A DNA stretch of 64,000 nt from the IMG/VR virus record IMGVR_UViG_3300010398_000002, positions 1 through 64,000 of that record; one strand, written 5' to 3'. Shown here piece after piece: positions 1 to 64,000 of this stretch. Source of the stretch: a virus. A program made the translations under genes and the position numbers. The notes under the pieces are model-generated. The model did not search any database, had not been told where the DNA came from, and saw only the letters and a program-made list of their open reading frames with translations. Positions within the stretch are counted from its first letter, which is position 1. The number at the start of each line of letters is the position of its first letter.

Positions 1-1173
1 CGCTGACTCAGGCACTATTCGGCACCGGCAGTTAGTGTGCGCAGGTGGTGCATAGAGATGCTGGTCGTGGGACAACACACCTCGGTGCTGCCTGACCAGG
101 AACCTGTCTTCCAGCTTGGCGGCCACCATGTCCATCGGGGCACAGACCGGGCAGACTCTCTCATCCACCGCAGTTGCCCACACCTTGCGCTCGCCAGTGG
201 GGATGTAGCCGAGCCGCTCGGCGTTCATCAGCGTCAGCAGGGTACCGAAGTTACGGGCCACCACGGACTCGGTTGACATAATGCGCTGCGTCCGTCGGGA
301 CAGCAGCAGCTTGGCCACATCGGCAGCCAGGTCCGTGGGGCGAAGAGGTCGTCTGGTTCGAGCCCACAGCTCCAGGCGCTTCTGTGCCACGTTGAGCGCG
401 GTCGTGGTCTCTCCCTGCGGCAAACCGGCCAGGCCGTACACCGTGTCCCAGACCATGCGCTCGGCAACCGTCATCCGCTGCAGAGTGGACAAAGACGTCA
501 GCAGCCCGTCGGCACTGGGTCCACCGAGCCCGGCACCGAGCTGCGCGGTGTAGTGCCGCACCCAGAGCTGGCTGACCACATTGCTGCTGGAAGCGAACTC
601 GGCCCGTAGCCTGGGCGGTTGTCTGCGGAAGGGCAATCTAGACAGCTGGAACAGCGCATAGCGCACACCTCTGTCCACGAACCACGCCAGCACCGGGGTC
701 ATACCCTGGCTGACAGTGGCTGCAGTCTCTGCTATGACCAGATTCCGGAGCTTCCCACCATTGCGCAGGTACCACACAGGGTCTGGGCCCGGCAGCATCG
801 ACTCGGCAAAAGCGTGCATTGCGTTCTCACGTGCCAACGTAGGCAGTGCCACTACCCGTCCACCCTGCGGCACTATGAACACATCTTTGTTGCCGAATTG
901 CAACACAGACATAGTTGGAATCACATGATCTTGTGATATTCCAAACCCCTGCGCTCCAGAAGTTGATCTTGATCGCTGTAGTGCCCGTAGGACAGCGACC
1001 GACAGAGCAGCCCCAAGCGCCAGCTTGGCGGCTGTGATGCTAGGTCGATGTTCCGGAGGGCCTGGCCCCGTTGGCGTCGGCGTGCCGACGCCGAGGGTGG
1101 TGGGCGGACTTAGGAATGAGGACCAGTCGGTACCAGGCAAAGACAGGTCATCAGGAAAAGGAAGAGCTGTCAT
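1..1173 (-). CDS. MuF / SPP1-gp7-like head morphogenesis (minor capsid) protein, C-terminus cut by window edge
   Basis: Absent from ORF track (no stop inside window). ATG at 1173-1171. Hand-translated 1173->541 without stops. Frame reaches nt 1 ending ...VCPVCAPMD...APPAHTNCRCRIVPESA, the Cys/His signature of MuF/F-protein family. Downstream of portal. Confidence 0.7.
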   Translation of the reverse strand, partial: MTALPFPDDLSLPGTDWSSFLSPPTTLGVGTPTPTGPGPPEHRPSITAAKLALGAALSVAVLRALQRSRSTSGAQGFGISQDHVIPTMSVLQFGNKDVFIVPQGGRVVALPTLARENAMHAFAESMLPGPDPVWYLRNGGKLRNLVIAETAATVSQGMTPVLAWFVDRGVRYALFQLSRLPFRRQPPRLRAEFASSSNVVSQLWVRHYTAQLGAGLGGPSADGLLTSLSTLQRMTVAERMVWDTVYGLAGLPQGETTTALNVAQKRLELWARTRRPLRPTDLAADVAKLLLSRRTQRIMSTESVVARNFGTLLTLMNAERLGYIPTGERKVWATAVDERVCPVCAPMDMVAAKLEDRFLVRQHRGVLSHDQHLYAPPAHTNCRCRIVPESA

Positions 1174-1300
1174 GGCCTATCCAGCAACGAAGACGTAGAG
1201 CGAGGGCTTGCACGAGCGATGCGTGGTTGACGGGGTACAGCGCTGGCATCAGCTGTGTAGCTGACCAGCTGCTCCCCTAAGGGCGTCCCGGTATCTACCC

Positions 1301-1320
1301 CATACTGTTGCACTATGCTG
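1301..1320 (-). promoter_or_regulatory. CATAGTG-type motif (minus sense CAGCATAGTGCAACAGTATG) between the 1096-aa ORF stop and the MuF-like start
   Basis: Resembles the 31321 copy (CATAGTGCAATAGTTTG). Quasi-palindromic. Overlaps stop codon at 1313-1315. Confidence 0.3.
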
Positions 1321-4300
1321 CCCTGCGCACTGTGACGACAATTTTGTTTTCCTTTTTGCTGACAGAGTAGCGCTGGCCTACACCCTTGCCCACTACTACA
1401 TACCGCTTGCTGGTCTCACGCGGCTTGGGCTGGTTCTCCGGCAGCATGGCATTCATCATCTCGAACAGCTTGCGGGCCGACTCTTCCCTAGTGGCACTGC
1501 TGGGCTGCCCCGCCACGGGAAGGTTGATTGTGTAGTTACCCATGCCCGGGTGATCGCGATAGAGCCGTTGCGCGGCCCGTGCCGCGTGCTCGGCCTGTGC
1601 ATTCACCTCTGCCCCGGCTGCCGGGTTGAGATCGTCCCAGGCCCCGATCGCATCCTTGATCATCTGTTTTTGGTCGGCCCACATCGACCACTCGTCACTG
1701 TCCTGGTCACTCGGCTCGTCATGACGATGCGCTTCCTGGACCTGGCGCAATCCACGCAGTACCGAATCCTGGATTCCAGTCCAGAACTTCTCATCGGTAT
1801 CCGCCGCCGCCGCCTCCACGTCACCGCGCTCGATCACCGGAATGGCCTCTTGCTCGGCCTCGGGCACGAGGTGTTCTGTCTCCACCTCGAACGGGTCCCA
1901 CCTGTTCTCGGTGGGCACGTCGTTGGCTTCCTCGTAGGCGGCCACCTCGCGCTCGGCCTTGAGCATGGCCTTGGCCTGCTGCATCTTGGACCCGCGTTGC
2001 GGGTGCCCGGGTGAGGTCGCGGTGGGCTTCGGGTACGCCTTGTCGAGCAGCTCCTGCTCGTGCTCGGCCGCAACGTTGTAGTAGCTGTACGGGTTGTCCG
2101 CATCACCACCGGGCATATCTGCCGAGGCATTGGCCAACTCCGCGCGGATGACCTTGTATCTGTTCTCGTCGAGGAACCGGCGCGTGCCCTCGTACTCACC
2201 TATTGCCTGAATCTCGTCCATGAGCTTGGCTTCGCGATCTGGCTCCTCGTCCGGGCGCACTTCGACGTTGTGGATGCCGCGCGTCTCGGCAATAGCTTTC
2301 AGCTCTGCCCGGACGTTGGGATGACCATGCCGATTGATGTATTGCTGGAACGCTATGGGGTCCTGCCTCCAGGCGCGCAACCGCGTGACCTCAGGGCCGT
2401 CCATGTCCTCACCGCGTTGCTGCATGCGCGCCACGATCTGTACGACCTGGTTGTGCAACTGCTGGGCTTCGGCATCCAAGCCGGTCCTCACACCACCGAC
2501 AACGACACTGCCGGTACGCCCTGTCGCAGTACCGGCCTGGTTACCTGCAGTGCCTGGTGCCGCCTGCTGGGTGGTGGTCAGCCCACCACGGCGATAGGGA
2601 TTGGTCGGCCAGTTCTGGTAGTAGGCCAGATCACCGCGAATCTTGCCGGTATTGCGGATACGCTCGTCATCCAGCCACTGCGGGCGGTTGGCAAAGCCAC
2701 TGATCAAGGGATCGAAGTAGCCGACCAGCACGTCCTGGCTCTTGAGATGGCGTGGCTTGACGTAGCCGGTGTCACGCTCACCCGGGTTGCCCCTGCGCTC
2801 GACCGGCAGCTTGTCCGGACCGATCGCACGGAAGTTCGGGTCGCTGGGGCGGTGGTAGGCGACGCTGTCGATGTAGTACGGGTACTGGCTCTTGAGCGCC
2901 TCCAGCGCGTGCTGGTAGCCCTCACCATTCAGGAACAGCGTGCGCCCGACCTTGGGGTTCTCCTGCGCGCGGACCATGTCCTCGACGTTCTTCTGAGCCT
3001 GCTCAGTGACTCGCGCGCGCGCTTCGAGGTTGTCCCCAGCGGCAGCAAGCAACCGGTCGTGCTCATCCTTGAGCAGCTGCTCGTACTGCGCCTGGGTGAC
3101 CTCACCGTGCACCTTGACCTTGCCCGAGGCCACCGCGTCCAGAATCTTGCCGTAGCGCTTGCTCATGCCCAGCGCGATGTCGCCGAAGCGCTTGTCGTGC
3201 GCGAACTCATTGTCGAACGTGAGTTGGTAGGTGCCCTGACGGCTGGCCACCGTGAAGCCCTTGGCGCCGGAGATGGCGCTCGCGTAGATGTCCTCGGTGG
3301 TAGGCCCGCCGGTCGAGCGCGTCCTGATGTAGGACCCACCAGGCTCACCACGCTTGGCTGGCTTCATCTTCCAGAGCCCGGACAGCTTGAACGGCAGATA
3401 ATGATCGTCGGCATACCCGTGCGCCTCGGTGACCACATCGCCGTTCTGGTCCAGCAGATAGCCATGGCTGGGCGCGGTGTAGCCGCTGGCCAGGTTCAGC
3501 TCGTGAATCTGGCGCGACGGCACATGCCTGCTGATGGTGCCCACCAACAACCCGTGGTACTGCTCAGGCGTCATGCCCTGCGGCCTGTCCGGCAGCCCAC
3601 GCGGCTTACGCTCCACGCCTCGGTACTGGTAGGCAGCACGCCGTGCGTGCGGCCCTATGACCTTCTCAGCCTCGGGACCGTGCGATCCCACGTACTGCCC
3701 CACCGCTGCGGCAACCTGCGCCTTGGGCGAGCCCTGCGCAATGGTCTTGAGCGCCTTGGAGCCGGACTCGATGCGCTTGAACGCTCTACCGGTATCGGTG
3801 CCGTACTCCTTGGTGCCCGCATAGTTGGCCCAGTCGTCGTGGAACTGCTTGGCCCCGGTGTAGAGCGTTGATTCACCCTCGGCCGGGACTAGGCCACCGG
3901 CTGTTTTGGCACTCATACCGAGCGCCTGCAACAGATTGAACGTGCGATCACCGACGGTCAGATGGTCACCGCTGACGCCAGCACCACGGATGCCGACCAC
4001 AGCCTCACCGCGCTTGAGCTTGGGCACCTTGCCCCTGGCCGGAGCATGTGTACGAATATCACCCTTCTTGTTCCTGATGCGATATTCCACATCCTGCTGA
4101 CGTCCCCCGACAGCCGCGATGGTCGCCGCCTGCGCCATCAGCGCCTGGACCGCAGCCACATTTCCGGCCTGCTGCTGTGCATAGCTGAGTGGTTGTTTGG
4201 GCTGCTCGAACCTGCCGGTGTGCCGGAAGTAGCCGTGGTAACCGTGCGGGTGCTTGGCCCGCTGCTCGGCGCTCCAGTCCTTTCCGAACGAGGCCGCCGC

Positions 4301-4603
4301 GCTCACGCTGACCTCGACGTAGCTCTTCACGATGGCCTTGGCCAGCAGCTTGTTGCGCCGCCCGAACCAATCGTTGAGGAAGCGCTGGATCGCGGGCTTG
4401 TGCTTCTCGATCTCGGCAGCGGTGGCGTCCTGGATGGTCTTGAGCACCATCGCCTTGTAGTCGTCACCCTCCCTCGGGTCGTCCCAGCGCTGCATGATCG
4501 CCTGGTGTGTCTCGCGCGCGGCGGACAGATCGAAGTCCTTGTCATCCGGATTGGCACCGAAGTGGTGGTGGTCCAGCCGCACCGCAGTCTTGGCCATGAT
4601 CAC
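1313..4603 (-). CDS. large hypothetical protein (1096 aa), probably virion-associated
   Basis: Long uninterrupted ORF. GTGA overlap with portal stop (alternative ATG at 4597). Lies between portal and MuF-like genes. No catalytic motif recognised. Confidence 0.75.
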   Translation of the reverse strand: MIMAKTAVRLDHHHFGANPDDKDFDLSAARETHQAIMQRWDDPREGDDYKAMVLKTIQDATAAEIEKHKPAIQRFLNDWFGRRNKLLAKAIVKSYVEVSVSAAASFGKDWSAEQRAKHPHGYHGYFRHTGRFEQPKQPLSYAQQQAGNVAAVQALMAQAATIAAVGGRQQDVEYRIRNKKGDIRTHAPARGKVPKLKRGEAVVGIRGAGVSGDHLTVGDRTFNLLQALGMSAKTAGGLVPAEGESTLYTGAKQFHDDWANYAGTKEYGTDTGRAFKRIESGSKALKTIAQGSPKAQVAAAVGQYVGSHGPEAEKVIGPHARRAAYQYRGVERKPRGLPDRPQGMTPEQYHGLLVGTISRHVPSRQIHELNLASGYTAPSHGYLLDQNGDVVTEAHGYADDHYLPFKLSGLWKMKPAKRGEPGGSYIRTRSTGGPTTEDIYASAISGAKGFTVASRQGTYQLTFDNEFAHDKRFGDIALGMSKRYGKILDAVASGKVKVHGEVTQAQYEQLLKDEHDRLLAAAGDNLEARARVTEQAQKNVEDMVRAQENPKVGRTLFLNGEGYQHALEALKSQYPYYIDSVAYHRPSDPNFRAIGPDKLPVERRGNPGERDTGYVKPRHLKSQDVLVGYFDPLISGFANRPQWLDDERIRNTGKIRGDLAYYQNWPTNPYRRGGLTTTQQAAPGTAGNQAGTATGRTGSVVVGGVRTGLDAEAQQLHNQVVQIVARMQQRGEDMDGPEVTRLRAWRQDPIAFQQYINRHGHPNVRAELKAIAETRGIHNVEVRPDEEPDREAKLMDEIQAIGEYEGTRRFLDENRYKVIRAELANASADMPGGDADNPYSYYNVAAEHEQELLDKAYPKPTATSPGHPQRGSKMQQAKAMLKAEREVAAYEEANDVPTENRWDPFEVETEHLVPEAEQEAIPVIERGDVEAAAADTDEKFWTGIQDSVLRGLRQVQEAHRHDEPSDQDSDEWSMWADQKQMIKDAIGAWDDLNPAAGAEVNAQAEHAARAAQRLYRDHPGMGNYTINLPVAGQPSSATREESARKLFEMMNAMLPENQPKPRETSKRYVVVGKGVGQRYSVSKKENKIVVTVRRAA

Positions 4604-6369
4604 TTCTTTCCCTGGTAGCGACCGGTCACGCGCCCCTGCCCGGGGCCCTGCTCACCGGGATTGCGCCGTGCTCGCTCGCTCTCGGCATAGGACTGCAGGA
4701 AGCGCGCAATGTTGATCTTGTGCGCCTGCTGCTCCATCTCCGCCTGCTGGCTGCCCACCGCCAGGTTGCGCTGGTGCATCTGCGCCTGCATCTTGGCCTG
4801 TTGCCCGGCACGCTGCTCTGCCTGATCGGCGTGATCCATCTGCTGGTCGGTGGCCTCTTGGTCCTGCTGGCCAGCCATAAGGCCCTGCTGCCCCTGTGCC
4901 AGCTGCATCTGCTGCTGCGCGGTCTCCATGGCCTGCTGCTGCAGTGCCTCCTGCTGGCGCTCCGCTTCCAGCTCTGGACTGATCGGCGGCAGCTTGGCGG
5001 TCTGCCGCAGGAAAGCCTCAAGATCGGCATCTGGGAAGAACGTCATGCCAGCGCCCACCATCTGGGTGATGAACTGGCCCAGCTGGGTGAGATCAGGTGG
5101 ATCGACATCGGTCGGGATCAGCTCGGGCAGCCGGTCCAGGTTCCACCCGTTGAGCGCGAACAGCCTGGGTATTTCGATGCGGTTGAACACGTCTGCAATG
5201 CTTTTAACTATTGAGTTGAGAGCACTACGGAAGATGCCGGTCTTGTCCACGTGCAGCGCGTACGAGCCGGTGTCCTGATGACCCACCATGATGAAGTCGG
5301 CGAGCACGGTCATCAGGATGCGCTGCTCATATCTGCTGATGATCTCGTTGGTGTCGAACTGGCGCGCCCCGCCCGAGGTCATCAGCTCGAACTTGTAGAG
5401 CGGCTGCTTGGTGTCCTCGTCGTACGCCATGGGCATCAGCACGCCCTCTTGCTCGTCACGGCGGACGCTGCGCACCATGCGCCGGAAACTCTCCACGATC
5501 TTGTACTGCGGCGTGTCCGGCTGCGCGTTCATGAAGTCAGCTGGTAGATACGCGACCGGCAGACCGGCGAGATCGCGCTCGATACCGATGCCCTCGAACT
5601 CCTCCAAACGCTTCTTGAAGTACCAGGAGCGGTACGCATTGCGCAGGATCGAGCGGCCCTCTGGGTTGTTCTTGGAGGGATTCATCCGGAACAGCAGGCT
5701 CTTGCTGCGCGGGATGACCGTGCGCTGGTACTTGGGCGGGGCCAGTTGCACCATGGCCACGGTCTCCCCGGCATCGTCGAAGACCCACTGCAGCCAGGTC
5801 TCCTGCGCGCGGATGGGCATTTTGCGCCAGCCGATGAGCCCGTCGTCGAAGTTGCTGTTCAGCTCCTGGTTACGGTTGGTGCCCTGGCGCTTCTTATAGG
5901 TCACCTCGTGCCAGCTCCAGCCGAACGGCAGCATCGAGAGCACCTCGGTGATGAACTCGTCCCAGGTGTGGCTCATGTCGTCCATGCATGTCTCGACGAA
6001 CTGTGCCGCCTGCTGGTCGATCCGGTCGCTGCTGGCCGCCTGCACGTGCCAGTCCACCGCGCGGATGAGCATGTCGATGGAGAACAGCAGCGCGCCCACA
6101 ATGGCGTCGTTCTCGGCCATCTCCTTGAAAATCTGCACCGCCTTGCGGCCTCGGAGAGCCGGGAGGAACTCCTCATCGACGTAGCCGGACCAGCGCCGAA
6201 GACCCGTGACACCCAGCTCCTGGTACGGGCTGGTGCGGTTGGGCACGTCCTCTTCGGCTATGTTCGCGGTGCCGGGCACATTGCCGTTACCGGAGCTGCC
6301 CCAGAACGTGGGAGGCGGACTGGTCATGGCACGGATAGTCGCACCGACCGGCGGTTTCTGTACCGCCAT
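4600..6369 (-). CDS. portal protein (Mu gp29 / DUF935-like) with Gln-rich C-terminal tail
   Basis: 589 aa. N-terminal ...RRWSGYVDEEFLPALRGRKAVQIFKEMAENDAIVGALL... resembles Mu-type portals. Position between TerL and MuF-like gene. Confidence 0.8.
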   Translation of the reverse strand: MAVQKPPVGATIRAMTSPPPTFWGSSGNGNVPGTANIAEEDVPNRTSPYQELGVTGLRRWSGYVDEEFLPALRGRKAVQIFKEMAENDAIVGALLFSIDMLIRAVDWHVQAASSDRIDQQAAQFVETCMDDMSHTWDEFITEVLSMLPFGWSWHEVTYKKRQGTNRNQELNSNFDDGLIGWRKMPIRAQETWLQWVFDDAGETVAMVQLAPPKYQRTVIPRSKSLLFRMNPSKNNPEGRSILRNAYRSWYFKKRLEEFEGIGIERDLAGLPVAYLPADFMNAQPDTPQYKIVESFRRMVRSVRRDEQEGVLMPMAYDEDTKQPLYKFELMTSGGARQFDTNEIISRYEQRILMTVLADFIMVGHQDTGSYALHVDKTGIFRSALNSIVKSIADVFNRIEIPRLFALNGWNLDRLPELIPTDVDPPDLTQLGQFITQMVGAGMTFFPDADLEAFLRQTAKLPPISPELEAERQQEALQQQAMETAQQQMQLAQGQQGLMAGQQDQEATDQQMDHADQAEQRAGQQAKMQAQMHQRNLAVGSQQAEMEQQAHKINIARFLQSYAESERARRNPGEQGPGQGRVTGRYQGKK

Positions 6370-6384
6370 CCAACCCCTGACTTA

Positions 6385-6413
6385 TTGAATGATGCACCAT
6401 AGTGTGCTAATAT
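6385..6413 (+). promoter_or_regulatory. sigma70-like promoter TTGAAT-N17-TAATAT with CATAGTGTG box
   Basis: TTGAAT 6385-6390, TAATAT 6408-6413. Divergent from portal start. First of the plus-strand cassette promoters. Confidence 0.5.
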
Positions 6414-6418
6414 CATTG

Positions 6419-6674
6419 GTGCGTGCTTTCTTGGTTTGGCGCGCAGCCCTCTGGGGCGAGCGTCATCCCCACATCCCTCCCGTGGGGCTCTGACAGCGAC
6501 GACCCCCAGGGGGCTTCTTACTAGGGTGGGAGACCTGGAGGACCTATCGCCAAGGTCTGTCCAGCGGACTGGGGGCTTGATCTTGCTAGGCGACCATAGG
6601 GTCAGCAGGACTCCCCGCGAGTCTGGCTCCTCTGGGAGGCTTACCGTGACCGGACTCCCAGAGGAGTCTTTTTT
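6419..6674 (+). ncRNA. candidate ~255-nt non-coding transcript (or leaderless 24-aa micro-ORF)
   Basis: Bounded by promoter 6385-6413 and hairpin+T6 at 6652-6674. No SD-preceded ORF. The only long ORF (6436..6702) reads through the terminator. Several GC hairpins. Confidence 0.3.
6652..6674 (+). terminator. intrinsic terminator
   Basis: GACTCC (6653-58) / GGAGTC (6663-68) stem, 4-nt loop, TTTTTT 6669-6674. Confidence 0.7.
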
Positions 6675-6700
6675 GTTATCTGAGCATAGTGTGTTACACT
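6673..6700 (+). promoter_or_regulatory. promoter, CATAGTGTG box plus -10 TACACT
   Basis: TTGTTA 6673-78, TACACT 6695-6700. -35 overlaps preceding T-run, as in the other modules. Confidence 0.45.
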
Positions 6701-6705
6701 AGGAG

Positions 6706-6813
6706 GTGCGCGTCACCCATACGACGTTGAGCACCCCTGGTCTCAATCAAGTGTGTGGGGTCGCCACCACGGAGGACCGTCCCTAATGGTTGGTGGGGCG
6801 GTCCTCCCTTTTG
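6706..6813 (+). ncRNA. candidate ~105-nt transcript (sRNA or leaderless GTG 26-aa micro-ORF)
   Basis: GTG at 6706 lies 6 nt after the -10. Unit ends in the 6771-6813 terminator. No conventional SD/ORF. Confidence 0.3.
6771..6813 (+). terminator. intrinsic terminator
   Basis: GGAGGACCG 6771-79 pairs with CGGTCCTCC 6799-6807, followed by CTTTTG. Confidence 0.65.
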
Positions 6814-6839
6814 CTGTGTGTAGCATAGTGTGATATACT
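6811..6839 (+). promoter_or_regulatory. promoter TTGCTG-N17-TATACT with CATAGTGTG box
   Basis: TTGCTG 6811-16, TATACT 6834-39. Confidence 0.5.
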
Positions 6840-6908
6840 GTGTGCGTAGGGCCACATCAAGTCGGGGGATTAGGTGTGGCCCTCTTACTACGAGAGGAGG
6901 AGAACGCC

Positions 6909-7148
6909 ATGTTCGTTGTCGATCTCGCGCTCGTCTACGGCGCAGCATTGAATCGGCGCAGGCAGGCCAGATCGGCTCCACCACCGTCATCCGAACCAGA
7001 GGCGCCTACCGTGCCCGCACGGATGACCCAGGAGGAGTTCGATCGGCTGGCAATGCGCCGCTTCCTCGATGTGCAAGAGGACGACGTGCGCGAGCGGAAC
7101 GGATCACGACGAGTGTTTCCTTACCCCGCGTGGAGGAAGCCCCGCTGA
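6909..7148 (+). CDS. hypothetical small protein (79 aa)
   Basis: ATG 6909 preceded by GAGGAGGAGAAC SD. Trimmed from track ORF 6840..7148. Stop lies in the terminator loop. Confidence 0.65.
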   Translation: MFVVDLALVYGAALNRRRQARSAPPPSSEPEAPTVPARMTQEEFDRLAMRRFLDVQEDDVRERNGSRRVFPYPAWRKPR

Positions 7149-7163
7149 GGCGGGGCTTTCTTT
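7138..7163 (+). terminator. intrinsic terminator
   Basis: AGCCCCGC / GCGGGGCT stem, TGAG loop, TTTCTTT. Confidence 0.7.
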
Positions 7164-7194
7164 ATGCCCGAATCTGGGCTCAGTGTGGTATAGT
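7164..7194 (+). promoter_or_regulatory. extended -10 promoter TGTGGTATAGT
   Basis: TATAGT 7189-94 with TG at -15/-14. ATGCCC 7164-69 as weak -35. Confidence 0.55.
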
Positions 7195-7236
7195 GGAGCT
7201 AGTTCGGAGGTACCGAACACGGAAAGAGGAGAACTG

Positions 7237-7494
7237 ATGCGTATCAACACAGGCATCTCGATCCGACAGCTGGTGCGACTGGCTCAAGAGCTGGCCAGCG
7301 AGGATCACGAGAACACCGAATATGATCGCGCTCTGGTCGAGCTGGTCATGGACGCCATGGGCCTGGACCACGACGAGTATCGGAGTCACGTGAGAAAGCT
7401 GATCACCGATCCCGAGCACAACACACTGCGGATCATGGATGTGAGTGGGAATGCACGATTCCACACTATTCGTGATGGTTTACTCCCAGAATAA
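7237..7494 (+). CDS. hypothetical small protein (85 aa)
   Basis: ATG 7237 after AGAGGAGAAC SD. Trimmed from track ORF 7069..7494. Confidence 0.7.
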   Translation: MRINTGISIRQLVRLAQELASEDHENTEYDRALVELVMDAMGLDHDEYRSHVRKLITDPEHNTLRIMDVSGNARFHTIRDGLLPE

Positions 7495-7505
7495 CCAACC
7501 CAGAA

Positions 7506-7528
7506 GGGCCCGAAAAGGGCCCTTTTTT
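7506..7528 (+). terminator. intrinsic terminator
   Basis: GGGCCC-GAAAA-GGGCCC hairpin followed by TTTTTT. Confidence 0.75.
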
Positions 7529-7529
7529 A

Positions 7530-7559
7530 TTGCCCTGGGCTTGCATTGTGTGGCATAGT
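7530..7559 (+). promoter_or_regulatory. promoter TTGCCC-N18-CATAGT (TGTGGCATAGTG)
   Basis: TTGCCC 7530-35, CATAGT 7554-59. Confidence 0.5.
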
Positions 7560-7565
7560 GTGTTA

Positions 7566-7824
7566 CCTTGGAGTCATCGCTGGAGACGGTGTGTGAAGGG
7601 CAGAGAAGCCCATATGAATACACCCACATATCGGTACGAGGCGATAGGGCCGAACGCAGGCCCGCCGACAGAGAGGCCCGCATTGAGTTGGGCGACTATC
7701 GAAGGACTGTGGCCATGAATCGGCCCAGACCGGGAGACCGTATCGAGTCGAGAGAAGTCCCCGGTAGAGCTTGACCCGCCAGGACTCCCGCTACAGAGCG
7801 GTGGGAGTCTTGGCGGGCCTTTTA
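7566..7824 (+). other. short transcription unit, coding status unresolved (sRNA, TTG-leaderless 68-aa ORF or 34-aa ORF from ATG 7614)
   Basis: Bounded by promoter and terminator. No strong SD. Candidate ORFs are highly charged or weakly supported. Confidence 0.3.
7775..7824 (+). terminator. intrinsic terminator (long imperfect hairpin)
   Basis: CCCGCCAGGACTCCCGC ... GCGGTGGGAGTCTTGGCGGG followed by CCTTTTATT. Confidence 0.6.
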
Positions 7825-7853
7825 TTGCCCGATGTGCAATAGTGTGGGATAAT
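7825..7853 (+). promoter_or_regulatory. promoter TTGCCC-N17-GATAAT with AATAGTGTG box
   Basis: TTGCCC 7825-30, GATAAT 7848-53. Confidence 0.55.
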
Positions 7854-7890
7854 GGAGTAACCAAACCCCACCACACAGAGGAGAACTGAG

Positions 7891-8055
7891 ATGAGCGTTT
7901 GGTACCGAGGAGAGGTCTACGACGGGCGCTTCTGGCGAGGCGTCCATGTCATGACCCGATCTCGCAACATCAGGACCAGGCTGCGAATGCACGGCCTCGC
8001 GAACGAGTACAACCTGACGAGGCATAGCCCGCAGGCCATCATCCTGACCCACTAG
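7891..8055 (+). CDS. hypothetical small basic protein (54 aa)
   Basis: Below track cutoff. ATG 7891 after AGAGGAGAAC SD. MSVWYRGEVYDGRFW..., TAG at 8053-55. Confidence 0.6.
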   Translation: MSVWYRGEVYDGRFWRGVHVMTRSRNIRTRLRMHGLANEYNLTRHSPQAIILTH

Positions 8056-8059
8056 AGCA

Positions 8060-8086
8060 GGGCCCCGAGAGGGGCCCTTTCTTTTT
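8060..8086 (+). terminator. intrinsic terminator
   Basis: GGGCCCC-GAGA-GGGGCCC then TTTCTTTTT. Abuts TerL stop on the other strand. Confidence 0.75.
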
Positions 8087-8091
8087 GCCTT

Positions 8092-9618
8092 CTAAACGTC
8101 AAAAAATGTCATTTGTGTGTCTCTAGGGCTGTGTACCTCACCGTCGGGACGCCACGGCAGCTTGAGCCCGGCCGGGCCGTCATAAGCAGCAGCGTCCTCA
8201 CCAGCGGCTGTCGAGCCCAGCAGCCCGGCAATGATCGGCGTGGGCTCACCACTGCGCGGCACCACCTGCGCGCCCACCAACTGCGGCTTCTTCATCAGGT
8301 GCCAGGCCAACGCGAAGCTGGACACCGGGTCAGGAAGGTGGCTGGTGTAATACTCGCGGTGTAAGTACAAGTCCTCTATCGTTGCGTAGAGATGGGCGGT
8401 ATAAGCGGAGAAGACCATTGGTGCTCGTACGTCCCCGCGCTCCACCGCTGCGACGTATTCGGACAGAAGATCGTCACGCTCTCGTCCGACCATGACGAAG
8501 TTGACTGCGCGACCTTCGATGTAGTCGTTGACCACATTGCCGAGACCTGTTCCATCGTGGATTCCCCTTGCGTTGTAAGCCTTCTTGAGCCTATTGAACT
8601 CCCCGATCATGACGGGGTACGGGCGCCGATGGGCCCGGTAGTAGTACACGAGCCGCACCGGTCGGCGCTCGCAGCGCCAGACCGAGATCACCGTGTAGTC
8701 CTGCTCCTTGGCCCAGTCTGCACCTATCACATACTCTGCTGCACGCTCCGGCTTCTCGAACTCATAGCGTTCCAGCTCCGCGCGCGCGGCACTCTTGAAC
8801 ATCTCGCCGGGGCGCAGCGAGAACATCTTGGCCACGGCACTGGAGTCGAATGCACGGTTGCCGACGCTGGGCTCCTGCAGCTCAAACTCGACTCGCCACA
8901 TCTCGGCAGACACATCCGAGCGCTTGCGCTCGACCATCTCCTGGGTGAGCCAGCCGTCGTAGTCGTTGGACGACTCCTTGTAGCACCAGCGATGCACAGA
9001 CCAATCGCGCTCGTCGGCGCGCTTGAGCACCTCGGCGAAGGTGCCGTCGGGGTACTGCAGCGTGCTGCTGGCCACCGTCTGGGACTGGATGCCCTTCTTC
9101 TGCAGCGGCTGGCCCATGGCCGCGTCGAAGATTTTGAGGTCCATCTCATCCACCTCGTCGAGGCGGAGCCGCTGCGGGTGCGGGCCACGCACGGTCTTCA
9201 TCGAGGCCGTCAGCGGGCGCACGATCGCACCGTTGGAGAGCACCAGCTGGCTTGTGATGTCGCTCTGAATCATCCATGCCGGGGCCAGGGGCGCGTTCCA
9301 GCCCTCGCGCATGGCCTCCTGGACGTTCTGTGATTGGAACAGCGATCCGCCCAGCACGGTGGCATCTGCGCCCAGCACGACGGCTTCAGTGAGCGTCAGG
9401 TAGGCCAACGTGCGGCTCTTGCCGCCCAGGCCACGACTGGCCAGCCACACGCTCACCGGGGCACTGGCGAAGAACGCCTCGGCCAGCGCATCGAACGGCG
9501 TGCTGTGCTCCGGGCAGACCTGCTTGGACGGGATGGTGATACCCCAGAGCGTCTGCACGAGCAGATACAGCTCGGTACGGTCGGCTGGTGGCCTGGCCAG
9601 GGCAAGCTGCGCGGTCAT
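8092..9618 (-). CDS. terL: terminase large subunit
   Basis: About 508 aa from ATG 9618 (ATGA overlap with upstream fibre gene; track start 9687 would overlap by 73 nt). Size and portal neighbourhood fit TerL. ATPase and nuclease halves judged by eye only. Confidence 0.75.
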   Translation of the reverse strand: MTAQLALARPPADRTELYLLVQTLWGITIPSKQVCPEHSTPFDALAEAFFASAPVSVWLASRGLGGKSRTLAYLTLTEAVVLGADATVLGGSLFQSQNVQEAMREGWNAPLAPAWMIQSDITSQLVLSNGAIVRPLTASMKTVRGPHPQRLRLDEVDEMDLKIFDAAMGQPLQKKGIQSQTVASSTLQYPDGTFAEVLKRADERDWSVHRWCYKESSNDYDGWLTQEMVERKRSDVSAEMWRVEFELQEPSVGNRAFDSSAVAKMFSLRPGEMFKSAARAELERYEFEKPERAAEYVIGADWAKEQDYTVISVWRCERRPVRLVYYYRAHRRPYPVMIGEFNRLKKAYNARGIHDGTGLGNVVNDYIEGRAVNFVMVGRERDDLLSEYVAAVERGDVRAPMVFSAYTAHLYATIEDLYLHREYYTSHLPDPVSSFALAWHLMKKPQLVGAQVVPRSGEPTPIIAGLLGSTAAGEDAAAYDGPAGLKLPWRPDGEVHSPRDTQMTFFDV

Positions 9619-12600
9619 ACCACCGTCTTCCAGGTCGAGCCGGTCCATACCTTGACCGGCTTGGTGGCCCAGCTGGTACCAGTCCACACCTTGGCAGGCT
9701 TGAGCGCCCAGGTGCTACCCGTCCAGACCTTGGGATAACCGGTGATGCCACCAGCTGTCGCGGTGGCGATCGCACTGATGACAAGCGCTGCACTCGCGGT
9801 GAGCTTCGCCGCTGCACTGGCCGGGCCCGCGAACAACACGAGCGAGGCAGTTGCAGCGACCTGCGCAGCAGCGACGACCGCAGCCGAGACGACCAGCACG
9901 GCGTTAGCGACAGCAATTGCCTTTGGCGCAGCGCTTGCCGAGATCACCAACACGCTCGTGGCGGTCATGGTCGCCTTAGGAATGGCCGTCGCCGAGATGA
10001 TAAGTACGGCGGTGCCACTGACCCCTGGAAGTTGCACAGAACCGGTTGCCGAGATCACGAGCACGGCAGCGGCTGTTCCCGCCGCAGCAGCTGCAGCACT
10101 CGCCGCAATGCTCAGCACGGCGGTGCCAGAAACCGGTACCGGCTGAACCGCACCGGTAGCGGCAATCACCAGTACAGCGGTCGCGCCCGCCGCTGCCTTG
10201 ACGGTGACGCTGGCACTGACCACCAGCACCGCAGCACCGGTCAGACCGCCGCCCACCAGAGCGGTGGCGGTAGCAGATAGCGCCATGGTGGCTATCGCAG
10301 TCACCTGAGCACTAGGCGCTGCCGTGGCGCCTATGACCAGCACTGCAGTAGCCGTAACCGGTGCGCTCACGGCCATCGTGGCGGTGATGGTGAGCGCCGC
10401 CGCCCCGGAGAATGACGGGACAGCGCTGGCAGCAAAGGTGAGTTGTGCGGTCGCGCTCGGTGCAGCTACCGCTACCGTGCTCGCCGCGATGACAAGTACC
10501 GCTGTTGCCGTGGGAACAGCAGCCGCAGTAACTCCGGCGGAAAGCACCAACACAGCGGTGGTGCTCGGCGCCGCCGCCCGAGCTGCCGCACTAGCCAGCA
10601 GTGACAACGCGGCTGTCGCCGATACGGGCACGACAGTGGCGACCGGACCGGCGCTGAAAACGAGCACAGCTGTCCCTGTCACACCGGTCACCGCCGAGGC
10701 CGTCCCGGTAGCGAGCAGCGTGAGTGAGGCCGTTGCGCTAGGCGCAGCAATTGCTGGTGCGCTGGCAGCAATGACCAGCACAGCTGTGGCGCTGACCGGT
10801 GCCGCAAACGTGCCAGTGGCGCTGATGACCAGCACCGCTGTTGCCGTCCCGGCAATGACGGCGGCGCCAGCGGTGGCACTGAAAGCCAGCACGGCTGTAG
10901 CCGTTGGCTTCGCGACAGCCACCGCAGTACCGGCGACAACACTCAGCGCTGCGGTAGCAGTAGGCGCGGCAGCAATCGTCCCTGTCGCCGAAATAGACAG
11001 GCTGGCTGTACCTGTGGCGAGAGCGGTCGCAGCGGCACTGCCGGTCGCCAAGAGCGACATGCTGGCAGTAGCCGTGACGGGAGCTGCTGGTGTAGCGCTG
11101 GCAGCCAGGCTCATGCTGGCCGTAGCCGTGGCCGGTGCTGCTGCCGAAGCCGGACCGGCGGCGATCGACAATGAGGCGGTGGCGGTTGGTCCGGCTGACA
11201 GCGCGCGAATCTCGGCGGCGAAGCGATAAGTGCTGGCGTTGCTGACCGTGTTGGTGAGGGCGATGGTCTGCGCGGTCGAGGCAATGGTGTTGGCAACGCC
11301 AGCCATCGAGAGTGCGGTCGCGCCTGAGTATGTCGTGTCATTGTCCGAGATAGCCGTGGCGGCGTTCGGGGTCGGGTTCGAGATAGCCTCGAAGGTGTCT
11401 TCCAACGCGGCGACGATCCAGCTACCCGAATAGGTCGGCGTGAGAGTGACGGTGGGCACTGTGCCCGAGTTGGAGTTGGCCGTGGCGCCCAGCAGCGAGG
11501 TGTAGTTGTCGCCGCTGATCTCGACGATGTCGGCGAGGATATGAAGGACGCCCGAGCCTCCCGTGACCGCGATCACCGACGGACCTGGGTTGCTCGTGCA
11601 GTGCACCATCCAGATGGATATGTCCGGCGAGAATCCATCCGCCTGCCATCTCGCCAGCGGCGACGCTCCCCACGAACCGGACCCACCAGAAGACCAAGCC
11701 ACGCTCGTGACAGCTCCGCCTGTGCCGGTGCCGTCCGTGAGCGTCACACACAAAAGCAGGTACGTGGAGCCCGAGACGGGTGAGAAGCTCGCCAACGAGC
11801 CAGAGGTGGCCGTGACCTTCAGCGACGGCGTCGGCGACGGGTTCTTCACGATCACCGCGTTCGACGGAGCCGTTGCGGCCGGACCGAGCCAGTTTCCCTC
11901 GGATAGCGCCAGATCGTCGAGCCAGATCGTCGGCTGGCTTCCGGACGTGGAGTATTCCCCGAAGGTTGCCGTGGTCGCGCTGAACTGGGCCGTCGCGTTC
12001 ATCGTGATGACGTCGTCTGGCAGCAGGAACGAGTCCGCGTTCTTATACAGCCGAACTGTGCCGACAGTGTTCGGCCCGGAACTCACCATCGACAGCTCGA
12101 TCCGGACCCACTGGCCCGTGGGAACCGAGACCGCGCCGAGCGGGCCGTTGGTACCGCTCGACTGGAGAAACAGCGGGCCAGTGTTGTTGATCCAGACGTC
12201 CATGGTCGAAGCGGAGCCGGTGAGGGTGCACAGCCTCCACACGGCGGGGCTCGTCGGGAGGCTGGTGATGTAGAGATAGAAGCGCGCGTACAGCGTCGTC
12301 TTGGTCGGCACGTTCCAGATGACCGTGGAGTTGGCGTTGCCGACGCCTCCAGTCGCGGCCATCGCCTTGGTGCCGTGCATCGCCTGCGTGGTGTTGTACG
12401 TCGGGGTGAAGGAACTGCCGACGCCGTCGAAGGAATCGCCGCTGCCGGTGTCCGTGGTCGTGATATTGGAGCCGCTGGCGCCGCCCTCGAAGTTGTAGCT
12501 GCGAGAGAACAGGGTCGGGGTGAGCGGACCGACCGTGTTCGAGGTGGACGAGCCCTGCGAGTTGTTGCCGACGACGTAGAACCAGTAAGGCTGCCCAGTG

Positions 12601-13409
12601 GTCAGGCTGGTCGCGGTGTAACCGGTCTGACCGGTCTGACCGGTGGCGATCTGGCTAAAGCTGGACCCGTCGGTGGACTGCCAGATGGCGTAGGTCGGAA
12701 CCGGGTTCGCGGCGGCGTCCGCCGTCCAGCTCAGCGCGACGGAGGTGGGAGAGGCGACCAACCCGCTGATGGTGCGTGCGCTCGGTGCGACCAGCTGCAG
12801 CGGGATGTCGGCCGGTGCGTTGAGGTACGTTGCGATGGGGGCAGCGCCCTCGGTGGTGCCGTCGTAGTAGATCGTGTTGTTGTAGGCGGTGCCCATGGAC
12901 TGGGTGGTGTTCTCCCGCCACCACTCGACTACGAGAACGTCGCCGTTCTGAATGGTGACGTTGGCGCCGGTCACGGTGATGTCACAGATGCTGAACGCCG
13001 TGAAGGCTTCTACTGCGCTGCTCGCCGTCGTGACGTCGCAGATTCGGGTGCCGACCATCGCGCCCGTGCCCGGCCGCCAGAAGTAGATGCACATGCCGGT
13101 GAAGAAGTTGGACGCCGCGTTGGCTTCCGAATACCCGCCGTTGAGGTGCCAGCTCCCGGCGCCGTACGTCCCGGCCGCCAGTGGCGGTGACACCCAGGTG
13201 CGGAACCACGTCGGCTGCGCCGAGGTGGTTGCGTTGGTGTTGATCGCCACGGTGACGGGCCCCGTAGAGGTCCCGATCGTGCCGTTCATCACCCGAGGCG
13301 TGCTCGCCCCGGGTACGGTCTGCGCCGAGGTGAGGCTGGACTGTTTGGTGGTGGGAAGAGTGCCCGCGACACTGGAGTTCGCGTCGTGCAGGTAGAACTT
13401 CTGAGTCAC
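9615..13409 (-). CDS. giant tail fibre / minor tail protein (1264 aa)
   Basis: Contains an FN3-like segment and a lectin/LamG-like segment, then an Ala/Thr-rich ~19-aa repeat region and a C-terminal triple KVWTGSxW..KP motif typical of actinophage fibres. Confidence 0.75.
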   Translation of the reverse strand: MTQKFYLHDANSSVAGTLPTTKQSSLTSAQTVPGASTPRVMNGTIGTSTGPVTVAINTNATTSAQPTWFRTWVSPPLAAGTYGAGSWHLNGGYSEANAASNFFTGMCIYFWRPGTGAMVGTRICDVTTASSAVEAFTAFSICDITVTGANVTIQNGDVLVVEWWRENTTQSMGTAYNNTIYYDGTTEGAAPIATYLNAPADIPLQLVAPSARTISGLVASPTSVALSWTADAAANPVPTYAIWQSTDGSSFSQIATGQTGQTGYTATSLTTGQPYWFYVVGNNSQGSSTSNTVGPLTPTLFSRSYNFEGGASGSNITTTDTGSGDSFDGVGSSFTPTYNTTQAMHGTKAMAATGGVGNANSTVIWNVPTKTTLYARFYLYITSLPTSPAVWRLCTLTGSASTMDVWINNTGPLFLQSSGTNGPLGAVSVPTGQWVRIELSMVSSGPNTVGTVRLYKNADSFLLPDDVITMNATAQFSATTATFGEYSTSGSQPTIWLDDLALSEGNWLGPAATAPSNAVIVKNPSPTPSLKVTATSGSLASFSPVSGSTYLLLCVTLTDGTGTGGAVTSVAWSSGGSGSWGASPLARWQADGFSPDISIWMVHCTSNPGPSVIAVTGGSGVLHILADIVEISGDNYTSLLGATANSNSGTVPTVTLTPTYSGSWIVAALEDTFEAISNPTPNAATAISDNDTTYSGATALSMAGVANTIASTAQTIALTNTVSNASTYRFAAEIRALSAGPTATASLSIAAGPASAAAPATATASMSLAASATPAAPVTATASMSLLATGSAAATALATGTASLSISATGTIAAAPTATAALSVVAGTAVAVAKPTATAVLAFSATAGAAVIAGTATAVLVISATGTFAAPVSATAVLVIAASAPAIAAPSATASLTLLATGTASAVTGVTGTAVLVFSAGPVATVVPVSATAALSLLASAAARAAAPSTTAVLVLSAGVTAAAVPTATAVLVIAASTVAVAAPSATAQLTFAASAVPSFSGAAALTITATMAVSAPVTATAVLVIGATAAPSAQVTAIATMALSATATALVGGGLTGAAVLVVSASVTVKAAAGATAVLVIAATGAVQPVPVSGTAVLSIAASAAAAAAGTAAAVLVISATGSVQLPGVSGTAVLIISATAIPKATMTATSVLVISASAAPKAIAVANAVLVVSAAVVAAAQVAATASLVLFAGPASAAAKLTASAALVISAIATATAGGITGYPKVWTGSTWALKPAKVWTGTSWATKPVKVWTGSTWKTVV
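9740..11220 (-). repeat. in-frame tandem repeats (~57-60 nt) encoding ...ATAVLVISATG...-type units
   Basis: More than 20 recognisable peptide repeats in the C-terminal half of the 1264-aa ORF. Both antisense frames give Ala-rich shadow ORFs. Confidence 0.7.
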
Positions 13410-13705
13410 GGCTCAAGCTCCGTGATCACCAGCGGACAGCAACCCTCGAAGCCGGGCGCCACCGGGGAGTCCAGCGCGTAGCCCAGCCGTGGACCGAGCA
13501 GAACCCGCAGCTCATCCAGGTGCTCGTGGTCACGCACTACGGTGGGCGCGCCGTCCACGTCGATGACCGCGCCGATAATGCAGTTGCCGATGCCGACGCA
13601 AGTGCCGTCCACCCGCCAGCGGGCGCCGTCATCCCGGCGATAGACGACCCAGCCGTCGTCTTGATCCTCGATGACGACGTGCGGGTCCTGGGTCGGCGTC
13701 GCCAT
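13406..13705 (-). CDS. hypothetical protein (99 aa)
   Basis: ATGA coupling to the downstream fibre gene. Contains a C-x-G-x-G-N-C stretch. Confidence 0.6.
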   Translation of the reverse strand: MATPTQDPHVVIEDQDDGWVVYRRDDGARWRVDGTCVGIGNCIIGAVIDVDGAPTVVRDHEHLDELRVLLGPRLGYALDSPVAPGFEGCCPLVITELEP

Positions 13706-13711
13706 CTGGGC

Positions 13712-14077
13712 TCATGTGATCGAGACGCTGATCGCACCCGCCGCGATAGTGATGGTGGCTGCGGTCACGCCGGAAGCCAGCGCACCACCCAGCGCGTAGT
13801 TGCCAGCGCTGGCCACGTTGTAGGTGCCGAAGTAGGTGACCGCCACCGACCCTGCCGTGGAGAACGACAGCGAGCTGGAGTTCGTCTTGGCGCCACCGGC
13901 AGCGGCGTTCCAGGAGCACGCCTGGCGGGCATAGCCACCGGTCGCCGCGTTCTCGGTAGCGCCTGTGGTGCCGGGGTCACCCGTGTGCAGCGACACGTAG
14001 CCGATGACGTTGGTGGCGCCGGTTCCGTCCAGGCCGTTCAGCGCGGCGTTCTCAGCGGCAGCTGCGGCACGAGCCAT
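13712..14077 (-). CDS. small tail-associated protein, 'SLHTGDPG...GGYARQ' family (paralogue 1 of 3)
   Basis: Shares YxSLHT(G/A)DPG...E..GG(S/Y)YARQ with 58477..58848, and more loosely with 62092..62544. Confidence 0.6.
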   Translation of the reverse strand: MARAAAAAENAALNGLDGTGATNVIGYVSLHTGDPGTTGATENAATGGYARQACSWNAAAGGAKTNSSSLSFSTAGSVAVTYFGTYNVASAGNYALGGALASGVTAATITIAAGAISVSIT

Positions 14078-14080
14078 GAC

Positions 14081-14302
14081 TCAGGCCCCCGATCGCTTGA
14101 CGTGCCTGAACTTCTCTTCGCTGTAGAGGAACAGCGGATGCCCCTCTTTCTCGTAGCGCTGGCCGATCAGCTCGGCGACCTCCAGCGCGCGCTCCGGGGA
14201 TTCCACCTCGATCTGGTCGGCGGACACGTCGTACTCGGTACCGTCGGCTGCAGTGACCGTGCCCTGGATCGGGCCGGTGACCACGACATGGGGTCCAGTC
14301 AT
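14081..14302 (-). CDS. hypothetical protein (73 aa)
   Basis: ATG 14302 after GAGAGGA SD. Trimmed from track ORF 14081..14446, whose N-terminus is Pro/Arg-rich junk. Confidence 0.55.
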   Translation of the reverse strand: MTGPHVVVTGPIQGTVTAADGTEYDVSADQIEVESPERALEVAELIGQRYEKEGHPLFLYSEEKFRHVKRSGA

Positions 14303-14312
14303 CTGATTCCTC

Positions 14313-14597
14313 TCAGGTTGTGTCGATCCAGACGTCGCCCACCGAGGGTGAGCTGGGCGCTGTGGTGCCAACGGTGAGCGCGACGCTCCAGGTAGTGGCG
14401 TAATCGGCAGAGGAAGCCTTGGCCAGCAACTGGTTGGGCCGACCACCGGCTGGCACTCCCACTCCCGCCGGGCCCGTTGATTGCGCAGTGGCGGTCGGCC
14501 GGTTCTTCAATGCCGCCGAAGCGCTGGGACGCACGAGGTGCGGTGCAGCGGTCTTCGTCCCTGGTGTGCTCACCGCAACCTTGTACGGACTGGTCAT
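14313..14597 (-). CDS. minor tail protein fragment-like (94 aa)
   Basis: Motif NQLLAKASSADYATTW...GDVWIDT, as at the N-termini of actinophage fibre proteins. Same motif twice in 17197..18633. Confidence 0.55.
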   Translation of the reverse strand: MTSPYKVAVSTPGTKTAAPHLVRPSASAALKNRPTATAQSTGPAGVGVPAGGRPNQLLAKASSADYATTWSVALTVGTTAPSSPSVGDVWIDTT

Positions 14598-15067
14598 GGC
14601 CGGGTCACCTCGGCCGTCACGGTCACTTTCCCGGCGACCAGCGTGGTGATGTTCCCGCCAGCGTCGGTGATCTGGCAGTCCCAGACCGCAGCGGCGGGCA
14701 ACCCGGCCGAACTCGTGTGCGACAGGTGCAGATGGATCACGTTCTTGTTGACTGCATCGACGGTGGCGATGAAGGTAGCTATCGCGGTCGTATCCGCCGC
14801 CGTCACCCGGATTTCCGATTTCGGCGTGGCTCCGGTCAGGTCGGCGTTTGTGCTGTCTGGGTTGGTAACCGTCAGGTCGAGGTAGAAGTCATCGCCCGCG
14901 TAGAGCGCCAGGTCCTGCGAGAGCGGCAGTGCGCTGATCGGACCGGCGGCTTGCAGCTCTGGAGCTTGGGCGGTCTCACCCACCACGGCAAGGCTCCGAG
15001 ACAACAACCGCTGCGGACTGGTCACGGAAATATCATCGCCCGCCAGACCCGTCACCCCTGCAGGCAC
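14594..15067 (-). CDS. minor tail protein (Ig-like, '...LYAGDDF.L.L.V...WD.Q..D' family)
   Basis: 157 aa. Alternative GTG at 15055 would give a GTGA overlap with the upstream stop. Similar architecture to 20919..21650. Confidence 0.6.
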
Positions 15068-15612
15068 GTGAACAGGGTGATCTGCCCTCCAGGAGCGTTC
15101 AGCACCAACGTGGAGGGCGTGAACGACGGCGGGCAGACTATGCCGCCGGGCGGTCCTGACGGCCCCGATGGGCCAGGTCGTCCAGATGCACCAGGCGGTC
15201 CACTAGGGCCTCTAGGCCCCGGTGCACCACTTGGTCCAACGTCACCAGCACTCCCAGCAGCCCCGCCAGGCCCGCGCGGGCCAGTTCCACCGACAGCCCC
15301 CGGAATGCCTTGCTGGCCGGAAGTGCCTGGGGCGCCCGCCTGTCCTTGATCACCCTGAGCGCCTGGGGGACCCGTTGCTCCTCTTGCACCGCTCGCTCCT
15401 GCACTGCCTGCCGGACCCGGCGGTCCGGATGGGCCTGACGGCCCGGAAGGGCCAGGTATAAGGCTGGTGGTCGTTGAGCCGCTAGGGCTCGTCGTCTTCG
15501 CGTTTGCGGCGGCGATGCCGAAGCCGATCGACGTGGCGAGGAGAAGTGCCGCCACCACGAACGCGATTGTCGGCGTCCGCAGCACCTTCGCTGCCATGTC
15601 CGTAGGGCTCAT
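15052..15612 (-). CDS. collagen-like (Gly-X-Y) protein with N-terminal signal peptide / membrane anchor
   Basis: N-terminal hydrophobic [24 protein letters not shown], then roughly 30 or more GXY triplets, then a Cys-containing C-terminal knob. Confidence 0.65.
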
Positions 15613-15874
15613 ACGGTGTCACTGGCTCCCGAGGCGGCAGCGCAATGCCCTCCTGGACGAGCAGCAGCTCCAGCTCATGGTTGCGCGTCTCGGCCGCGAT
15701 ACGTTCATGGCGTTCCCTTGTCAGCAATTGACTGACTTGTTCCAACTCCTCCTGAGCCGCCTTGCGCTCGTTGGAGCGCACCGCGCGGATGGCCAGCAAC
15801 ACTCCACCGATCGCCGTGATGAGAGCGGCGATCCCGGTCAACAATGCGACCAGACCGAGACCAGTAGGGCTCAT
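15482..15874 (-). CDS. single-pass membrane protein with coiled coil (holin/spanin-like candidate)
   Basis: SD CAGGAGAGG. N-terminal [27 protein letters not shown]. The last ~40 aa overlap the next gene and look out-of-frame (Arg-rich). Confidence 0.5.
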
Positions 15875-15951
15875 TCATTCGAGCCTCTCCTGTGGGAAGC
15901 TATCCGCTCGTGGGGGAGTGGTTGCTGCTGTACCTCATCCTCTTTCTCGGC

Positions 15952-16089
15952 TTAGTCCTGATTTCCGCACTCTTCGCTGGAATCCTCGCCGCTCTCATCG
16001 CCGTAATCGACGCCCTGGTGCACCTGTGGATAGCGAGGATGGGGCTCCATGATGGCGCCCTCGGGCAGGTCTTCTGGGGTATCACTCAC
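15952..16089 (-). CDS. tiny acidic protein (45 aa), uncertain
   Basis: GTGA-coupled to the upstream 51-aa ORF. GC3 only ~69% by my count. A 2-TM ORF lies antisense. Confidence 0.3.
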   Translation of the reverse strand: MSDTPEDLPEGAIMEPHPRYPQVHQGVDYGDESGEDSSEECGNQD

Positions 16090-16241
16090 GTAGGGTCCTC
16101 GGCTGTCTCGTCGTTCTCGTCCGCCAGCCTGGCCTCGTGCTCCTCGTCGAACCAATCCGGCTGAGCGCCCTTCAAGTGGGCGTCGCCACTGTCACGCCTT
16201 TCGGGCTCGCGCTCCGGCTTCGGCTCATCTCTATGGGTCAT
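16086..16241 (-). CDS. tiny acidic protein (51 aa)
   Basis: ATG 16241. MTHRDEPKPEREPERRD... GC3 ~80% by my count. Below track cutoff. Confidence 0.4.
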   Translation of the reverse strand: MTHRDEPKPEREPERRDSGDAHLKGAQPDWFDEEHEARLADENDETAEDPT

Positions 16242-16254
16242 CGCGGTTCATCCC

Positions 16255-16303
16255 TATAGTGTGACATAGTGGCAGCTTTTGGGTGCTCGCCAATTTTTTT
16301 CTC
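16255..16303 (+). promoter_or_regulatory. plus-oriented TATAGTGTGACATAGTGG box plus conserved GCTCGCCAATTTTTTTCTC, antisense to endolysin 3' end
   Basis: Same two-part element recurs at 17142-17192. Orientation is opposite to all surrounding genes. Confidence 0.4.
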
Positions 16304-17082
16304 TACGCAATTCCCAGCTTCGCCTTGATCGCGGCGATGTCCTTCTCCATCTCCGCCGTGCGGTAGTCGATGTAGGCGAGCACGTTGCCGTGTCGCGACG
16401 GACTGGACATCGACGGACCACCGGTACTGGGGTCGATCCGTGGCACCGTCAAGTTCTGGGCCCCGTTGTAGAAATCGTGCGCGGCCTTGTACGTGATGTT
16501 CTTGTACGAGTTTGCCCAGCTCGTCTGACCCTGCGGGGTAGCCTCGTTGAGCACCTTGCGCACAGCGTTCTCAAGATCAGTTTGTGTCGCCATGTCGAAC
16601 CAGTCTCCCGTCCCTGATGCGCCAGTAATAACTTGGGCGACACCTTGTAGCGCCGCATCGTTGTCCGCATACTCGCGCAAGACCGAGATGTGGACGTGCC
16701 AGAGGTGCGAGTCGTCACTCGTAACCGAGTAGTTGCCGTAGTAGTCCCAACCGCACACGTTGCGCCCGTCGGTACTGCCGAAGAACTCACGGATCGGATT
16801 CATCCGCGAGTCGTTCTTGGCGTTGAGCAGACGCTGGCTGACGGTGTACTGCCAGTTCGCCTCGCTCCAGGACATGTCGATGGCACTGGCGGCCTCGCCG
16901 TTGCCCTTCTTGTCCGGCGGTGTCTGCACCGAGTAGTCGTTGCTGCCCACATAATTGCGACCACGGTGGTATCCGTAGGTATGGGCAGAATCACCCACTA
17001 TCCCGGAGAGGATGGCCTGCGGGATGGCGGCGTGCACCGTGTCGAAGAGATGCTTGATGGCGTTGGGCGCGTACTCGGTCAT
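16303..17082 (-). CDS. endolysin, M15/VanY-like zinc peptidase N-terminal domain with C-terminal domain
   Basis: GDSAHTYGYH..., SAIDMS, DSHLWHVHIS resemble the H..D...H metal triad of M15 peptidases. Located beside membrane-protein genes. Confidence 0.7.
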   Translation of the reverse strand: MTEYAPNAIKHLFDTVHAAIPQAILSGIVGDSAHTYGYHRGRNYVGSNDYSVQTPPDKKGNGEAASAIDMSWSEANWQYTVSQRLLNAKNDSRMNPIREFFGSTDGRNVCGWDYYGNYSVTSDDSHLWHVHISVLREYADNDAALQGVAQVITGASGTGDWFDMATQTDLENAVRKVLNEATPQGQTSWANSYKNITYKAAHDFYNGAQNLTVPRIDPSTGGPSMSSPSRHGNVLAYIDYRTAEMEKDIAAIKAKLGIA

Positions 17083-17141
17083 GATCCGTTCCCGTCGCTC
17101 ATGACTTCACGGTAGGGCCACTGTCCAGGCATGTAAACGCG

Positions 17142-17192
17142 CAATAGTGTGGCATAGTGACCAAAATCTGGGCTCGCCAATATTTTTTCCTC
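17142..17192 (+). promoter_or_regulatory. plus-oriented CAATAGTGTGGCATAGTGA box plus GCTCGCCAATATTTTTTCCTC, antisense to tail-fibre 3' end
   Basis: Paralogous to 16255-16303. Lies between fibre stop (17197) and endolysin start (17082). Confidence 0.4.
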
Positions 17193-17196
17193 GCCG

Positions 17197-18633
17197 CTAC
17201 ACCAGCGCGCCGAGGTCCTCCACTGTCGTGATGATCGTTCCGCTTGTCACCACGCCAGTGACGCTCGCACCGCACCAAACGCGCCAGGAGAAGTTGTAGG
17301 TGCCTGCTGTATAGGAACCGGTCCATTCAGCTATGACGGGTGACTGAGCGAAGCCACTGACCCCACTTCGGCCACCGAACGTATCACCGTGCTGGGAGCC
17401 ACTTCTGCTGATGGCTGCCTGCACCGCGCCGTTACCTGCTGAGAACGTCGCAGAGATGCCCGGCCAGACAACCCGAATCCGGTACCGACGACCAGCCACG
17501 ATCGTGATGCCGGAGATGGTTCCCTGATCCGTCGCGGTAGCGAACCCTGTCGCCGTTCGGTTAGCGCCGTCGGTCACCGCGCTGAACCCGATCAGTCCGA
17601 GCGGGGCAGCACCGCCCCACACCATGTCGTAGTCGGAGCCGCTGTTCTTGACCAGCGCCTGGCCGAGGCTGCCACCCGCCGGGATCGCTGCGCTCGGAGC
17701 AGCACTCCCACCGAGCAGACCCAGGTCCTCGACAGTCATGAAGACGGGGTTGCCTGTCTCAGCAGCTACTGCGCCTGACGATGCCTGACTGCTCCATCCA
17801 CGTATGCCGATGGTGGTCGCTGTTCCCGGATTCGAGAGCGTGCCGATGTACTCGACCGATGGACCAAAGGTGCGCAATACACCGGTCAAGTACGCCTGGA
17901 GGCCAAAGATTGTTCCCAGCGCAGTACCGGCATCACGAGTCAGCTGCATGTAAATCCCGTTGCCGGTGGCGCCACCAAAGACTTGCACGACCGAGACTCT
18001 GATGCGGTAAACATGGTTGGCGAGCGGCGTGAAAGTCTGCTGCAGACCACCGGCTGTGCCCCATGTCGTAGCGGACCCGAATGTTGTGGCACCAATAGCA
18101 AATGGTCCGGTGTCTGATCCATAGGCAACGAGGATCGGAAAGGCCCCAGCGCCGACGTTGATCCACGGTGACCAGGCACCAGAGCCAGCGCTGCTCGTCC
18201 GTTGGAATATCTGTCCGTACGTCGCAGCCGTAGCTCCGTGCATGCGCTGCAGGCGCCACTGCTGCGGGCTGTCCTGCCCGGCGAGCACCTCGACTATCAC
18301 GCTGTTGCTAGTGGCGATCGGGTCACCAGCCACCGAGGTACGCACATAGATACCCGGCGTGAGCTGGGTGTCCAGCGAGCCGTTGTACGTGCTCATCAGC
18401 TGACCGCTGTAGGTCAGCCAGCCAACGTCGAAGTCAGCCGTGGTGAACTTGCCGAGTGCCTGGCCTGCAGCACCACCGGCAGGCAGTGCTCCTGGAGTAG
18501 CGACACGCCAGACCGTCCCGTCGGACACGTAGAGCGTCTTTGAGGTGTTGTTCCAGTAGGTATCCCCAGCCGCTCCGACAGCCGGAGCGGTTGTGTACGG
18601 CCCTGCGTTGGTGGTGCCGTAGCTGCGTGGCAT
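17197..18633 (-). CDS. tail fibre protein (478 aa) with internal duplication
   Basis: Two copies of GQALGK/VKxxxxD(F/Y)DxxW. TGATG junction with upstream gene. Confidence 0.7.
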   Translation of the reverse strand: MPRSYGTTNAGPYTTAPAVGAAGDTYWNNTSKTLYVSDGTVWRVATPGALPAGGAAGQALGKFTTADFDVGWLTYSGQLMSTYNGSLDTQLTPGIYVRTSVAGDPIATSNSVIVEVLAGQDSPQQWRLQRMHGATAATYGQIFQRTSSAGSGAWSPWINVGAGAFPILVAYGSDTGPFAIGATTFGSATTWGTAGGLQQTFTPLANHVYRIRVSVVQVFGGATGNGIYMQLTRDAGTALGTIFGLQAYLTGVLRTFGPSVEYIGTLSNPGTATTIGIRGWSSQASSGAVAAETGNPVFMTVEDLGLLGGSAAPSAAIPAGGSLGQALVKNSGSDYDMVWGGAAPLGLIGFSAVTDGANRTATGFATATDQGTISGITIVAGRRYRIRVVWPGISATFSAGNGAVQAAISRSGSQHGDTFGGRSGVSGFAQSPVIAEWTGSYTAGTYNFSWRVWCGASVTGVVTSGTIITTVEDLGALV

Positions 18634-19856
18634 CAGCCCACCACCACGATCCGATACCCGGAACCAAGGTTCGGGTTGTACCGGATGGTCACGCTGTTGA
18701 CGGTAGTGGCGTCCCAGTCCACCTCGACAGCTGTGTAAGGGCTCGCGCCGTTGAGCACCGTGACCTGCACGTCACGGGTGTTCAGGTTGTGCGTGATCGT
18801 CTCCGGACTAGCGGTCCCGGTCAGCCCCGCCGCGTACTTCTTGGTGTAGCTCGCAAGCGATGCGACGGTAGCGATGACGGTGGTGTTGACGACGACCGAG
18901 TCGGCGGCCACGGTCAGCGTGGAGTCACCCGCGACGACGTCAACGGTGTTGCCGGTCTTCGTCAGGCCAGCCCCGGCGTTGATCGCACCGGCACCGGAGA
19001 ACTGTGTCCAGGTGATGTTGGTCGTGCCCAGCGTGCCGCCCTGGTCGGCGGTACACACCCAGCCGGTGTCGGCATTGACGGTGCCGGTCTCCACCCAGGT
19101 GTAGGCCGAGGGCACCTCAGTCCAGGCGTCCATGTCGGTGGCCCTGGTCCAGGCACCAGCCGAGACCACCCAGATGCCATTGGTAGCAGCGGTCGTCTGG
19201 TCCTTACACAACACCCGATCCCCGGCGACACAGCTGATGCCGTCGATGGTCTGGGTGCCCGACTGGGTGATGTTGGCGGTCGTGGCGGCCTTCACCGACT
19301 GCTTGGCGTCCAGACCCTGCGCCGTGGTATCGACGTAGTTCTTGGTGGCCGCGTCGAAGGTGGCGGTTGGGTCAGCCAAGTTGTAGATCTTGAAACTACT
19401 GCCCATGTTGACGTTGGCGGTCGCCGCCGCGAACGTAGAGATGGGGATCGACGAGTGGTCGGCGGCAAGGTGCGTCGGGTTGCCGTGCAGGTGGTCCGAA
19501 CGAGAGATGGTCAGCGCCGAGCCGTCGTTCTTGGCCGTGCCGAACGTGGTCTCTGCGGTGGACCCACCGAACAGCGGCTCGCCGTGCTTGTGGTCGCCGC
19601 GCGAGTACAGCGTGGACGAACCGGCAGCGGCGACGTCACCGATCGCTTGGGTCGTGACCGTGTCGGACGGGACAGCTCCGGCGCCTCCCTGGGCGGCAAC
19701 CCATTGGGTGCCCGAGTACCAGTACAGAACTTTGGCGGTGGAGTCGAAGTAAATCTGTCCCTTGACCGGCGAGGCCGGGGCGCTGCCTAGATTCTGGACG
19801 ACGGCGTTGCGGAGTTCGTTCTTGACCAGGTCAACCGCACCGTAGATGACAGGCAT
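18633..19856 (-). CDS. tail fibre protein (407 aa)
   Basis: N-terminus MPVIYGAVDLVKNELRNAVVQNLGSAPASPVKGQIYFDS... is typical of actinophage/prophage fibre proteins. Confidence 0.7.
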   Translation of the reverse strand: MPVIYGAVDLVKNELRNAVVQNLGSAPASPVKGQIYFDSTAKVLYWYSGTQWVAAQGGAGAVPSDTVTTQAIGDVAAAGSSTLYSRGDHKHGEPLFGGSTAETTFGTAKNDGSALTISRSDHLHGNPTHLAADHSSIPISTFAAATANVNMGSSFKIYNLADPTATFDAATKNYVDTTAQGLDAKQSVKAATTANITQSGTQTIDGISCVAGDRVLCKDQTTAATNGIWVVSAGAWTRATDMDAWTEVPSAYTWVETGTVNADTGWVCTADQGGTLGTTNITWTQFSGAGAINAGAGLTKTGNTVDVVAGDSTLTVAADSVVVNTTVIATVASLASYTKKYAAGLTGTASPETITHNLNTRDVQVTVLNGASPYTAVEVDWDATTVNSVTIRYNPNLGSGYRIVVVG

Positions 19857-19865
19857 GCTCTCCCC

Positions 19866-20510
19866 CTAACTCAGATACGCCTCGCCGCCGACAGCAGCCG
19901 AGAAGGTGAGAACCACCTGGGTGTCGCTCATGTGCTTCACCGAGCCCGGGAACATCTCGGTGCCGGTCGAGTCCACAGCTGAGACATTGGGCCGGAACGA
20001 CAACCCATGATCAATAGTCCAGGTCGTGGCCGCCGACGCCTGCACGTAGCGGAACGCCTGCGCTCCTCCCCCTCCCCCGCCGCTTACTGGAATCCCTGCC
20101 GCCACCACCACATTCACATCGCCCGGTGGTGCGACCTTGAACGTGACCTGCACCCTGCTGGCGTCAACGACACTGACCTCGGCCAGCATGAACGGCCCGC
20201 TCGCAAGCCACAGCTGCACCAGCGGATGCAGTGAGTTGAGGCCGTGAGTGATCGTGTAGGGAGTGTTGACAGCAGGCGCGATCAATGTCTGCACGAACGA
20301 GGTGCCAGAACCAGGCGGTCCTTGTGGCCCGGCAGGACCAGTGTCACCAGGCGGCCCCTGGTCTCCTGGAGGACCGGCCGGACCTGGCTCTCCAGTCCCG
20401 CTCCCGCCACCACCATCGCCACCACCAGCGGTCGGGAACCGCTGCCCCAGCCGAGGATGTATCTCGCTGGCAGTGGGGGCAGGAGCGTCCGGGTCAGCGA
20501 ATGCGGTCAC
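19866..20510 (-). CDS. collagen-like minor tail protein (214 aa)
   Basis: GXY run GEPGPAGPPGDQGPPGDTGPAGPQGPPG followed by a globular domain. Confidence 0.7.
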   Translation of the reverse strand: MTAFADPDAPAPTASEIHPRLGQRFPTAGGGDGGGGSGTGEPGPAGPPGDQGPPGDTGPAGPQGPPGSGTSFVQTLIAPAVNTPYTITHGLNSLHPLVQLWLASGPFMLAEVSVVDASRVQVTFKVAPPGDVNVVVAAGIPVSGGGGGGAQAFRYVQASAATTWTIDHGLSFRPNVSAVDSTGTEMFPGSVKHMSDTQVVLTFSAAVGGEAYLS

Positions 20511-20908
20511 GGTATGGCAGGCCGGTTGGCTGATGGCAACAGAAGATCGTAGGTGGCGAACCCGGCAGCGGCAGCACCGCTAGGACCGGTCGGTCCGACC
20601 GGACCCTGGATGCCCTGGATGCCTTGGATGCCCTGCGGTCCCTTGATCGAGGTGCTGCCCGCCACCCAGTTGCCGCTGGTCGCGTTGTAGACGGACAGGA
20701 TGCCGGTGGACGGATTCACCCAGAGGTCACCGTCACGCATCCCGCTGGTCGGTGCCGTCGGCGTGGTGAACATGATCGTGCCCTGGATGCCCTGCGCGCC
20801 GACCGGTCCCTGCGGTCCGATGGGCCCCTGCGGGCCGACTCCGAGGATCGCTCCGGTACGCACCACCAGCGAGGCGCCGTTGGTAATCCTGATCACCTGG
20901 TCGGCCAT
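20507..20908 (-). CDS. collagen-like minor tail protein (133 aa)
   Basis: Two GXY runs (GPQGPIGPQGPVGAQGIQG; GPQGIQGIQGIQGPVGPTGPSG). 4-nt overlap with the next gene. Confidence 0.7.
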   Translation of the reverse strand: MADQVIRITNGASLVVRTGAILGVGPQGPIGPQGPVGAQGIQGTIMFTTPTAPTSGMRDGDLWVNPSTGILSVYNATSGNWVAGSTSIKGPQGIQGIQGIQGPVGPTGPSGAAAAGFATYDLLLPSANRPAIP

Positions 20909-20918
20909 GCCAGCCTCC

Positions 20919-21650
20919 TCACACCGTGGTCTCGACCTTGGTGATCGTCAGACCACCCGTCTGCGCGTTGTAGGTCACCGTCACCACGGACTGATTATTG
21001 ATCCAGCTCGTGATGGACGACCCCAAGATTGCCTGGGCAGTACTACCCACCACCGGCTTGTTCTGCCCGGCGCTGTTGTGATAGTTGACCGCTGCCGTGG
21101 GACTGATCGAGCTGGCGTTGCCCGTCGTGGTGATCCTCGCACGCATCGGCACACCGACCTCGACGTTCTTGTTGAGGTTGGCCGACTGGGTGTTGTCGAA
21201 GGTCAACACCACCGGGTTGGCCACGGTGGCGGACAGCCAGATGTCCGGCGGTAAGACACTGGAACCGACCTGCTGTGTGAGCTGGGTACCGAGGTTGGTG
21301 ATCTTGGCTGGGACCATGAAGTTCCCCGTCAGCAGCTTCACTCGTTGCAATGGCGGCCCGACCGAATAGACGAACAAGTCGTAGTTGTAGGTACCCGGCG
21401 CGAACTGATTGGTGATGCTGTTGGCGATGACCAGCTCGATGATTCCGTAGGGCGCACCGCCGGTCTGGATTCCTCCGTTGGCACCGTCGTCCAGCCGGAT
21501 CAGACGCTGCCCGGTGATCGGGTTGACCACGTCCATGTCCATCGGGCCCTGGGCCTGGATCGCCTCGTTGGTCTGGTCGATCTGCCAGAACAGTTGAACC
21601 GCCCAGTCCGCGCCCTGCTCACATACCAGGTCAGCTACGCCCGCGCTCAC
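20919..21650 (-). CDS. minor tail protein (243 aa)
   Basis: Same family pattern as 14594..15067 (...YDLFV....L..G.F.V). Operon context. Confidence 0.6.
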   Translation of the reverse strand: MSAGVADLVCEQGADWAVQLFWQIDQTNEAIQAQGPMDMDVVNPITGQRLIRLDDGANGGIQTGGAPYGIIELVIANSITNQFAPGTYNYDLFVYSVGPPLQRVKLLTGNFMVPAKITNLGTQLTQQVGSSVLPPDIWLSATVANPVVLTFDNTQSANLNKNVEVGVPMRARITTTGNASSISPTAAVNYHNSAGQNKPVVGSTAQAILGSSITSWINNQSVVTVTYNAQTGGLTITKVETTV

Positions 21651-22504
21651 GTTGGTATCTCCCCACCGACAAATTGCTCGCTCTCAGGAGCCATCTGCGC
21701 CAACTCCGCAGAGCTGAGAGTGCCGACTTCAGTCTCCTTCGCCAGGAAGTCGAGGCCACCACCACTCACGCCGCGAGTCAACACATCACTGGCCGGTTCC
21801 CCGGTCGGGGCACCGAAGATTCCTGGCACCCAGCTGGCACCGCCCAACACCATTGCCTCTCCCAGCAGACCGACAGAAGGAGACGATGCGCTCGAACCAG
21901 AAGGCGACGCGACGGTGGTATCAATCTGACTGTCGGTCTCAGCGAATGCGGTGATGTCTTGCTGAGCCAGGAACTGAACCGTCTGGGTAGCCAGTGCAGT
22001 GCCCACTGTGGCACTCCACAGTTTCACAGTTATCGTAAAGTTGCCTGGGTTGGCATAGGTATGCGTGGTCTTGTTGGGCTTATTGGTAAACAATCCTGTC
22101 ATGTCGGTAGTGGTGGCATCGCCCCACGCCACCTGCATCCCGTGGCTGACATCTCCGGCACAGCAGATCGAGAGATCGGCCGTCATGGGATCACCAGGAT
22201 CGGGTCGCTGCATGACCACCAGACCAGCCGTGCCACCGCTCAAGATCGTGAACAGCTGGGTGAACTGAGCATTGGTGTAGGTCGCCTCAGAGGTCTGGTA
22301 CTGCACCAACCAGTCCGTGTTGTTCATGGCGAAAGACGTACCCGGATAGGCATAGGACTGCACGGTGCCGGTGGTGCCTGACGGATTCCCGGCAGCGTCG
22401 TAGTTCGTGGTCACCGACGTCACCGCGACCAGTGCCATCGGGCCGCCAGTGAACTGCTCGGCCACCACCTGCAGTGGCGTGGTCACATAGACGGCGGAGG
22501 CCAT
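21647..22504 (-). CDS. minor tail protein (285 aa)
   Basis: ATG 22504 in a TGATG junction. Track start 22555 rejected. Confidence 0.6.
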   Translation of the reverse strand: MASAVYVTTPLQVVAEQFTGGPMALVAVTSVTTNYDAAGNPSGTTGTVQSYAYPGTSFAMNNTDWLVQYQTSEATYTNAQFTQLFTILSGGTAGLVVMQRPDPGDPMTADLSICCAGDVSHGMQVAWGDATTTDMTGLFTNKPNKTTHTYANPGNFTITVKLWSATVGTALATQTVQFLAQQDITAFAETDSQIDTTVASPSGSSASSPSVGLLGEAMVLGGASWVPGIFGAPTGEPASDVLTRGVSGGGLDFLAKETEVGTLSSAELAQMAPESEQFVGGEIPT

Positions 22505-23172
22505 CAGAACCCGCCGGACGACAGCGCCAGACCGATCACCAGAATCTGCTGCCACTGGATGCTGAGCGACGAGGTGTTGTTGCTCGTCGTCGGGTTGCTC
22601 GCCCGCGCGGTGACCTTGCGCGTGCCGGGCTGCAGCGTCGTCATTCCTATGTGATAGAGCGGGTGGGTCTCAGCGCCGTTAACGGACTGGTACGTATAGG
22701 TCTCCAGCACGCCACGTGACCACGTAACGCCACCGTCCCAGGTGAAGTTGAGGTTGTAGTTGTTGAACATGTTCGTGTAGACGCTGACCACCGCGTGCGA
22801 CTCGACGATCGTCAGCACCGTCATGGCGTAGCGAACCGTGAGCGTCATCGACAGGTCGTAGTACTTGCCGGGCGTCAGGTTCACCGCTGGCGTGGCAGAT
22901 ACAGAGGCCCAGGTCGGCGCTCCGGCCACCTGGTTGACGATCTTCCAGCGAGTGCCGTCCCAGTACTCGAACGCATCGGTGGCGGTGTTGTAGGTCACCA
23001 TGCCCACGAACGGCGAGGGAATCTTGGTGGCTCGATCGTTGAGATCGACGACCGGGATGACGGTGTGCCGCTCGGTCTCGTTCAGTGCCTGCTGGAAGCT
23101 CAGCGGAACGTTGGGCAGCACGCTCCCGTCCGGGTACGGGATGTTGTCCAGCGGCGTGTAACGGGTGGCCAT
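22504..23172 (-). CDS. minor tail / fibre protein (222 aa)
   Basis: N-terminus MATRYTPLDNIPYPDGS... resembles fibre N-termini. First gene of the fibre operon. Confidence 0.6.
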   Translation of the reverse strand: MATRYTPLDNIPYPDGSVLPNVPLSFQQALNETERHTVIPVVDLNDRATKIPSPFVGMVTYNTATDAFEYWDGTRWKIVNQVAGAPTWASVSATPAVNLTPGKYYDLSMTLTVRYAMTVLTIVESHAVVSVYTNMFNNYNLNFTWDGGVTWSRGVLETYTYQSVNGAETHPLYHIGMTTLQPGTRKVTARASNPTTSNNTSSLSIQWQQILVIGLALSSGGF

Positions 23173-23202
23173 CGGCTGCCCTCCTCGCGGCGGCGTCTGG
23201 GT

Positions 23203-23769
23203 TTAGTCCACCACGTCAGGCTGGTCACCAGCCTCGATCACCCGGCTCGCAGCGGCTGGTCCGAGCGTCTCCCGAGCACGCCGCAATGCAGCGATGTACT
23301 CCTCCTGCGTACCGCCGATGACCAGCGTGTTCATCTGGGTCTGAATGTTGGCTTGAGGGTTCTCCAGGCCCTGCAACTTGGAGCGCTCCTGGATCACTCG
23401 CAGACAGAACTGCGCCGAGGGCAGGTCACCACCGATCGCGTCCTCCCAGTACGCGGCCTGCAACCTGTCCAAACGGGAGACCTCGGCGTTGACAGCGTCG
23501 TTGTGCATGGCCTCGCGGGTGCGGATGAACCCCTCGCGGGTGCGCTTCTCGTTAGCCCGGTAGAGCCAGTTGTGCACGTCCTTCTCGGCAGCATGGCCAC
23601 TCTTGTAGCGCAGCTTCTGCGCGACCTGCGGCCAGTCGTGCCCGGCCAGGCGCAGCTGGTAGGCGTAGTACGGGCGAGGGAAGAGCGAGTCGAAGCGCTT
23701 GGGTATGGCCTCCAGGTCCACCGGCCGACGCAGTGGCAGCCGGATGATGCGTGGCCCCTCATCGCTCAT
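23203..23769 (-). CDS. terS: terminase small subunit-like HTH protein (188 aa)
   Basis: ATG 23769 (track ORF N-terminal 75 aa look non-coding). HTH YQLRLAGHDWPQVAQKL, then ...RLDRLQAAYWEDAIGGDLPSAQFCLRVIQERSKLQGL, a pattern I associate with actinophage TerS. Could instead be a regulator. Confidence 0.5.
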   Translation of the reverse strand: MSDEGPRIIRLPLRRPVDLEAIPKRFDSLFPRPYYAYQLRLAGHDWPQVAQKLRYKSGHAAEKDVHNWLYRANEKRTREGFIRTREAMHNDAVNAEVSRLDRLQAAYWEDAIGGDLPSAQFCLRVIQERSKLQGLENPQANIQTQMNTLVIGGTQEEYIAALRRARETLGPAAASRVIEAGDQPDVVD

Positions 23770-23827
23770 GGCACGATGATGCACTCTCCCGCTCTTCCCA
23801 GGAACTAGCGGCATTATCCGTTTATGT

Positions 23828-24112
23828 GTGATGATGAAACTCGTGGCAGTGATCACCGAGGCGACCGATCCAGGACTAGAACTGGAGGCGGCGCGCAGTC
23901 GTACCCGTCGGCTGGCGTTTGGTGAGATCGTCGGTGCCGTGTTTCCCATCCGGGTGGGGCCGGGCGAAGACGAGCTGGCTTGGTACCGGGTCAACTCACT
24001 TCGCCCGCTGACCGTGGAGTGGCTGCCCTACACGCCCTACCGGGTCAGCCCCGAGGCACTGGCAGACCTGTCCAAGACCAGCATCTACCGGCTGATCGAA
24101 GCAGACATCTGA
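23828..24112 (+). CDS. HTH DNA-binding protein, excisionase/MerR-like C-terminus (94 aa)
   Basis: Lone plus-strand ORF in a minus operon. C-terminal VSPEALADLSKTSIYRLIEADI is Xis-type HTH. AT-richer upstream with CATTAT -10. Confidence 0.55.
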   Translation: MMMKLVAVITEATDPGLELEAARSRTRRLAFGEIVGAVFPIRVGPGEDELAWYRVNSLRPLTVEWLPYTPYRVSPEALADLSKTSIYRLIEADI

Positions 24113-24528
24113 GGGCGCCGCAGCCGCTCATACCGGCCGCTGCGCCCCGCTGCGTAGTCGGTGAGCACCTGCTCCCGGCTTACTTCTCCCCTGCGCTCCA
24201 TCGCCCATATACGCGCGCGTGTGCGCCCTGAGGTACCAGCCCAGACACCATGCAGAATCTTGCGCTCCAGCGCATAGGACAGGCACTTGGCCCGCACTGG
24301 GCACGAGCCGCATATTTCCTGGGCCCGGCGTAACTCACCGGGACTGATCAACTGAGTGTCGGTCGCGTTCTCAGCACCGAAGAAGATCGACAACGGCAGG
24401 TCACGACACGCCCCGTCGTCGTACCACTCCGGATACTTCCACCCGAACAGCTCAGTAATCAGCCTCGGCGATGACGAGGCTGGAATCGTCTGCAACGCGG
24501 CGCCCGTAGCAGGCGATACAACAGGCAT
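24085..24528 (-). CDS. whiB: WhiB-family transcription factor with C-terminal extension
   Basis: C...FF...C..CPV...CL..AL....GVWAGTS: four Cys plus the GVWGG-like turn. Start uncertain (overlaps RuvC-like gene). Confidence 0.8.
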   Translation of the reverse strand: MPVVSPATGAALQTIPASSSPRLITELFGWKYPEWYDDGACRDLPLSIFFGAENATDTQLISPGELRRAQEICGSCPVRAKCLSYALERKILHGVWAGTSGRTRARIWAMERRGEVSREQVLTDYAAGRSGRYERLRRPQMSASISR

Positions 24529-24979
24529 CTATCAAGTCCTGGCGCCCATCACATGCGGCAGCGTAGACCGAGTGGTACCTAGTGAGCCAGCCTGCCACGT
24601 CTTCTTTGCTGGCGTTGCCCTTGCCGACGGTGTTGACCTTCCAGGTGGAGACCGGCACCAGGTATACCCGGTTGGTCCACTCCACAACCATGCCCACTAT
24701 GGCGCCGACGACCTGAGCCATCTGCAGCGCGGTGCGCAGGTTGCGCCGCCCGGCGACCAGCGGTTCCTCGATGAAGACCATGACCGGCTCGTCGGGACCG
24801 CGATCTTCCTCGATGCTGGCCATCATGTCCGAGGCCATGCGCGACACCTGCTGCAGCGCCAGCGCCCAGAGCCCCAGCTTCTGCCACTCCACAGCCACGG
24901 TGTAGGTGCGTGCCTGGATACCGATCAGTGCCACCGCGTGGAAGCCGCGCGTGGACGGGTCGATGCCGACGACGATCAC
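24452..24979 (-). CDS. ruvC: RuvC-like Holliday junction resolvase
   Basis: MIVVGIDPS..., ...FIEEP..., ...DLIDACCIA: acidic catalytic residues in RuvC order. 175 aa. Confidence 0.75.
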   Translation of the reverse strand: MIVVGIDPSTRGFHAVALIGIQARTYTVAVEWQKLGLWALALQQVSRMASDMMASIEEDRGPDEPVMVFIEEPLVAGRRNLRTALQMAQVVGAIVGMVVEWTNRVYLVPVSTWKVNTVGKGNASKEDVAGWLTRYHSVYAAACDGRQDLIDACCIACYGRRVADDSSLVIAEADY

Positions 24980-25314
24980 ATCATCCCTCCGGGCTCGTTG
25001 CCGGTCTTCTCGGCCTCGGCGAGCAACTGGGCCTGGGTGAGCCTACGGCTGCCCAGCTCCTGGGCTTTCTTGGCCAGCTCGATGAAGCTGCGCAGCTCGC
25101 CGGTCCGGAACTTGCTGTACGGGTTGGACCGCAGGATGTCCCGGTTGCGCTCGGCAGCCAGGATCATCATCTCCACCTCGATGCCGCGCGAAAGGTAGGC
25201 GTTGGACACTTCCATCAACGTCAGCACCCCGGTGTCGATCGGCGGCTCCTGCCGTCCCAGCAAGACATCCACGTAGCCGAAGAACTCCTCCTCAAGCTCT
25301 TCGAGCGTCGGCAT
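24976..25314 (-). CDS. hypothetical protein (~112 aa)
   Basis: ATG 25314 (GTG 25332 also possible). The track ORF's N-terminal 118 aa overlap the Cas4-like gene and look non-coding. Confidence 0.55.
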   Translation of the reverse strand: MPTLEELEEEFFGYVDVLLGRQEPPIDTGVLTLMEVSNAYLSRGIEVEMMILAAERNRDILRSNPYSKFRTGELRSFIELAKKAQELGSRRLTQAQLLAEAEKTGNEPGGMM

Positions 25315-25379
25315 GCCCAGTGCCAGCGGCACGTCGCGCACCCTCCGGGCACTAGGCAATGCCCGGCGGTGCGAGATGA

Positions 25380-26162
25380 TCAGCTTTGGATGAGTCTGAT
25401 CTTCATTCTGTTCGGCCACTGTTGGTTCACCCCCGCCCAGGTCAGGCAGTCCTTGCGGTACGGACAGTCGCGGTACTGGCCGGTGTGCTCGAAGCACTCC
25501 TCCAGGACGGGTGGCAGCTCGCGTATCTTGATACGCCTTGCCATGCGCTCCAGCGTCTCGCACACCAGGTCGGTCAGGCTCGGGTCGAACTTGACCACGA
25601 ACTCCTTCCAGTCCCCGGAGTAGGTGGACTCGTAGATGATGCTGGTGCGCTCGATGCCGGTGGCCCACATGTAGGCGGTCACCTGCAGGATGTGCTCGAA
25701 CTTGGGCTCGCCCTCCTTGAGCACCGTGTTGAAACCCGGGTGCCTGATGGTCTTGAACTCAAAGATTTCCCCGGTGTCCACCAGGCCGTCCATCGTGCCG
25801 GTGAGCCCGAAGCGCTTTAGCTCGACCGGTACCTCGGCCTCCTTGAGCCAGCCTGCGGACAGGCCCTGAGCCTGCCAGCGCAGGTGACCCCAACGGCCCA
25901 CCTCGAAACGGTGCGCCAGGATCGGGTCGTAGGACAGCTGCTCCGGGTGGTTGAGATAGCGCAGAATCTGCTGCCGCTCGCAGCGCCCGGTCGCCGAGGC
26001 AGAGAAAGTGTTGCTGCGGTCCCGCTGCGGGGTGATGAGCTGGTCGGCCACCCACATCGCCACGTCAGGAGGCAGCGGGTCGTCGGCGTGCAGGCCCAGC
26101 CAACGGTCGTGGCGTGGCGTGATCGGGAGGTCCGTCGAGATCAGCTTGCTGAGCGAACTCAC
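25380..26162 (-). CDS. Cas4/RecB-family PD-(D/E)XK exonuclease with Fe-S Cys cluster
   Basis: N-terminal Cys (RCERQQ), D...EFK motif, C-terminal C-x..-C-x5-C (CFEHTGQYRDCPYRKDC). Confidence 0.75.
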   Translation of the reverse strand: MSSLSKLISTDLPITPRHDRWLGLHADDPLPPDVAMWVADQLITPQRDRSNTFSASATGRCERQQILRYLNHPEQLSYDPILAHRFEVGRWGHLRWQAQGLSAGWLKEAEVPVELKRFGLTGTMDGLVDTGEIFEFKTIRHPGFNTVLKEGEPKFEHILQVTAYMWATGIERTSIIYESTYSGDWKEFVVKFDPSLTDLVCETLERMARRIKIRELPPVLEECFEHTGQYRDCPYRKDCLTWAGVNQQWPNRMKIRLIQS

Positions 26163-26505
26163 CGTACTTCTCCAGAAGGTAGGGATCGGTGCCGGTGTAG
26201 ACCGGATGTCCGGTCAGCTTGTCGGTGACCACGTAGCCGTCGATGGTGAGTCCAGCCACGTAGGACCGTTCGGGATGCGCGTGCACCTGCCGATGATGAT
26301 CGCGGCACAGCACGATCAGGTGATAATCCTCGCGCGCTTCGTCCAGGATCACGCCGCCGCGTGCACGCGGCAATAGGTGATGCACCTCGTCGCCCCAGCC
26401 AGGACAGCGATGCCATGCCCCGACAGTCAACGTGCGCACCATGACCTCGCACTGACCCTGGGCACGTTCCTTGGCTGCCCTGCGGGCGTAGTCCAACGGG
26501 AACAT
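26065..26505 (-). CDS. HNH endonuclease
   Basis: C..C...HHLLPRARGG....LCRDHHRQVH. Last ~33 aa overlap the Cas4-like gene. Confidence 0.75.
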   Translation of the reverse strand: MFPLDYARRAAKERAQGQCEVMVRTLTVGAWHRCPGWGDEVHHLLPRARGGVILDEAREDYHLIVLCRDHHRQVHAHPERSYVAGLTIDGYVVTDKLTGHPVYTGTDPYLLEKYGEFAQQADLDGPPDHATPRPLAGPARRRPAAS

Positions 26506-29130
26506 TCACGACACCACCTGCTGTGGTACGGACAGCAACAGGTCCAGCGCCTGGGCCTCGTAGAGCGCGCCGAGCACACCGCACAGGTCCTTCGGGTCAC
26601 GGGTCTTGAGCCACTCCTGACCACCGGTCACCGGCCTGCTGCCACACTTCTCGATCAGGTCGTCAAGGTCGGTGTACGGACCATGCTCCACTATGTGTTG
26701 AGCAGCCTTGATGCCAACGCCCTTAACTGAGATGAGTCCACGGCGTACGAACCTGCCGCTGGGATCGAGGGCATAGCTGACATCACTGGAGTTAACGGCA
26801 GCGCTCTTGACGCGCACGTCATGGCTGCGCGCAGCGTGTAGATACTCTGGTTCTTTATCCTTTGTTCCCGCAAACGACGCCAACAGTGCAGCAAAATATG
26901 GCACAGGATGATGGGTCTTTAGATAAGCTGTCTGGTAGGCAGTCAGTCCGTAGCGGGTGGCGTGGGCTCGGTTGAATCCGTAGTCGGCGAAGCCCTCAAT
27001 GGCTCGCCATAGCATCGCTCCTTCGGCGTCGGGTATCCCGGCCCCGGCGCACAGTCGGTATACGTCGGCGCCGTAGGAAGCGATGACTTCCGCCGCAGCA
27101 GCCACGTTGTTGTTGCTGGCCTTGACCGCCTTGAGCAGCTCCGTCAGGTCCTCCGGGCTCATCCCGAGCGCGCGCAGAATCTCGATGACCTGCTCCTGGA
27201 ACACCACGAGCCCGTGCGTGTCCTTCAATGCTTTGCCCAGTATCGGGTGCATATCTGGAACTTTGTGTAGCTTGAAGCGACGCGCCAGATACTCCTGTGT
27301 GGCTCCAGAACCCATCACCGCAGGTCTGTATAGGGCCATCACCGCAATGATGTCGGCGACGTTGCGCACCCGCAGTTCCTGGGCGCCGCGCCGATTGGTG
27401 AAGCCGTCGAACTGGAACACGCCCACTGTGTCGCCACGCTGCACCGTGGACAGGGTCGCCGAGTCGTTCAGCGGTATCCAGTCCAGGCCCTCCACCGGAT
27501 CGCGGCCCAGGTTCTCCAGCGTCTGCCGGATCGTGGACAGCGCCCGCAGCCCGAGCAGGTCCAGCTTGACCAGGCCGAGGCTCTCGATGTCGTCCATCGT
27601 GTACTGGCTTGCAGTGGTCTTGCTGCTGGCCACGTACATGGTCGGCACGAGCTGGTCGAACTCGGCGTCGCTCGTCGTCACGACCAGCCCGGCCGCATGT
27701 ACTCCATACCCAGAAGTGGCACCCGACCTCGACAACATCGAGAGCATGATCTTGTCGTCCTCGGGCACCGCGTCCCAGGCGAGCGTCTCGCCCTCGGCCA
27801 GCGACTTGCGTGCCTTGGCCATGTACTTGACCACCAGGCTGCCCTTGCCGTCCTCGCCAGGCGTCATGCCCAGCTCCAGGTAGGTGCCGATCTGGTGCAC
27901 CGAGAAGCGCTGCCTGATCCAGGCGATGACATCAGCGCGCCGGGTGTACTCCACGTCCAGGTCGATGTCCGGTGGCTTGGTGCGGTCGGTGGTGATGAAC
28001 CGCTCGTAGCGCAGCTTCCACCAGACCGGGTCCACGCTGGTGATGCCCAGCCGGTAGCAGACCAGCGAGCCGGACGCCGAGCCGCGCGCCTGGAAGATGA
28101 TTCCTTCCCTGCGCATGTAATCGGTGACCTCGGCCACCAGCAGCAGATACCCGGCCATGTCGGTGGCCTCGATGACCGCCAGCTCCTCTGCTAACAATCC
28201 GCTCTTGTCCGATCCGACACGAGCGCGCAGCACTGCCATCGGATCGGGCGTGATCTGTGGGATGCGATAGCGGTAGCGATCGAGCTGCGGGATGCTCAGG
28301 TGCCATCTGGCCGCAAGGTCGGCCATTCCTGCTAGCCCAGCCGCCCAGTGCGCAGGAGTGTGCCGAGCCTTCACCTCGGCGGTTGCGGCCAGGTGGTAGC
28401 CATGCCCTCGAAAGACACCGTCGTCGTCGCCTGAGCCGTACGAAACAAGGCGTTTAAGCGCGTCGTGTGCTGCCCGTTGGACAGGTCTTGCATAGTGCAC
28501 GTCGCCAGTAACCAGACAGGGGAGCCCAAGGCGATCCGCCAGTTCCGCCAGCGCCCCACATAGCTCGGCATCGGTGATGCCGTCGTCCCACGTGATGTCA
28601 TGGTTCATCAGCTCCACATAGCAGGCGTCGAACCAGAGCGCGTACATGGCCAGCGTGTTCATCGCGGCCTCGGGCCCGTAGTTCAACAGGTCCTGGATCG
28701 GTAGCCCGGACCAGCATCCGGACAGGCACGCCAGCCCGGTCAGCCACCCCTCCTCGGCACACTCGGCCAGGTCGGCGAGATCGAGCAGCGGCTTGTGGAA
28801 GAACTGCGCGTGTGCCCGGCTGGAGAGCCGGACCAGGTTGCGATACCCCTCGGTGCTGAACGCCAGCACTCCGAGGTGGTGCCGCTTTGCTTTCTTGTCG
28901 CGCCGGTCTCGGACGAGATAGAACTCCTCACCGGGAAATGGAGCGATTCCAGATTTCATGCACTCGCGGTAGAGCTGCACGCTGCCGGACATATTGCCGT
29001 GGTCGGTGAGGGCCAGGCAGGGCTGGTCGTTCGCCCCTGCCTGGCCCACCAACGTCGGCACAGAGCTGATCGCATCCCCGGACGAGTAGACCGAGTGGAC
29101 GTGAAGGTGGCTCCATGCCGAATCGGTCAT
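26506..29130 (-). CDS. dnaE: DNA polymerase III alpha subunit (DnaE-like, PHP domain)
   Basis: 874 aa. N-terminal HLHVHSVYSSGD (PHP). Overall DnaE-like sequence by eye. Confidence 0.85.
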   Translation of the reverse strand: MTDSAWSHLHVHSVYSSGDAISSVPTLVGQAGANDQPCLALTDHGNMSGSVQLYRECMKSGIAPFPGEEFYLVRDRRDKKAKRHHLGVLAFSTEGYRNLVRLSSRAHAQFFHKPLLDLADLAECAEEGWLTGLACLSGCWSGLPIQDLLNYGPEAAMNTLAMYALWFDACYVELMNHDITWDDGITDAELCGALAELADRLGLPCLVTGDVHYARPVQRAAHDALKRLVSYGSGDDDGVFRGHGYHLAATAEVKARHTPAHWAAGLAGMADLAARWHLSIPQLDRYRYRIPQITPDPMAVLRARVGSDKSGLLAEELAVIEATDMAGYLLLVAEVTDYMRREGIIFQARGSASGSLVCYRLGITSVDPVWWKLRYERFITTDRTKPPDIDLDVEYTRRADVIAWIRQRFSVHQIGTYLELGMTPGEDGKGSLVVKYMAKARKSLAEGETLAWDAVPEDDKIMLSMLSRSGATSGYGVHAAGLVVTTSDAEFDQLVPTMYVASSKTTASQYTMDDIESLGLVKLDLLGLRALSTIRQTLENLGRDPVEGLDWIPLNDSATLSTVQRGDTVGVFQFDGFTNRRGAQELRVRNVADIIAVMALYRPAVMGSGATQEYLARRFKLHKVPDMHPILGKALKDTHGLVVFQEQVIEILRALGMSPEDLTELLKAVKASNNNVAAAAEVIASYGADVYRLCAGAGIPDAEGAMLWRAIEGFADYGFNRAHATRYGLTAYQTAYLKTHHPVPYFAALLASFAGTKDKEPEYLHAARSHDVRVKSAAVNSSDVSYALDPSGRFVRRGLISVKGVGIKAAQHIVEHGPYTDLDDLIEKCGSRPVTGGQEWLKTRDPKDLCGVLGALYEAQALDLLLSVPQQVVS

Positions 29131-30077
29131 GAGCTGAAATTGGTCAACAGGATGTCGATGATCTGGTCCCGGCTCATGGTCAGCGTGACCTCGACCTGAG
29201 CCTGGCGAGCCAAGTTGATCAGCTCGGTCCGAGGCATGTTGCGCAGGTCGTCCTCGCTGATCTCGATGACATCCTCGTCCGGCGCAGGCTCCGGCTGTGG
29301 CTCAGCCTGGGCACGAGCTGGTGCCCTACGCCTACGTGGTGTCGGAGGCGGTGTCGGCTCAGGCTCCGGCTCAGCCGCAGGTACGTCGGGCTGCTCAAAA
29401 GGGGGCTCCCCGCCCTCGACCTCGGGTGACGCAGGAGCCACTCCACGCCGCATCGACGCGATCGTCGGACTCTCGGCCCGCCTGGTGCGCCGTGGCTCGT
29501 CCTCCTCGTCCCGCGCCCTGCGACCACCGTTGCCACGCCTGGTGCTGACCCCACGATCCGGATCAAAGTCCGGCCAGGCGGCAGCGAACTGGCTGCCCAG
29601 CATCTCCTGCGGGTCGATCACGTCCTGGTAGACCGACAGGTCGATGGCGACCTTCTCTTCCTGTTCCACGTCGTACTCGGTGTCCAGCCCCTTGCCGGAG
29701 CGGATCAGCGTGTAGTCGCGGTTGGTGATGGTGCCGCCGTTGCGGTCGTTGCGCAGCGACAGCCGGTTGGCCAGGTCCATCGGCAGCTTGAGCGCGTACA
29801 CCCGGCCGGTGCGCGGGTCAAGCACGGTGGCCAGGTAGCGCTTGGACGCCTTGCGGGTCTTCTCCGAATCGCTGGTGCAGCCTGGGCAGGTGGCCCGGTC
29901 CTCGGTGCACGGGAAGAACTTCGCCTGGTCGTCGAAGTGCTCCCAGTACTCGATCCAGTCCTCGATCTCCTCGACGAAGCGCACCCGGGTATCCCCGTCG
30001 CGCAGGTTCTTGGGCCAGTCACCACTGGCGTTGGACTGGGTCTGCTCGATCTTCCCGGCTCTCTTGCCGAACTTCAC
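29127..30077 (-). CDS. putative ssDNA-binding protein (gp32-like Zn OB-fold) with acidic/Pro-rich linker and SAP-like C-terminus
   Basis: FPC...CPGC zinc knuckle. Acidic, low-complexity middle. C-terminal DLRNMPRTELINLARQAQVEV (SAP/Rho-N-like). Replication-module context. Confidence 0.5.
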   Translation of the reverse strand: MKFGKRAGKIEQTQSNASGDWPKNLRDGDTRVRFVEEIEDWIEYWEHFDDQAKFFPCTEDRATCPGCTSDSEKTRKASKRYLATVLDPRTGRVYALKLPMDLANRLSLRNDRNGGTITNRDYTLIRSGKGLDTEYDVEQEEKVAIDLSVYQDVIDPQEMLGSQFAAAWPDFDPDRGVSTRRGNGGRRARDEEDEPRRTRRAESPTIASMRRGVAPASPEVEGGEPPFEQPDVPAAEPEPEPTPPPTPRRRRAPARAQAEPQPEPAPDEDVIEISEDDLRNMPRTELINLARQAQVEVTLTMSRDQIIDILLTNFSS

Positions 30078-30086
30078 GTTCTCCTC

Positions 30087-30401
30087 CTATGCCTGCAGAA
30101 TCTGCTTGGCTACGGTCTCGGCTGCACTCATCACCACGTTGTTGACGAATGCGGTGATGCGCGCGGTGGCTGCCTCGGCTGTCTCACCCGGGCCGATCCC
30201 GGCATTGACGCCGTACTTCACCCATGCCTTTTCGCCCTCGGCGTTGATCTCGTGGGTGACCGAGTACTCGATCCGGTCACCTTCAACCACCGCGATGGCA
30301 CGCTCGACTTCCTTGGTCTCGGCGGGTGGCGGCTCGGTCTTGACGATCTTCGGCGGAGTCACCGCACTACGCTGAATCCGCATCCTTCGAGGCGCGCTCA
30401 C
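30087..30401 (-). CDS. hypothetical protein (104 aa; start uncertain)
   Basis: Operon context. Alternative ATG 30383. Confidence 0.55.
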   Translation of the reverse strand: MSAPRRMRIQRSAVTPPKIVKTEPPPAETKEVERAIAVVEGDRIEYSVTHEINAEGEKAWVKYGVNAGIGPGETAEAATARITAFVNNVVMSAAETVAKQILQA

Positions 30402-30795
30402 GACGACGAATCACCTCTTCCCATGACTCGACCGGGCCGGTGAGCCGACCCGGATTGGCGAAGGTCTTCTGACGGTCGGACAGGTACGCACGGATGCGCT
30501 CGATGTCCTTCGGGCTGTAGAGGTAAATCTGCATGCGCCCGAACTGTGCAGCCTTGCTGGGCACCCCGAGCAGGTTGTTGCGCTGCACCTTGCGAATCCA
30601 CCCGGTGGACACGCCCAGCTCCTCGGCCACCTCGCGGGTGGTCTTGTAGGGCACGCCCTCACTGGCAGAAATCTTGGCCACGAACCGGTGTACCGGAGTG
30701 TCACGGACCGGAGTCTGCTGCCGGGTACCGACACTTCTCTTGAGCTTGATCGTCTTCTTCGCTGGCTGCTTGCGAAGCCCTGTCAACTCAGCCAT
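30367..30795 (-). CDS. HTH DNA-binding protein (MerR/Xis-like)
   Basis: YKTTREVAEELGVSTGWIRKVQRNN. ATG 30795 next to the upstream stop at 30788. Confidence 0.65.
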   Translation of the reverse strand: MAELTGLRKQPAKKTIKLKRSVGTRQQTPVRDTPVHRFVAKISASEGVPYKTTREVAEELGVSTGWIRKVQRNNLLGVPSKAAQFGRMQIYLYSPKDIERIRAYLSDRQKTFANPGRLTGPVESWEEVIRRRERASKDADSA

Positions 30796-31267
30796 CCTCT
30801 CCACCCCGGTCGTCCAGCTCGCGCTCCCGCGTGATGAATGGACTGTTGGACTCGGACAGCTTCACGTACGGGGTGAGCAATCTCTTGCTCGCGTGCGTGG
30901 CCACCACCACCGGGTCCACCCGGCCCTCGGCCACCGCAACCTCCAGCTTCTGCCGGTTCAGCTTGAGGTCACACAACTTGTCGTACACGCCAGCGCCGAG
31001 CGCCTTGCGCAGCCCTGCCTCGTTCACGTCCAGCCGCTCGGCCTGCACGACGGTGACCTTGTAGCGGATGCCGTCGTCCAGATCGGTGGTCATCGTCTTG
31101 TAGCCGCGCGCCGACATCGCGGTGACCAGCTCGGCCTGTGCCTCCCGTGTAGCCGCCTCGGCAGCCACCTGTGCGGCCTTGCAGACCCTGACCTGGTCAG
31201 CAAGACGGGCCAGTTCTGCCCGGTCATGGGGCCGGGGACTGGCCCGTGCGATGCGTAGTGTCGCCAT
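30788..31267 (-). CDS. hypothetical protein (159 aa), coiled-coil N-terminus
   Basis: ATG 31267 after GTCAGGAGGAGCA SD. Trimmed from track ORF 30788..31318. Confidence 0.65.
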   Translation of the reverse strand: MATLRIARASPRPHDRAELARLADQVRVCKAAQVAAEAATREAQAELVTAMSARGYKTMTTDLDDGIRYKVTVVQAERLDVNEAGLRKALGAGVYDKLCDLKLNRQKLEVAVAEGRVDPVVVATHASKRLLTPYVKLSESNSPFITRERELDDRGGEDG

Positions 31268-31299
31268 TGCTCCTCCTGACTGTGGTTCACTGTGCTTGA

Positions 31300-31328
31300 T
31301 TGACACGCTACAGGCCAACAGTCATAGT
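31300..31328 (+). promoter_or_regulatory. near-consensus TTGACA-N17-CATAGT promoter pointing antisense into primase
   Basis: TTGACA 31300-05, CATAGT 31323-28, followed by GCAATAGT. Located in the primase/next-gene intergenic gap. Confidence 0.45.
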
Positions 31329-32137
31329 GCAATAGTTTGTTCCAAGATTCTCACGCGAGCAGCCGGGGCCAGCTCCGCCAGGTCCTTGGCGCGGCCCAGC
31401 TGCGTGGCGCGAAGTGCGTACCGCGACCCGCACAGCGCCGCGACCTGCTCGGTGCCGACCGCCCCGGCATCGTCGTTGTCGAACGCGATGACCAGAGTGC
31501 GCGGGTCGATCTTCTCGATCAGCCCGAGCTGCACCGTGGAGAGCATGTTCGAGAAGCAGGCCACCGCGTACCACCCGGCCTCCCACGCCGCGATGGCATC
31601 GGTCGCGCCCTCGGTGAGCACCAGGATGTCCACACTGATCGGCGAGTAGTTGAACAGGAGATGACTGGTCTTGATCCCGGGCGGGTAGCGGTACTTGCGC
31701 TTGCGGGTCTCCACCAACGGGCGGCGCACCACGCCGAGCACCTCACCGGCCGCGTTGCGCAGCGGATAGGTGGCAGCATCGGTCACCACGTCATAGCCGA
31801 GCCGGAAGTGTGCCACGGTGCGCGGCTCGAAGCGGGTCAGCCAGTACTCGCACGGCGGCCCGGCATCGAACTGGTCCAGCCAGGTCTCCGGCTTGGGCAT
31901 GAGTGGCTCCTCCAGCGCATCGCGAACCGACGACAGCACACTCTCGGCCGGGAGCTGGTCGAAGACCGTGCCGTCCACCTTGCCGGACGAGTGGCAGACG
32001 TAGCAGTACCAGATGCCTTTGACGATGTTGACGCTCGCCGACGGATGGACGTCCGGGTGCACCGGGCAGTTGAACTTGCGCTCCCAGCCGTGCCCGGTGG
32101 CCAGCGCATCGGCCAGGGTGATCACGGTTGCCACCAC
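31322..32137 (-). CDS. dnaG: DnaG-type primase (CHC2 zinc finger + TOPRIM)
   Basis: CPVHPDVHPS...YCYVCH zinc finger. LTEGATDAIA...AFDNDDAG TOPRIM acidic motifs. Confidence 0.8.
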   Translation of the reverse strand: MVATVITLADALATGHGWERKFNCPVHPDVHPSASVNIVKGIWYCYVCHSSGKVDGTVFDQLPAESVLSSVRDALEEPLMPKPETWLDQFDAGPPCEYWLTRFEPRTVAHFRLGYDVVTDAATYPLRNAAGEVLGVVRRPLVETRKRKYRYPPGIKTSHLLFNYSPISVDILVLTEGATDAIAAWEAGWYAVACFSNMLSTVQLGLIEKIDPRTLVIAFDNDDAGAVGTEQVAALCGSRYALRATQLGRAKDLAELAPAARVRILEQTIAL

Positions 32138-32406
32138 GCAGGCGGCGCAGTGCGCTGGAAGACCTCGTCAATGACCTTGGCGGCATCGTTGGTGGCCGGG
32201 TCGAGGTAGCGGTGCCCGGTCTCGTTTTCGAGGTAGCGCTCGATGCGGATCAGCGGGGCGTCGATGAGGTCCAGCTCAACACTGGCCGTGGTGTGCGGAT
32301 CGATGCCGTGGTCGCACAGCCAATCGCAGAGTTCCTCGCGCATCTTGTACGGGAGCACGGACCACGGCTCGCAGTTGGCGTCCAGGCACCGCTCGGTGAC
32401 GATCAT
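32122..32406 (-). CDS. hypothetical protein (94 aa)
   Basis: ATGA coupling to DnaB stop. Cys-rich N-terminus. Confidence 0.6.
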   Translation of the reverse strand: MIVTERCLDANCEPWSVLPYKMREELCDWLCDHGIDPHTTASVELDLIDAPLIRIERYLENETGHRYLDPATNDAAKVIDEVFQRTAPPAWWQP

Positions 32407-33629
32407 GGGTCTTCGGCGTCGTCGCGCAACTGCTCGGCGGTGTCCCGGCTGACCTCACCGAACTCACCCAGGTCCGGGTCGAAGCGCGAGTAGAACACCA
32501 CGTCGGAGGGGCCGTGCCGGTTCTTGGCCAGGTTGTACTTCATCGCCGGGCCCATGCGCCGCATCGCCAGGAACACGTCCGCGTCCTGGCCGATCGCATC
32601 GGACTGTGCGATGTCCTTAATGCCGGGCATCCCCATCGCCTTGGCTCCCTCGCGGTTGATCTGCACCGCAGCCAGCACCGGAACCTCGCATTGGATCGCC
32701 AGTTCCTTGAGCTGGTTGGAGATCGAGGCCATCACCCGCCAGTCGTCCACCGCGCGCGCACCCACCGGCAGGCTCATCAGCCCGAGGTAGTCCACCACCA
32801 CCAGGTCCTCGCCCCGGCGCGCGCCGACGGTGGACGGGGTGATGCGCCCGTCCGAGGAGTCCACCACGTCGATGCGCCCGGGCACCTGGTCCGCCAGCTT
32901 CGCCATGATCTGTTTGTAGACGATGCGGTCGGTGGTACGGCGGTGCAGCTCGGTGTGCCGTAGCACCATCCCAAGAGCCCGTGCAGCGGTGGAATGCACG
33001 CGGGCTACCAACTGCTCGGACGGCATCTCCAGGGACAGGTAGCGCACGCACAGCCCCTGCAGGGCGGCATTGACGGCGGTGTGCACCAGCGTCCAGCTCT
33101 TGCCCACGCCGGTCCGCCCCCCGAAGACAACAAAATCACCGGGGCGCATGCCTCCGGTGTTGTTGTGCAGCGTCAGCCAGGGGAACGGCACGCCGATGTC
33201 GTACTCGGCATCGAGCTGGTCGGCCACCATGCTGCTGCGTATCGCGTCGGTGCCACGTGCCGCCGGGGCGACCAGGCGCACGCCGACCATCGTGCCCAGC
33301 GCCTCGGCCACGCTGCCACTGGTCAATGCCTCGGTCGCGGAGAGCACCGCCGCCTTGACGGTGCGCTGATTGGCACGCTCGACCACCTGGTCCGCGTAGT
33401 AGGCCACCTCGGTGGCCTGTCTTCGGTACGGGAAGTCCGGGAACGCCGAGGCCAACACGTCGGCACTGGGCATCTCCCGGTACATCCGCAGATAGCGGGA
33501 CAGCCACTCCCACTCCACGTGGTAACCGGGGAAGTGCTCTGGTGCCACACCCCGATCGAGGGCCGTCCCCAGGTCTCCGGTGTTGATCACTGATGAGATC
33601 AACAAAGCCTCAGGGGATGGTAGGCGCAC
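32403..33629 (-). CDS. dnaB: DnaB-family replicative helicase
   Basis: Walker A GGRTGVGKSW, Walker B VVVDYLGLM, RecA-like C-terminal domain. GTG start 33629. Confidence 0.85.
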   Translation of the reverse strand: MRLPSPEALLISSVINTGDLGTALDRGVAPEHFPGYHVEWEWLSRYLRMYREMPSADVLASAFPDFPYRRQATEVAYYADQVVERANQRTVKAAVLSATEALTSGSVAEALGTMVGVRLVAPAARGTDAIRSSMVADQLDAEYDIGVPFPWLTLHNNTGGMRPGDFVVFGGRTGVGKSWTLVHTAVNAALQGLCVRYLSLEMPSEQLVARVHSTAARALGMVLRHTELHRRTTDRIVYKQIMAKLADQVPGRIDVVDSSDGRITPSTVGARRGEDLVVVDYLGLMSLPVGARAVDDWRVMASISNQLKELAIQCEVPVLAAVQINREGAKAMGMPGIKDIAQSDAIGQDADVFLAMRRMGPAMKYNLAKNRHGPSDVVFYSRFDPDLGEFGEVSRDTAEQLRDDAEDP

Positions 33630-33769
33630 AGGGAGTTTCTACTCTCACATGTGGGTTAACGCAACAACCACAACAGTGAGGCAGAATCCAATGGAGGCAT
33701 CAGCAGATGTAGAACCGACGTCTCCCCGGCGCCCTTCCAGCATGGACCCCGGCTCCGACAAAGGACAGG

Positions 33770-33946
33770 TCAGTAGCCTGCCTCTTTGAGCGTGAACAAG
33801 ATCATGTTCCGGCGCCGCTGCGCGCACTGCATGAGATAGCTGCTGATCCAGTTGCGTTGCTGCTGCTCGTCATAGAGAAAGTCCAGTGCTTCCCAGACCT
33901 TCTGCGGCAGCTGCACGCTGGCGGCCAGCTCAGCTAAGGGCGGCAT
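33770..33946 (-). CDS. hypothetical small protein (58 aa)
   Basis: Below track cutoff. ATG 33946. MPPLAELAASVQLPQKVWEALDFLYDEQQQRNW... TGA at 33772-70. Confidence 0.5.
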   Translation of the reverse strand: MPPLAELAASVQLPQKVWEALDFLYDEQQQRNWISSYLMQCAQRRRNMILFTLKEAGY

Positions 33947-34148
33947 CGCGCTGCACTGCTTCGATGACCTTGGTCAGCGCGGCGACGACACCCTCTGCGC
34001 CGTCTTCCATGTCCAGCCCGGAGTGCTCGATGGTCACCTCGACGACCTCGCCGGTCGAGACGAACTCGATGAGCAGGTAGGGCACTCCGCCGATCACCCG
34101 GAAGGGACGATCGCCCAGTCGGGACAGGGTTGCTCCGTCGCCATCCAC
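33930..34148 (-). CDS. hypothetical small protein (72 aa)
   Basis: Track ORF. Operon context. Start uncertain. Confidence 0.5.
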   Translation of the reverse strand: MDGDGATLSRLGDRPFRVIGGVPYLLIEFVSTGEVVEVTIEHSGLDMEDGAEGVVAALTKVIEAVQRDAALS

Positions 34149-34789
34149 ACCGGCACCCCTCTCGCGTGTGCCTTACCGACACAGTCTGCCGTGCCCGTCC
34201 CGCCAGGGAACGCCACCAGCAGCTCCGGCTTGAACTCGTCCAGCATCACGCCGTTGCGGATCAGCCCGGCGCCGTGGCCGTAGCGGTCCCAGTCGGCCTC
34301 GAAGGTCACCGGCTTGATCCCGTTGGCCCGGGCCCACCTGCGAGCCAGCCGGTCGGCACCACGCGCCCCGCCTTGAGCCAACGCTGCCACTGGCATTACC
34401 TGGGTTAAACATGTGGCAATTGTGAGGTAGTTCGTATAGTCACGGCCACCGGTTACCGCTATCCTCAGCGCGTCCGGTAAGGGGGAAGCCGACTGGGGCG
34501 GAAGCGGGATGCGGATAATGCCCGAGCAGCGACCGTGTCTCAGCTTCCGTCCTGCTATCCGGCCCTTGCCCGGCTCGTAGTGCCAGTGCCAGCCACCACT
34601 TCGGATGACCGGGTCGCCCTGGCGTATCTGCTTGCCGCAGAGCCAGCACATTCGGCCGTCCTCGGCCACGCTGCAGTAGCCGGTCTGGGTGGGGATGCGG
34701 CCCCAGCGCCGTTCGTAGTCCTCACTGATCAACCGGAAGTGCGCCCGCACCTTGAGGTCGGGCCCGTCGCTGTACGGCCGGTCCGGCAT
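34094..34789 (-). CDS. SLOG/DUF2493-like Rossmann protein with Cys-rich N-terminal extension
   Basis: RIAVTGGRDY...AQGGARGADRLA..WA......F.ADW..YG..AG..RN..M......LVAFPGG.GT is the DUF2493 pattern. ATG 34789 chosen. Confidence 0.65.
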   Translation of the reverse strand: MPDRPYSDGPDLKVRAHFRLISEDYERRWGRIPTQTGYCSVAEDGRMCWLCGKQIRQGDPVIRSGGWHWHYEPGKGRIAGRKLRHGRCSGIIRIPLPPQSASPLPDALRIAVTGGRDYTNYLTIATCLTQVMPVAALAQGGARGADRLARRWARANGIKPVTFEADWDRYGHGAGLIRNGVMLDEFKPELLVAFPGGTGTADCVGKAHARGVPVWMATEQPCPDWAIVPSG

Positions 34790-35357
34790 GGTCCTCCATA
34801 GCAATCGGCCCGGACACTTCCCTCTCGGGTGGCCCGGGCCTATGCTGCAGATCGTCACATCGGCGGGTCCGAGCCTAACAGTGCCCAGCTCCTCCCGCCA
34901 TTAGCGAGAGGGGCTTTTTTGATTATCTGTGAGGGTGGCAAGCCTAAGCACCCGTGCCGGATACCACCGGACCGCCTGTATCTAGGGCTACCGGTCTGCC
35001 ACATGCACGATCCAAACGGCAAGCATGTCAAGGCGCATCCTGAGTACCGCGATGCGTTCGTGAAACGACTCCAGAAGCGAGTCCGGAAACTGGCCGGGTA
35101 GTAGGGCCGAGCGACCCGCTGCCCGAGCGGAGTACGCCATGACGCCGTGCAGGGGGCCTGCCGACACCGGGCTCTAACACTCGTCGCAGAGGGTATCCGG
35201 CCATGTCCGGGGGCCCAGTCAGCACTGCGGCTGGGTCTCGCCGCGCCCGACGGGCGTACAGCCGGACCGTGGATGCGGAGTTAGTTGCAGCCCGACAAAT
35301 CGGGTGAGGAGAGCACGGAAGTGCTATGCCCGTTATCAGTTAGTGGCAGTCTGTAGC

Positions 35358-35372
35358 AGTGTGTGGTATAGT
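35358..35372 (+). promoter_or_regulatory. extended -10 promoter GTGTGTGGTATAGT (first of plus block)
   Basis: TATAGT 35367-72 with upstream TG. Confidence 0.55.
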
Positions 35373-35488
35373 GGTACCTGTCATTGAGAGGCCACCGCCC
35401 CAAAGGGCGGACTGGCACCGAGGAATCCTCGGGAATCTGGGTGGAAATCCAGAGGTCCAGTGCAGACCTATTCGTAAAGGAGGCATCA

Positions 35489-35743
35489 ATGACAAACGTC
35501 CATCAACTACACAATGTGCCAGAGTTCACGCCTGCTGAGGCTGCGATCCTGGCAGCCGTGGAGGACCGGAACAAGGCCGAACGGGAAAGGCGTCGTAAAC
35601 AAGGTGTCGCGCTAGCGTCACTGAGAAAACGGGTCAGCCTTCTCGAACGAACTGTCCAACACGACGCGGCAGAGACCGCAGCACTCAAAGAGGTGGTGCG
35701 GGAACTCAGGGTCCAGCTCAACATGGCGGTCTACAGCCGTTGA
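35489..35743 (+). CDS. small coiled-coil protein (84 aa)
   Basis: ATG 35489 after AAAGGAGG. Trimmed from track ORF 35384..35743. Confidence 0.7.
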   Translation: MTNVHQLHNVPEFTPAEAAILAAVEDRNKAERERRRKQGVALASLRKRVSLLERTVQHDAAETAALKEVVRELRVQLNMAVYSR

Positions 35744-35760
35744 AATTGCTGGAACGTAGG

Positions 35761-35789
35761 GCCCCGGGCAACCGGGGCTCTTTCTTTTT
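35761..35789 (+). terminator. intrinsic terminator
   Basis: GCCCCGG-GCAA-CCGGGGC then TCTTTCTTTTT. Confidence 0.75.
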
Positions 35790-35821
35790 GCCCACTTTGC
35801 CCTAGCCTTGTTATCCTCTGG

Positions 35822-35852
35822 TTAGGCATAGTGGCACTGTGTGTGCTATACT
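35822..35852 (+). promoter_or_regulatory. promoter with CATAGTG box and TGTGCTATACT
   Basis: TATACT 35847-52. Confidence 0.5.
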
Positions 35853-35904
35853 GGACGCAGTTCGGGGTACACCGCCCCGGGCACGATAGTGAGGAGAACT
35901 CAAT

Positions 35905-36207
35905 ATGACTGACACCACGCCAGAGGCCGGTGCTCACACCCAAACTCCCGCAACCGAGCAGGTTGCTGAGGAAGAGGTCGAGTACTACGAGCCATGGTGG
36001 CGGCGCACCGTTGGATCGGTACTGCCGCAGGACGCGGAGCAGCGTCGGACCATGCTGGTCCGGGCAGGCACCACCGTCCTCGCGACCGCAGTCTCCGGCC
36101 CGTTCGGGGTTGCCGTCCTCGGCTACAACGTGGCTGACTACATCCGCAACGCCAAGCTGCGGGAAGAGGGTAAGCCGCCGGTCGGACTGATCGAGGGCGT
36201 CATCTGA
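35905..36207 (+). CDS. hypothetical protein (100 aa), acidic N-terminus with a hydrophobic segment
   Basis: SD GTGAGGAGAAC. Track ORF. Confidence 0.7.
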   Translation: MTDTTPEAGAHTQTPATEQVAEEEVEYYEPWWRRTVGSVLPQDAEQRRTMLVRAGTTVLATAVSGPFGVAVLGYNVADYIRNAKLREEGKPPVGLIEGVI

Positions 36208-36226
36208 CGAGAGCCCCACAGAGCTG

Positions 36227-36263
36227 CCCCACCGCTTCACGTGAGCGGTGGGGCTCTCTTTTG
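36227..36263 (+). terminator. intrinsic terminator
   Basis: CCCCACCGCT / AGCGGTGGGG 10-bp stem then CTCTCTTTTG. Confidence 0.75.
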
Positions 36264-36289
36264 CCATTAATCACATTATGTGGTATAGT
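36261..36289 (+). promoter_or_regulatory. promoter TTGCCA-N17-TATAGT (TGTGGTATAGT)
   Basis: TTGCCA 36261-66, TATAGT 36284-89. Confidence 0.6.
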
Positions 36290-36339
36290 GGATACCAGTG
36301 AGACCGGAAATACCGGTCCACCGACAAGAGGAGAACGTC

Positions 36340-36651
36340 ATGACCGAATTGTCCAGAACACTGAACAAGCTGTCCACCGCACTGGTGGTGTTCGCGTGGT
36401 TCATCGGAGTCTTCGGGGTCATCGGCGGTATCGGCATCGCTGTCCAGACGGGCACCGGCCTTTCCACCGACTACCTCGGCAACATCCAGGACACCACGAC
36501 CCACCCGTACGTCGGCCTCGGCATCGGACTGATCGCTGTGTCGATCATCTACGCCGTGGTGGTGGCCTGGTTCGGCTACGTGGGCAAGGTTCTGGCCAAC
36601 CACGAAGCTCGCTCGCAAGCTACCTTCGAGCGGACCTTCCAGGTTTCCTGA
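36340..36651 (+). CDS. membrane protein (103 aa, 2 TM)
   Basis: ATG 36340 after AGAGGAGAAC. TM segments ALVVFAWFIGVFGVIGGIGIAV and VGLGIGLIAVSIIYAVVVAWFGY. Confidence 0.7.
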   Translation: MTELSRTLNKLSTALVVFAWFIGVFGVIGGIGIAVQTGTGLSTDYLGNIQDTTTHPYVGLGIGLIAVSIIYAVVVAWFGYVGKVLANHEARSQATFERTFQVS

Positions 36652-36660
36652 CAACGACAC

Positions 36661-36689
36661 GGCCCCGCTTCGGCGGGGCCTTCGTCATT
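36661..36689 (+). terminator. intrinsic terminator (weak T-run)
   Basis: GGCCCCGC-TTCG-GCGGGGCC then TTCGTCATT. Confidence 0.55.
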
Positions 36690-36709
36690 AAGCGATCTTG
36701 TGGTATAGT
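36681..36709 (+). promoter_or_regulatory. promoter TTCGTC-N17-TATAGT (TGTGGTATAGT)
   Basis: TATAGT 36704-09. Confidence 0.55.
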
Positions 36710-36764
36710 GTAGGTCATTGGCCCGTACTCACGGGGTAGGGGCCCCATGCCCAGAGGAGAACTG

Positions 36765-36917
36765 ATGGAAATGACTCGTGAACAGCTATTAGGACTGCTG
36801 CTCATCGCACTGGTCCTGGGCACAGGACTGGTGATCATCTGGCAATGGCCACTGATCACCGACTGGATTCACACCATCTTCGACACCAATCAGGCCGTGC
36901 CGGTACGGCACACCTGA
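36765..36917 (+). CDS. single-pass membrane peptide (50 aa)
   Basis: Below track cutoff. ATG 36765 after AGAGGAGAAC. LLGLLLIALVLGTGLVIIW TM. TGA 36915-17. Confidence 0.6.
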   Translation: MEMTREQLLGLLLIALVLGTGLVIIWQWPLITDWIHTIFDTNQAVPVRHT

Positions 36918-36922
36918 GACCC

Positions 36923-36953
36923 AGCCCTCGCCGCCCGGCGGGGGCTTTCTTCA
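36923..36953 (+). terminator. intrinsic terminator
   Basis: CCCTCGCCG / CGGCGGGGG stem then CTTTCTTCAT. Confidence 0.6.
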
Positions 36954-36957
36954 TGCC

Positions 36958-37066
36958 CGAACGACGGACCTGGTCATGCCCAACCAAGCCGTCACGACGA
37001 TCCGGGCCAAGCCAACGCCTTGCCGTCACGACAGATCAGATCGGTCCCGGCCAAGCCGTCACGACT
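36958..37066 (+). repeat. mini-array: 3 exact CCGTCACGAC cores (36989, 37023, 37056; 33-34 nt apart) plus one degenerate copy (GAACGACGGACC at ~36958)
   Basis: Same motif, orientation and period as the 50-52 kb and 54-55 kb arrays. Sits 45-150 nt upstream of promoter 37110-37138. Confidence 0.8.
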
Positions 37067-37109
37067 CACCAGACCCGACCAGACCCGGCCGGGTTTTCTT
37101 AATGCCCAC

Positions 37110-37138
37110 TTAACAGAGCAGGTGGCTAGCGCTAGGCT
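37110..37138 (+). promoter_or_regulatory. host-type promoter TTAACA-N17-TAGGCT for the 807-aa gene
   Basis: Differs from the phage TGTGGTATAGT class. Followed by a ~145-nt G-tract-rich 5' UTR. Confidence 0.45.
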
Positions 37139-37285
37139 GCCACCGCTGACAACGGGGGGAAAGGGGGAATCGGGGGAACCGGCGTCTCTCCTGCTATGGA
37201 GGCGTCGGGCAAACCAATCGGTAGTTCCGCGCAGCATGCTCTTTTGCAGCTGTGCGGACGATGTCATGACTCTAGGAGGAGTCTC

Positions 37286-39709
37286 ATGCATCGAACGCAA
37301 CACCAACCCAACCGCTGGCTGGCCGCGATCTGTGCGGTCCTGGCCATGGTGGCTCTCGCAGTCGGGGCGCTCATCGGGGCCACCTCGGCTGGGGCCAACA
37401 TCGGGGCCAGCAACTTCGAGGGCGGTGACGGCAACCTGGTCGTCAACACCGCCGGGAACACGGACTGGCTCACGCCGCCGCCGCACTTCGGGACGTCGCT
37501 CGACCTGCCGACAGGCTCGACCGACAACTCGTTCGGCAACGGCACCAAGGAGGACAACTCCAACGTCACCGTGGTGCAAGGGCAGATTCCGAACAACAAG
37601 GCGGACCTGCGCCGTCAACTGATCGGCTCGGAGCAGATCGGCGGCGACTTCTATCTGTACCTCGGTGCGACTCGTGCCAGCACCTCCGGCACGGTCAACT
37701 ACGACTTCGAGATCAACCAGGCCGCACAACAGGACCTGACGATCCCGGGAGCGCACACGCTGAACCGGACCGTGGGCGACCTGCTGGTCACCTACGACTT
37801 CCAGGGCGGCTCGCAGAAGCCCACGCTGGCCATCCGCAAGTGGACCGGCTCGGCCTGGGGTGCACCGACAGCACTGAACTCGGCCAACTCCGAGGGTGAC
37901 GTCAACCGGGTCAACATCCCTGCGAACCAGGGTGAGCCGGGCGACGGTGGCTACGTGGCGTTCACGTTCGCCGAGGCGTCGATCAACCTGACCCAGGCGC
38001 TCGGCCTGCCGTCCGGAGCCTGCGAAGCCTTCGCAGCGTTCTCGACGCACAGCCGCGCATCGGCGTCGTTCACGGCGGAGGAGAAGGACTTCATCGCTCC
38101 GGCCAACGCGCACCTCAACAACTGCGGCACGATCAAGGTCACCAAGGTCACCGAGAACGGCGACAGCAACTTCGGCTACGCGACCACGGGCCAGATCGGT
38201 ACCGCAGGGTTCAGCCTGATGAACGGCCAGACCAAGACCTACCTGGGCGTGCAGAACGGCGCCAGCTCGGTGGCGGAGAACCTCACCGCCGCGCAGGTCA
38301 GCGCTGGCTGGTCGCTCAAGTCGCTCGTCTGCACCGACCAGGGCGGCGCAAGCCACTCGATCTCGGGCGGCCTGGCGAACATCACCATGGTGGCTGGCGG
38401 CGAGGTGGATTGCACCTACACCAACCACCTGCAGTTCAGCCCGACGATCGCCACGCAACTGTCGGCGGGCACCGTCAACATCGGTGACCCGGTGCATGAC
38501 AGCTCGACCCTCTCCGGGGCGACTGCCAGCGCAAGCGGCACCGTGCACTACGTCGCCTACTCCGACAACGCCTGCACCCAGAACCCGCAGGACGCCGGTA
38601 CCAAGACGGTGTCAGGCGGCGTGGTTCCCGACTCCGACGCGATCAGCTTCGCGGCGGCCGGGGACTACTTCTGGCAGGCCAGCTACTCCGGGGACCAGAA
38701 CAACAACCCGGCAACCTCGGACTGCACCTCCGAGCACCTCGTGGTGAAGACCAACCCGGCTATCACCACGCAGCTGTCGCAGCAGGCCATCAGCCTCGGC
38801 GGCACGGTGCACGACTCGGCGAACCTGACCGGGGCCACCGCTGACGCGGGCGGCACGGTGCACTACGCGGCCTACGCAGGGGCGAACAACTGCTCCGGCC
38901 CAGACCTGCTCAACTCGACGGTGACGGTCAACAACGGCAACGTGCCAGACTCGGCGGACTTCACTCCGGCCGCGTCGGGCATGTACTCGTTCCAGGCCGT
39001 GTACTCCGGGGACGCCAGGAACAACGGGGCCAGCTCGGACTGCTCGACCGAGCAGCTGCTGGTCCGGGCCACCCCGGGCATCGACACCACACTGAGCCAG
39101 GTCGTCATCGTTGTCGGCAACCAGGCCAGTGACTCGGCGGCGCTGCACAACGCCACCAACGATGCCGGTGGCACCGTCACCTACACGGTGTTCACCGACG
39201 CCGCGTGCTCGAACCAGTTCGCGGATGCCGGTACCAAGACCGTCAACAACGGTGTGGTGCCTGACTCCGACCTGGTGACGTTCAACCAGTCGGGCACGTA
39301 CTACTGGCAGGCGCACTACTCGGGCGACACCAACAACGATCCGGCAACCTCCAGCTGCCTCTCGGAGATTCTGGACGTGCAGAAGGCCAGCCCGGGCGCA
39401 TCCACCGCGCAGTCGCTGATCCCGAACGACGCCTTCACGCTGTCGGGCGGGTTCCTCCCGACCGGCTCGGTCACCTTCAACCTGTACGCCGCTGGCGACG
39501 CGACCTGCTCGCTCGCTCCGGTCTACAGCCAGACGGTGGCAGTGAACGGCAACGGCACCTACTCGACCAGCAACGCTGGTGCTCCGAGCGGGTTCACCGC
39601 AACCGATCAGGGCCAGTACAACTGGGCGTCGAGCTACTCGGGCGACGCCAACAACAACCCTGCTAGCTCGGCGTGCGGCGTGGAGCACTTCACGCTCACC
39701 AACAGCTAG
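37286..39709 (+). CDS. secreted/cell-surface protein: signal peptide, jelly-roll-like domain, prealbumin(SpaA/Cna-B)-like domain and 4 Ig-like ~100-aa repeats (807 aa)
   Basis: ATG 37286 after AGGAGG. N-terminal WLAAICAVLAMVALAVGALIGATSAGA. CGTIKVTKVTENGDSNF...GW.L....C......GGEVDCTYTNH. Four repeats ending ...YSGD.NN.PA.S.C..E. No LPXTG seen. Confidence 0.8.
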   Translation: MHRTQHQPNRWLAAICAVLAMVALAVGALIGATSAGANIGASNFEGGDGNLVVNTAGNTDWLTPPPHFGTSLDLPTGSTDNSFGNGTKEDNSNVTVVQGQIPNNKADLRRQLIGSEQIGGDFYLYLGATRASTSGTVNYDFEINQAAQQDLTIPGAHTLNRTVGDLLVTYDFQGGSQKPTLAIRKWTGSAWGAPTALNSANSEGDVNRVNIPANQGEPGDGGYVAFTFAEASINLTQALGLPSGACEAFAAFSTHSRASASFTAEEKDFIAPANAHLNNCGTIKVTKVTENGDSNFGYATTGQIGTAGFSLMNGQTKTYLGVQNGASSVAENLTAAQVSAGWSLKSLVCTDQGGASHSISGGLANITMVAGGEVDCTYTNHLQFSPTIATQLSAGTVNIGDPVHDSSTLSGATASASGTVHYVAYSDNACTQNPQDAGTKTVSGGVVPDSDAISFAAAGDYFWQASYSGDQNNNPATSDCTSEHLVVKTNPAITTQLSQQAISLGGTVHDSANLTGATADAGGTVHYAAYAGANNCSGPDLLNSTVTVNNGNVPDSADFTPAASGMYSFQAVYSGDARNNGASSDCSTEQLLVRATPGIDTTLSQVVIVVGNQASDSAALHNATNDAGGTVTYTVFTDAACSNQFADAGTKTVNNGVVPDSDLVTFNQSGTYYWQAHYSGDTNNDPATSSCLSEILDVQKASPGASTAQSLIPNDAFTLSGGFLPTGSVTFNLYAAGDATCSLAPVYSQTVAVNGNGTYSTSNAGAPSGFTATDQGQYNWASSYSGDANNNPASSACGVEHFTLTNS

Positions 39710-39948
39710 GAGAAACTGGACGGCTGGACCAGCCGTTCCGAACACGGCGCCCCGCTGGTCGTCAGACGGCTTCCCCCCGAGGCCGCTGCCAGCGGGGCGC
39801 CCTTCAATCAGGAAAGGAGGCAGCTCATGGAAGGCAAGGGTTGGGGCTTCTCACAGGGCTGGTAACTGACCCATGCACTGGGTCCGCATCTAGCAGCCCC
39901 TGTCTCCCTCGTGCGGAGGCAGGGGCTGCTCTACGAGGAGAACCCCTG

Positions 39949-40047
39949 ATGGACTATTGGGACGGCTTCATCGCGGGCTACAGCTCAGGCGTCATCACCG
40001 TGGTCGTCGCCTTCGCCTTCATGATCTGGCTGGGAAGGAGGCGCTGA
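39949..40047 (+). CDS. tiny membrane peptide (32 aa)
   Basis: ATG 39949 after CGAGGAGAAC. GVITVVVAFAFMIWL TM. Confidence 0.45.
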   Translation: MDYWDGFIAGYSSGVITVVVAFAFMIWLGRRR

Positions 40048-40049
40048 AC

Positions 40050-40181
40050 GTGTGGACGTGGCTACGCGACCGGGTAAACGACTGGCTGGACACCGGCAGA
40101 AACTGGGAATGGGCGCTCTCGATCTGCATCGTGCTGTTCGTCGGCAGTGTCGTGTTCGCGATCATCTGGAACCCGAAGTAA
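40050..40181 (+). CDS. tiny membrane peptide (43 aa)
   Basis: GTG 40050, 8 nt after GGAAGGAGG. C-terminal TM ALSICIVLFVGSVVFAIIW. Confidence 0.4.
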   Translation: MWTWLRDRVNDWLDTGRNWEWALSICIVLFVGSVVFAIIWNPK

Positions 40182-40281
40182 CTATCGCTTAAACGGTCAC
40201 AGTGGAGTAGACTGAGACCAGTACCAAACGGCTAGCCCTCCGTCAGGGGAGGGGGCCGTTTCCTATTTTCAGGAGGAGAAC

Positions 40282-40545
40282 ATGCCAGACGAACAACAGC
40301 TCACCCGGCTCGACGAGCTGAGCGCCGAGATAGAGAATCTGACCAGACACTCGGTGGTCGTGGACCGCAGGCTGGAAGAGGTCGAGGCCACCCTGCGGCG
40401 CTTCATCCAGGCCCAGACCGAGTACCAGACGGCGCTGCGCACGATGGTCGTCGAGCTGGAGCACGAAGTAGAGGAGTTGAAAGAGGGCGGCGACAAAGAC
40501 CCTGATGACCTCGCGGTCTCACCAGAGCCAGAGCCAGCCACCTGA
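40282..40545 (+). CDS. coiled-coil protein (87 aa)
   Basis: SD AGGAGGAGAAC directly upstream. Track ORF. Confidence 0.7.
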   Translation: MPDEQQLTRLDELSAEIENLTRHSVVVDRRLEEVEATLRRFIQAQTEYQTALRTMVVELEHEVEELKEGGDKDPDDLAVSPEPEPAT

Positions 40546-40570
40546 GGCACCGCAATAGCGGTGCCTTTTG
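40546..40570 (+). terminator. intrinsic terminator
   Basis: GGCACCGC-AATA-GCGGTGCC then TTTTG. Confidence 0.7.
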
Positions 40571-40587
40571 TCGTTTAGGAGGAGAAC

Positions 40588-40872
40588 ATGAAGTGGGTAG
40601 TCGCTCTGTTACTGGCCGCAGTAGTGGTGCTGTCAGGCTGCAGCTCGAAGTCCCAGGAGCCGTACAAGGACAGCCCGAAGTACCCGACCCACGACCGGAC
40701 CACCGCGAAGATCGTCGAGATGCCGGACGGCTTCTCCAACTTCGCCGTCAAGTGCATCGGCGGCATCTGGTTCATGACCGCCTACCACGGCGACGCGAAC
40801 CGCACCGCGATGGCGATGGCGTTCGATCCGCACTTCCCGCTCTGCACCAACGTCCCGGCACTACAGCACTGA
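40588..40872 (+). CDS. lipoprotein (94 aa)
   Basis: Signal peptide plus lipobox LLAAVVVLSGC. SD AGGAGGAGAAC. Confidence 0.75.
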   Translation: MKWVVALLLAAVVVLSGCSSKSQEPYKDSPKYPTHDRTTAKIVEMPDGFSNFAVKCIGGIWFMTAYHGDANRTAMAMAFDPHFPLCTNVPALQH

Positions 40873-40881
40873 GGAGAACAT

Positions 40882-41247
40882 ATGCCCACCAAGCACACGA
40901 CCAACGGCACCAAAGAGTTCGTCTGCGCAATCTGTGGCACTTCGCACGACATCATGGTGTTTCACTCGAAGTGCCATCCCGAAGCGCCGATGTTCGTGCT
41001 CATCAACAAGGACCACACCCGCGTACAGGTCAGATGTGCGGTGTGCGCACGCGACGTCGTGGAGATTACCGGCATCATCAAGCTGGAGGGCAAGGAGCCC
41101 GACGAGCAGAGCGCTACGCCGCTCTGGGTGATCTACAACCAGGCGCACAACGTGGTCACACTGTCGTGTGCCGAATGTGATCAGACCATCGCCAAGTTGC
41201 ACGGACCACAGCGAGAGAACATCAAGAAAATACACGACATCGACTGA
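40882..41247 (+). CDS. zinc-ribbon protein (121 aa)
   Basis: CAICG...C, CAVCA, CAEC pairs. SD TGAGGAGAAC. Confidence 0.7.
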   Translation: MPTKHTTNGTKEFVCAICGTSHDIMVFHSKCHPEAPMFVLINKDHTRVQVRCAVCARDVVEITGIIKLEGKEPDEQSATPLWVIYNQAHNVVTLSCAECDQTIAKLHGPQRENIKKIHDID

Positions 41248-41288
41248 CACTCCACCCCACCCCATACCAGACCAGGCCAGGAGGACGT

Positions 41289-41672
41289 ATGGACGAAAAC
41301 GTTGCTGACATCGCCATCCGGTATCTGCGCAAACTCGGCTGGACACAGCATGTCCCGCGTGATCACCACGGCATCTGTGCCAGCCACGCACTCACGTTGG
41401 CCTCGGAGGAGATGACCCGCAGAAAGACAAGGGCAATCTCTGCCGCCGAGTACATCGACCGCGCCATAGAACGCAGGCGCCTCTACGACCGTGGCATGCG
41501 CGCGCTGATGTGGGTGATCAAGAAAGAGGTGCCCTGGTGTATCGCTGTCAGCTGCTGGAATGACTCCCATTGCGTCAACGTGGACGAGGTGATCCACGGG
41601 CTCAAGTTGGCCAGCGAGCGACTGAACATGCTGGACGAACGCGCAGAGAAGAGGAAGGCGGCAGCAGCATGA
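41289..41672 (+). CDS. hypothetical protein (127 aa)
   Basis: Track ORF. SD CAGGAGGAC. Confidence 0.7.
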   Translation: MDENVADIAIRYLRKLGWTQHVPRDHHGICASHALTLASEEMTRRKTRAISAAEYIDRAIERRRLYDRGMRALMWVIKKEVPWCIAVSCWNDSHCVNVDEVIHGLKLASERLNMLDERAEKRKAAAA

Positions 41673-41914
41673 CCGAGGTCATCCCGCACAAGGATTGGAA
41701 GGTGCTGGCGGTCAAGGCCAGCGGCCTGCGACACCTTGGTAGCTCCGAGTCCGGACGTCGCACCGCCTGCGGCCAGCTGCTCGTGAGTGGGCACTACCAG
41801 CGTCTGCCCCCCGGTGAGATCACCTGCAAGCGCTGCAAGCGCACATGGGAGTACAAGCGCGCCGTTTCCGATGGAGTGATAACGCGCGTAGTAGAGCCGT
41901 GGGAGGTCGAATGA
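41669..41914 (+). CDS. hypothetical protein (81 aa) with CxxC
   Basis: ATGA coupling at 41669-72. Confidence 0.65.
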   Translation: MTEVIPHKDWKVLAVKASGLRHLGSSESGRRTACGQLLVSGHYQRLPPGEITCKRCKRTWEYKRAVSDGVITRVVEPWEVE

Positions 41915-42096
41915 ACGGGCCGCAGCACTACCGCAAGGCCGAAGACCTGATGAACCAAGCCCTCGTCACCTCAACCACACACGGCAGCACGATGGCCATC
42001 GTCGCCGTGACACACGCCATCCTGGCGTTGGTGGACGCTGTCGTGAACACCGACGTGGAAACGGACGCTGCCTGGGAGGAGCTACTGAGAAAATGA
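41911..42096 (+). CDS. hypothetical protein (61 aa)
   Basis: ATGA coupling at 41911-14. Confidence 0.6.
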   Translation: MNGPQHYRKAEDLMNQALVTSTTHGSTMAIVAVTHAILALVDAVVNTDVETDAAWEELLRK

Positions 42097-42605
42097 CCCG
42101 TGAGTTCGGCAGCATGGACGAGGCGTTCGCCTACATGGCCGATGCAGAACAGCAGGCCAACCAGGCGATCAGCCCGGAGCAGGCAGCGCTGGACTGGGGC
42201 AGCTACTTCGTCAACTTCGATGTGCACTCCCAGCTGGTGATTTTCGGTCACTGCTGGACCGAAGACGAGGTCCGCAGGGGCGAGCGCGGTGCCATGCGAA
42301 CGATGGGCGACGACCCGGACCAAGACCCGGAATCCATCGCCGAGCTGGAGCAGACCATGCGTGGTGTGGTCGATGCGCACCGCCGTGGCTACCTGTTCGG
42401 CATGCACTACAGCCTCGTCGAGCCGGATGGCGAGATCGGCTCCACGCACAAGTCGGTGGCGTGGCCGATCGACAAGACACTGTTCGACGCGGCGCAGGCG
42501 GTCGGCTGGGACCCGGCCAGGCTGAGCATGGAATACCTTCGCACCCTGATGGAAACCTACAAAGCCCGAAATGACTGGGCTGTCCAGGTGGCCAAAAGAA
42601 GGTGA
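42093..42605 (+). CDS. hypothetical protein (170 aa)
   Basis: ATGA coupling. Track ORF. Confidence 0.7.
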   Translation: MTREFGSMDEAFAYMADAEQQANQAISPEQAALDWGSYFVNFDVHSQLVIFGHCWTEDEVRRGERGAMRTMGDDPDQDPESIAELEQTMRGVVDAHRRGYLFGMHYSLVEPDGEIGSTHKSVAWPIDKTLFDAAQAVGWDPARLSMEYLRTLMETYKARNDWAVQVAKRR

Positions 42606-42611
42606 GGACGT

Positions 42612-42926
42612 ATGAGGTCACTCGTAGCAGAGCGAGAGCTGGCCATGGCCCAGTACTGGGTCAGCGAGCACCGCAGATGGATCGAGGAACACGGCGGCAA
42701 CGTCAGCGGATACGTCCAGCTGTACGGCTCCAAACGCGATGCTCTTCACTACGGCGCCGGAGGTGAGGCAATCTACGCCGCCGATGTCGCAGCGCTCGAC
42801 CAGGCACTCAAGCGCCTGCATGCCGCACAGGAACGCATCCGGACCAACAAAATCCGAGAGGAGATGACAGTGAACGAAGGCAAGGGCTGGCCACGAGGTA
42901 AGGGCTGGGGAATGGTGATGCGCTGA
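42612..42926 (+). CDS. hypothetical protein (104 aa)
   Basis: Track ORF. SD GGTGAGGAC. Confidence 0.65.
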   Translation: MRSLVAERELAMAQYWVSEHRRWIEEHGGNVSGYVQLYGSKRDALHYGAGGEAIYAADVAALDQALKRLHAAQERIRTNKIREEMTVNEGKGWPRGKGWGMVMR

Positions 42927-43135
42927 TGCGCAACGGCAAACCCGACACACCGTTGGTGGACATCTCATGGTGGGCCGACCGCCTGGAGAGCGCCACCAAG
43001 ACCGCGAAACTGCTCGACGATGGCTACCAGGCAGGCATCGTATCGGCGGACACCTACGTCCAGCTGAACCGCAGCGCGATGCGCCAGGTGGAGATCGTCC
43101 ACGAAAGGCTGAGAGAGGTGGTCACGCAGACATGA
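42926..43135 (+). CDS. hypothetical protein (69 aa)
   Basis: Track ORF. Start overlaps upstream stop. Confidence 0.6.
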   Translation: MRNGKPDTPLVDISWWADRLESATKTAKLLDDGYQAGIVSADTYVQLNRSAMRQVEIVHERLREVVTQT

Positions 43136-43833
43136 CTCAACCACGCGGCGCAGCCCGCGTCGATCAAGTGCCGATGCCGCCCAGCATCGCCGAGCTGCCC
43201 CGGAACAAGGCTGGCTACCCGATCCCGTGGTTCGTGGACCGGGACGCCGACGTCGATGGCGAGCCGGACTTCCGGATCATGGACGCACGCAAGATCATGG
43301 CGGCGGTACAGCTACAGCTGTGCTGGGTATGCGGTGAGCCGATGGCGATGCTGGAGCTACCGGCGTTCGTGATCGGCCCGATGTGCGCGGTCAACCGCAC
43401 CAGCGCCGAGCCGCCGAGCCACTACATGTGCGCCAAGTACTCGGCGCAGGTGTGCCCGTTCCTCACCGTGCCGAACATGGTGCGCCGGGAAGGGCACAAG
43501 CCGGAGAACAGCATCAAGCCGCCGGGCATCATGCTGGAGCGCAACCCCGGTGTCACCCTGGTGTGGACCAGCAAGCGTGGCACCGCGATGGCCTTCCAGC
43601 ACGGGACCGGCCTGCTGTTCGACATCGGCGAACCGCGCCGGGCCGAATGGTTCTGCGAGGGACGCCCGGCCACCGCAGAAGAGGTGATCCGCTCGATCAA
43701 CTCCGGGATGCCGATCCTGGAGAAAGTGGCGCGGGAGGAGGGCGACGAAGCGGTTGCAGAGCTGGACCGTCGGTACCACGCCGTACTGTCCGACTACCTT
43801 CCCCACCCGAAGGAGACGGCTGATGCCTCGTAA
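43132..43833 (+). CDS. Cys-rich hypothetical protein (233 aa)
   Basis: ATG 43132 (ATGA coupling). CWVCGEP...MCAVN...HYMCAKYSAQVCPFL suggests metal binding. Confidence 0.7.
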   Translation: MTQPRGAARVDQVPMPPSIAELPRNKAGYPIPWFVDRDADVDGEPDFRIMDARKIMAAVQLQLCWVCGEPMAMLELPAFVIGPMCAVNRTSAEPPSHYMCAKYSAQVCPFLTVPNMVRREGHKPENSIKPPGIMLERNPGVTLVWTSKRGTAMAFQHGTGLLFDIGEPRRAEWFCEGRPATAEEVIRSINSGMPILEKVAREEGDEAVAELDRRYHAVLSDYLPHPKETADAS

Positions 43834-44221
43834 CCAGACCATCACGTTCAGCCAGACCCTGGTCAGCGAGGAGTGCTGCAACTGCGGCATCCTCTTCGCC
43901 TTCCCGTCCGAGCTGAAAGGGCAGCTGCTCGATGATCGTGAGCGGCAGTTCTACTGCCCGAACGGTCACCCGCAGCACTACGTCGGCGAGACCGACGCAC
44001 AGAAGTACAAGCGCCAGCGCGACGAGGTGACTCGCCAGTTGGCCAGTGCCAGGGAAGACATTCGGATCGAGATCGCGGCACACGCCGCCACCAAGGGCCA
44101 GCTCACCAGGGCCCGGAAGCGCGCCGACGCCGGGGTATGCCAGCACTGCCACCGGCACTTCGCCAATGTGGAGCGGCACGTCGCCAAACAGCATCCCGAC
44201 CTAAGCCAGGCGCATGCCTAA
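43823..44221 (+). CDS. zinc-finger / coiled-coil protein (132 aa)
   Basis: ATG 43823 after GAAGGAGA. CCNCG...CPNGH...CQHCHRH. Confidence 0.65.
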   Translation: MPRNQTITFSQTLVSEECCNCGILFAFPSELKGQLLDDRERQFYCPNGHPQHYVGETDAQKYKRQRDEVTRQLASAREDIRIEIAAHAATKGQLTRARKRADAGVCQHCHRHFANVERHVAKQHPDLSQAHA

Positions 44222-44411
44222 GGTGATCGTCCCGTGCGCCGCGTGCATCCAGGGTGACCACACACACCACAAGGACCCAGGCAACTGGTGGCACCGGCTC
44301 TGGTCGTTCATCGAGTGCCCGTGCCGGGGCGAATGCGCCGATTCACAGTTCGTGTGGTGGCTCAGAGAACAGGAGTTCGCCAATGGCGATCACCACGACA
44401 CCGATGCATGA
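44214..44411 (+). CDS. Cys/His-rich small protein (65 aa)
   Basis: Track ORF. CAAC...CPCRGEC. Confidence 0.5.
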   Translation: MPKVIVPCAACIQGDHTHHKDPGNWWHRLWSFIECPCRGECADSQFVWWLREQEFANGDHHDTDA

Positions 44412-44670
44412 GCGCGTCACCAACTTCGCCAATGACCCGACCAGGCGCGGCAAGGTCGGGCCTGACCTGGTCGCGGCACTGGAGAAGCTGATGGCCATGC
44501 TGACCGAAGCAAACGACGACGTGGACGATTTCAAGATCAACCTAGAGGCGTACCTCGAAAGCGAAGACAAGGAGGAACGAGAGGAAGCCGAGCAGACCAT
44601 GGCCTCCAGCAACCTGGCAAAGACGCTCGGCGAACTCGGCATGTGGCTGGACGGAATCGACATCGACTAA
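44383..44670 (+). CDS. acidic small protein (95 aa)
   Basis: ATG 44383 after ACAGGAG. Trimmed from 44254..44670. Confidence 0.55.
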   Translation: MAITTTPMHERVTNFANDPTRRGKVGPDLVAALEKLMAMLTEANDDVDDFKINLEAYLESEDKEEREEAEQTMASSNLAKTLGELGMWLDGIDID

Positions 44671-44680
44671 GGAGGAAACC

Positions 44681-44935
44681 ATGACCGATGTTGCCGAGCG
44701 GAAGTTCACCGGACAGATGCACCCGCTCAACGAGGAGGGCGACACCAAGATCATCTGGGATGCCAATGACCCGGCCTCGGTAGCTACTGCCAAGGCAGCC
44801 TTCGACAAGGCCAAGAGGGAAGGAATGCTTGCCTACCGGGCCGAGGGGGAGAAGGGCAGACGTGGTACCCAGATTCGCGAGTTCGATCCGGATGCCGAAA
44901 GGATCATCCTGGTTAAACCACAAGCAGGCGGCTAA
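44681..44935 (+). CDS. hypothetical protein (84 aa)
   Basis: SD TAAGGAGGAAACC. Track ORF. Confidence 0.7.
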   Translation: MTDVAERKFTGQMHPLNEEGDTKIIWDANDPASVATAKAAFDKAKREGMLAYRAEGEKGRRGTQIREFDPDAERIILVKPQAGG

Positions 44936-44936
44936 G

Positions 44937-45581
44937 GTGCCGACCTATCGCTGGCCGGAGTGGACTACCAGCTCCAATACTGTTACTGAGCCCATCCTTG
45001 TCACCGTCACCACTGGCTCGGTGACATGGCCGGTCTGGAACCAAGAGTGGTGGCACGTGGCCACCAACACCACTGCCAGCACCACTTGGCTGGAGTGGAA
45101 CCAGCAGTGGGTGCAGGTACCGATACAGATGCGGCCCCCCAGCAATGAGGAGCAGCGGCGTCGGCACCAGGAGTACCAAGCACGCCAGCAGCAGCAACAG
45201 CAACAGCGTGGGCGTGCGCAGGCCACCGCATTGGCGTTACTGGCAGAGCTGCTGTCGGAAGACCAGCTCCGCGACCACCAGCAGCGCAAGTTCTTCGACG
45301 TGGTGGCCGACTCGGGACGGCGCTATCGGATTCTGACCAACGGCTCCAAGTCCGGCAACGTGCGGCTCATGGTCGGCGATCAGGGCGACGTAGAGGCCGC
45401 AGTACTGTGCGCCCACCTGTACGGCACCGAACCCACTGCCGACTCCTTCATCGCACAGAAGCTGGCGCTAGAAGACGACGAGGAGGGCTATCTAGCAATA
45501 GCGAACGTGTCCCGGCTCCGGCCGGGTATCGAACTACCACGTCCACCACGAGCCACCGCGCTACGGGAACGCGCGGCGTAG
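44937..45581 (+). CDS. hypothetical protein (214 aa), Trp-rich N-terminus, poly-Gln linker
   Basis: GTG 44937 just after the upstream stop. Trimmed from 44829..45581. Confidence 0.6.
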   Translation: MPTYRWPEWTTSSNTVTEPILVTVTTGSVTWPVWNQEWWHVATNTTASTTWLEWNQQWVQVPIQMRPPSNEEQRRRHQEYQARQQQQQQQRGRAQATALALLAELLSEDQLRDHQQRKFFDVVADSGRRYRILTNGSKSGNVRLMVGDQGDVEAAVLCAHLYGTEPTADSFIAQKLALEDDEEGYLAIANVSRLRPGIELPRPPRATALRERAA

Positions 45582-45621
45582 CACCGGGTTCACCACCCGG
45601 CCCCACCTGAGGAGAACTGAC

Positions 45622-45861
45622 ATGCCGTTTCTTACATTTTTGATCATCCTGATCCTGGGCCTGCTGGCGCCGTTCGTCGTCGTCTACGGCACCGTGATCT
45701 GGCTTCTTGCTTTCCCATTGATCTTCGCCGGGCAACGTTGGCTCTATCCCTGGTGGATCAGCCTGCCGCGCGCTACCAGGCGAGACATCCGCTGGCGAAC
45801 GATGTGGGTCCTCTCCGTGGGCTGCTGGACGTTCGCTATCACCCACTGGGCCACCCACTAA
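45622..45861 (+). CDS. membrane protein (79 aa, 2-3 TM)
   Basis: SD TGAGGAGAAC. FLTFLIILILGLLAPFVVVYGTVIWLLAFPLIF. Confidence 0.7.
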   Translation: MPFLTFLIILILGLLAPFVVVYGTVIWLLAFPLIFAGQRWLYPWWISLPRATRRDIRWRTMWVLSVGCWTFAITHWATH

Positions 45862-45877
45862 AGAGAGGAGGACAGCA

Positions 45878-46306
45878 ATGGCAACAGCAAGGAAGCCAAC
45901 GAAACAAACCGCTAGTGCTCCGGGGACACCCAAGACGCCGACCGCACGCGACGTCCAAGTCGCAGCGCAAGGTTGGGCTGATCCGGTCCTGGAGTGTCGC
46001 ACGTTGGGCCACGCCTGGCGGCAGCGCCACGCGACGTTCCTGAATCCCAAGAGCAAGTCGCTCAACGCACCGAGCTGGCACGTCGAATACGAGTGCACAC
46101 GCGGGTGCCTGGTGTGGAAATGGCAGGAGTGGAACGTCAACGGTGCCGTCATCCGCAGAAGCATGCTCTACCCCCGTGACGACAACGGGAACCCGCTCTA
46201 CCTGTTGGAAGGGTTAGGACGCATCACCGGAGAACTGCTCGGCTTGGTCCGGCTGGAGTCCGTGCAGCGCGCTGGCTTCGTAGAGGCATCGGACGAGTTG
46301 GAGTAG
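45878..46306 (+). CDS. hypothetical protein (142 aa)
   Basis: SD AGAGAGGAGGAC. Track ORF. Confidence 0.65.
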   Translation: MATARKPTKQTASAPGTPKTPTARDVQVAAQGWADPVLECRTLGHAWRQRHATFLNPKSKSLNAPSWHVEYECTRGCLVWKWQEWNVNGAVIRRSMLYPRDDNGNPLYLLEGLGRITGELLGLVRLESVQRAGFVEASDELE

Positions 46307-46310
46307 TGCC

Positions 46311-46709
46311 ATGGCCACCGAATTGATCAAGCAAATCTGGTGCGATCAGTGCCTGGCAAAGAACATACGCAGGCCAGGCACCGAGGAAGTGGCCCGGATC
46401 ATTCACGATGGCCGCATCCTAGTGATCGACGGATGCCCGGAGGAACACAGCGACCCACACATCAGCGAGGTGATCAAGTTCGGCCACCCCGCTGAGATTT
46501 CCCGGTCGCATCGGCAGCGCAAGACTGGAGCAGGCGCAGCGGCGCCACCCAAGAAAGACAACGGCAGAAAGCAGCGCAAGCTCATGATCTGTTCGATCTG
46601 CGGGCCCACCGGCAAACGAGTCGTCGATGGGTCCGGGGCGAAGCTGCATGCCGCCGCACACCTACGACATGGGGAAGGAGAACCAGTCTTCACACCAGCC
46701 AACGAATGA
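46311..46709 (+). CDS. hypothetical protein (132 aa), Cys pairs and basic linker
   Basis: Track ORF. CDQC...CSICG. Faint resemblance to DNA-bridging proteins, not asserted. Confidence 0.65.
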   Translation: MATELIKQIWCDQCLAKNIRRPGTEEVARIIHDGRILVIDGCPEEHSDPHISEVIKFGHPAEISRSHRQRKTGAGAAAPPKKDNGRKQRKLMICSICGPTGKRVVDGSGAKLHAAAHLRHGEGEPVFTPANE

Positions 46710-46761
46710 CGAACCAGTCCCGACCGATCCATCCCCACCAAACCGCGAGAGGAGGAGAACT

Positions 46762-46998
46762 ATGGCTAATTACCGACTGACGTTCGAGATTCAGTCCCCG
46801 CGCACCATCACCGGCACCAAGCTGCACGACATCTACGGCCAGGTCGAGCGATACCTGCGCACCGTGGTGCTGCCCAAGGACAACTCGGCACAGGCCACCA
46901 TCACCACCGCCGCCGAGCTGGACTACGAAGTTCACGCACACGACGGCACCAACCGCTGCAGCGGCTGCCGCCACCTCGCCGAAGACCAACGCGACTGA
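46762..46998 (+). CDS. hypothetical protein (78 aa)
   Basis: ATG 46762 after GAGGAGGAGAAC. Confidence 0.65.
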   Translation: MANYRLTFEIQSPRTITGTKLHDIYGQVERYLRTVVLPKDNSAQATITTAAELDYEVHAHDGTNRCSGCRHLAEDQRD

Positions 46999-47025
46999 TC
47001 CCCCACCACCGTAAGGAGAACTGTT

Positions 47026-48501
47026 TTGCCTACCACAGCAGTTGACAAGACCGAACAGGAAGTCATCGAGGAGCAGATTCTGGCCGAGCTGGGCAAGCTC
47101 GCCGGAGTGCGCTCCGGGCAGGACCGCATCCAGAAGGAGGGGACCAAGTACGTTCTGCCCCAGAGCACCTCGCTGCGCGACGACATCACGTTCCTGGTGG
47201 ACTACGCCGACGCCCTGGAGACCGAGACGGCGTTCACCCGGGTGTTCAAGTACCGCCCGTGGGACGGTGCCGCATGCTTCCAGGCGGCGCTGATGCGCGT
47301 CTGGGGCACCGCAGGCGTCGGCCAGGCCACCTACAGCTTCTTCGGAAAGAACCCGCCGGAGATGCGCACCATCGAGGTCGGGCCCCACCAGACCATGCAG
47401 ATTCCCTGGGGCCAGATTCAGTTCGCTCCGCTGTCGGCCACCATCACGTTGAGCGGTGTCGAGAGGCGGGACTTCGGGACGCTGTTCCAGATGATCGTGG
47501 TGTGCCCGAAGAAATACGCCAACCAGGTGGAGGGCCTGTTCACGATCGTCGAGCAGGAGTTGAAGGAGCACTCGATCTACAAGGGCCAGGCGTTCAACGG
47601 CGCCGAGGAACCAGGCTTCCTGGACCCCTACTCGGTGGACCGCAACAAGGTGATCTACACCGAGGAGATCGGTGACCAGCTCGACGCCAACATCTGGTCG
47701 ATGCTGCGGCACACCAAGGTGATCAAGCAGCTGGGGCTGCCGCTCAAGCGCTCGGTGCTGCTGGGTGGCCCGTACGGCACCGGCAAGAGCCTGACCGCCA
47801 TGGTCACCGCGCAGATCGCCATCGAGAACGGCTGGACCTTCGTGCAGTGCCGACCGGACGACGACCTGGCCCGGACGTTGCAGACAGCCAGGCTGTACGA
47901 ACCGGCGGTGGTGTTCTACGAGGACATCGACAACCTGTCCCGTTCCGGTGATCCAGAGACGATCAGCAAGCTGCTCGACATGTTCGACGGCATCTCCGCC
48001 AAGGGCACCCAGCTGGCCATGGTGCTCACCACCAACAAGGTGGACAGGATTCACAAGGGGATGCTGCGGCCGGGCCGTCTCGACGCGCTGATCATGCTGG
48101 ACGCGCTGGACGAGGAGAGCTTCATCCGGCTGGTCAAGGCAGCGGCGCCAGACGGCATGCTCGACCCGGAGATGGACTTCCAGGCGGTTGCCGCCTCGAT
48201 GAAGGGCTTCCTGCCCGCGTTCGTCAAGGAGGCCATCGACCGGGCCGTGCGTTACGCGGTTGCCCGGGTGGAGGGCAAGCCAGCGGTATTCACCACCCAC
48301 GACTTCGTGCGCGCCGCCGAGGGCCTGCGCCCGCAGCTGGTCACCATGAACGAGGCCAAGGACACGGTGGCGCCGGACGAGGCCAGCGTCGTCCTAGGGA
48401 AGATCGTCAAGGCAGCGGTGACCACTGGCGAAGTCGCGATCCTCGACCCTGACGACGGAAGCAAGCAGTACGTGCTCGGAACCACCAACTCCAGCACGTA
48501 A
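47026..48501 (+). CDS. AAA+ ATPase (classic FtsH/Cdc48-type module) with ~230-aa unknown N-terminal domain
   Basis: TTG start after TAAGGAGAAC. Walker A GGPYGTGKS, Walker B VVFYEDID, second region of homology TTNKVDRIHKGMLRPGRLD. Confidence 0.85.
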   Translation: MPTTAVDKTEQEVIEEQILAELGKLAGVRSGQDRIQKEGTKYVLPQSTSLRDDITFLVDYADALETETAFTRVFKYRPWDGAACFQAALMRVWGTAGVGQATYSFFGKNPPEMRTIEVGPHQTMQIPWGQIQFAPLSATITLSGVERRDFGTLFQMIVVCPKKYANQVEGLFTIVEQELKEHSIYKGQAFNGAEEPGFLDPYSVDRNKVIYTEEIGDQLDANIWSMLRHTKVIKQLGLPLKRSVLLGGPYGTGKSLTAMVTAQIAIENGWTFVQCRPDDDLARTLQTARLYEPAVVFYEDIDNLSRSGDPETISKLLDMFDGISAKGTQLAMVLTTNKVDRIHKGMLRPGRLDALIMLDALDEESFIRLVKAAAPDGMLDPEMDFQAVAASMKGFLPAFVKEAIDRAVRYAVARVEGKPAVFTTHDFVRAAEGLRPQLVTMNEAKDTVAPDEASVVLGKIVKAAVTTGEVAILDPDDGSKQYVLGTTNSST

Positions 48502-48557
48502 TCAGCGGCGGAGTGGGAGCTTTGTGACACTGCAACTCCGGGGCTTCCACTCTGCTT

Positions 48558-48568
48558 TCTGGTATAAT
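48558..48568 (+). promoter_or_regulatory. extended -10 promoter TGGTATAAT
   Basis: TATAAT 48563-68 with TG. Followed by 5' hairpin GCCGCACA-AGG-TGTGCGGC. Confidence 0.55.
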
Positions 48569-48618
48569 TGAGTTGCCGCACAAGGTGTGCGGCCTTCGTA
48601 ATGTGAGGAGGAGAACTC

Positions 48619-49404
48619 ATGCCACGAAGCAGCAGTTATGTGCCCGAGCTACACAGACCACATGGGTTTGCGTTTCCGAGGGTACGAACAGCGTCCGAGG
48701 ACAAGCCCATCGTCGAGGTGGACTTCTCTCGGCCGGGAATGCGCGAAGCACTGATCGAAGCAGTCTGCACAGCACTGGAGCTGTGGGACCCAGTCTTCGA
48801 CCACTGGCTGGAGCCGTCAGTACCTGGCGACCGTCAGACACCGGTCTTCCGGGGCAGTCGAGCGCACCTGATCAACAAGTTTCGCGACGAGATATTCGGC
48901 TACATGCGCAGAAACCATGAGTCGGACTGGACAGATAGTCACTTCATCAGAATCGCTGATAAGTACGTGAACGTCCTGCCGATGATAGACAACGGTTTGC
49001 CTGGAGCGCACGGCGACATCACCTGGTACACAAGGGAGATCATCCGACCGGTCATCCGGCGGTCAGACCCCGAGTGGGACAGAGAGGCGGTGTATGACGC
49101 ACGACGCGCCAGCATGCGATCACCATGGAACGAATCCCTCTTTGAAGCGATCTCGAAGATGCTCAGGGACTACGACCGCTCCTGGGGGACTACTCACGCA
49201 GAGCGTTTCAACCACGAGTATGCAGAATTACTCTTGCAAGACAACGCTCCGCCCTGGGAAGTCCAACGGCTCGTCGCGTACTACGTCCAAGACGTGTTCG
49301 ACTCAAACTGGTCCAACGATCCAGGCTCCGGACTACGCGATGAAGTGCAGCCGCACCGTCCGATAAAAAAGGCACCACCTCACAAAGCTTCCCGGCGCAG
49401 CTGA
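48619..49404 (+). CDS. hypothetical protein (261 aa), locally lower GC
   Basis: Own promoter, SD GAGGAGGAGAAC, own terminator. No motif recognised. Confidence 0.7.
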   Translation: MPRSSSYVPELHRPHGFAFPRVRTASEDKPIVEVDFSRPGMREALIEAVCTALELWDPVFDHWLEPSVPGDRQTPVFRGSRAHLINKFRDEIFGYMRRNHESDWTDSHFIRIADKYVNVLPMIDNGLPGAHGDITWYTREIIRPVIRRSDPEWDREAVYDARRASMRSPWNESLFEAISKMLRDYDRSWGTTHAERFNHEYAELLLQDNAPPWEVQRLVAYYVQDVFDSNWSNDPGSGLRDEVQPHRPIKKAPPHKASRRS

Positions 49405-49407
49405 CCT

Positions 49408-49443
49408 CAGCCCGTCCCATCCAGGGACGGGCTGGTGTCGTTT
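49408..49443 (+). terminator. intrinsic terminator
   Basis: CAGCCCGTCCC / GGGACGGGCTG 11-bp stem then GTGTCGTTT. Confidence 0.6.
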
Positions 49444-49592
49444 AGACGGCGCGTGTCGCGTGGTGCCGATTAGTAGTTCTCCTCTCGGCCAAGGCGAGAC
49501 ACCACCGGGGGAGCGGGAGACGTGAACCCGTGCCACTGGACCGGTCCCTCTCGACCTGCGCGGCACGTGCCCTACACACCTAAGGAGACCAA

Positions 49593-49964
49593 GTGCCGGA
49601 CGAAGAAACCGATCCGTACGAGCAGCTGCTGGCTCGTGCTACTGCCAACTTCCTGGAGATCGGCCTCGACGAAGACGAACGCGCTCAGCTCACCGATGCG
49701 CTGGGCAACATGCTCGACACAGCTCTGGAGAACCTGGAGGTACCGGAAGACGACGAGAAGACGGCGAATGACCTGCTGCGCAACGAAGTTCTCGATCTGC
49801 TACACCGCAGTTTCGTGGCTGGCGTCACCCTGTACCAGATCATGTGGGCACCAACTGCCGAAGAGATCACCGTCACGCTGACCCCTGACCAAGCAACCAA
49901 TGTGGTCCGGGGTCTTTTTGCGTCCGGGGTCACCCTGCGACTCGAAGTAGAAGAACCTAACTAA
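49593..49964 (+). CDS. acidic hypothetical protein (123 aa)
   Basis: GTG 49593 after CTAAGGAGACC. Confidence 0.65.
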   Translation: MPDEETDPYEQLLARATANFLEIGLDEDERAQLTDALGNMLDTALENLEVPEDDEKTANDLLRNEVLDLLHRSFVAGVTLYQIMWAPTAEEITVTLTPDQATNVVRGLFASGVTLRLEVEEPN

Positions 49965-49997
49965 TCCGACATCGGGGGGAGAAGGAGAAACACTCTA

Positions 49998-50147
49998 ATG
50001 GTCAAGGCGATTGTTCGAGCCGTAGGTCGCATCATCCAGACAGTGCGCAGCTGGATCAAAGGGCTCTTCACGCCAAAGGCAGTGCGGTATCAACGGAAGC
50101 GCAAGGTAACGGTCTCACCGAACTCGTCCCGTCCCCAGGCTGCATGA
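49998..50147 (+). CDS. small basic peptide (49 aa) immediately upstream of repeat array 1
   Basis: Below track cutoff. ATG 49998 after GAGAAGGAGAAAC. MVKAIVRAVGRIIQTVRSWIKGLF... (amphipathic, Arg/Lys-rich). Confidence 0.4.
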   Translation: MVKAIVRAVGRIIQTVRSWIKGLFTPKAVRYQRKRKVTVSPNSSRPQAA

Positions 50148-52005
50148 CTCACCAAGCCAGCCCGGCCCTGCCCTGTCCGTCACGACGGACCGGACCAGAC
50201 CTCATCTTCCCGTCACGACAACCCTTGCCATCCCAAGCCGGTCCGTCACGACACACCACGACGCGGCCCGTCGAACCTGGCCACACCGTTCCGACAAGCC
50301 ACTACGTGTCATGCCGCGCCATCACGTCAGGACAGACCAGGTCTCACCACGCCCGTGACGACAGACCAGGACTCTCCTGTCCACGCGACAGACTTAGCCA
50401 CACCGTCCCATCCCGTCAAGACGGGCCACTCCACGCCCCATCGTTCGACGAACCTCTTCACTCCAGGCCGTTCCGACAGGCCGGTCCTCGTCTCACCCAC
50501 CCGCGCCTGGCCGCACCGTCATGACTCTCCGTTCCTGGCCCTCCCGATCCGTAACGACACTCCATACCCTCCCATGCCGTCACGACGTCCCTACCCGCCT
50601 CGCCCCTGGCCGTTCCGTCAACGACGGACCCCTCCGGCCCGAGCCAGCCCACAATGACGTGCCGCACCGAATCCGACCGATCCGATCCGGACGTACCCCG
50701 CCTTATCACCCCTATCCGTCAGGACAATCCTGGCCATCCCATTCCGCTCCCGACGATCCCAACCGAGCCGCATCAGACCGAGCCGTCACGACTGTCCGCT
50801 CCCCTCCGGCCCACACCTCACCGTGCGACGATCCCGTCCCTACTCCATACAGTCCGCACCGGTCCGTCATGACACACCTCACTGAGCCAGTCCCTCCCAC
50901 GCCGTCACGACACACCAGGTCTCGCTAAGGCACGCCGAGCCTTACCTCGCGACATTCCACTACACGCCCACCCGTCACGACAGGCCAGTACACGTCTCGC
51001 CGCCACGTCACGACCAGCCCGTCCAGCACACGCCCTGCCTTGCCGTCACGACGGTTCTAGCCGTGCCATACCGAGCCGACCCAGCACGACACTCCGCTCC
51101 GGCGCTGTCCGGCCCACAACCCGCCACACCTGGCCGAATGACTATCCACACCAGTCCCAGTCCGACAAGCCACGACCACGTCACGGCGCGCCCTTGCCAT
51201 GCCGTCAGGACTCACCAGCCCATGACCCTCCAACCCTCGCCCAGCCCATCCGTCCCTCGCGACGCATCACTCCCATCCGGCCCGCGCCATATGACAGACC
51301 GCGTCGCAACACTCCTTGCCACTCCGACAGACCGCGTCCCTCCAGGCCGTCCCGTACCGTCCGACAGACCAAGCCAAGACGTGCCGTCCCGTCACGACAG
51401 ACCGATCCGGCCCGGACCGTCCGACAGGCCACATCTCGCCCCAGTCACCCCTCCCCGTACGACAGACCTCATCAGTTCAGACCTCACCGTCATTGACTCT
51501 CCGCACCTGGTCGCGTCACCCCAGACCGTCGAGACTGTCCATCCCAGCCCAAACCGTCGCGCGACAAACCTCTCCAAACCGAACCGTCACGACAGACCGA
51601 GCCGACCCGTTCCGAATGACAGTCCACTGCACATCTGTCCTCCCCGTTCGACGATCCTGGCCAGTCTCGGCCCGCGCCATGCCGTCACGACTATCCGCTC
51701 CACAACCTGCCAGTCCGAGCCGTCACGACATGCCGTACCAGCCCGAACCGTCACGACGAACCGATCTCAACCCCGCCGCACCGCGCCCGTCCATCCGACT
51801 ATCCGTCCCTGACCCTGCCGAGCCATCACGACATGCCGAGCCCAGACATGCCCTTCCTGGCCGTCCCGCATTGTCACACCACGCCCGCACCTGGCCGTCA
51901 CGACTATCCGTACCGACCCTTATCCGACCCGACCTGGCCGTCACGACCATCCGCTCCATACCGTCCCGACATTGACACACCACGTCACTACCCATCCGCA
52001 CCACC
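50148..52005 (+). repeat. repeat array 1: degenerate ~33-nt direct repeats, core CCGTCACGAC(N3)CCG, C-rich strand
   Basis: 16 exact CGTCACGAC copies (my line-by-line count), all plus strand, plus many 1-2-mismatch copies. First three cores at 50177/50210/50243. Core occurs in all three frames. Confidence 0.9.
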
Positions 52006-52106
52006 CCCGCCCGGACGTTTCGGGCCCACCCATGCCGCACCAACTTCCCTACCCTGCCGGGTAGGGACCACGGGCCACCAAAACCAACGGCCCATGACCA
52101 GAAAGG

Positions 52107-52820
52107 GTGATCACTTTGTGGATCATCTACGAACTCAAACTGCACGTTGACCGCCTGGTGGGAGGCATCCCCAAGCACCCGACGATCATCAAGCGCTGGC
52201 AGGAGGCACACATGCCTCCAAACCCGGAGCGTGTCGCCGAGCGGACCGGCCAGCCGGTGCCCACGGTCGAGCAAGCGACCGAGAAGACCATGGACCTGCT
52301 CGGCAGCCAGATGATGGACCCCGAAGAGGTCGTGCAGGGCATCTGGACCGGCTTCGTCACCATGCCCAACGGCACCACGCTGGCGCTGGAGAACCGCAAC
52401 ATCAAGGCGATGCTCAAGGAATCCGCCAACATCGTGCGGGTGCTGCCCGACATGCCCAAGAACACCAAGGGCGGCGCGATCCCGTTGAAGAACAAGCTGG
52501 CCGAGCGGGTGTTCGTCAACCCGCCACTCATCGCGATCCTCGACGAGGACGGCAAGCAGGTCACCGAACCGGAGTCGTCACCCGAGCGGCCCATCCACGT
52601 GATGACGATGCAGGGACCGCGCACCGCGCTCAAGCGGGTGGATCAGGTCAGGGACGTCACCCTGGTGTGCCAGCTCAAGGTGCTCGACGACGGGGTGATC
52701 ACCGAGGACATGCTGCGGATCATCCTCGACCACGCCAAGGAGAACGGCCTGGGCACCGATCGCTCTACCGGCGCCGGGACCTTCGAGTACGAGTTGAAGC
52801 GGATGGACCCGCCGCAATGA
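52107..52820 (+). CDS. hypothetical 237-aa protein with Cas6/RAMP-like glycine-rich loop (candidate RNA-binding/processing protein)
   Basis: GTG 52107 or TTG 52116 (GAAAGGG SD). N-terminal beta-strand then VGGIP. NRNIKAMLKES. C-terminal GLGTDRSTGAG (aa 214-224) fits GhGxxxxxGhG. No search done. Confidence 0.7.
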   Translation: MITLWIIYELKLHVDRLVGGIPKHPTIIKRWQEAHMPPNPERVAERTGQPVPTVEQATEKTMDLLGSQMMDPEEVVQGIWTGFVTMPNGTTLALENRNIKAMLKESANIVRVLPDMPKNTKGGAIPLKNKLAERVFVNPPLIAILDEDGKQVTEPESSPERPIHVMTMQGPRTALKRVDQVRDVTLVCQLKVLDDGVITEDMLRIILDHAKENGLGTDRSTGAGTFEYELKRMDPPQ

Positions 52821-53212
52821 ATGGGGAGAAAACCACGCTGGAATACCTGTCGGACAAGTACCGGCTGCAGATAGTGGCGATGCTGTCTGCCGGGCCCACC
52901 ACGGTGGCAGACATCGTGGACCGGATCGGCGTCATCACCCACAGCACCACGCAAAAGCTCGTGGACATGATGGTCGAGGAGGGCCGTGCGCGTCTGATCG
53001 AGTACGGCAAGGCAACCGGCTCGGACTACTACGAGCTGGTGACCATGCGGACCCGGGACGAGATCGTCGGTATGGCCACGGTCGCAGAGGGCGAGTCTCA
53101 GAAGACCGAGAACGCTGACTATTGGCACGGAGTCGAGGAAGCGCTGCACTGGGTGCTGGGCGAGCAGCCAAGCGCCTTCCAGATACGAATGATGCTCAGC
53201 GCAGGACCATGA
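52817..53212 (+). CDS. ArsR/MarR-like winged-helix DNA-binding protein (131 aa)
   Basis: ATGA coupling. LSDKYRLQIVAMLSAGPTTVADIVDRIGVITHSTTQKLVDMMVEEGRARLIEYGKATGSDYYEL matches the wHTH layout. Confidence 0.7.
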   Translation: MNGEKTTLEYLSDKYRLQIVAMLSAGPTTVADIVDRIGVITHSTTQKLVDMMVEEGRARLIEYGKATGSDYYELVTMRTRDEIVGMATVAEGESQKTENADYWHGVEEALHWVLGEQPSAFQIRMMLSAGP

Positions 53213-53403
53213 CCTGGATGCAACTACAGGAGTGCTGGGGGTTCATAGACGAACGCACCGGCAAACGTGTCTCGGTGACGACGACGCCTACCAGATGGCA
53301 GGCCGAGCGTCAGCTGCGGGAATGGATCGAGCGCGACAGGCAGGGCAAGCGTCCGGACGTGCACGACGTCATTCCGCATATCAAGATCGTGCAGCTGTGG
53401 TGA
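53209..53403 (+). CDS. hypothetical protein (64 aa)
   Basis: ATGA coupling at 53209-12. Confidence 0.6.
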   Translation: MTWMQLQECWGFIDERTGKRVSVTTTPTRWQAERQLREWIERDRQGKRPDVHDVIPHIKIVQLW

Positions 53404-53503
53404 CGCCCTGGCCGGGATGGTCCGGCTGGTACCACAGCGTGGCGACGGCGTCGTGGGCTCTGACCTGCGGCGCCCGAACCGCCTATCTACGAAGGAGAAG
53501 CGC

Positions 53504-53728
53504 ATGAGTCAACTGTGGCCACCTGACGAAGACGAACAGCGCGTGCGCACCTATGACGAGCACGGTGAACCGCACGATGACGTGCTACGCACCGAGTCCG
53601 GCAAGGTGATCACCGAACAAGATATAGACAGGCTCGCTGAGGAAGCGCTCATCACGTCGCCTGTCAGTCCCTTGCGACGGGCCGCCGACCGATACCGGCG
53701 GACGAGCCGACAGTGGCCCATCGCCTAG
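53504..53728 (+). CDS. hypothetical protein (74 aa)
   Basis: ATG 53504 after GAAGGAGAAG. ...ITEQDIDRLAEEA... reminiscent of small antitoxin-like proteins (weak). Confidence 0.55.
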   Translation: MSQLWPPDEDEQRVRTYDEHGEPHDDVLRTESGKVITEQDIDRLAEEALITSPVSPLRRAADRYRRTSRQWPIA

Positions 53729-53827
53729 TACCACCACCCCACCACTGGAACGGAGAGACGTGGCTGTGCCTAGCGTGCGGCCACATCTCGCCTGATCCAT
53801 GCGACTGTCCATGCCATGGAGACAGCG

Positions 53828-54091
53828 ATGTCTTACGCCAAGCCCGACCGATTCTTCGACGACGGTTTGATCTACCTGTCCACCCCAGCAGCAACGGTCG
53901 GGCTCGTGGTCAGGCACGGCCGGATCGTTGAGGCCCCGCCCTACGCCAAACGTTGGGCGTTGGGCAAGCACGCCGTGACACTGTGGCGCATGTACTCACA
54001 ACATCCGAGCAACCAACTGGTCTGGCTTCCTGACTCTCCAGCCCCTGCCATACCAAGCCGACTCCATATCACGCGGACACTCCGTACCTAA
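53828..54091 (+). CDS. hypothetical protein (87 aa); 3' end runs into array 2
   Basis: ATG 53828 (or 53816). Overlaps a Zn-ribbon-like ORF 53713..53931 in another frame. Confidence 0.5.
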   Translation: MSYAKPDRFFDDGLIYLSTPAATVGLVVRHGRIVEAPPYAKRWALGKHAVTLWRMYSQHPSNQLVWLPDSPAPAIPSRLHITRTLRT

Positions 54092-55125
54092 GCGCGCCAG
54101 GCCGAACCGACTCTTCACTCCACCGCTCGCCGCCCCGACACGACTCTCCACGTCAGTTCTCAGCGCGCCGTCACGACACTCCTCGCTACCCCTAACCTCG
54201 TCCCGCCGCACCGTCACGACACACCTCGTCACAGGCAGCCCTGATCAGGCCAAACCGTCAACGACCGGCCACGTCGTACCACTCCTGCCCCGACGATCCG
54301 CACCCCAAACCAGTCAGACCTCGCCGCCATGACGATCCGCTCCGACCCCGAACAATCCGAGCCGTCAACGACATACCTAACCGATCCGTGCCGTCCCGTC
54401 CGACAACCCAGTCCACCCCGTAACGACATTCCGGTCCGGCCCGAGCCGCCCCTTGCCGACAGACCGCATCACGACTGACCTCGACACCGTCACGACAGTC
54501 CGCACCAGCCCGAGTCAGTGCCGCCCAATCCTTGCCGTCACGACCATCCTGGCCGAGCCCATCCGCTCCGCAACGACTGACCTCGCCACCTCCACTCCGC
54601 CTCTCGCCGCCCCGTAACGACGGTCCTCGCCACTCTTCGGCCCGCCCTTGCCACTCCGTCACGACGGTCCGCGCCACGTCTCTTGCGAACCCAACCGAAC
54701 CGTCACGACTGTCCAATCCACGCCGCCCCGTGCGACGTACCTGGCCTAGCCCTACCGTTTCGACGTTCCTGGCCCATCCAGCCCGATCCATCACGACGTG
54801 CCGATTCACGCCCGGGCCAACCGGCCCAAGCCGTCACGACGACCCCTGCCTACTCGTCTCCCGCCATGCCGTCCCGTCACGACCTGCCACATCACTTCGA
54901 GCCAGACCGTCATGACATACCACTTCTTACCGGCCCAGACCGGTCCGTCACGACCTACCTCGCCTGGTCACCCCTATCCGAGCCGTTGCGACTCTCTACT
55001 CCAGTCCCGTCCTGACCTAACCATCACGACGTACCTGGCCTAGCCCACCCCGCCCGGTCCGTCACGACAATCCGTGCCTCACCAGACCTACACGTAACGA
55101 CATACCTAATCGGCCCTTCCCGAGC
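54040..55125 (+). repeat. repeat array 2: same CCGTCACGAC(N3)CC unit and orientation
   Basis: 10 exact CGTCACGAC copies (my count) plus degenerate copies (CCGTCAACGAC, CCGTAACGAC, CCATCACGAC, CCGTCATGAC...). Confidence 0.9.
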
Positions 55126-55151
55126 CGGTCCGTCCCCCGAAAGGAGGCCCC

Positions 55152-55505
55152 ATGTCCAGCCGAGATTTCCACCGCGTGCCCTATGGACACATCAGCAACC
55201 GGGGCTTCTGGCACCCCGGTAGATCGGAACGCTGCAGGTCGTGCAGCGAGCCCCGCAAGATCGTCATTCGCCCCGGCAGCAGACGCTGGACCCACTCTCA
55301 ATGGATAGCGCTGGATCGCTGGCTGCTGCGCAACTTCATCGACCTGCGCCAGGTAAGACAGGTGGAGCTGATCATCCAGCAACCGCCTGTACTGGAAGCC
55401 ACCATGCTCGATGGGACAATAATTCGGAAGCCAGTTCGGGTGGCGTACCCGGGCTGGCTCTGGCCCACCATCCCCCCGACCGAGAGGACCAGGAGTGCCG
55501 AATGA
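55152..55505 (+). CDS. hypothetical protein (117 aa)
   Basis: SD GAAAGGAGG. First gene after array 2. Confidence 0.6.
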   Translation: MSSRDFHRVPYGHISNRGFWHPGRSERCRSCSEPRKIVIRPGSRRWTHSQWIALDRWLLRNFIDLRQVRQVELIIQQPPVLEATMLDGTIIRKPVRVAYPGWLWPTIPPTERTRSAE

Positions 55506-55827
55506 GGAGTACGAGAACGTCTTCCGCACCAAAGAGTGGCGTGACTACGCGCGCCACTTCACCAGGGATGTCCTACCCAAGATCACCGACTCGGCGGTAA
55601 CGGTCAGCCTGGCTCCGGGCGGCAAGCCAGACGTGCAGTTCTGCACCGAGCTGGGCTTCTCGATCATGCTCGACAAACCGATCATCGCTGTGGTGCTACC
55701 CGGCCGGAAAGCGCCCACGAAGCTAGCCCAGGTTGCCGACGCGGTTATCACCATCGACCCGGACAAGGAGCCGGAACTGTTCCAACGCACGATGATCGAC
55801 ACACTCCGACGATTGGGACTCGAATGA
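55495..55827 (+). CDS. hypothetical protein (110 aa)
   Basis: Track ORF. GTG start. Confidence 0.6.
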   Translation: MPNEEYENVFRTKEWRDYARHFTRDVLPKITDSAVTVSLAPGGKPDVQFCTELGFSIMLDKPIIAVVLPGRKAPTKLAQVADAVITIDPDKEPELFQRTMIDTLRRLGLE

Positions 55828-56225
55828 CGCCCGAGGAGGAAATCCGACAACTACGCAGGGACCTGAAAGAGCAGAAGAGGAACGGCAACAAGAAGGGCGC
55901 CATCCTCGATGCCCTCGCCGCCATCCTGGGCGAAGACAGCCCGGTGAACAGGCTGAACTGGGACGAGCTACCTGACATTGCCAGAACCCGCATGGACGAG
56001 CTGCAGCGCTTCCAGGCGATGACCGAGGTGGAGCGCGACGAGGTTGACCTGGGCAGGATGCCGGAGGACTGCTGGCTGCAGCTGCGGGTCTGTGGCGCCG
56101 AGGAAGGCACCATCGACCGGCTAGAGGTATGGGCAGCAGAAGCACGCGAGACCGCCAGCTTCGCCGTAATCCTGCGCCAGATGGCGGACGACTTCGAGAG
56201 CGGGATGGTGCACCGTGTCCGCTGA
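55824..56225 (+). CDS. hypothetical protein (133 aa)
   Basis: ATGA coupling. Confidence 0.65.
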   Translation: MTPEEEIRQLRRDLKEQKRNGNKKGAILDALAAILGEDSPVNRLNWDELPDIARTRMDELQRFQAMTEVERDEVDLGRMPEDCWLQLRVCGAEEGTIDRLEVWAAEARETASFAVILRQMADDFESGMVHRVR

Positions 56226-56826
56226 TCCGCAGACCGAAGCCGAACTGATCCGAGGGTGGCCGTTCAGAGACCACATGCCGCTGCGCATCGGCGATGTGTA
56301 CGGGATTCCCTGGGCGATAGCAGAGGGAGGCCCTGAGATCGCCCCGATCATCAACGGCTACGCCCGCATCCCGTGGGAAGGCCACCCGTGGACCGGCTGC
56401 ACCGACTACGAGGAGCTGCCTGTCGAGGTGCACGGTGGTCTCACCTACGGACCAACACCAGAGAGGGACCTGCAAAAGACGATCGACGAACTTGAGAACA
56501 TCACTACCGGAACCGACCATCCGTTCCGCTCGAATCTCGACCATGACATCGCGGTGAGACCGGCAGTAACCTTCGCCGACGTCGGAGGTTGGATCGGTTT
56601 CGACACCGCCCACGCCTGGGACTACTGGTCCGAGGAAGAGCTGGCCCGCTATGGCGTGAAAGAGAATCTCTCGCTCCCGGCCTCCTACCGCGCGCTCTTC
56701 CGCACCCCACGCAAGGACAGCATCTACTGGACCGGCCAGAAAGTGATGGCCGAAGCACGGAAGCTGGCCATGCAGATTCTCGCGGCCCAACAAGAAGGGA
56801 ACGATCATCGCCATGCGCGCCAGTGA
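56215..56826 (+). CDS. hypothetical protein (203 aa)
   Basis: Track ORF. GTG start overlapping the upstream end. Confidence 0.65.
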   Translation: MSADPQTEAELIRGWPFRDHMPLRIGDVYGIPWAIAEGGPEIAPIINGYARIPWEGHPWTGCTDYEELPVEVHGGLTYGPTPERDLQKTIDELENITTGTDHPFRSNLDHDIAVRPAVTFADVGGWIGFDTAHAWDYWSEEELARYGVKENLSLPASYRALFRTPRKDSIYWTGQKVMAEARKLAMQILAAQQEGNDHRHARQ

Positions 56827-57322
56827 GATCGAGATCGGCAAGAGCTACGCGGCCACCGGCAAGGAAATCTCACTGGCCAAGGTGAAGGTACTCGGCACCG
56901 CCCGGCGACCAGACGGCACCCAGGTCTACACCTGCTTGGTCGAGGAAGGCGTCGTCTACACCGGCTGGTCGGTGCGCGGCGCAGCGTTGGACATGGACTA
57001 CTCCGGAGCTGGCCACCAGGTCAGCCTGCAATCACGCGACATCCTGCGGCCCTGGGAAGACGAGGAACTGCGCCGACAGACACGCGCTGAGTACCGGGAC
57101 AAGATCAGAAACGAGATGCGGGAGATGGATCAGATGCTCACCGCGATGGGTTTGCCGGACTCCCAGGTGCAGCTGATCCAGCTTCCGGATAACTGGTACA
57201 CCGTCGTGGCCATTCTGGACCTGAACGAAACGAGGCAGCTATATGCCAGAATCTCCCGAACTACGGTGGGACCGCCTGTTGGCGGCACAACCACACCTTC
57301 CACCGGACCCGAACTTCCCTGA
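56813..57322 (+). CDS. hypothetical protein (169 aa)
   Basis: Track ORF. Last ~25 aa overlap the next gene and look out-of-frame. Confidence 0.6.
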   Translation: MRASEIEIGKSYAATGKEISLAKVKVLGTARRPDGTQVYTCLVEEGVVYTGWSVRGAALDMDYSGAGHQVSLQSRDILRPWEDEELRRQTRAEYRDKIRNEMREMDQMLTAMGLPDSQVQLIQLPDNWYTVVAILDLNETRQLYARISRTTVGPPVGGTTTPSTGPELP

Positions 57323-57614
57323 CCGACCGGACACCGAGTGCTTCCATCTGATGTCGCGGGTCGTGCGTGCCATTGACGACTTCGCCGAAGACCATGAGCT
57401 GTTCACAGCGATACCGATGGTGATCGAGTTGGCGGGCTGCGAGGAGGAGTCCGTCATCTACCAGGCCCAGAATCGCGTCGCGCGCACAGTCATGTACCTG
57501 GAATTGGCCGGAAACACCCAACGGCGGCTGAGCGTGGTGATGGCGGCCTGGATGGACGGCTGGATCAACGGCGCTATGTATCACAGAGAACGATTCCCAC
57601 GAGGTGTGCGATGA
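57243..57614 (+). CDS. hypothetical protein (123 aa)
   Basis: ATG 57243 after ACGAGG. 80-nt overlap with the upstream ORF. Confidence 0.55.
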   Translation: MPESPELRWDRLLAAQPHLPPDPNFPDRPDTECFHLMSRVVRAIDDFAEDHELFTAIPMVIELAGCEEESVIYQAQNRVARTVMYLELAGNTQRRLSVVMAAWMDGWINGAMYHRERFPRGVR

Positions 57615-58294
57615 CCGATGAAAAGGGATTCAGCAGGAGCGTGGCGGGACCACTTGAGAGGGCACTGGTCGAGCTGATCCAGATAGACATGTCGGCAGGC
57701 GCGGTGGTCGTCATGATGAAGGAGTTCGAGGAGGACATCGCGAAGCTGGGCTGGGATGTCGCGCCCTGCCTGTTCTCGGTCTACCGTCTGCTGCCACCCC
57801 GGGAGCTGGCAGACGAGTTCAGTGCGATCGGGGTGATGGCCTCGCAGATGCTCCAGCTCAAGCCGCTCATGCTGGACTGGCAACCCGACTGGCACCCGGT
57901 CGAAGTGGTCAGCTGGCTCGCCAAGCGACTGAAACAGGACAGGAAGATAGCCACCGCAGTGGTCAAGCGGGACGCCGAGAACGACCCGGAGCACTTCGAG
58001 CTGTTCGGCTGGATGCTCTGCAACGAAGCATGGTCAGCCAGGACCAACGAGGAAGAACTAGAGGTCCCACCGTCAGAGAGACCGGACCGCGTCGAGACCC
58101 GCGTGGTCACGCTGATCGACCGCGCCGGGTATCTCTACCAGCTCTACCGCTACCGCAACACGGAGGGAGGCGAGGACACCCACGAGCTGATAATGGACTT
58201 CCGCGACGAGGGCAAAGAGCCGGTGCTGCAAGGTCGAGTGCCCGAAGCCATGATCCGACTGATGGACGCGACCCCCAGCGCAGAACTGGATTGA
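57611..58294 (+). CDS. hypothetical protein (227 aa), last gene of plus block
   Basis: ATGA coupling. Followed by a strong terminator. Confidence 0.7.
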   Translation: MTDEKGFSRSVAGPLERALVELIQIDMSAGAVVVMMKEFEEDIAKLGWDVAPCLFSVYRLLPPRELADEFSAIGVMASQMLQLKPLMLDWQPDWHPVEVVSWLAKRLKQDRKIATAVVKRDAENDPEHFELFGWMLCNEAWSARTNEEELEVPPSERPDRVETRVVTLIDRAGYLYQLYRYRNTEGGEDTHELIMDFRDEGKEPVLQGRVPEAMIRLMDATPSAELD

Positions 58295-58302
58295 CACCTA
58301 CT

Positions 58303-58337
58303 GGCCACGGTCCCTTCGGGGGCCGTGGCCTTTTTTT
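58303..58337 (+). terminator. intrinsic terminator ending the plus block
   Basis: GGCCACGG 58303-10 / CCGTGGCC 58323-30 then TTTTTTT. Confidence 0.8.
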
Positions 58338-58476
58338 GTGCCCAAAACCAGACCTACCATGGGCGTATCCGCCAGATCGTCGTTCTCCTCGATCCGGTGG
58401 GTGGGGAAAACCGCCTGGGGTGGTGCCCGGGCAAACGTTGGGCCGGGCCAATCCTCCTTGATGGCCCGGCCCCTCG

Positions 58477-58848
58477 TCAGACCGGCAACCCGATCGAGAT
58501 CGCGTAGGTGTGCGGGTCGAGCGTGATCGCACCGCCCTGTGCCACGTCCTTGCCGGGCGCAGGCAGCGCCGCGAACGTGAGCAGGTGACCGTTGTAGAGC
58601 GCATCCCATACCCCGACATGGGTGACCCGAGCGGCGGGCAGGCCCGGCCAGGTCAGCTTGGTGGCCAACCAGACGGTGCGCGCGTCCACGGTGGTGAAGG
58701 CGGCCGACTGGCGTGCGTACGACCCGCCGATCAGCTCCGACTGGACCGACCCGTCATGACCGGGGTCAGCGGTGTGCAGGCTCCACCAGCACGGGGTGAA
58801 CGCCTTCAACCACAGCCCGGCTACATAGTCGGTGACTTCTCCGTTCAT
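58477..58848 (-). CDS. small tail-associated protein, 'SLHTADPG...GGSYARQ' family (paralogue 2)
   Basis: ATG 58848 in ATGA overlap with the upstream stop. Track start 58875 rejected. Confidence 0.6.
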   Translation of the reverse strand: MNGEVTDYVAGLWLKAFTPCWWSLHTADPGHDGSVQSELIGGSYARQSAAFTTVDARTVWLATKLTWPGLPAARVTHVGVWDALYNGHLLTFAALPAPGKDVAQGGAITLDPHTYAISIGLPV

Positions 58849-61040
58849 GACGTGCCCGGCTCCTGTCTGAAACACCGTCCCAGGAAGTAGACCGGCTGCC
58901 CGGCCGGGATTCCCTCGGCATAGATCATCACGAACAACAGCCCGGCGTTGGCGTTCTGCGGGAAGTTCTTGCTGGGCCGTTGCTGGAAGTTGGGGTCGCT
59001 GGTGGTGTCGAAGGTCCAGGACGCCTCGTCCTCCAGCAGTCCGGTGGGCCGCCCGCCCTGGCTCTGCAACCCGGGGTAGTAGCCAGCACCCTGGTAGTAG
59101 TTGCCCCAGCCGACCACGAAACTCTGCTGTTTGCCGGTCAGATCACCCGGCGCCTTGGGCGCACCGTTGGCGTCCACGCTCTCGAACGCGCCGGGGAAGA
59201 ACGGATAGTGCTGCCCGACATGGCCCGCCAAGCTGGCCAGATACCCCGGCAGCCCCGAGCCCGGTATCGAGGGCATCGAGGTCGGGTTGATACCGGACGC
59301 GGTGTAGAAGCTCAGGTGGAACCGGATCGGCATCACGTTGCCGTTGATGTCGTAGGCGGCCACCTGGATCAGTCGTATGGTGCCCACCTGCGCGAACAGG
59401 CACGGGATCGCGTAGCCATCCCACGTTTTAGACCAGTTTTTAGTGTAGTTTCCGCTCGCCGCCGGAATACGGATGTAGAAGCGCGGGTGCGCGCGCGGCG
59501 GATACTTCCTGGTCAGCGCGGTCCACGGGAAGACATCGCTGCCGCTGGCATATTTCAGAAATAGGTCTTTGCCGTTGGGGTCCTTGCCGCCCGGGCTGGA
59601 CGGGATGACGCCGGACCCGGCGGCATAGCTCCACGGCTTGCGCAGGTCCTGGATCACCGGGGAGAAGCTGCCGACCTTGAGGCTGCGCAGCGTGGCGAGC
59701 GTGTCCCGGCTGCGCGCCTGCACCTGCTGGATGGTGAGCAGGTCGCGGAACTTGGAGTCCACCGTCAGCTCCACGCTGGAGTCGTTGACGTTCACACTCA
59801 CCTGCGCCACGTGCAACAGCAGCGGCGTCAGCGAGCCCTGGAAGCCGTGCACCAGCAGCGTCATCTGCGGCTTGATCAAGAACCGGGACAGTGTCTTCCC
59901 GGCTTGTTCGGGATCGACCGTGAGCGTCACCGTGCCGGTATAGCCGGGGTGCATCGAGCGGGACAGCTGGGCCTGCGCGGTGATCGCCGCAGCAGCGGGC
60001 GACAGTCCCTGGTCGAACTGGGTGTAGGTCTCCTGGCGCATCACCCTGGAGTCGAACCAGCGGTTGGTCTGCGGGGTGGGCGGGTGCACCTGGCGCTGCG
60101 CGGCGAAGGGCGCGTAGCTGGTGCGCGACCCGTCACCGGAGATCACCGCGTTGGAGAAGCTCACCCCGGCGGTGTCGCTGCCCTGCCCGTAGTAGACGTT
60201 GGCAACCTGGCTCCAGTCCTCGGACAGGCTCAGCACCACGCCCGGCTGACCGACGGTGACTTCTAGCGAGTCTGGCTGCGGGGAGCGCAGGTAGGGCCGC
60301 AACCGCAGCTCCGGCTTGCGCCCCGGGTTGAGCATCACCGTCCACTGCGAGCCGTCCGGCGTATACATCAAAGCCAACAGGGCCTGGATTTGGCCCGTGA
60401 GCATCTTGTTCCAACTTCCGGTGGAGCGTGTGGTGAGACCGGTCCACTTATCACCCGGTTTGACGCCCCAGGGCTTGAGGTAGCTCGGGTCGGTGGCCAC
60501 GCTCTTGGGCACCACCGTGCTCCAGCCGTCCGGGAAAGTGATCTTCAATGCGGCGGTGCGCAGGCTGGCGTGCGTGGCCGGATTGAGCCCGTCCCGGATC
60601 AGCAGCTCGTACGGGATCGGAGTCGGCGGAAACTGCGGATAGGCCAGGAAGTTGTCCGCCTGGAACAGCGCGCCCTTGCACTGCAGCGCGACGGACGTGT
60701 CATCGGGACCCGCCTCGAAGCTGGGATTGACGACGTAGCCCTCCCAGAGCTTGGTCAGCGCGCCGCTGGTCGCGTCCTGCCAGTAGATATCCAGGTTGGC
60801 CCCGGCGACCAGCCAGGGCAGCTCTGGGCCACCAAGACGCTCCATCACAGAGACCTGCGGGAAGCTCACCTGGGCCACGCCAGGACCGAACGGATCACTG
60901 AGCGAATACGACTGAATCTGAGTGGGGATGTTCCGGAAAAAGCTCACGTCCACGGCAGCGCCCCCGGGCGGTGTCATCTTGATCCGGTGATAACCGGACA
61001 ACCGCCGGTCCACCACATCCTGGGTCCACGGCTGGGTCAT
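58845..61040 (-). CDS. minor tail protein (731 aa), tail-tip/hub-like
   Basis: Large ORF two genes after the distal-tail-like protein that follows the tape measure. Position typical of Tal/tip proteins. Confidence 0.7.
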   Translation of the reverse strand: MTQPWTQDVVDRRLSGYHRIKMTPPGGAAVDVSFFRNIPTQIQSYSLSDPFGPGVAQVSFPQVSVMERLGGPELPWLVAGANLDIYWQDATSGALTKLWEGYVVNPSFEAGPDDTSVALQCKGALFQADNFLAYPQFPPTPIPYELLIRDGLNPATHASLRTAALKITFPDGWSTVVPKSVATDPSYLKPWGVKPGDKWTGLTTRSTGSWNKMLTGQIQALLALMYTPDGSQWTVMLNPGRKPELRLRPYLRSPQPDSLEVTVGQPGVVLSLSEDWSQVANVYYGQGSDTAGVSFSNAVISGDGSRTSYAPFAAQRQVHPPTPQTNRWFDSRVMRQETYTQFDQGLSPAAAAITAQAQLSRSMHPGYTGTVTLTVDPEQAGKTLSRFLIKPQMTLLVHGFQGSLTPLLLHVAQVSVNVNDSSVELTVDSKFRDLLTIQQVQARSRDTLATLRSLKVGSFSPVIQDLRKPWSYAAGSGVIPSSPGGKDPNGKDLFLKYASGSDVFPWTALTRKYPPRAHPRFYIRIPAASGNYTKNWSKTWDGYAIPCLFAQVGTIRLIQVAAYDINGNVMPIRFHLSFYTASGINPTSMPSIPGSGLPGYLASLAGHVGQHYPFFPGAFESVDANGAPKAPGDLTGKQQSFVVGWGNYYQGAGYYPGLQSQGGRPTGLLEDEASWTFDTTSDPNFQQRPSKNFPQNANAGLLFVMIYAEGIPAGQPVYFLGRCFRQEPGTS

Positions 61041-61042
61041 GG

Positions 61043-62095
61043 TCAGCCCGTGATCGCGTAGGCAGGCAGCAGTGCCGAAGTGACCTGGGCAGCCTCCGTG
61101 GAGCTGAGCATGTGGTCGAAGTAGTTGACCTCGAACAGGTGCATCCCGGCACAGGTGGCCGGATCGAGCTGGCCGTGCTCACGCCCGAGCACGAAGTTCA
61201 TCGACAGCGGCAGCCTGGACTGGGTCGGGAAGACCAGGTGCATCTGCGAGTTCTTCGGGCCCCACCAGTCCAGCATCGGATGCACCCCGTAACGCACCCG
61301 CACCAGCAGCGGGCGCCCGGTGCCGGAAGACATGGTCTGGTCGATCTGAAACTGCAGGCTGTCCTGGACGGCATTCACCGAGTTCGGGTCGCGCTGCAAC
61401 GCCAGCCGTCGCCCGGGCAGCGAGTCGGGCGGTGTCCAGGGCAGATCGTGGAAGCCGATCACCTCGTCGCCGATGTCCAGGAACGAGTGGTACAGCTGCC
61501 CTCCGACAAGCGGGTCGGTGGACACCACGAACCAGAACTCGATGTCTTCGGCGCCACTGAGGTCATTGATGGACAAGGAGGTGTTCATGCAATTCCCGAG
61601 CCCCTGGTCGAAGACCAACGCCGGGCGCAGCAGCACCTCGTCCGCAGCGGTTTGCTTGATCACCGTGTAGGTGTAGTCGTCCTCGAACTGCGGGTTCCAC
61701 AGGTCGTACGAGGTCCACGCCACGCTGCCGTCGATGTCCAGCCAGTCCATCTCGGTGCCGTCCGGATTGAGGCTGATGTACTCGTCACCGACCAGCCAGC
61801 GCACCGTGGCGCCGTTATCCACGTCACCCGGCAACGGCCTGGTGATGCTCGGGATGGCAGCCCCGGACGGGTCGAGCGTCACGAAGACGGGCACCGCGCA
61901 ATCCAGCACTGGCGGTGCCTTCGGGATGCCGGACAGCACCCGGTAGTCGCTCATCACCGCGCGGAAGTAGCGCAGCGGGACGATCTGTGGCGGCGGGTCC
62001 GACCACGGAATCTCCTGCTCGACGACCAATGACATGCCGATCTGGATGGTGGCGGTGCCACCGGTCTCCTCGAAGCCGCCGTCTGGAGTGGTCAT
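61043..62095 (-). CDS. minor tail protein (350 aa)
   Basis: ATG 62095 (ATGA overlap). Track start 62206 rejected. Confidence 0.65.
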   Translation of the reverse strand: MTTPDGGFEETGGTATIQIGMSLVVEQEIPWSDPPPQIVPLRYFRAVMSDYRVLSGIPKAPPVLDCAVPVFVTLDPSGAAIPSITRPLPGDVDNGATVRWLVGDEYISLNPDGTEMDWLDIDGSVAWTSYDLWNPQFEDDYTYTVIKQTAADEVLLRPALVFDQGLGNCMNTSLSINDLSGAEDIEFWFVVSTDPLVGGQLYHSFLDIGDEVIGFHDLPWTPPDSLPGRRLALQRDPNSVNAVQDSLQFQIDQTMSSGTGRPLLVRVRYGVHPMLDWWGPKNSQMHLVFPTQSRLPLSMNFVLGREHGQLDPATCAGMHLFEVNYFDHMLSSTEAAQVTSALLPAYAITG

Positions 62096-62544
62096 GTCGG
62101 CTGGAAACTCGGGGCCAATGAACTGACCGTGATCATCAGCTGCTGCGGGTGAATCACCACCTGGGCCAACGGCGCCGGAGAGATCGGCGGGTTCAACGTG
62201 CCGCACAACAGCAAGCGCCCCGAGCCGAGATCGGCCACGTCGAGCACCGCATAGGCGTTCAGCACACCCCAGCCACCGGCCTCCGGCACGGTCGGGAAGA
62301 CGATGTCGTTGGCGTTGAACGCCTCGTAGTAGCCGGACGGGTCCCAGTCAGCGTTGTCGTTCGGCACGATCGCGCGCTGGTAACCGGTGGTGGCATCCGG
62401 CTCCAGGATGGTGGACCCGTCGTCGCCGATCTCCGGCAGCGCGGTGCAGAGCCCCAGGTAGTACGTGGCCAGCGGCGCCTCGGTGCGCCCGAACAGCACG
62501 GCGAGGATGTGCGCCGAGCCCGCATTGGTGACGAAGCTGGTCAT
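62092..62544 (-). CDS. small tail-associated protein (150 aa), distant paralogue 3
   Basis: ATG 62544 (ATGA overlap). YLGLCTALPEIGDDG...TGYQR aligns loosely with the SLHTxDPG family. Confidence 0.55.
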   Translation of the reverse strand: MTSFVTNAGSAHILAVLFGRTEAPLATYYLGLCTALPEIGDDGSTILEPDATTGYQRAIVPNDNADWDPSGYYEAFNANDIVFPTVPEAGGWGVLNAYAVLDVADLGSGRLLLCGTLNPPISPAPLAQVVIHPQQLMITVSSLAPSFQPT

Positions 62545-63035
62545 GACAGCGGCCCCATACCGACGACCGGGCTGCGCGGAATCTGCGCCTTGAACGACAG
62601 CTGCCTGGCGAACAGCAGCGTGTTGGAGTAGTCGATCGAGTAGTCGGCCATCTCGCAGTGCCAGGTATATGCCGCTTGGTCCGCTGACCACACTAAGTCA
62701 TATTCAGGCTGACTGAATGTATCTATCAATTGTGCAAGGTTGTCCTGCAGCTCGCCCTGGTTGATCCCGAGCACCCAGACGTTGACCTGTTCCTGGACGG
62801 TGTCCGGCACCGCATGCGTGGTGAACTTCCCGGCCACGTACGGGCTGGTGATCTGCTGGCGACGCCAGGTCTGCTGCGCTGCCTGGAAGCTGTCCCCGGC
62901 CACGATGTAGTGCTCGTGATCGTCCAGGTCCAACCACCCGGCCGGTCCGGTGATCCGGCAGGTGAACACGGGCTCGGTCCAGGAAGCGGGGACACGCGCC
63001 TCACCACCAGTGAGGATGACGCTGAACTCGCTCAC
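62541..63035 (-). CDS. distal tail protein-like (164 aa)
   Basis: GTG 63035 in GTGA overlap with the tape-measure stop. Position immediately after TMP. Confidence 0.55.
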   Translation of the reverse strand: MSEFSVILTGGEARVPASWTEPVFTCRITGPAGWLDLDDHEHYIVAGDSFQAAQQTWRRQQITSPYVAGKFTTHAVPDTVQEQVNVWVLGINQGELQDNLAQLIDTFSQPEYDLVWSADQAAYTWHCEMADYSIDYSNTLLFARQLSFKAQIPRSPVVGMGPLS

Positions 63036-64000
63036 GGCAACACCCCACTGGTCATATCCGGACGGGTGAGCGCCGCCAGGCGGGCCCGGTTCTTCAATGC
63101 CACCGCCATAGCATTCGGGTCCTGAGCCTGGACCGTCACAGCGCCGTTGAAGTTGGTAGACGAGTCCACGTGAGTGTTGATCACGGTGGCTGCCACGGCG
63201 CTCGCCTTGGACACGCCGGTAAGCGCCGCAAACGCTTCGCTGTTGGCTCGCTTCATGAGCGACAACAAGAACTCGGCACCGCGCTCGTTGAGCGGGAAGA
63301 CCGCCTCCGGACCACGCTCGGCAATGCCGATGATCTGCTGCTTGTTGAACAGCGCACCAGCGGCGTACCACGGCGGGCTGTGGCTGAACTCGAAGTTCAC
63401 CGCGCCGATCGGGTCGCCGTAGCGGGACTTGATGTAGTTGAGACCCCACTTCATCTGGGTGATCGGGTTGGTGCGCCAGTCCGCGCCGAAGTCGGCCATC
63501 TTGTTGCCAGGCAAGGACTGCGGGATGCCGTACGCAGAGGTCGCCGGGTCACCACCGACAGGGTTGATGGCGTTCTGGTTCCAGCCCGACTCGTTGTTCC
63601 AGAGCCGCACCAGAGCCGCGAACTCGTTGTCGCCCCAGCCATAGGCGGCCTTGATGTATGCCTTGGCCCAGTTCTGGTTCTTCTGCGGGGTGCCGACCGG
63701 GAGCGCAGTCGGGCTGATGATGTGCGGTGCTCCCCTGCGCTCCGCGCCGGTTACGCCGGTTACCGGATGGAACCCACCACCGGCACCGTAGTAGCCATAC
63801 TGGCCCTGCGGGTTGATGCCCATCGTGCCCGGCGTCGAGATCGGATTGCTGGCGCTCCCGGCTGGTGCGGCTCCGGGCAATCCGCCGCCGCCGCGCATGG
63901 CTTGTTGCTGTGCCCTGATGAGCGCCTGCTCCTGACTGATGATCCCGGCAAAGAACTTCTTCATGTCCCCGGAGGACTTGTCCCACGCACGCTGCAATAC
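63032..64000 (-). CDS. tape measure protein, C-terminal part with lysozyme-like/transglycosylase motif (5' end outside window)
   Basis: ...AYGWGDNEFAALVRLWNNESGWNQNAINPVGGDPATSAYGIPQSLPGNKM... resembles SLT-type domains embedded in actinophage TMPs. ORF open to the window edge. Confidence 0.7.
   Translation of the reverse strand, partial: VLQRAWDKSSGDMKKFFAGIISQEQALIRAQQQAMRGGGGLPGAAPAGSASNPISTPGTMGINPQGQYGYYGAGGGFHPVTGVTGAERRGAPHIISPTALPVGTPQKNQNWAKAYIKAAYGWGDNEFAALVRLWNNESGWNQNAINPVGGDPATSAYGIPQSLPGNKMADFGADWRTNPITQMKWGLNYIKSRYGDPIGAVNFEFSHSPPWYAAGALFNKQQIIGIAERGPEAVFPLNERGAEFLLSLMKRANSEAFAALTGVSKASAVAATVINTHVDSSTNFNGAVTVQAQDPNAMAVALKNRARLAALTRPDMTSGVLP

Follow-up and report, generated by a model that had tools for sequence, protein, structure and literature searches.

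Do long arrays of a short direct repeat that lie on both sides of a small group of phage genes act as DNA, in the manner of iterons and centromeres, or do they encode RNA that works together with the product of one of these genes? The question is raised by a locus in the 64,000-nucleotide stretch of viral DNA analyzed here (positions 1 to 64,000 of IMG/VR record IMGVR_UViG_3300010398_000002; hereafter, the window). The replication genes of the window are of phage type, with about 35% identity to their counterparts in Gordonia phages, and the source is an uncultured phage, probably of an actinobacterium, of roughly 80 kb and represented by metagenomic sequence. A megablast comparison of the region from 49.9 to 56.3 kb with 50,697 phage records gave no match. 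A system of potential relevance is VIPR (Viral Interference Programmable Repeat), a CRISPR-like form of RNA-guided DNA recognition that was reported in 2026 and is described as consisting of a minimal, mostly phage-encoded RAMP protein (Vipr), the product of an accessory gene (vap), and RNAs referred to as vrRNAs (bioRxiv 10.64898/2026.04.26.720920). The features of the locus are listed in Table 1.

Table 1. Repeat arrays, genes, and other features discussed in the text (coordinates are those of the window)
Feature	Coordinates	Strand	Description
Mini-array	36960..37080		Three exact CGTCACGAC copies 33-34 nt apart (36990-37065) and a degenerate one
Array 1	50120..52000	+ (reading)	Same repeat type as array 2, ~54 units; directly 5' of the RAMP gene
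Structured spacer	52000..52115	+	Separates array 1 from the start codon of the RAMP gene; contains three hairpins
vipr-like gene	52116..52820	+	Predicted single-RRM RAMP of 234 aa; features include a G-rich loop at the C-terminal end, NGLGTDRSTGAGTF, and a thumb hairpin
Candidate vap	52820..53212	+	130-aa winged-helix/HTH protein; its start overlaps the stop codon of the RAMP gene
Three small ORFs	53209-53403, 53504-53728, 53828-54091	+	No Pfam or PHROG match
Array 2	54033..55135	+ (reading)	[CC-GTCA(N)CGAC-NNN]+(CC-NNN)k, ~28 units; the - strand reads (GGNNN)k-GTCG(N)TGAC; putative vrRNA array

Repeat arrays and their pentamer lattice

The window contains 31 exact copies of CGTCACGAC; the expected number is 1.6, and the highest count in 100 shuffles was 4. 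Ten of them are found in array 2, all on the + strand between 54169 and 55068 (starting at 54169, 54212, 54488, 54536, 54657, 54701, 54832, 54875, 54946, and 55060), where the expectation from local composition is 0.07 (first-order Markov model of the C-rich interval; maximum of 2 in 2000 runs). The looser core GACNNNCC is present there in 28 copies, compared with 6.4 +/- 2.5 expected. Each of the 10 exact copies has C as its 5' neighbor and is extended by NNN-CC at its 3' end. Array 2 is genuine and strongly non-random. A sequence-only reading of the same DNA had reported 10 exact plus-strand copies with a common -NNN-CC extension, and the search recovered the same number, strand, and extension; six of the 10 start positions given in that reading were exact, and four were off by 1 to 10 nt. 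The limits that it had set for the array, from the tail of the ORF at 53828-54091 to a point short of the Shine-Dalgarno sequence that precedes the gene at 55152, also hold: the C-rich lattice begins at ~54033, within the last codons of that ORF, and ends at ~55135, just 5' of that Shine-Dalgarno sequence.

Array 1 carries 16 exact copies of CGTCACGAC (50178-51947) and 54 copies of GACNNNCC (11.8 expected). As had been proposed from the sequence alone, it consists of the same repeat in the same orientation as array 2, and the two arrays share the motif, strand, logo, spacing rule, and composition (46% C, 20% G, skew of -0.39). The mini-array, which the earlier reading had missed, sits between terminator-like hairpins at 36921-36950 and 37076-37098. 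Together, the three arrays comprise about 85 units in this phage. The non-coding stretches at 49965-52106 and 54092-55151 contain 44 to 46% C and 20% G and have a GC skew of about -0.39; the island of genes between the arrays shows no GC skew.

The architecture common to the arrays is a lattice of NNNCC pentamers that is broken every 28 to 48 nt by an 8- to 9-nt motif, CC-GTCA(N)CGAC, which is near-palindromic (GTC-N2-3-GAC). Logos anchored on the motif read CC-NNN-CC-GTCACGAC-NNN-CC-NNN-CC-NNN-CC. The lattice is offset by three at each 8-nt motif, and the autocorrelation of the CC dinucleotide appears at lags of 5, 10, and 15 and then of 18, 23, 28, 33, 38, and 43. Distances from motif to motif cluster at 28, 33, 38, 43, and 48 nt (13+5k), and spacings that equal 3 modulo 5 account for 14 of the 25 in array 2 and for 39 of the 76 spacings of <=60 nt overall, as against the expected 20%. 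The units are short, with 3 to 5 perfect pentamers each. Neither the pentamer order nor the quantization of the distances had been noted in the sequence-only reading.

The free (N) positions of the arrays show no compositional bias. Pairs of units from array 1 have an identity of 0.275 at these positions, pairs from array 2 one of 0.289, and pairs with one unit from each array one of 0.282, compared with 0.289 by chance; identity at the chance level means that there has been no gene conversion or recent duplication. Concerted evolution of the two arrays, which the earlier reading had put forward for checking, is thereby ruled out. What is maintained in the arrays is the pattern alone and not the free bases.

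Coding potential was also considered for the arrays and rejected: they lack 3-nt periodicity, their ORFs are of low complexity, and the ORFs listed within them are not genes. In public gene calls, such arrays are misannotated as proteins of 220 to 370 aa. Folding of the arrays is weak (-20 to -40 kcal/mol per 150 nt, compared with -43 to -65 in the flanking genes). A search of the whole window against Rfam returned no family and hence no hammerhead-type processing element, and scans of the arrays for promoter and terminator consensus sequences gave nothing beyond chance.

The RAMP protein and its neighbors

The AF2 model of the protein encoded by the first gene of the island, obtained with an alignment of 52 homologs, has a pLDDT of 92.9. 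In a Foldseek comparison of this model with the PDB, all of the top 50 matches listed belong to class 1 CRISPR effector complexes, mostly to their Cas7-type subunits, and include type VII Cas7, Csm3, Cas7-11, and Cmr4 (best E-value of 1.7e-8; TM-scores of 0.45 to 0.59); the best match among the viral models of BFVD is annotated as RAMP. The conserved C-terminal motif NGLGxDRSQGxGxF occupies the canonical position of the RAMP glycine-rich loop, between the last helix and the last strand (alpha2-beta4), and the thumb is a long beta-hairpin formed by residues 157 to 190. Profile HMM matches to Csm4, Cas5-IV, and Cas7-IIId are weak but consistent, and neither Pfam nor PHROG, the latter searched with ten proteins of the region, gave a match to this protein. 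Judging from the model, the conserved gene of the island codes for a predicted RAMP-fold RNA-binding protein. An exact copy of this protein is encoded on the 80-kb metagenome contig k141_2309669 in ENA. No cas genes were found near the RAMP gene. The spacer that separates its start codon from array 1 has a minimum free energy of -54.3 kcal/mol (z = -2.66 relative to shuffled sequences).

The product of the next gene matches the wHTH part of Csa3 in PADLOC (E-value of 9e-6) and, weakly, the Pfam domains HTH_20, MarR_2, and DUF7342. The gene downstream of the RAMP gene differs between relatives, and no homologs of the three small ORFs were found in the related loci. PHROG and Pfam searches of the island proteins detected no Rep, ParA, or ParB domains.

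Linkage of the arrays to the RAMP gene

A word-indexed search for members of the RAMP family yielded 103 matches, and an exhaustive search yielded 2,291 clusters (at 50% identity) with E-values of <= 1e-3, including 1,540 with E-values of <= 1e-10. Of these relatives, 35 loci were examined; their sources were long contigs, IMG/VR, and a single cultured phage (Microcystis phage Mae-JY09). In 32 of the 35 loci, including that of Mae-JY09, the RAMP gene has a C-skewed array rich in GACNNNCC at a distance of no more than about 1.5 kb. The arrays are always on the strand of the RAMP gene and can be located upstream of it, downstream of it, or on both sides. Five loci have two arrays, as in the window (L123, L137, L143, L146, and L149), and in the last four of these the arrays likewise bracket the RAMP gene. 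One locus (L161) has about 3 kb of arrays, and in another (L125) the gene and its array are inverted together relative to all their neighbors. The locus L124 carries 51 copies of CCGTCATTGAC at spacings of 24, 29, 34, 39, and 44 nt (14+5k), and unit lengths of 14+5k were also found in L122. The hexamer TTGACA is present inside the L124 motif. The distant relatives retain only an asymmetric half-site, CGAC-NNN-CC.

The reciprocal comparison used 196 IMG/VR loci that were drawn by the motif alone and were mostly single chance matches; the three that proved to be array-rich all encode a RAMP homolog. The linkage between array and RAMP gene is near-obligate across hosts with GC contents of 46 to 73%. 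The genomic context of the family is predominantly viral, with relatives in IMG/VR and in Mae-JY09; none were recovered by a single-protein search for related loci, by a scan of a genome collection, or from a plasmid database. A conserved second protein partner was sought and rejected, the only recurrent neighbors being one ORF of no known function in 7 distant loci and ParB-like genes in 3. The earlier proposal that the arrays and the five-gene island form a functional unit is therefore borne out for the first gene, with an array in 32 of 35 loci and a RAMP homolog in 3 of 3 reciprocal ones, and not for the other four genes, which are not conserved.

This linkage bears on two readings in which the arrays would not encode a dedicated RNA. 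According to one of them, which appears scarcely credible, composition itself is what counts, and the arrays are giant Rho-utilization (rut) tracts or G-quadruplex or i-motif DNA that modulate transcription polarity and have no dedicated partner. The + strand is indeed C-rich, G-poor, untranslated, and weakly folded, and (GGNNN)n on the - strand would suit a two-tetrad G4 pattern, but such a role leaves the 8- to 9-nt motif, the exact 5-nt quantization, and the near-obligate presence of the RAMP gene unexplained, and it does not sit well with free positions that lack compositional bias. Chi-like sites, primase sites, and -35-box decoys were set aside together with rut tracts and G4/i-motif DNA, as none of them accounts for the motif together with the lattice and the association with the RAMP gene.

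The other reading, which we consider very unlikely although less so than the previous one, is that the arrays act as double-stranded DNA, providing iteron-, centromere-, or operator-like sites for wHTH or ParB-like proteins in replication, partition, or local chromatin organization. It is in line with the near-palindromic motif, the wHTH gene of the island, the ParB_N or DUF6551 genes located upstream of the RAMP gene in three relatives (L122, L127, and L160), and the terminator hairpins that flank some arrays in a way that resembles insulation. The sequence-only reading pointed in the same direction when it compared the locus to incC/repA/incA or split-centromere layouts, and in having two clusters of direct repeats that bracket genes the window does resemble incC-repA-incA of P1 and parC of R1. 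The comparison fails on several counts: the island has no Rep or Par gene; it is the RAMP gene, encoding a predicted RNA-binding protein, that is conserved across the loci, whereas the wHTH and ParB-like genes are not; and the repeats are far more numerous than those of iterons and centromeres. Strict single-strand polarity is kept over 3 kb, the distant relatives have the asymmetric half-site alone, the 5-nt lattice with its 13+5k spacings (not multiples of 10.5) is out of helical phase, and the arrays do not evolve in concert.

Relationship to the VIPR system

According to the description of VIPR, a vrRNA consists of 9 to 16 YNNGG pentamers; the protein holds on to the GGY part of each, leaving the NN bases to read double-stranded DNA with a one-nucleotide skip. 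The function ascribed to the system is silencing of competing phages. Alternative repeats (NNNGG, YNNNG, and NNNNG) are reported from long flanking intergenic regions, as are "staggered" arrays, in which the end of one vrRNA is the start of the next. Seven types have been published, and in types II, VI, and VII the vap products resemble WH or HTH proteins; the survey covers 664 loci from NCBI NR, and the distribution is mostly viral (bioRxiv 10.64898/2026.04.26.720920). In the genome of the type II exemplar, Escherichia phage SUSP1 (KT454805.2), genes for proteins of 195 and 146 aa are located between two intergenic GGYNN tracts, which are on the vipr-sense strand and have a hairpin tail.

An hhalign comparison of the window-family profile (52 sequences) with that of the SUSP1-clade Vipr proteins (33 sequences) gave a probability of 74.5% and an E-value of 2.7e-5 over 135 columns that span the conserved helix, the thumb region, and the G-loop. 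With the single sequence of the window RAMP, the E-value against SUSP1 Vipr is 0.01, and the homology is thus remote. These alignments identify the RAMP of the window as a remote homolog of the characterized SUSP1 Vipr. The two loci are alike in that each has a phage-encoded minimal single-RRM RAMP with a G-loop and a thumb, an adjoining small gene, which in the window is a candidate for the DNA-binding type, and, on both sides of the RAMP gene, long non-coding pentamer arrays with a conserved dinucleotide and hypervariable positions; both lack cas1/cas2 and CRISPR repeats. Furthermore, (NNNCC)n on the + strand of the window is (GGNNN)n on the - strand and, in its periodicity, logos, and free positions, corresponds to a VIPR repeat. 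Given the fold, the remote homology, the viral context, the neighbor of putative DNA-binding type, and the pentamer arrays, VIPR fits the locus, and both long arrays of this phage, together with the mini-array, are likely to encode the RNA of a VIPR-type system.

The differences from SUSP1 are substantial. The GG reading is sense in SUSP1 and antisense to the RAMP gene in the window; the repeat is divided into GGY and NN in SUSP1, in contrast to NNNGG/NNNCC with three free positions here; and the 9 to 16 pentamers per guide of type II contrast with 3 to 7. In SUSP1, there are 4 vrRNAs, with a structured tail of roughly 40 nt and their own terminator, as against arrays of 1.1 and 1.9 kb, about 85 units in all, and an 8- to 9-nt near-palindromic junction. 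Type II is characterized by a sense-strand tract with an invariant structured 3' tail; in the window, the sense strand reads CC, and the sole invariant element is 8 to 9 nt long. This excludes type II but not VIPR as such, as the preprint allows for staggered arrays.

By analogy with type II, the subunits of the Vipr-like protein would bind the pentamer-repeat RNA and grip the conserved dinucleotide of each pentamer, which would be GG if the RNA is read from the - strand and CC if it is read from the + strand. The variable bases would be presented so as to read a target in double-stranded DNA by a gapped, non-contiguous code. The product of the neighboring winged-helix gene could serve as the DNA-binding accessory protein (vap), and a competitor (phage, prophage, or satellite) would be repressed as a result. 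The GTCA(N)CGAC motif would then represent the junction between successive short guides of 3 to 7 pentamers each, and array 2 would be a head-to-tail string of about 28 such guides, out of about 85 in the phage. When 384 kb of related sequence was searched for targets of the pooled guides, with skip rules of 0 to 3, there was no enrichment (8 matches, compared with 2 to 6 for the controls), although a database this small and guides this short give the search little power.

Transcribed strand

The vipr-sense strand reads CC in the window and in 32 relatives; it is of the G type in SUSP1 and in the relatives L134 and L239. The latter represent a sub-clade (L134, with 34% identity, and L239-241, with the abundant protein P0084; 34 to 37% identity overall), in which the sense-strand arrays consist of (T)GA(C/A)GGCGAG followed by (NNNNG)k, with unit lengths of 23, 28, 33, 38, and 43 nt (13+5k). 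The - strand of the window, GTCG-TGAC-GG-NNN-GG, agrees with TGAC-GG-CGA-G-NNNN-G of L134 both in the motif and in the phase of the lattice. This agreement favors a G-type RNA that is antisense to the RAMP gene, the arrays having been inverted in the clade. Terminator-like hairpins with a T-run are present on the + strand 3' of the mini-array and of the arrays in L160, L143, and L133, and they would fit a sense CC-type RNA, a kind that the preprint does not describe. A separate terminator scan of 27 loci showed no consistent pattern, and no - strand transcription signals were found for the arrays. As judged from these comparisons, the two orientations appear nearly balanced, with antisense G-type RNA slightly the more probable and sense CC-type RNA slightly the less.

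If the sense strand is transcribed, the RNA may have a role other than guidance. The arrays could produce a C-rich, unstructured scaffold or sponge, on which the RAMP polymerizes every 5 nt, for instance, as a decoy for host Cas proteins or RNA-binding factors in anti-defense. Such a role would account for the CC lattice having the same orientation as the RAMP gene in 32 loci, for the + strand terminator hairpins that close several arrays, and for the weak folding, and there are precedents for it in orphan viral cas homologs, repeat-mimic anti-CRISPR RNAs, and type IV-B Csf2 filaments on non-CRISPR RNA. The loci are also found among early or anti-defense-type genes (ArdC-N, DUF932, and ParB-like). 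The Vipr RNAs described so far are, however, all of the G type, and the G-type arrays of the sister sub-clade match the antisense strand of the window in TGACGG and in phase, so that an inversion is more parsimonious than a switch in specificity from GG to CC. Moreover, the random N positions kept over about 85 units resemble stored information. On balance, we view a scaffold or sponge as improbable.

A guide function could also be combined with sense transcription. We put forward, as a tentative possibility on the doubtful side, that in the large clade the RNA is a vipr-sense CC-type vrRNA, (NNNCC)n with a GUCA(N)CGAC junction, and that this lineage of Vipr has switched its grip from GG to CC. 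The phage would then have about 85 very short guides of 9 to 21 informative nt in kilobase-long head-to-tail arrays, perhaps acting in combination.

Comparison with other RNA-protein systems

The backbones of class 1 CRISPR-Cas complexes, with Cas7, Csm3, or Cmr4 assembled on crRNA, share with the predicted VIPR-type system the RAMP fold, a periodic grip on RNA, lengths quantized by the protein footprint, and a conserved handle beside a variable body. They differ in their ruler, which is 6 nt in type III and would be 5 nt here. The window also has no 23- to 55-nt repeats and no unique acquired spacers: its conserved element is 8 to 9 nt long, and its "spacers" are NNNCC lattices. A single small virus-encoded RAMP takes the place of the multisubunit complex, with no Cas1/2, Cas5, Cas6, Cas10, Cas11, or Cas8. 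Type IV-B Csf2 filaments, orphan viral cas genes, and Racr RNAs provide examples of a Cas7-like protein that functions without a CRISPR array and of Cas homologs and repeat-like RNAs in mobile elements; in those systems, the RNA is heterogeneous host RNA or mimics host CRISPR repeats, whereas the pentamer array of the window is dedicated and encoded in the same genome. Binding sites with a short conserved element every ~5 nt and free bases in between are also known for TRAP, with its 11 (G/U)AG-NN repeats, and for the GGA sponge CsrB, but there the bases between the elements are uninformative and the proteins have unrelated folds, while here the free bases are the presumed payload.

Implications

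Since VIPR was already published in 2026, the locus adds to a known kind of system and is not a new category. Its RAMP family, with at least 1,540 clusters at 50% identity (E-value of <= 1e-10), has no model in Pfam or PHROG, and nearly every member examined carries kilobase arrays. VIPR is presented in the preprint as a pre-CRISPR form of RNA-guided DNA recognition with a gapped pentamer code (bioRxiv 10.64898/2026.04.26.720920), and the locus bears on how such a code may be stored and processed: guide lengths would be strictly quantized in steps of 5 nt, guides would be separated by an 8- to 9-nt junction with no structured tail, there would be dozens of them per phage, and the polarity of the arrays is opposite to that of the characterized system. 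A CC-type RNA, if true, would mean a second "alphabet" for the non-contiguous code; even with a G-type antisense RNA, fixed antisense arrays of kilobase length inside an operon would be a previously undescribed architecture. Recognition of these arrays should also improve phage annotation. In addition, the arrays appear to break assemblies.

Array variants in related loci

In one sub-clade of the related loci that carry RAMP homologs, represented by L134 and L239, the arrays are of the G-type on the RAMP-sense strand, with the motif GA(C/A)GGCGAG followed by (NNNNG)k and unit lengths of 23-43 in steps of 5 nt; their polarity is opposite to that in the window's clade, which belongs to the same RAMP family. 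P0084, the family protein of L239-241 within this sub-clade, is very abundant (it is indexed in 80 collection blocks). The insert that interrupts the array of L124 bears a hairpin and a T-run on the + strand, and a perfect -35 hexamer, TTGACA, recurs 40+ times in this locus as part of its motif CCGTCATTGACA. In L127, the RAMP operon is followed by a promoter (TTGACA-17-TATCTT, a good sigma-70-like match), then by a non-coding stretch of ∼300 nt that appears to be structured and could represent the tail or a processing element of a different architecture, and then by a degenerate array.

The public gene calls inside the arrays of three loci, L121, L122 and L161 (171 to 366 aa), are spurious low-complexity open reading frames. 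The arrays are also suspected of breaking short-read assemblies, as the contigs bearing RAMP family members are mostly 1-5 kb long.

Features of the window and related loci (locus-own coordinates for L-numbers)
Feature	Location	Details
Mini-array	window 36905-37105	3 exact CCGTCACGAC units, 1 degenerate unit
AAA+ ATPase gene	window 47026-48501	491 aa; matches IetA weakly in PADLOC (E 8e-6)
3 stable hairpins	window 52000-52115	between array 1 end and RAMP start codon; z = -2.7
G-type arrays	L134 941-1260; L239 3700-3960	RAMP-sense strand
AT-rich insert	L124 9425-9490	∼60 nt; splits 1.8-kb array
Promoter and non-coding stretch	L127 11067-11420	immediately after RAMP operon
Array-internal gene calls	L121 9023-9697; L122 11593-12381; L161 4256-5356, 5367-5882	public 'proteins'
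ParB-like genes	L122 8893-9729; L160 1-852; L127 9088-9924	just 5' of RAMP gene
Conserved ORF	L130 3423-3962; also L144, L149, L152, L154, L155, L156	170-240 aa; immediately 5' of RAMP gene

Mini-array, hairpins and neighboring genes

The window mini-array, whose exact units are spaced 33-34 nt, sits where gene direction changes from leftward to rightward, and the main locus is 13 kb away. Flanked on both sides by terminator-like hairpins (n = 2) and preceded by an extended -10-like box, TGGTATAGT (∼36695), and a small open reading frame, it may be a guide cluster with its own expression. The hairpins ahead of the RAMP gene may serve as a processing, terminator or translation-control element.

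The ParB-like genes of three relatives (DUF6551, or ParB_N plus HTH_ParB) could be alternative accessory (vap-like) genes. The conserved upstream frame of L130 and six other distant loci has no Pfam match; within that sub-clade, it is a candidate for an accessory gene. In the window, the AAA+ ATPase gene is located 1.5 kb upstream of array 1.
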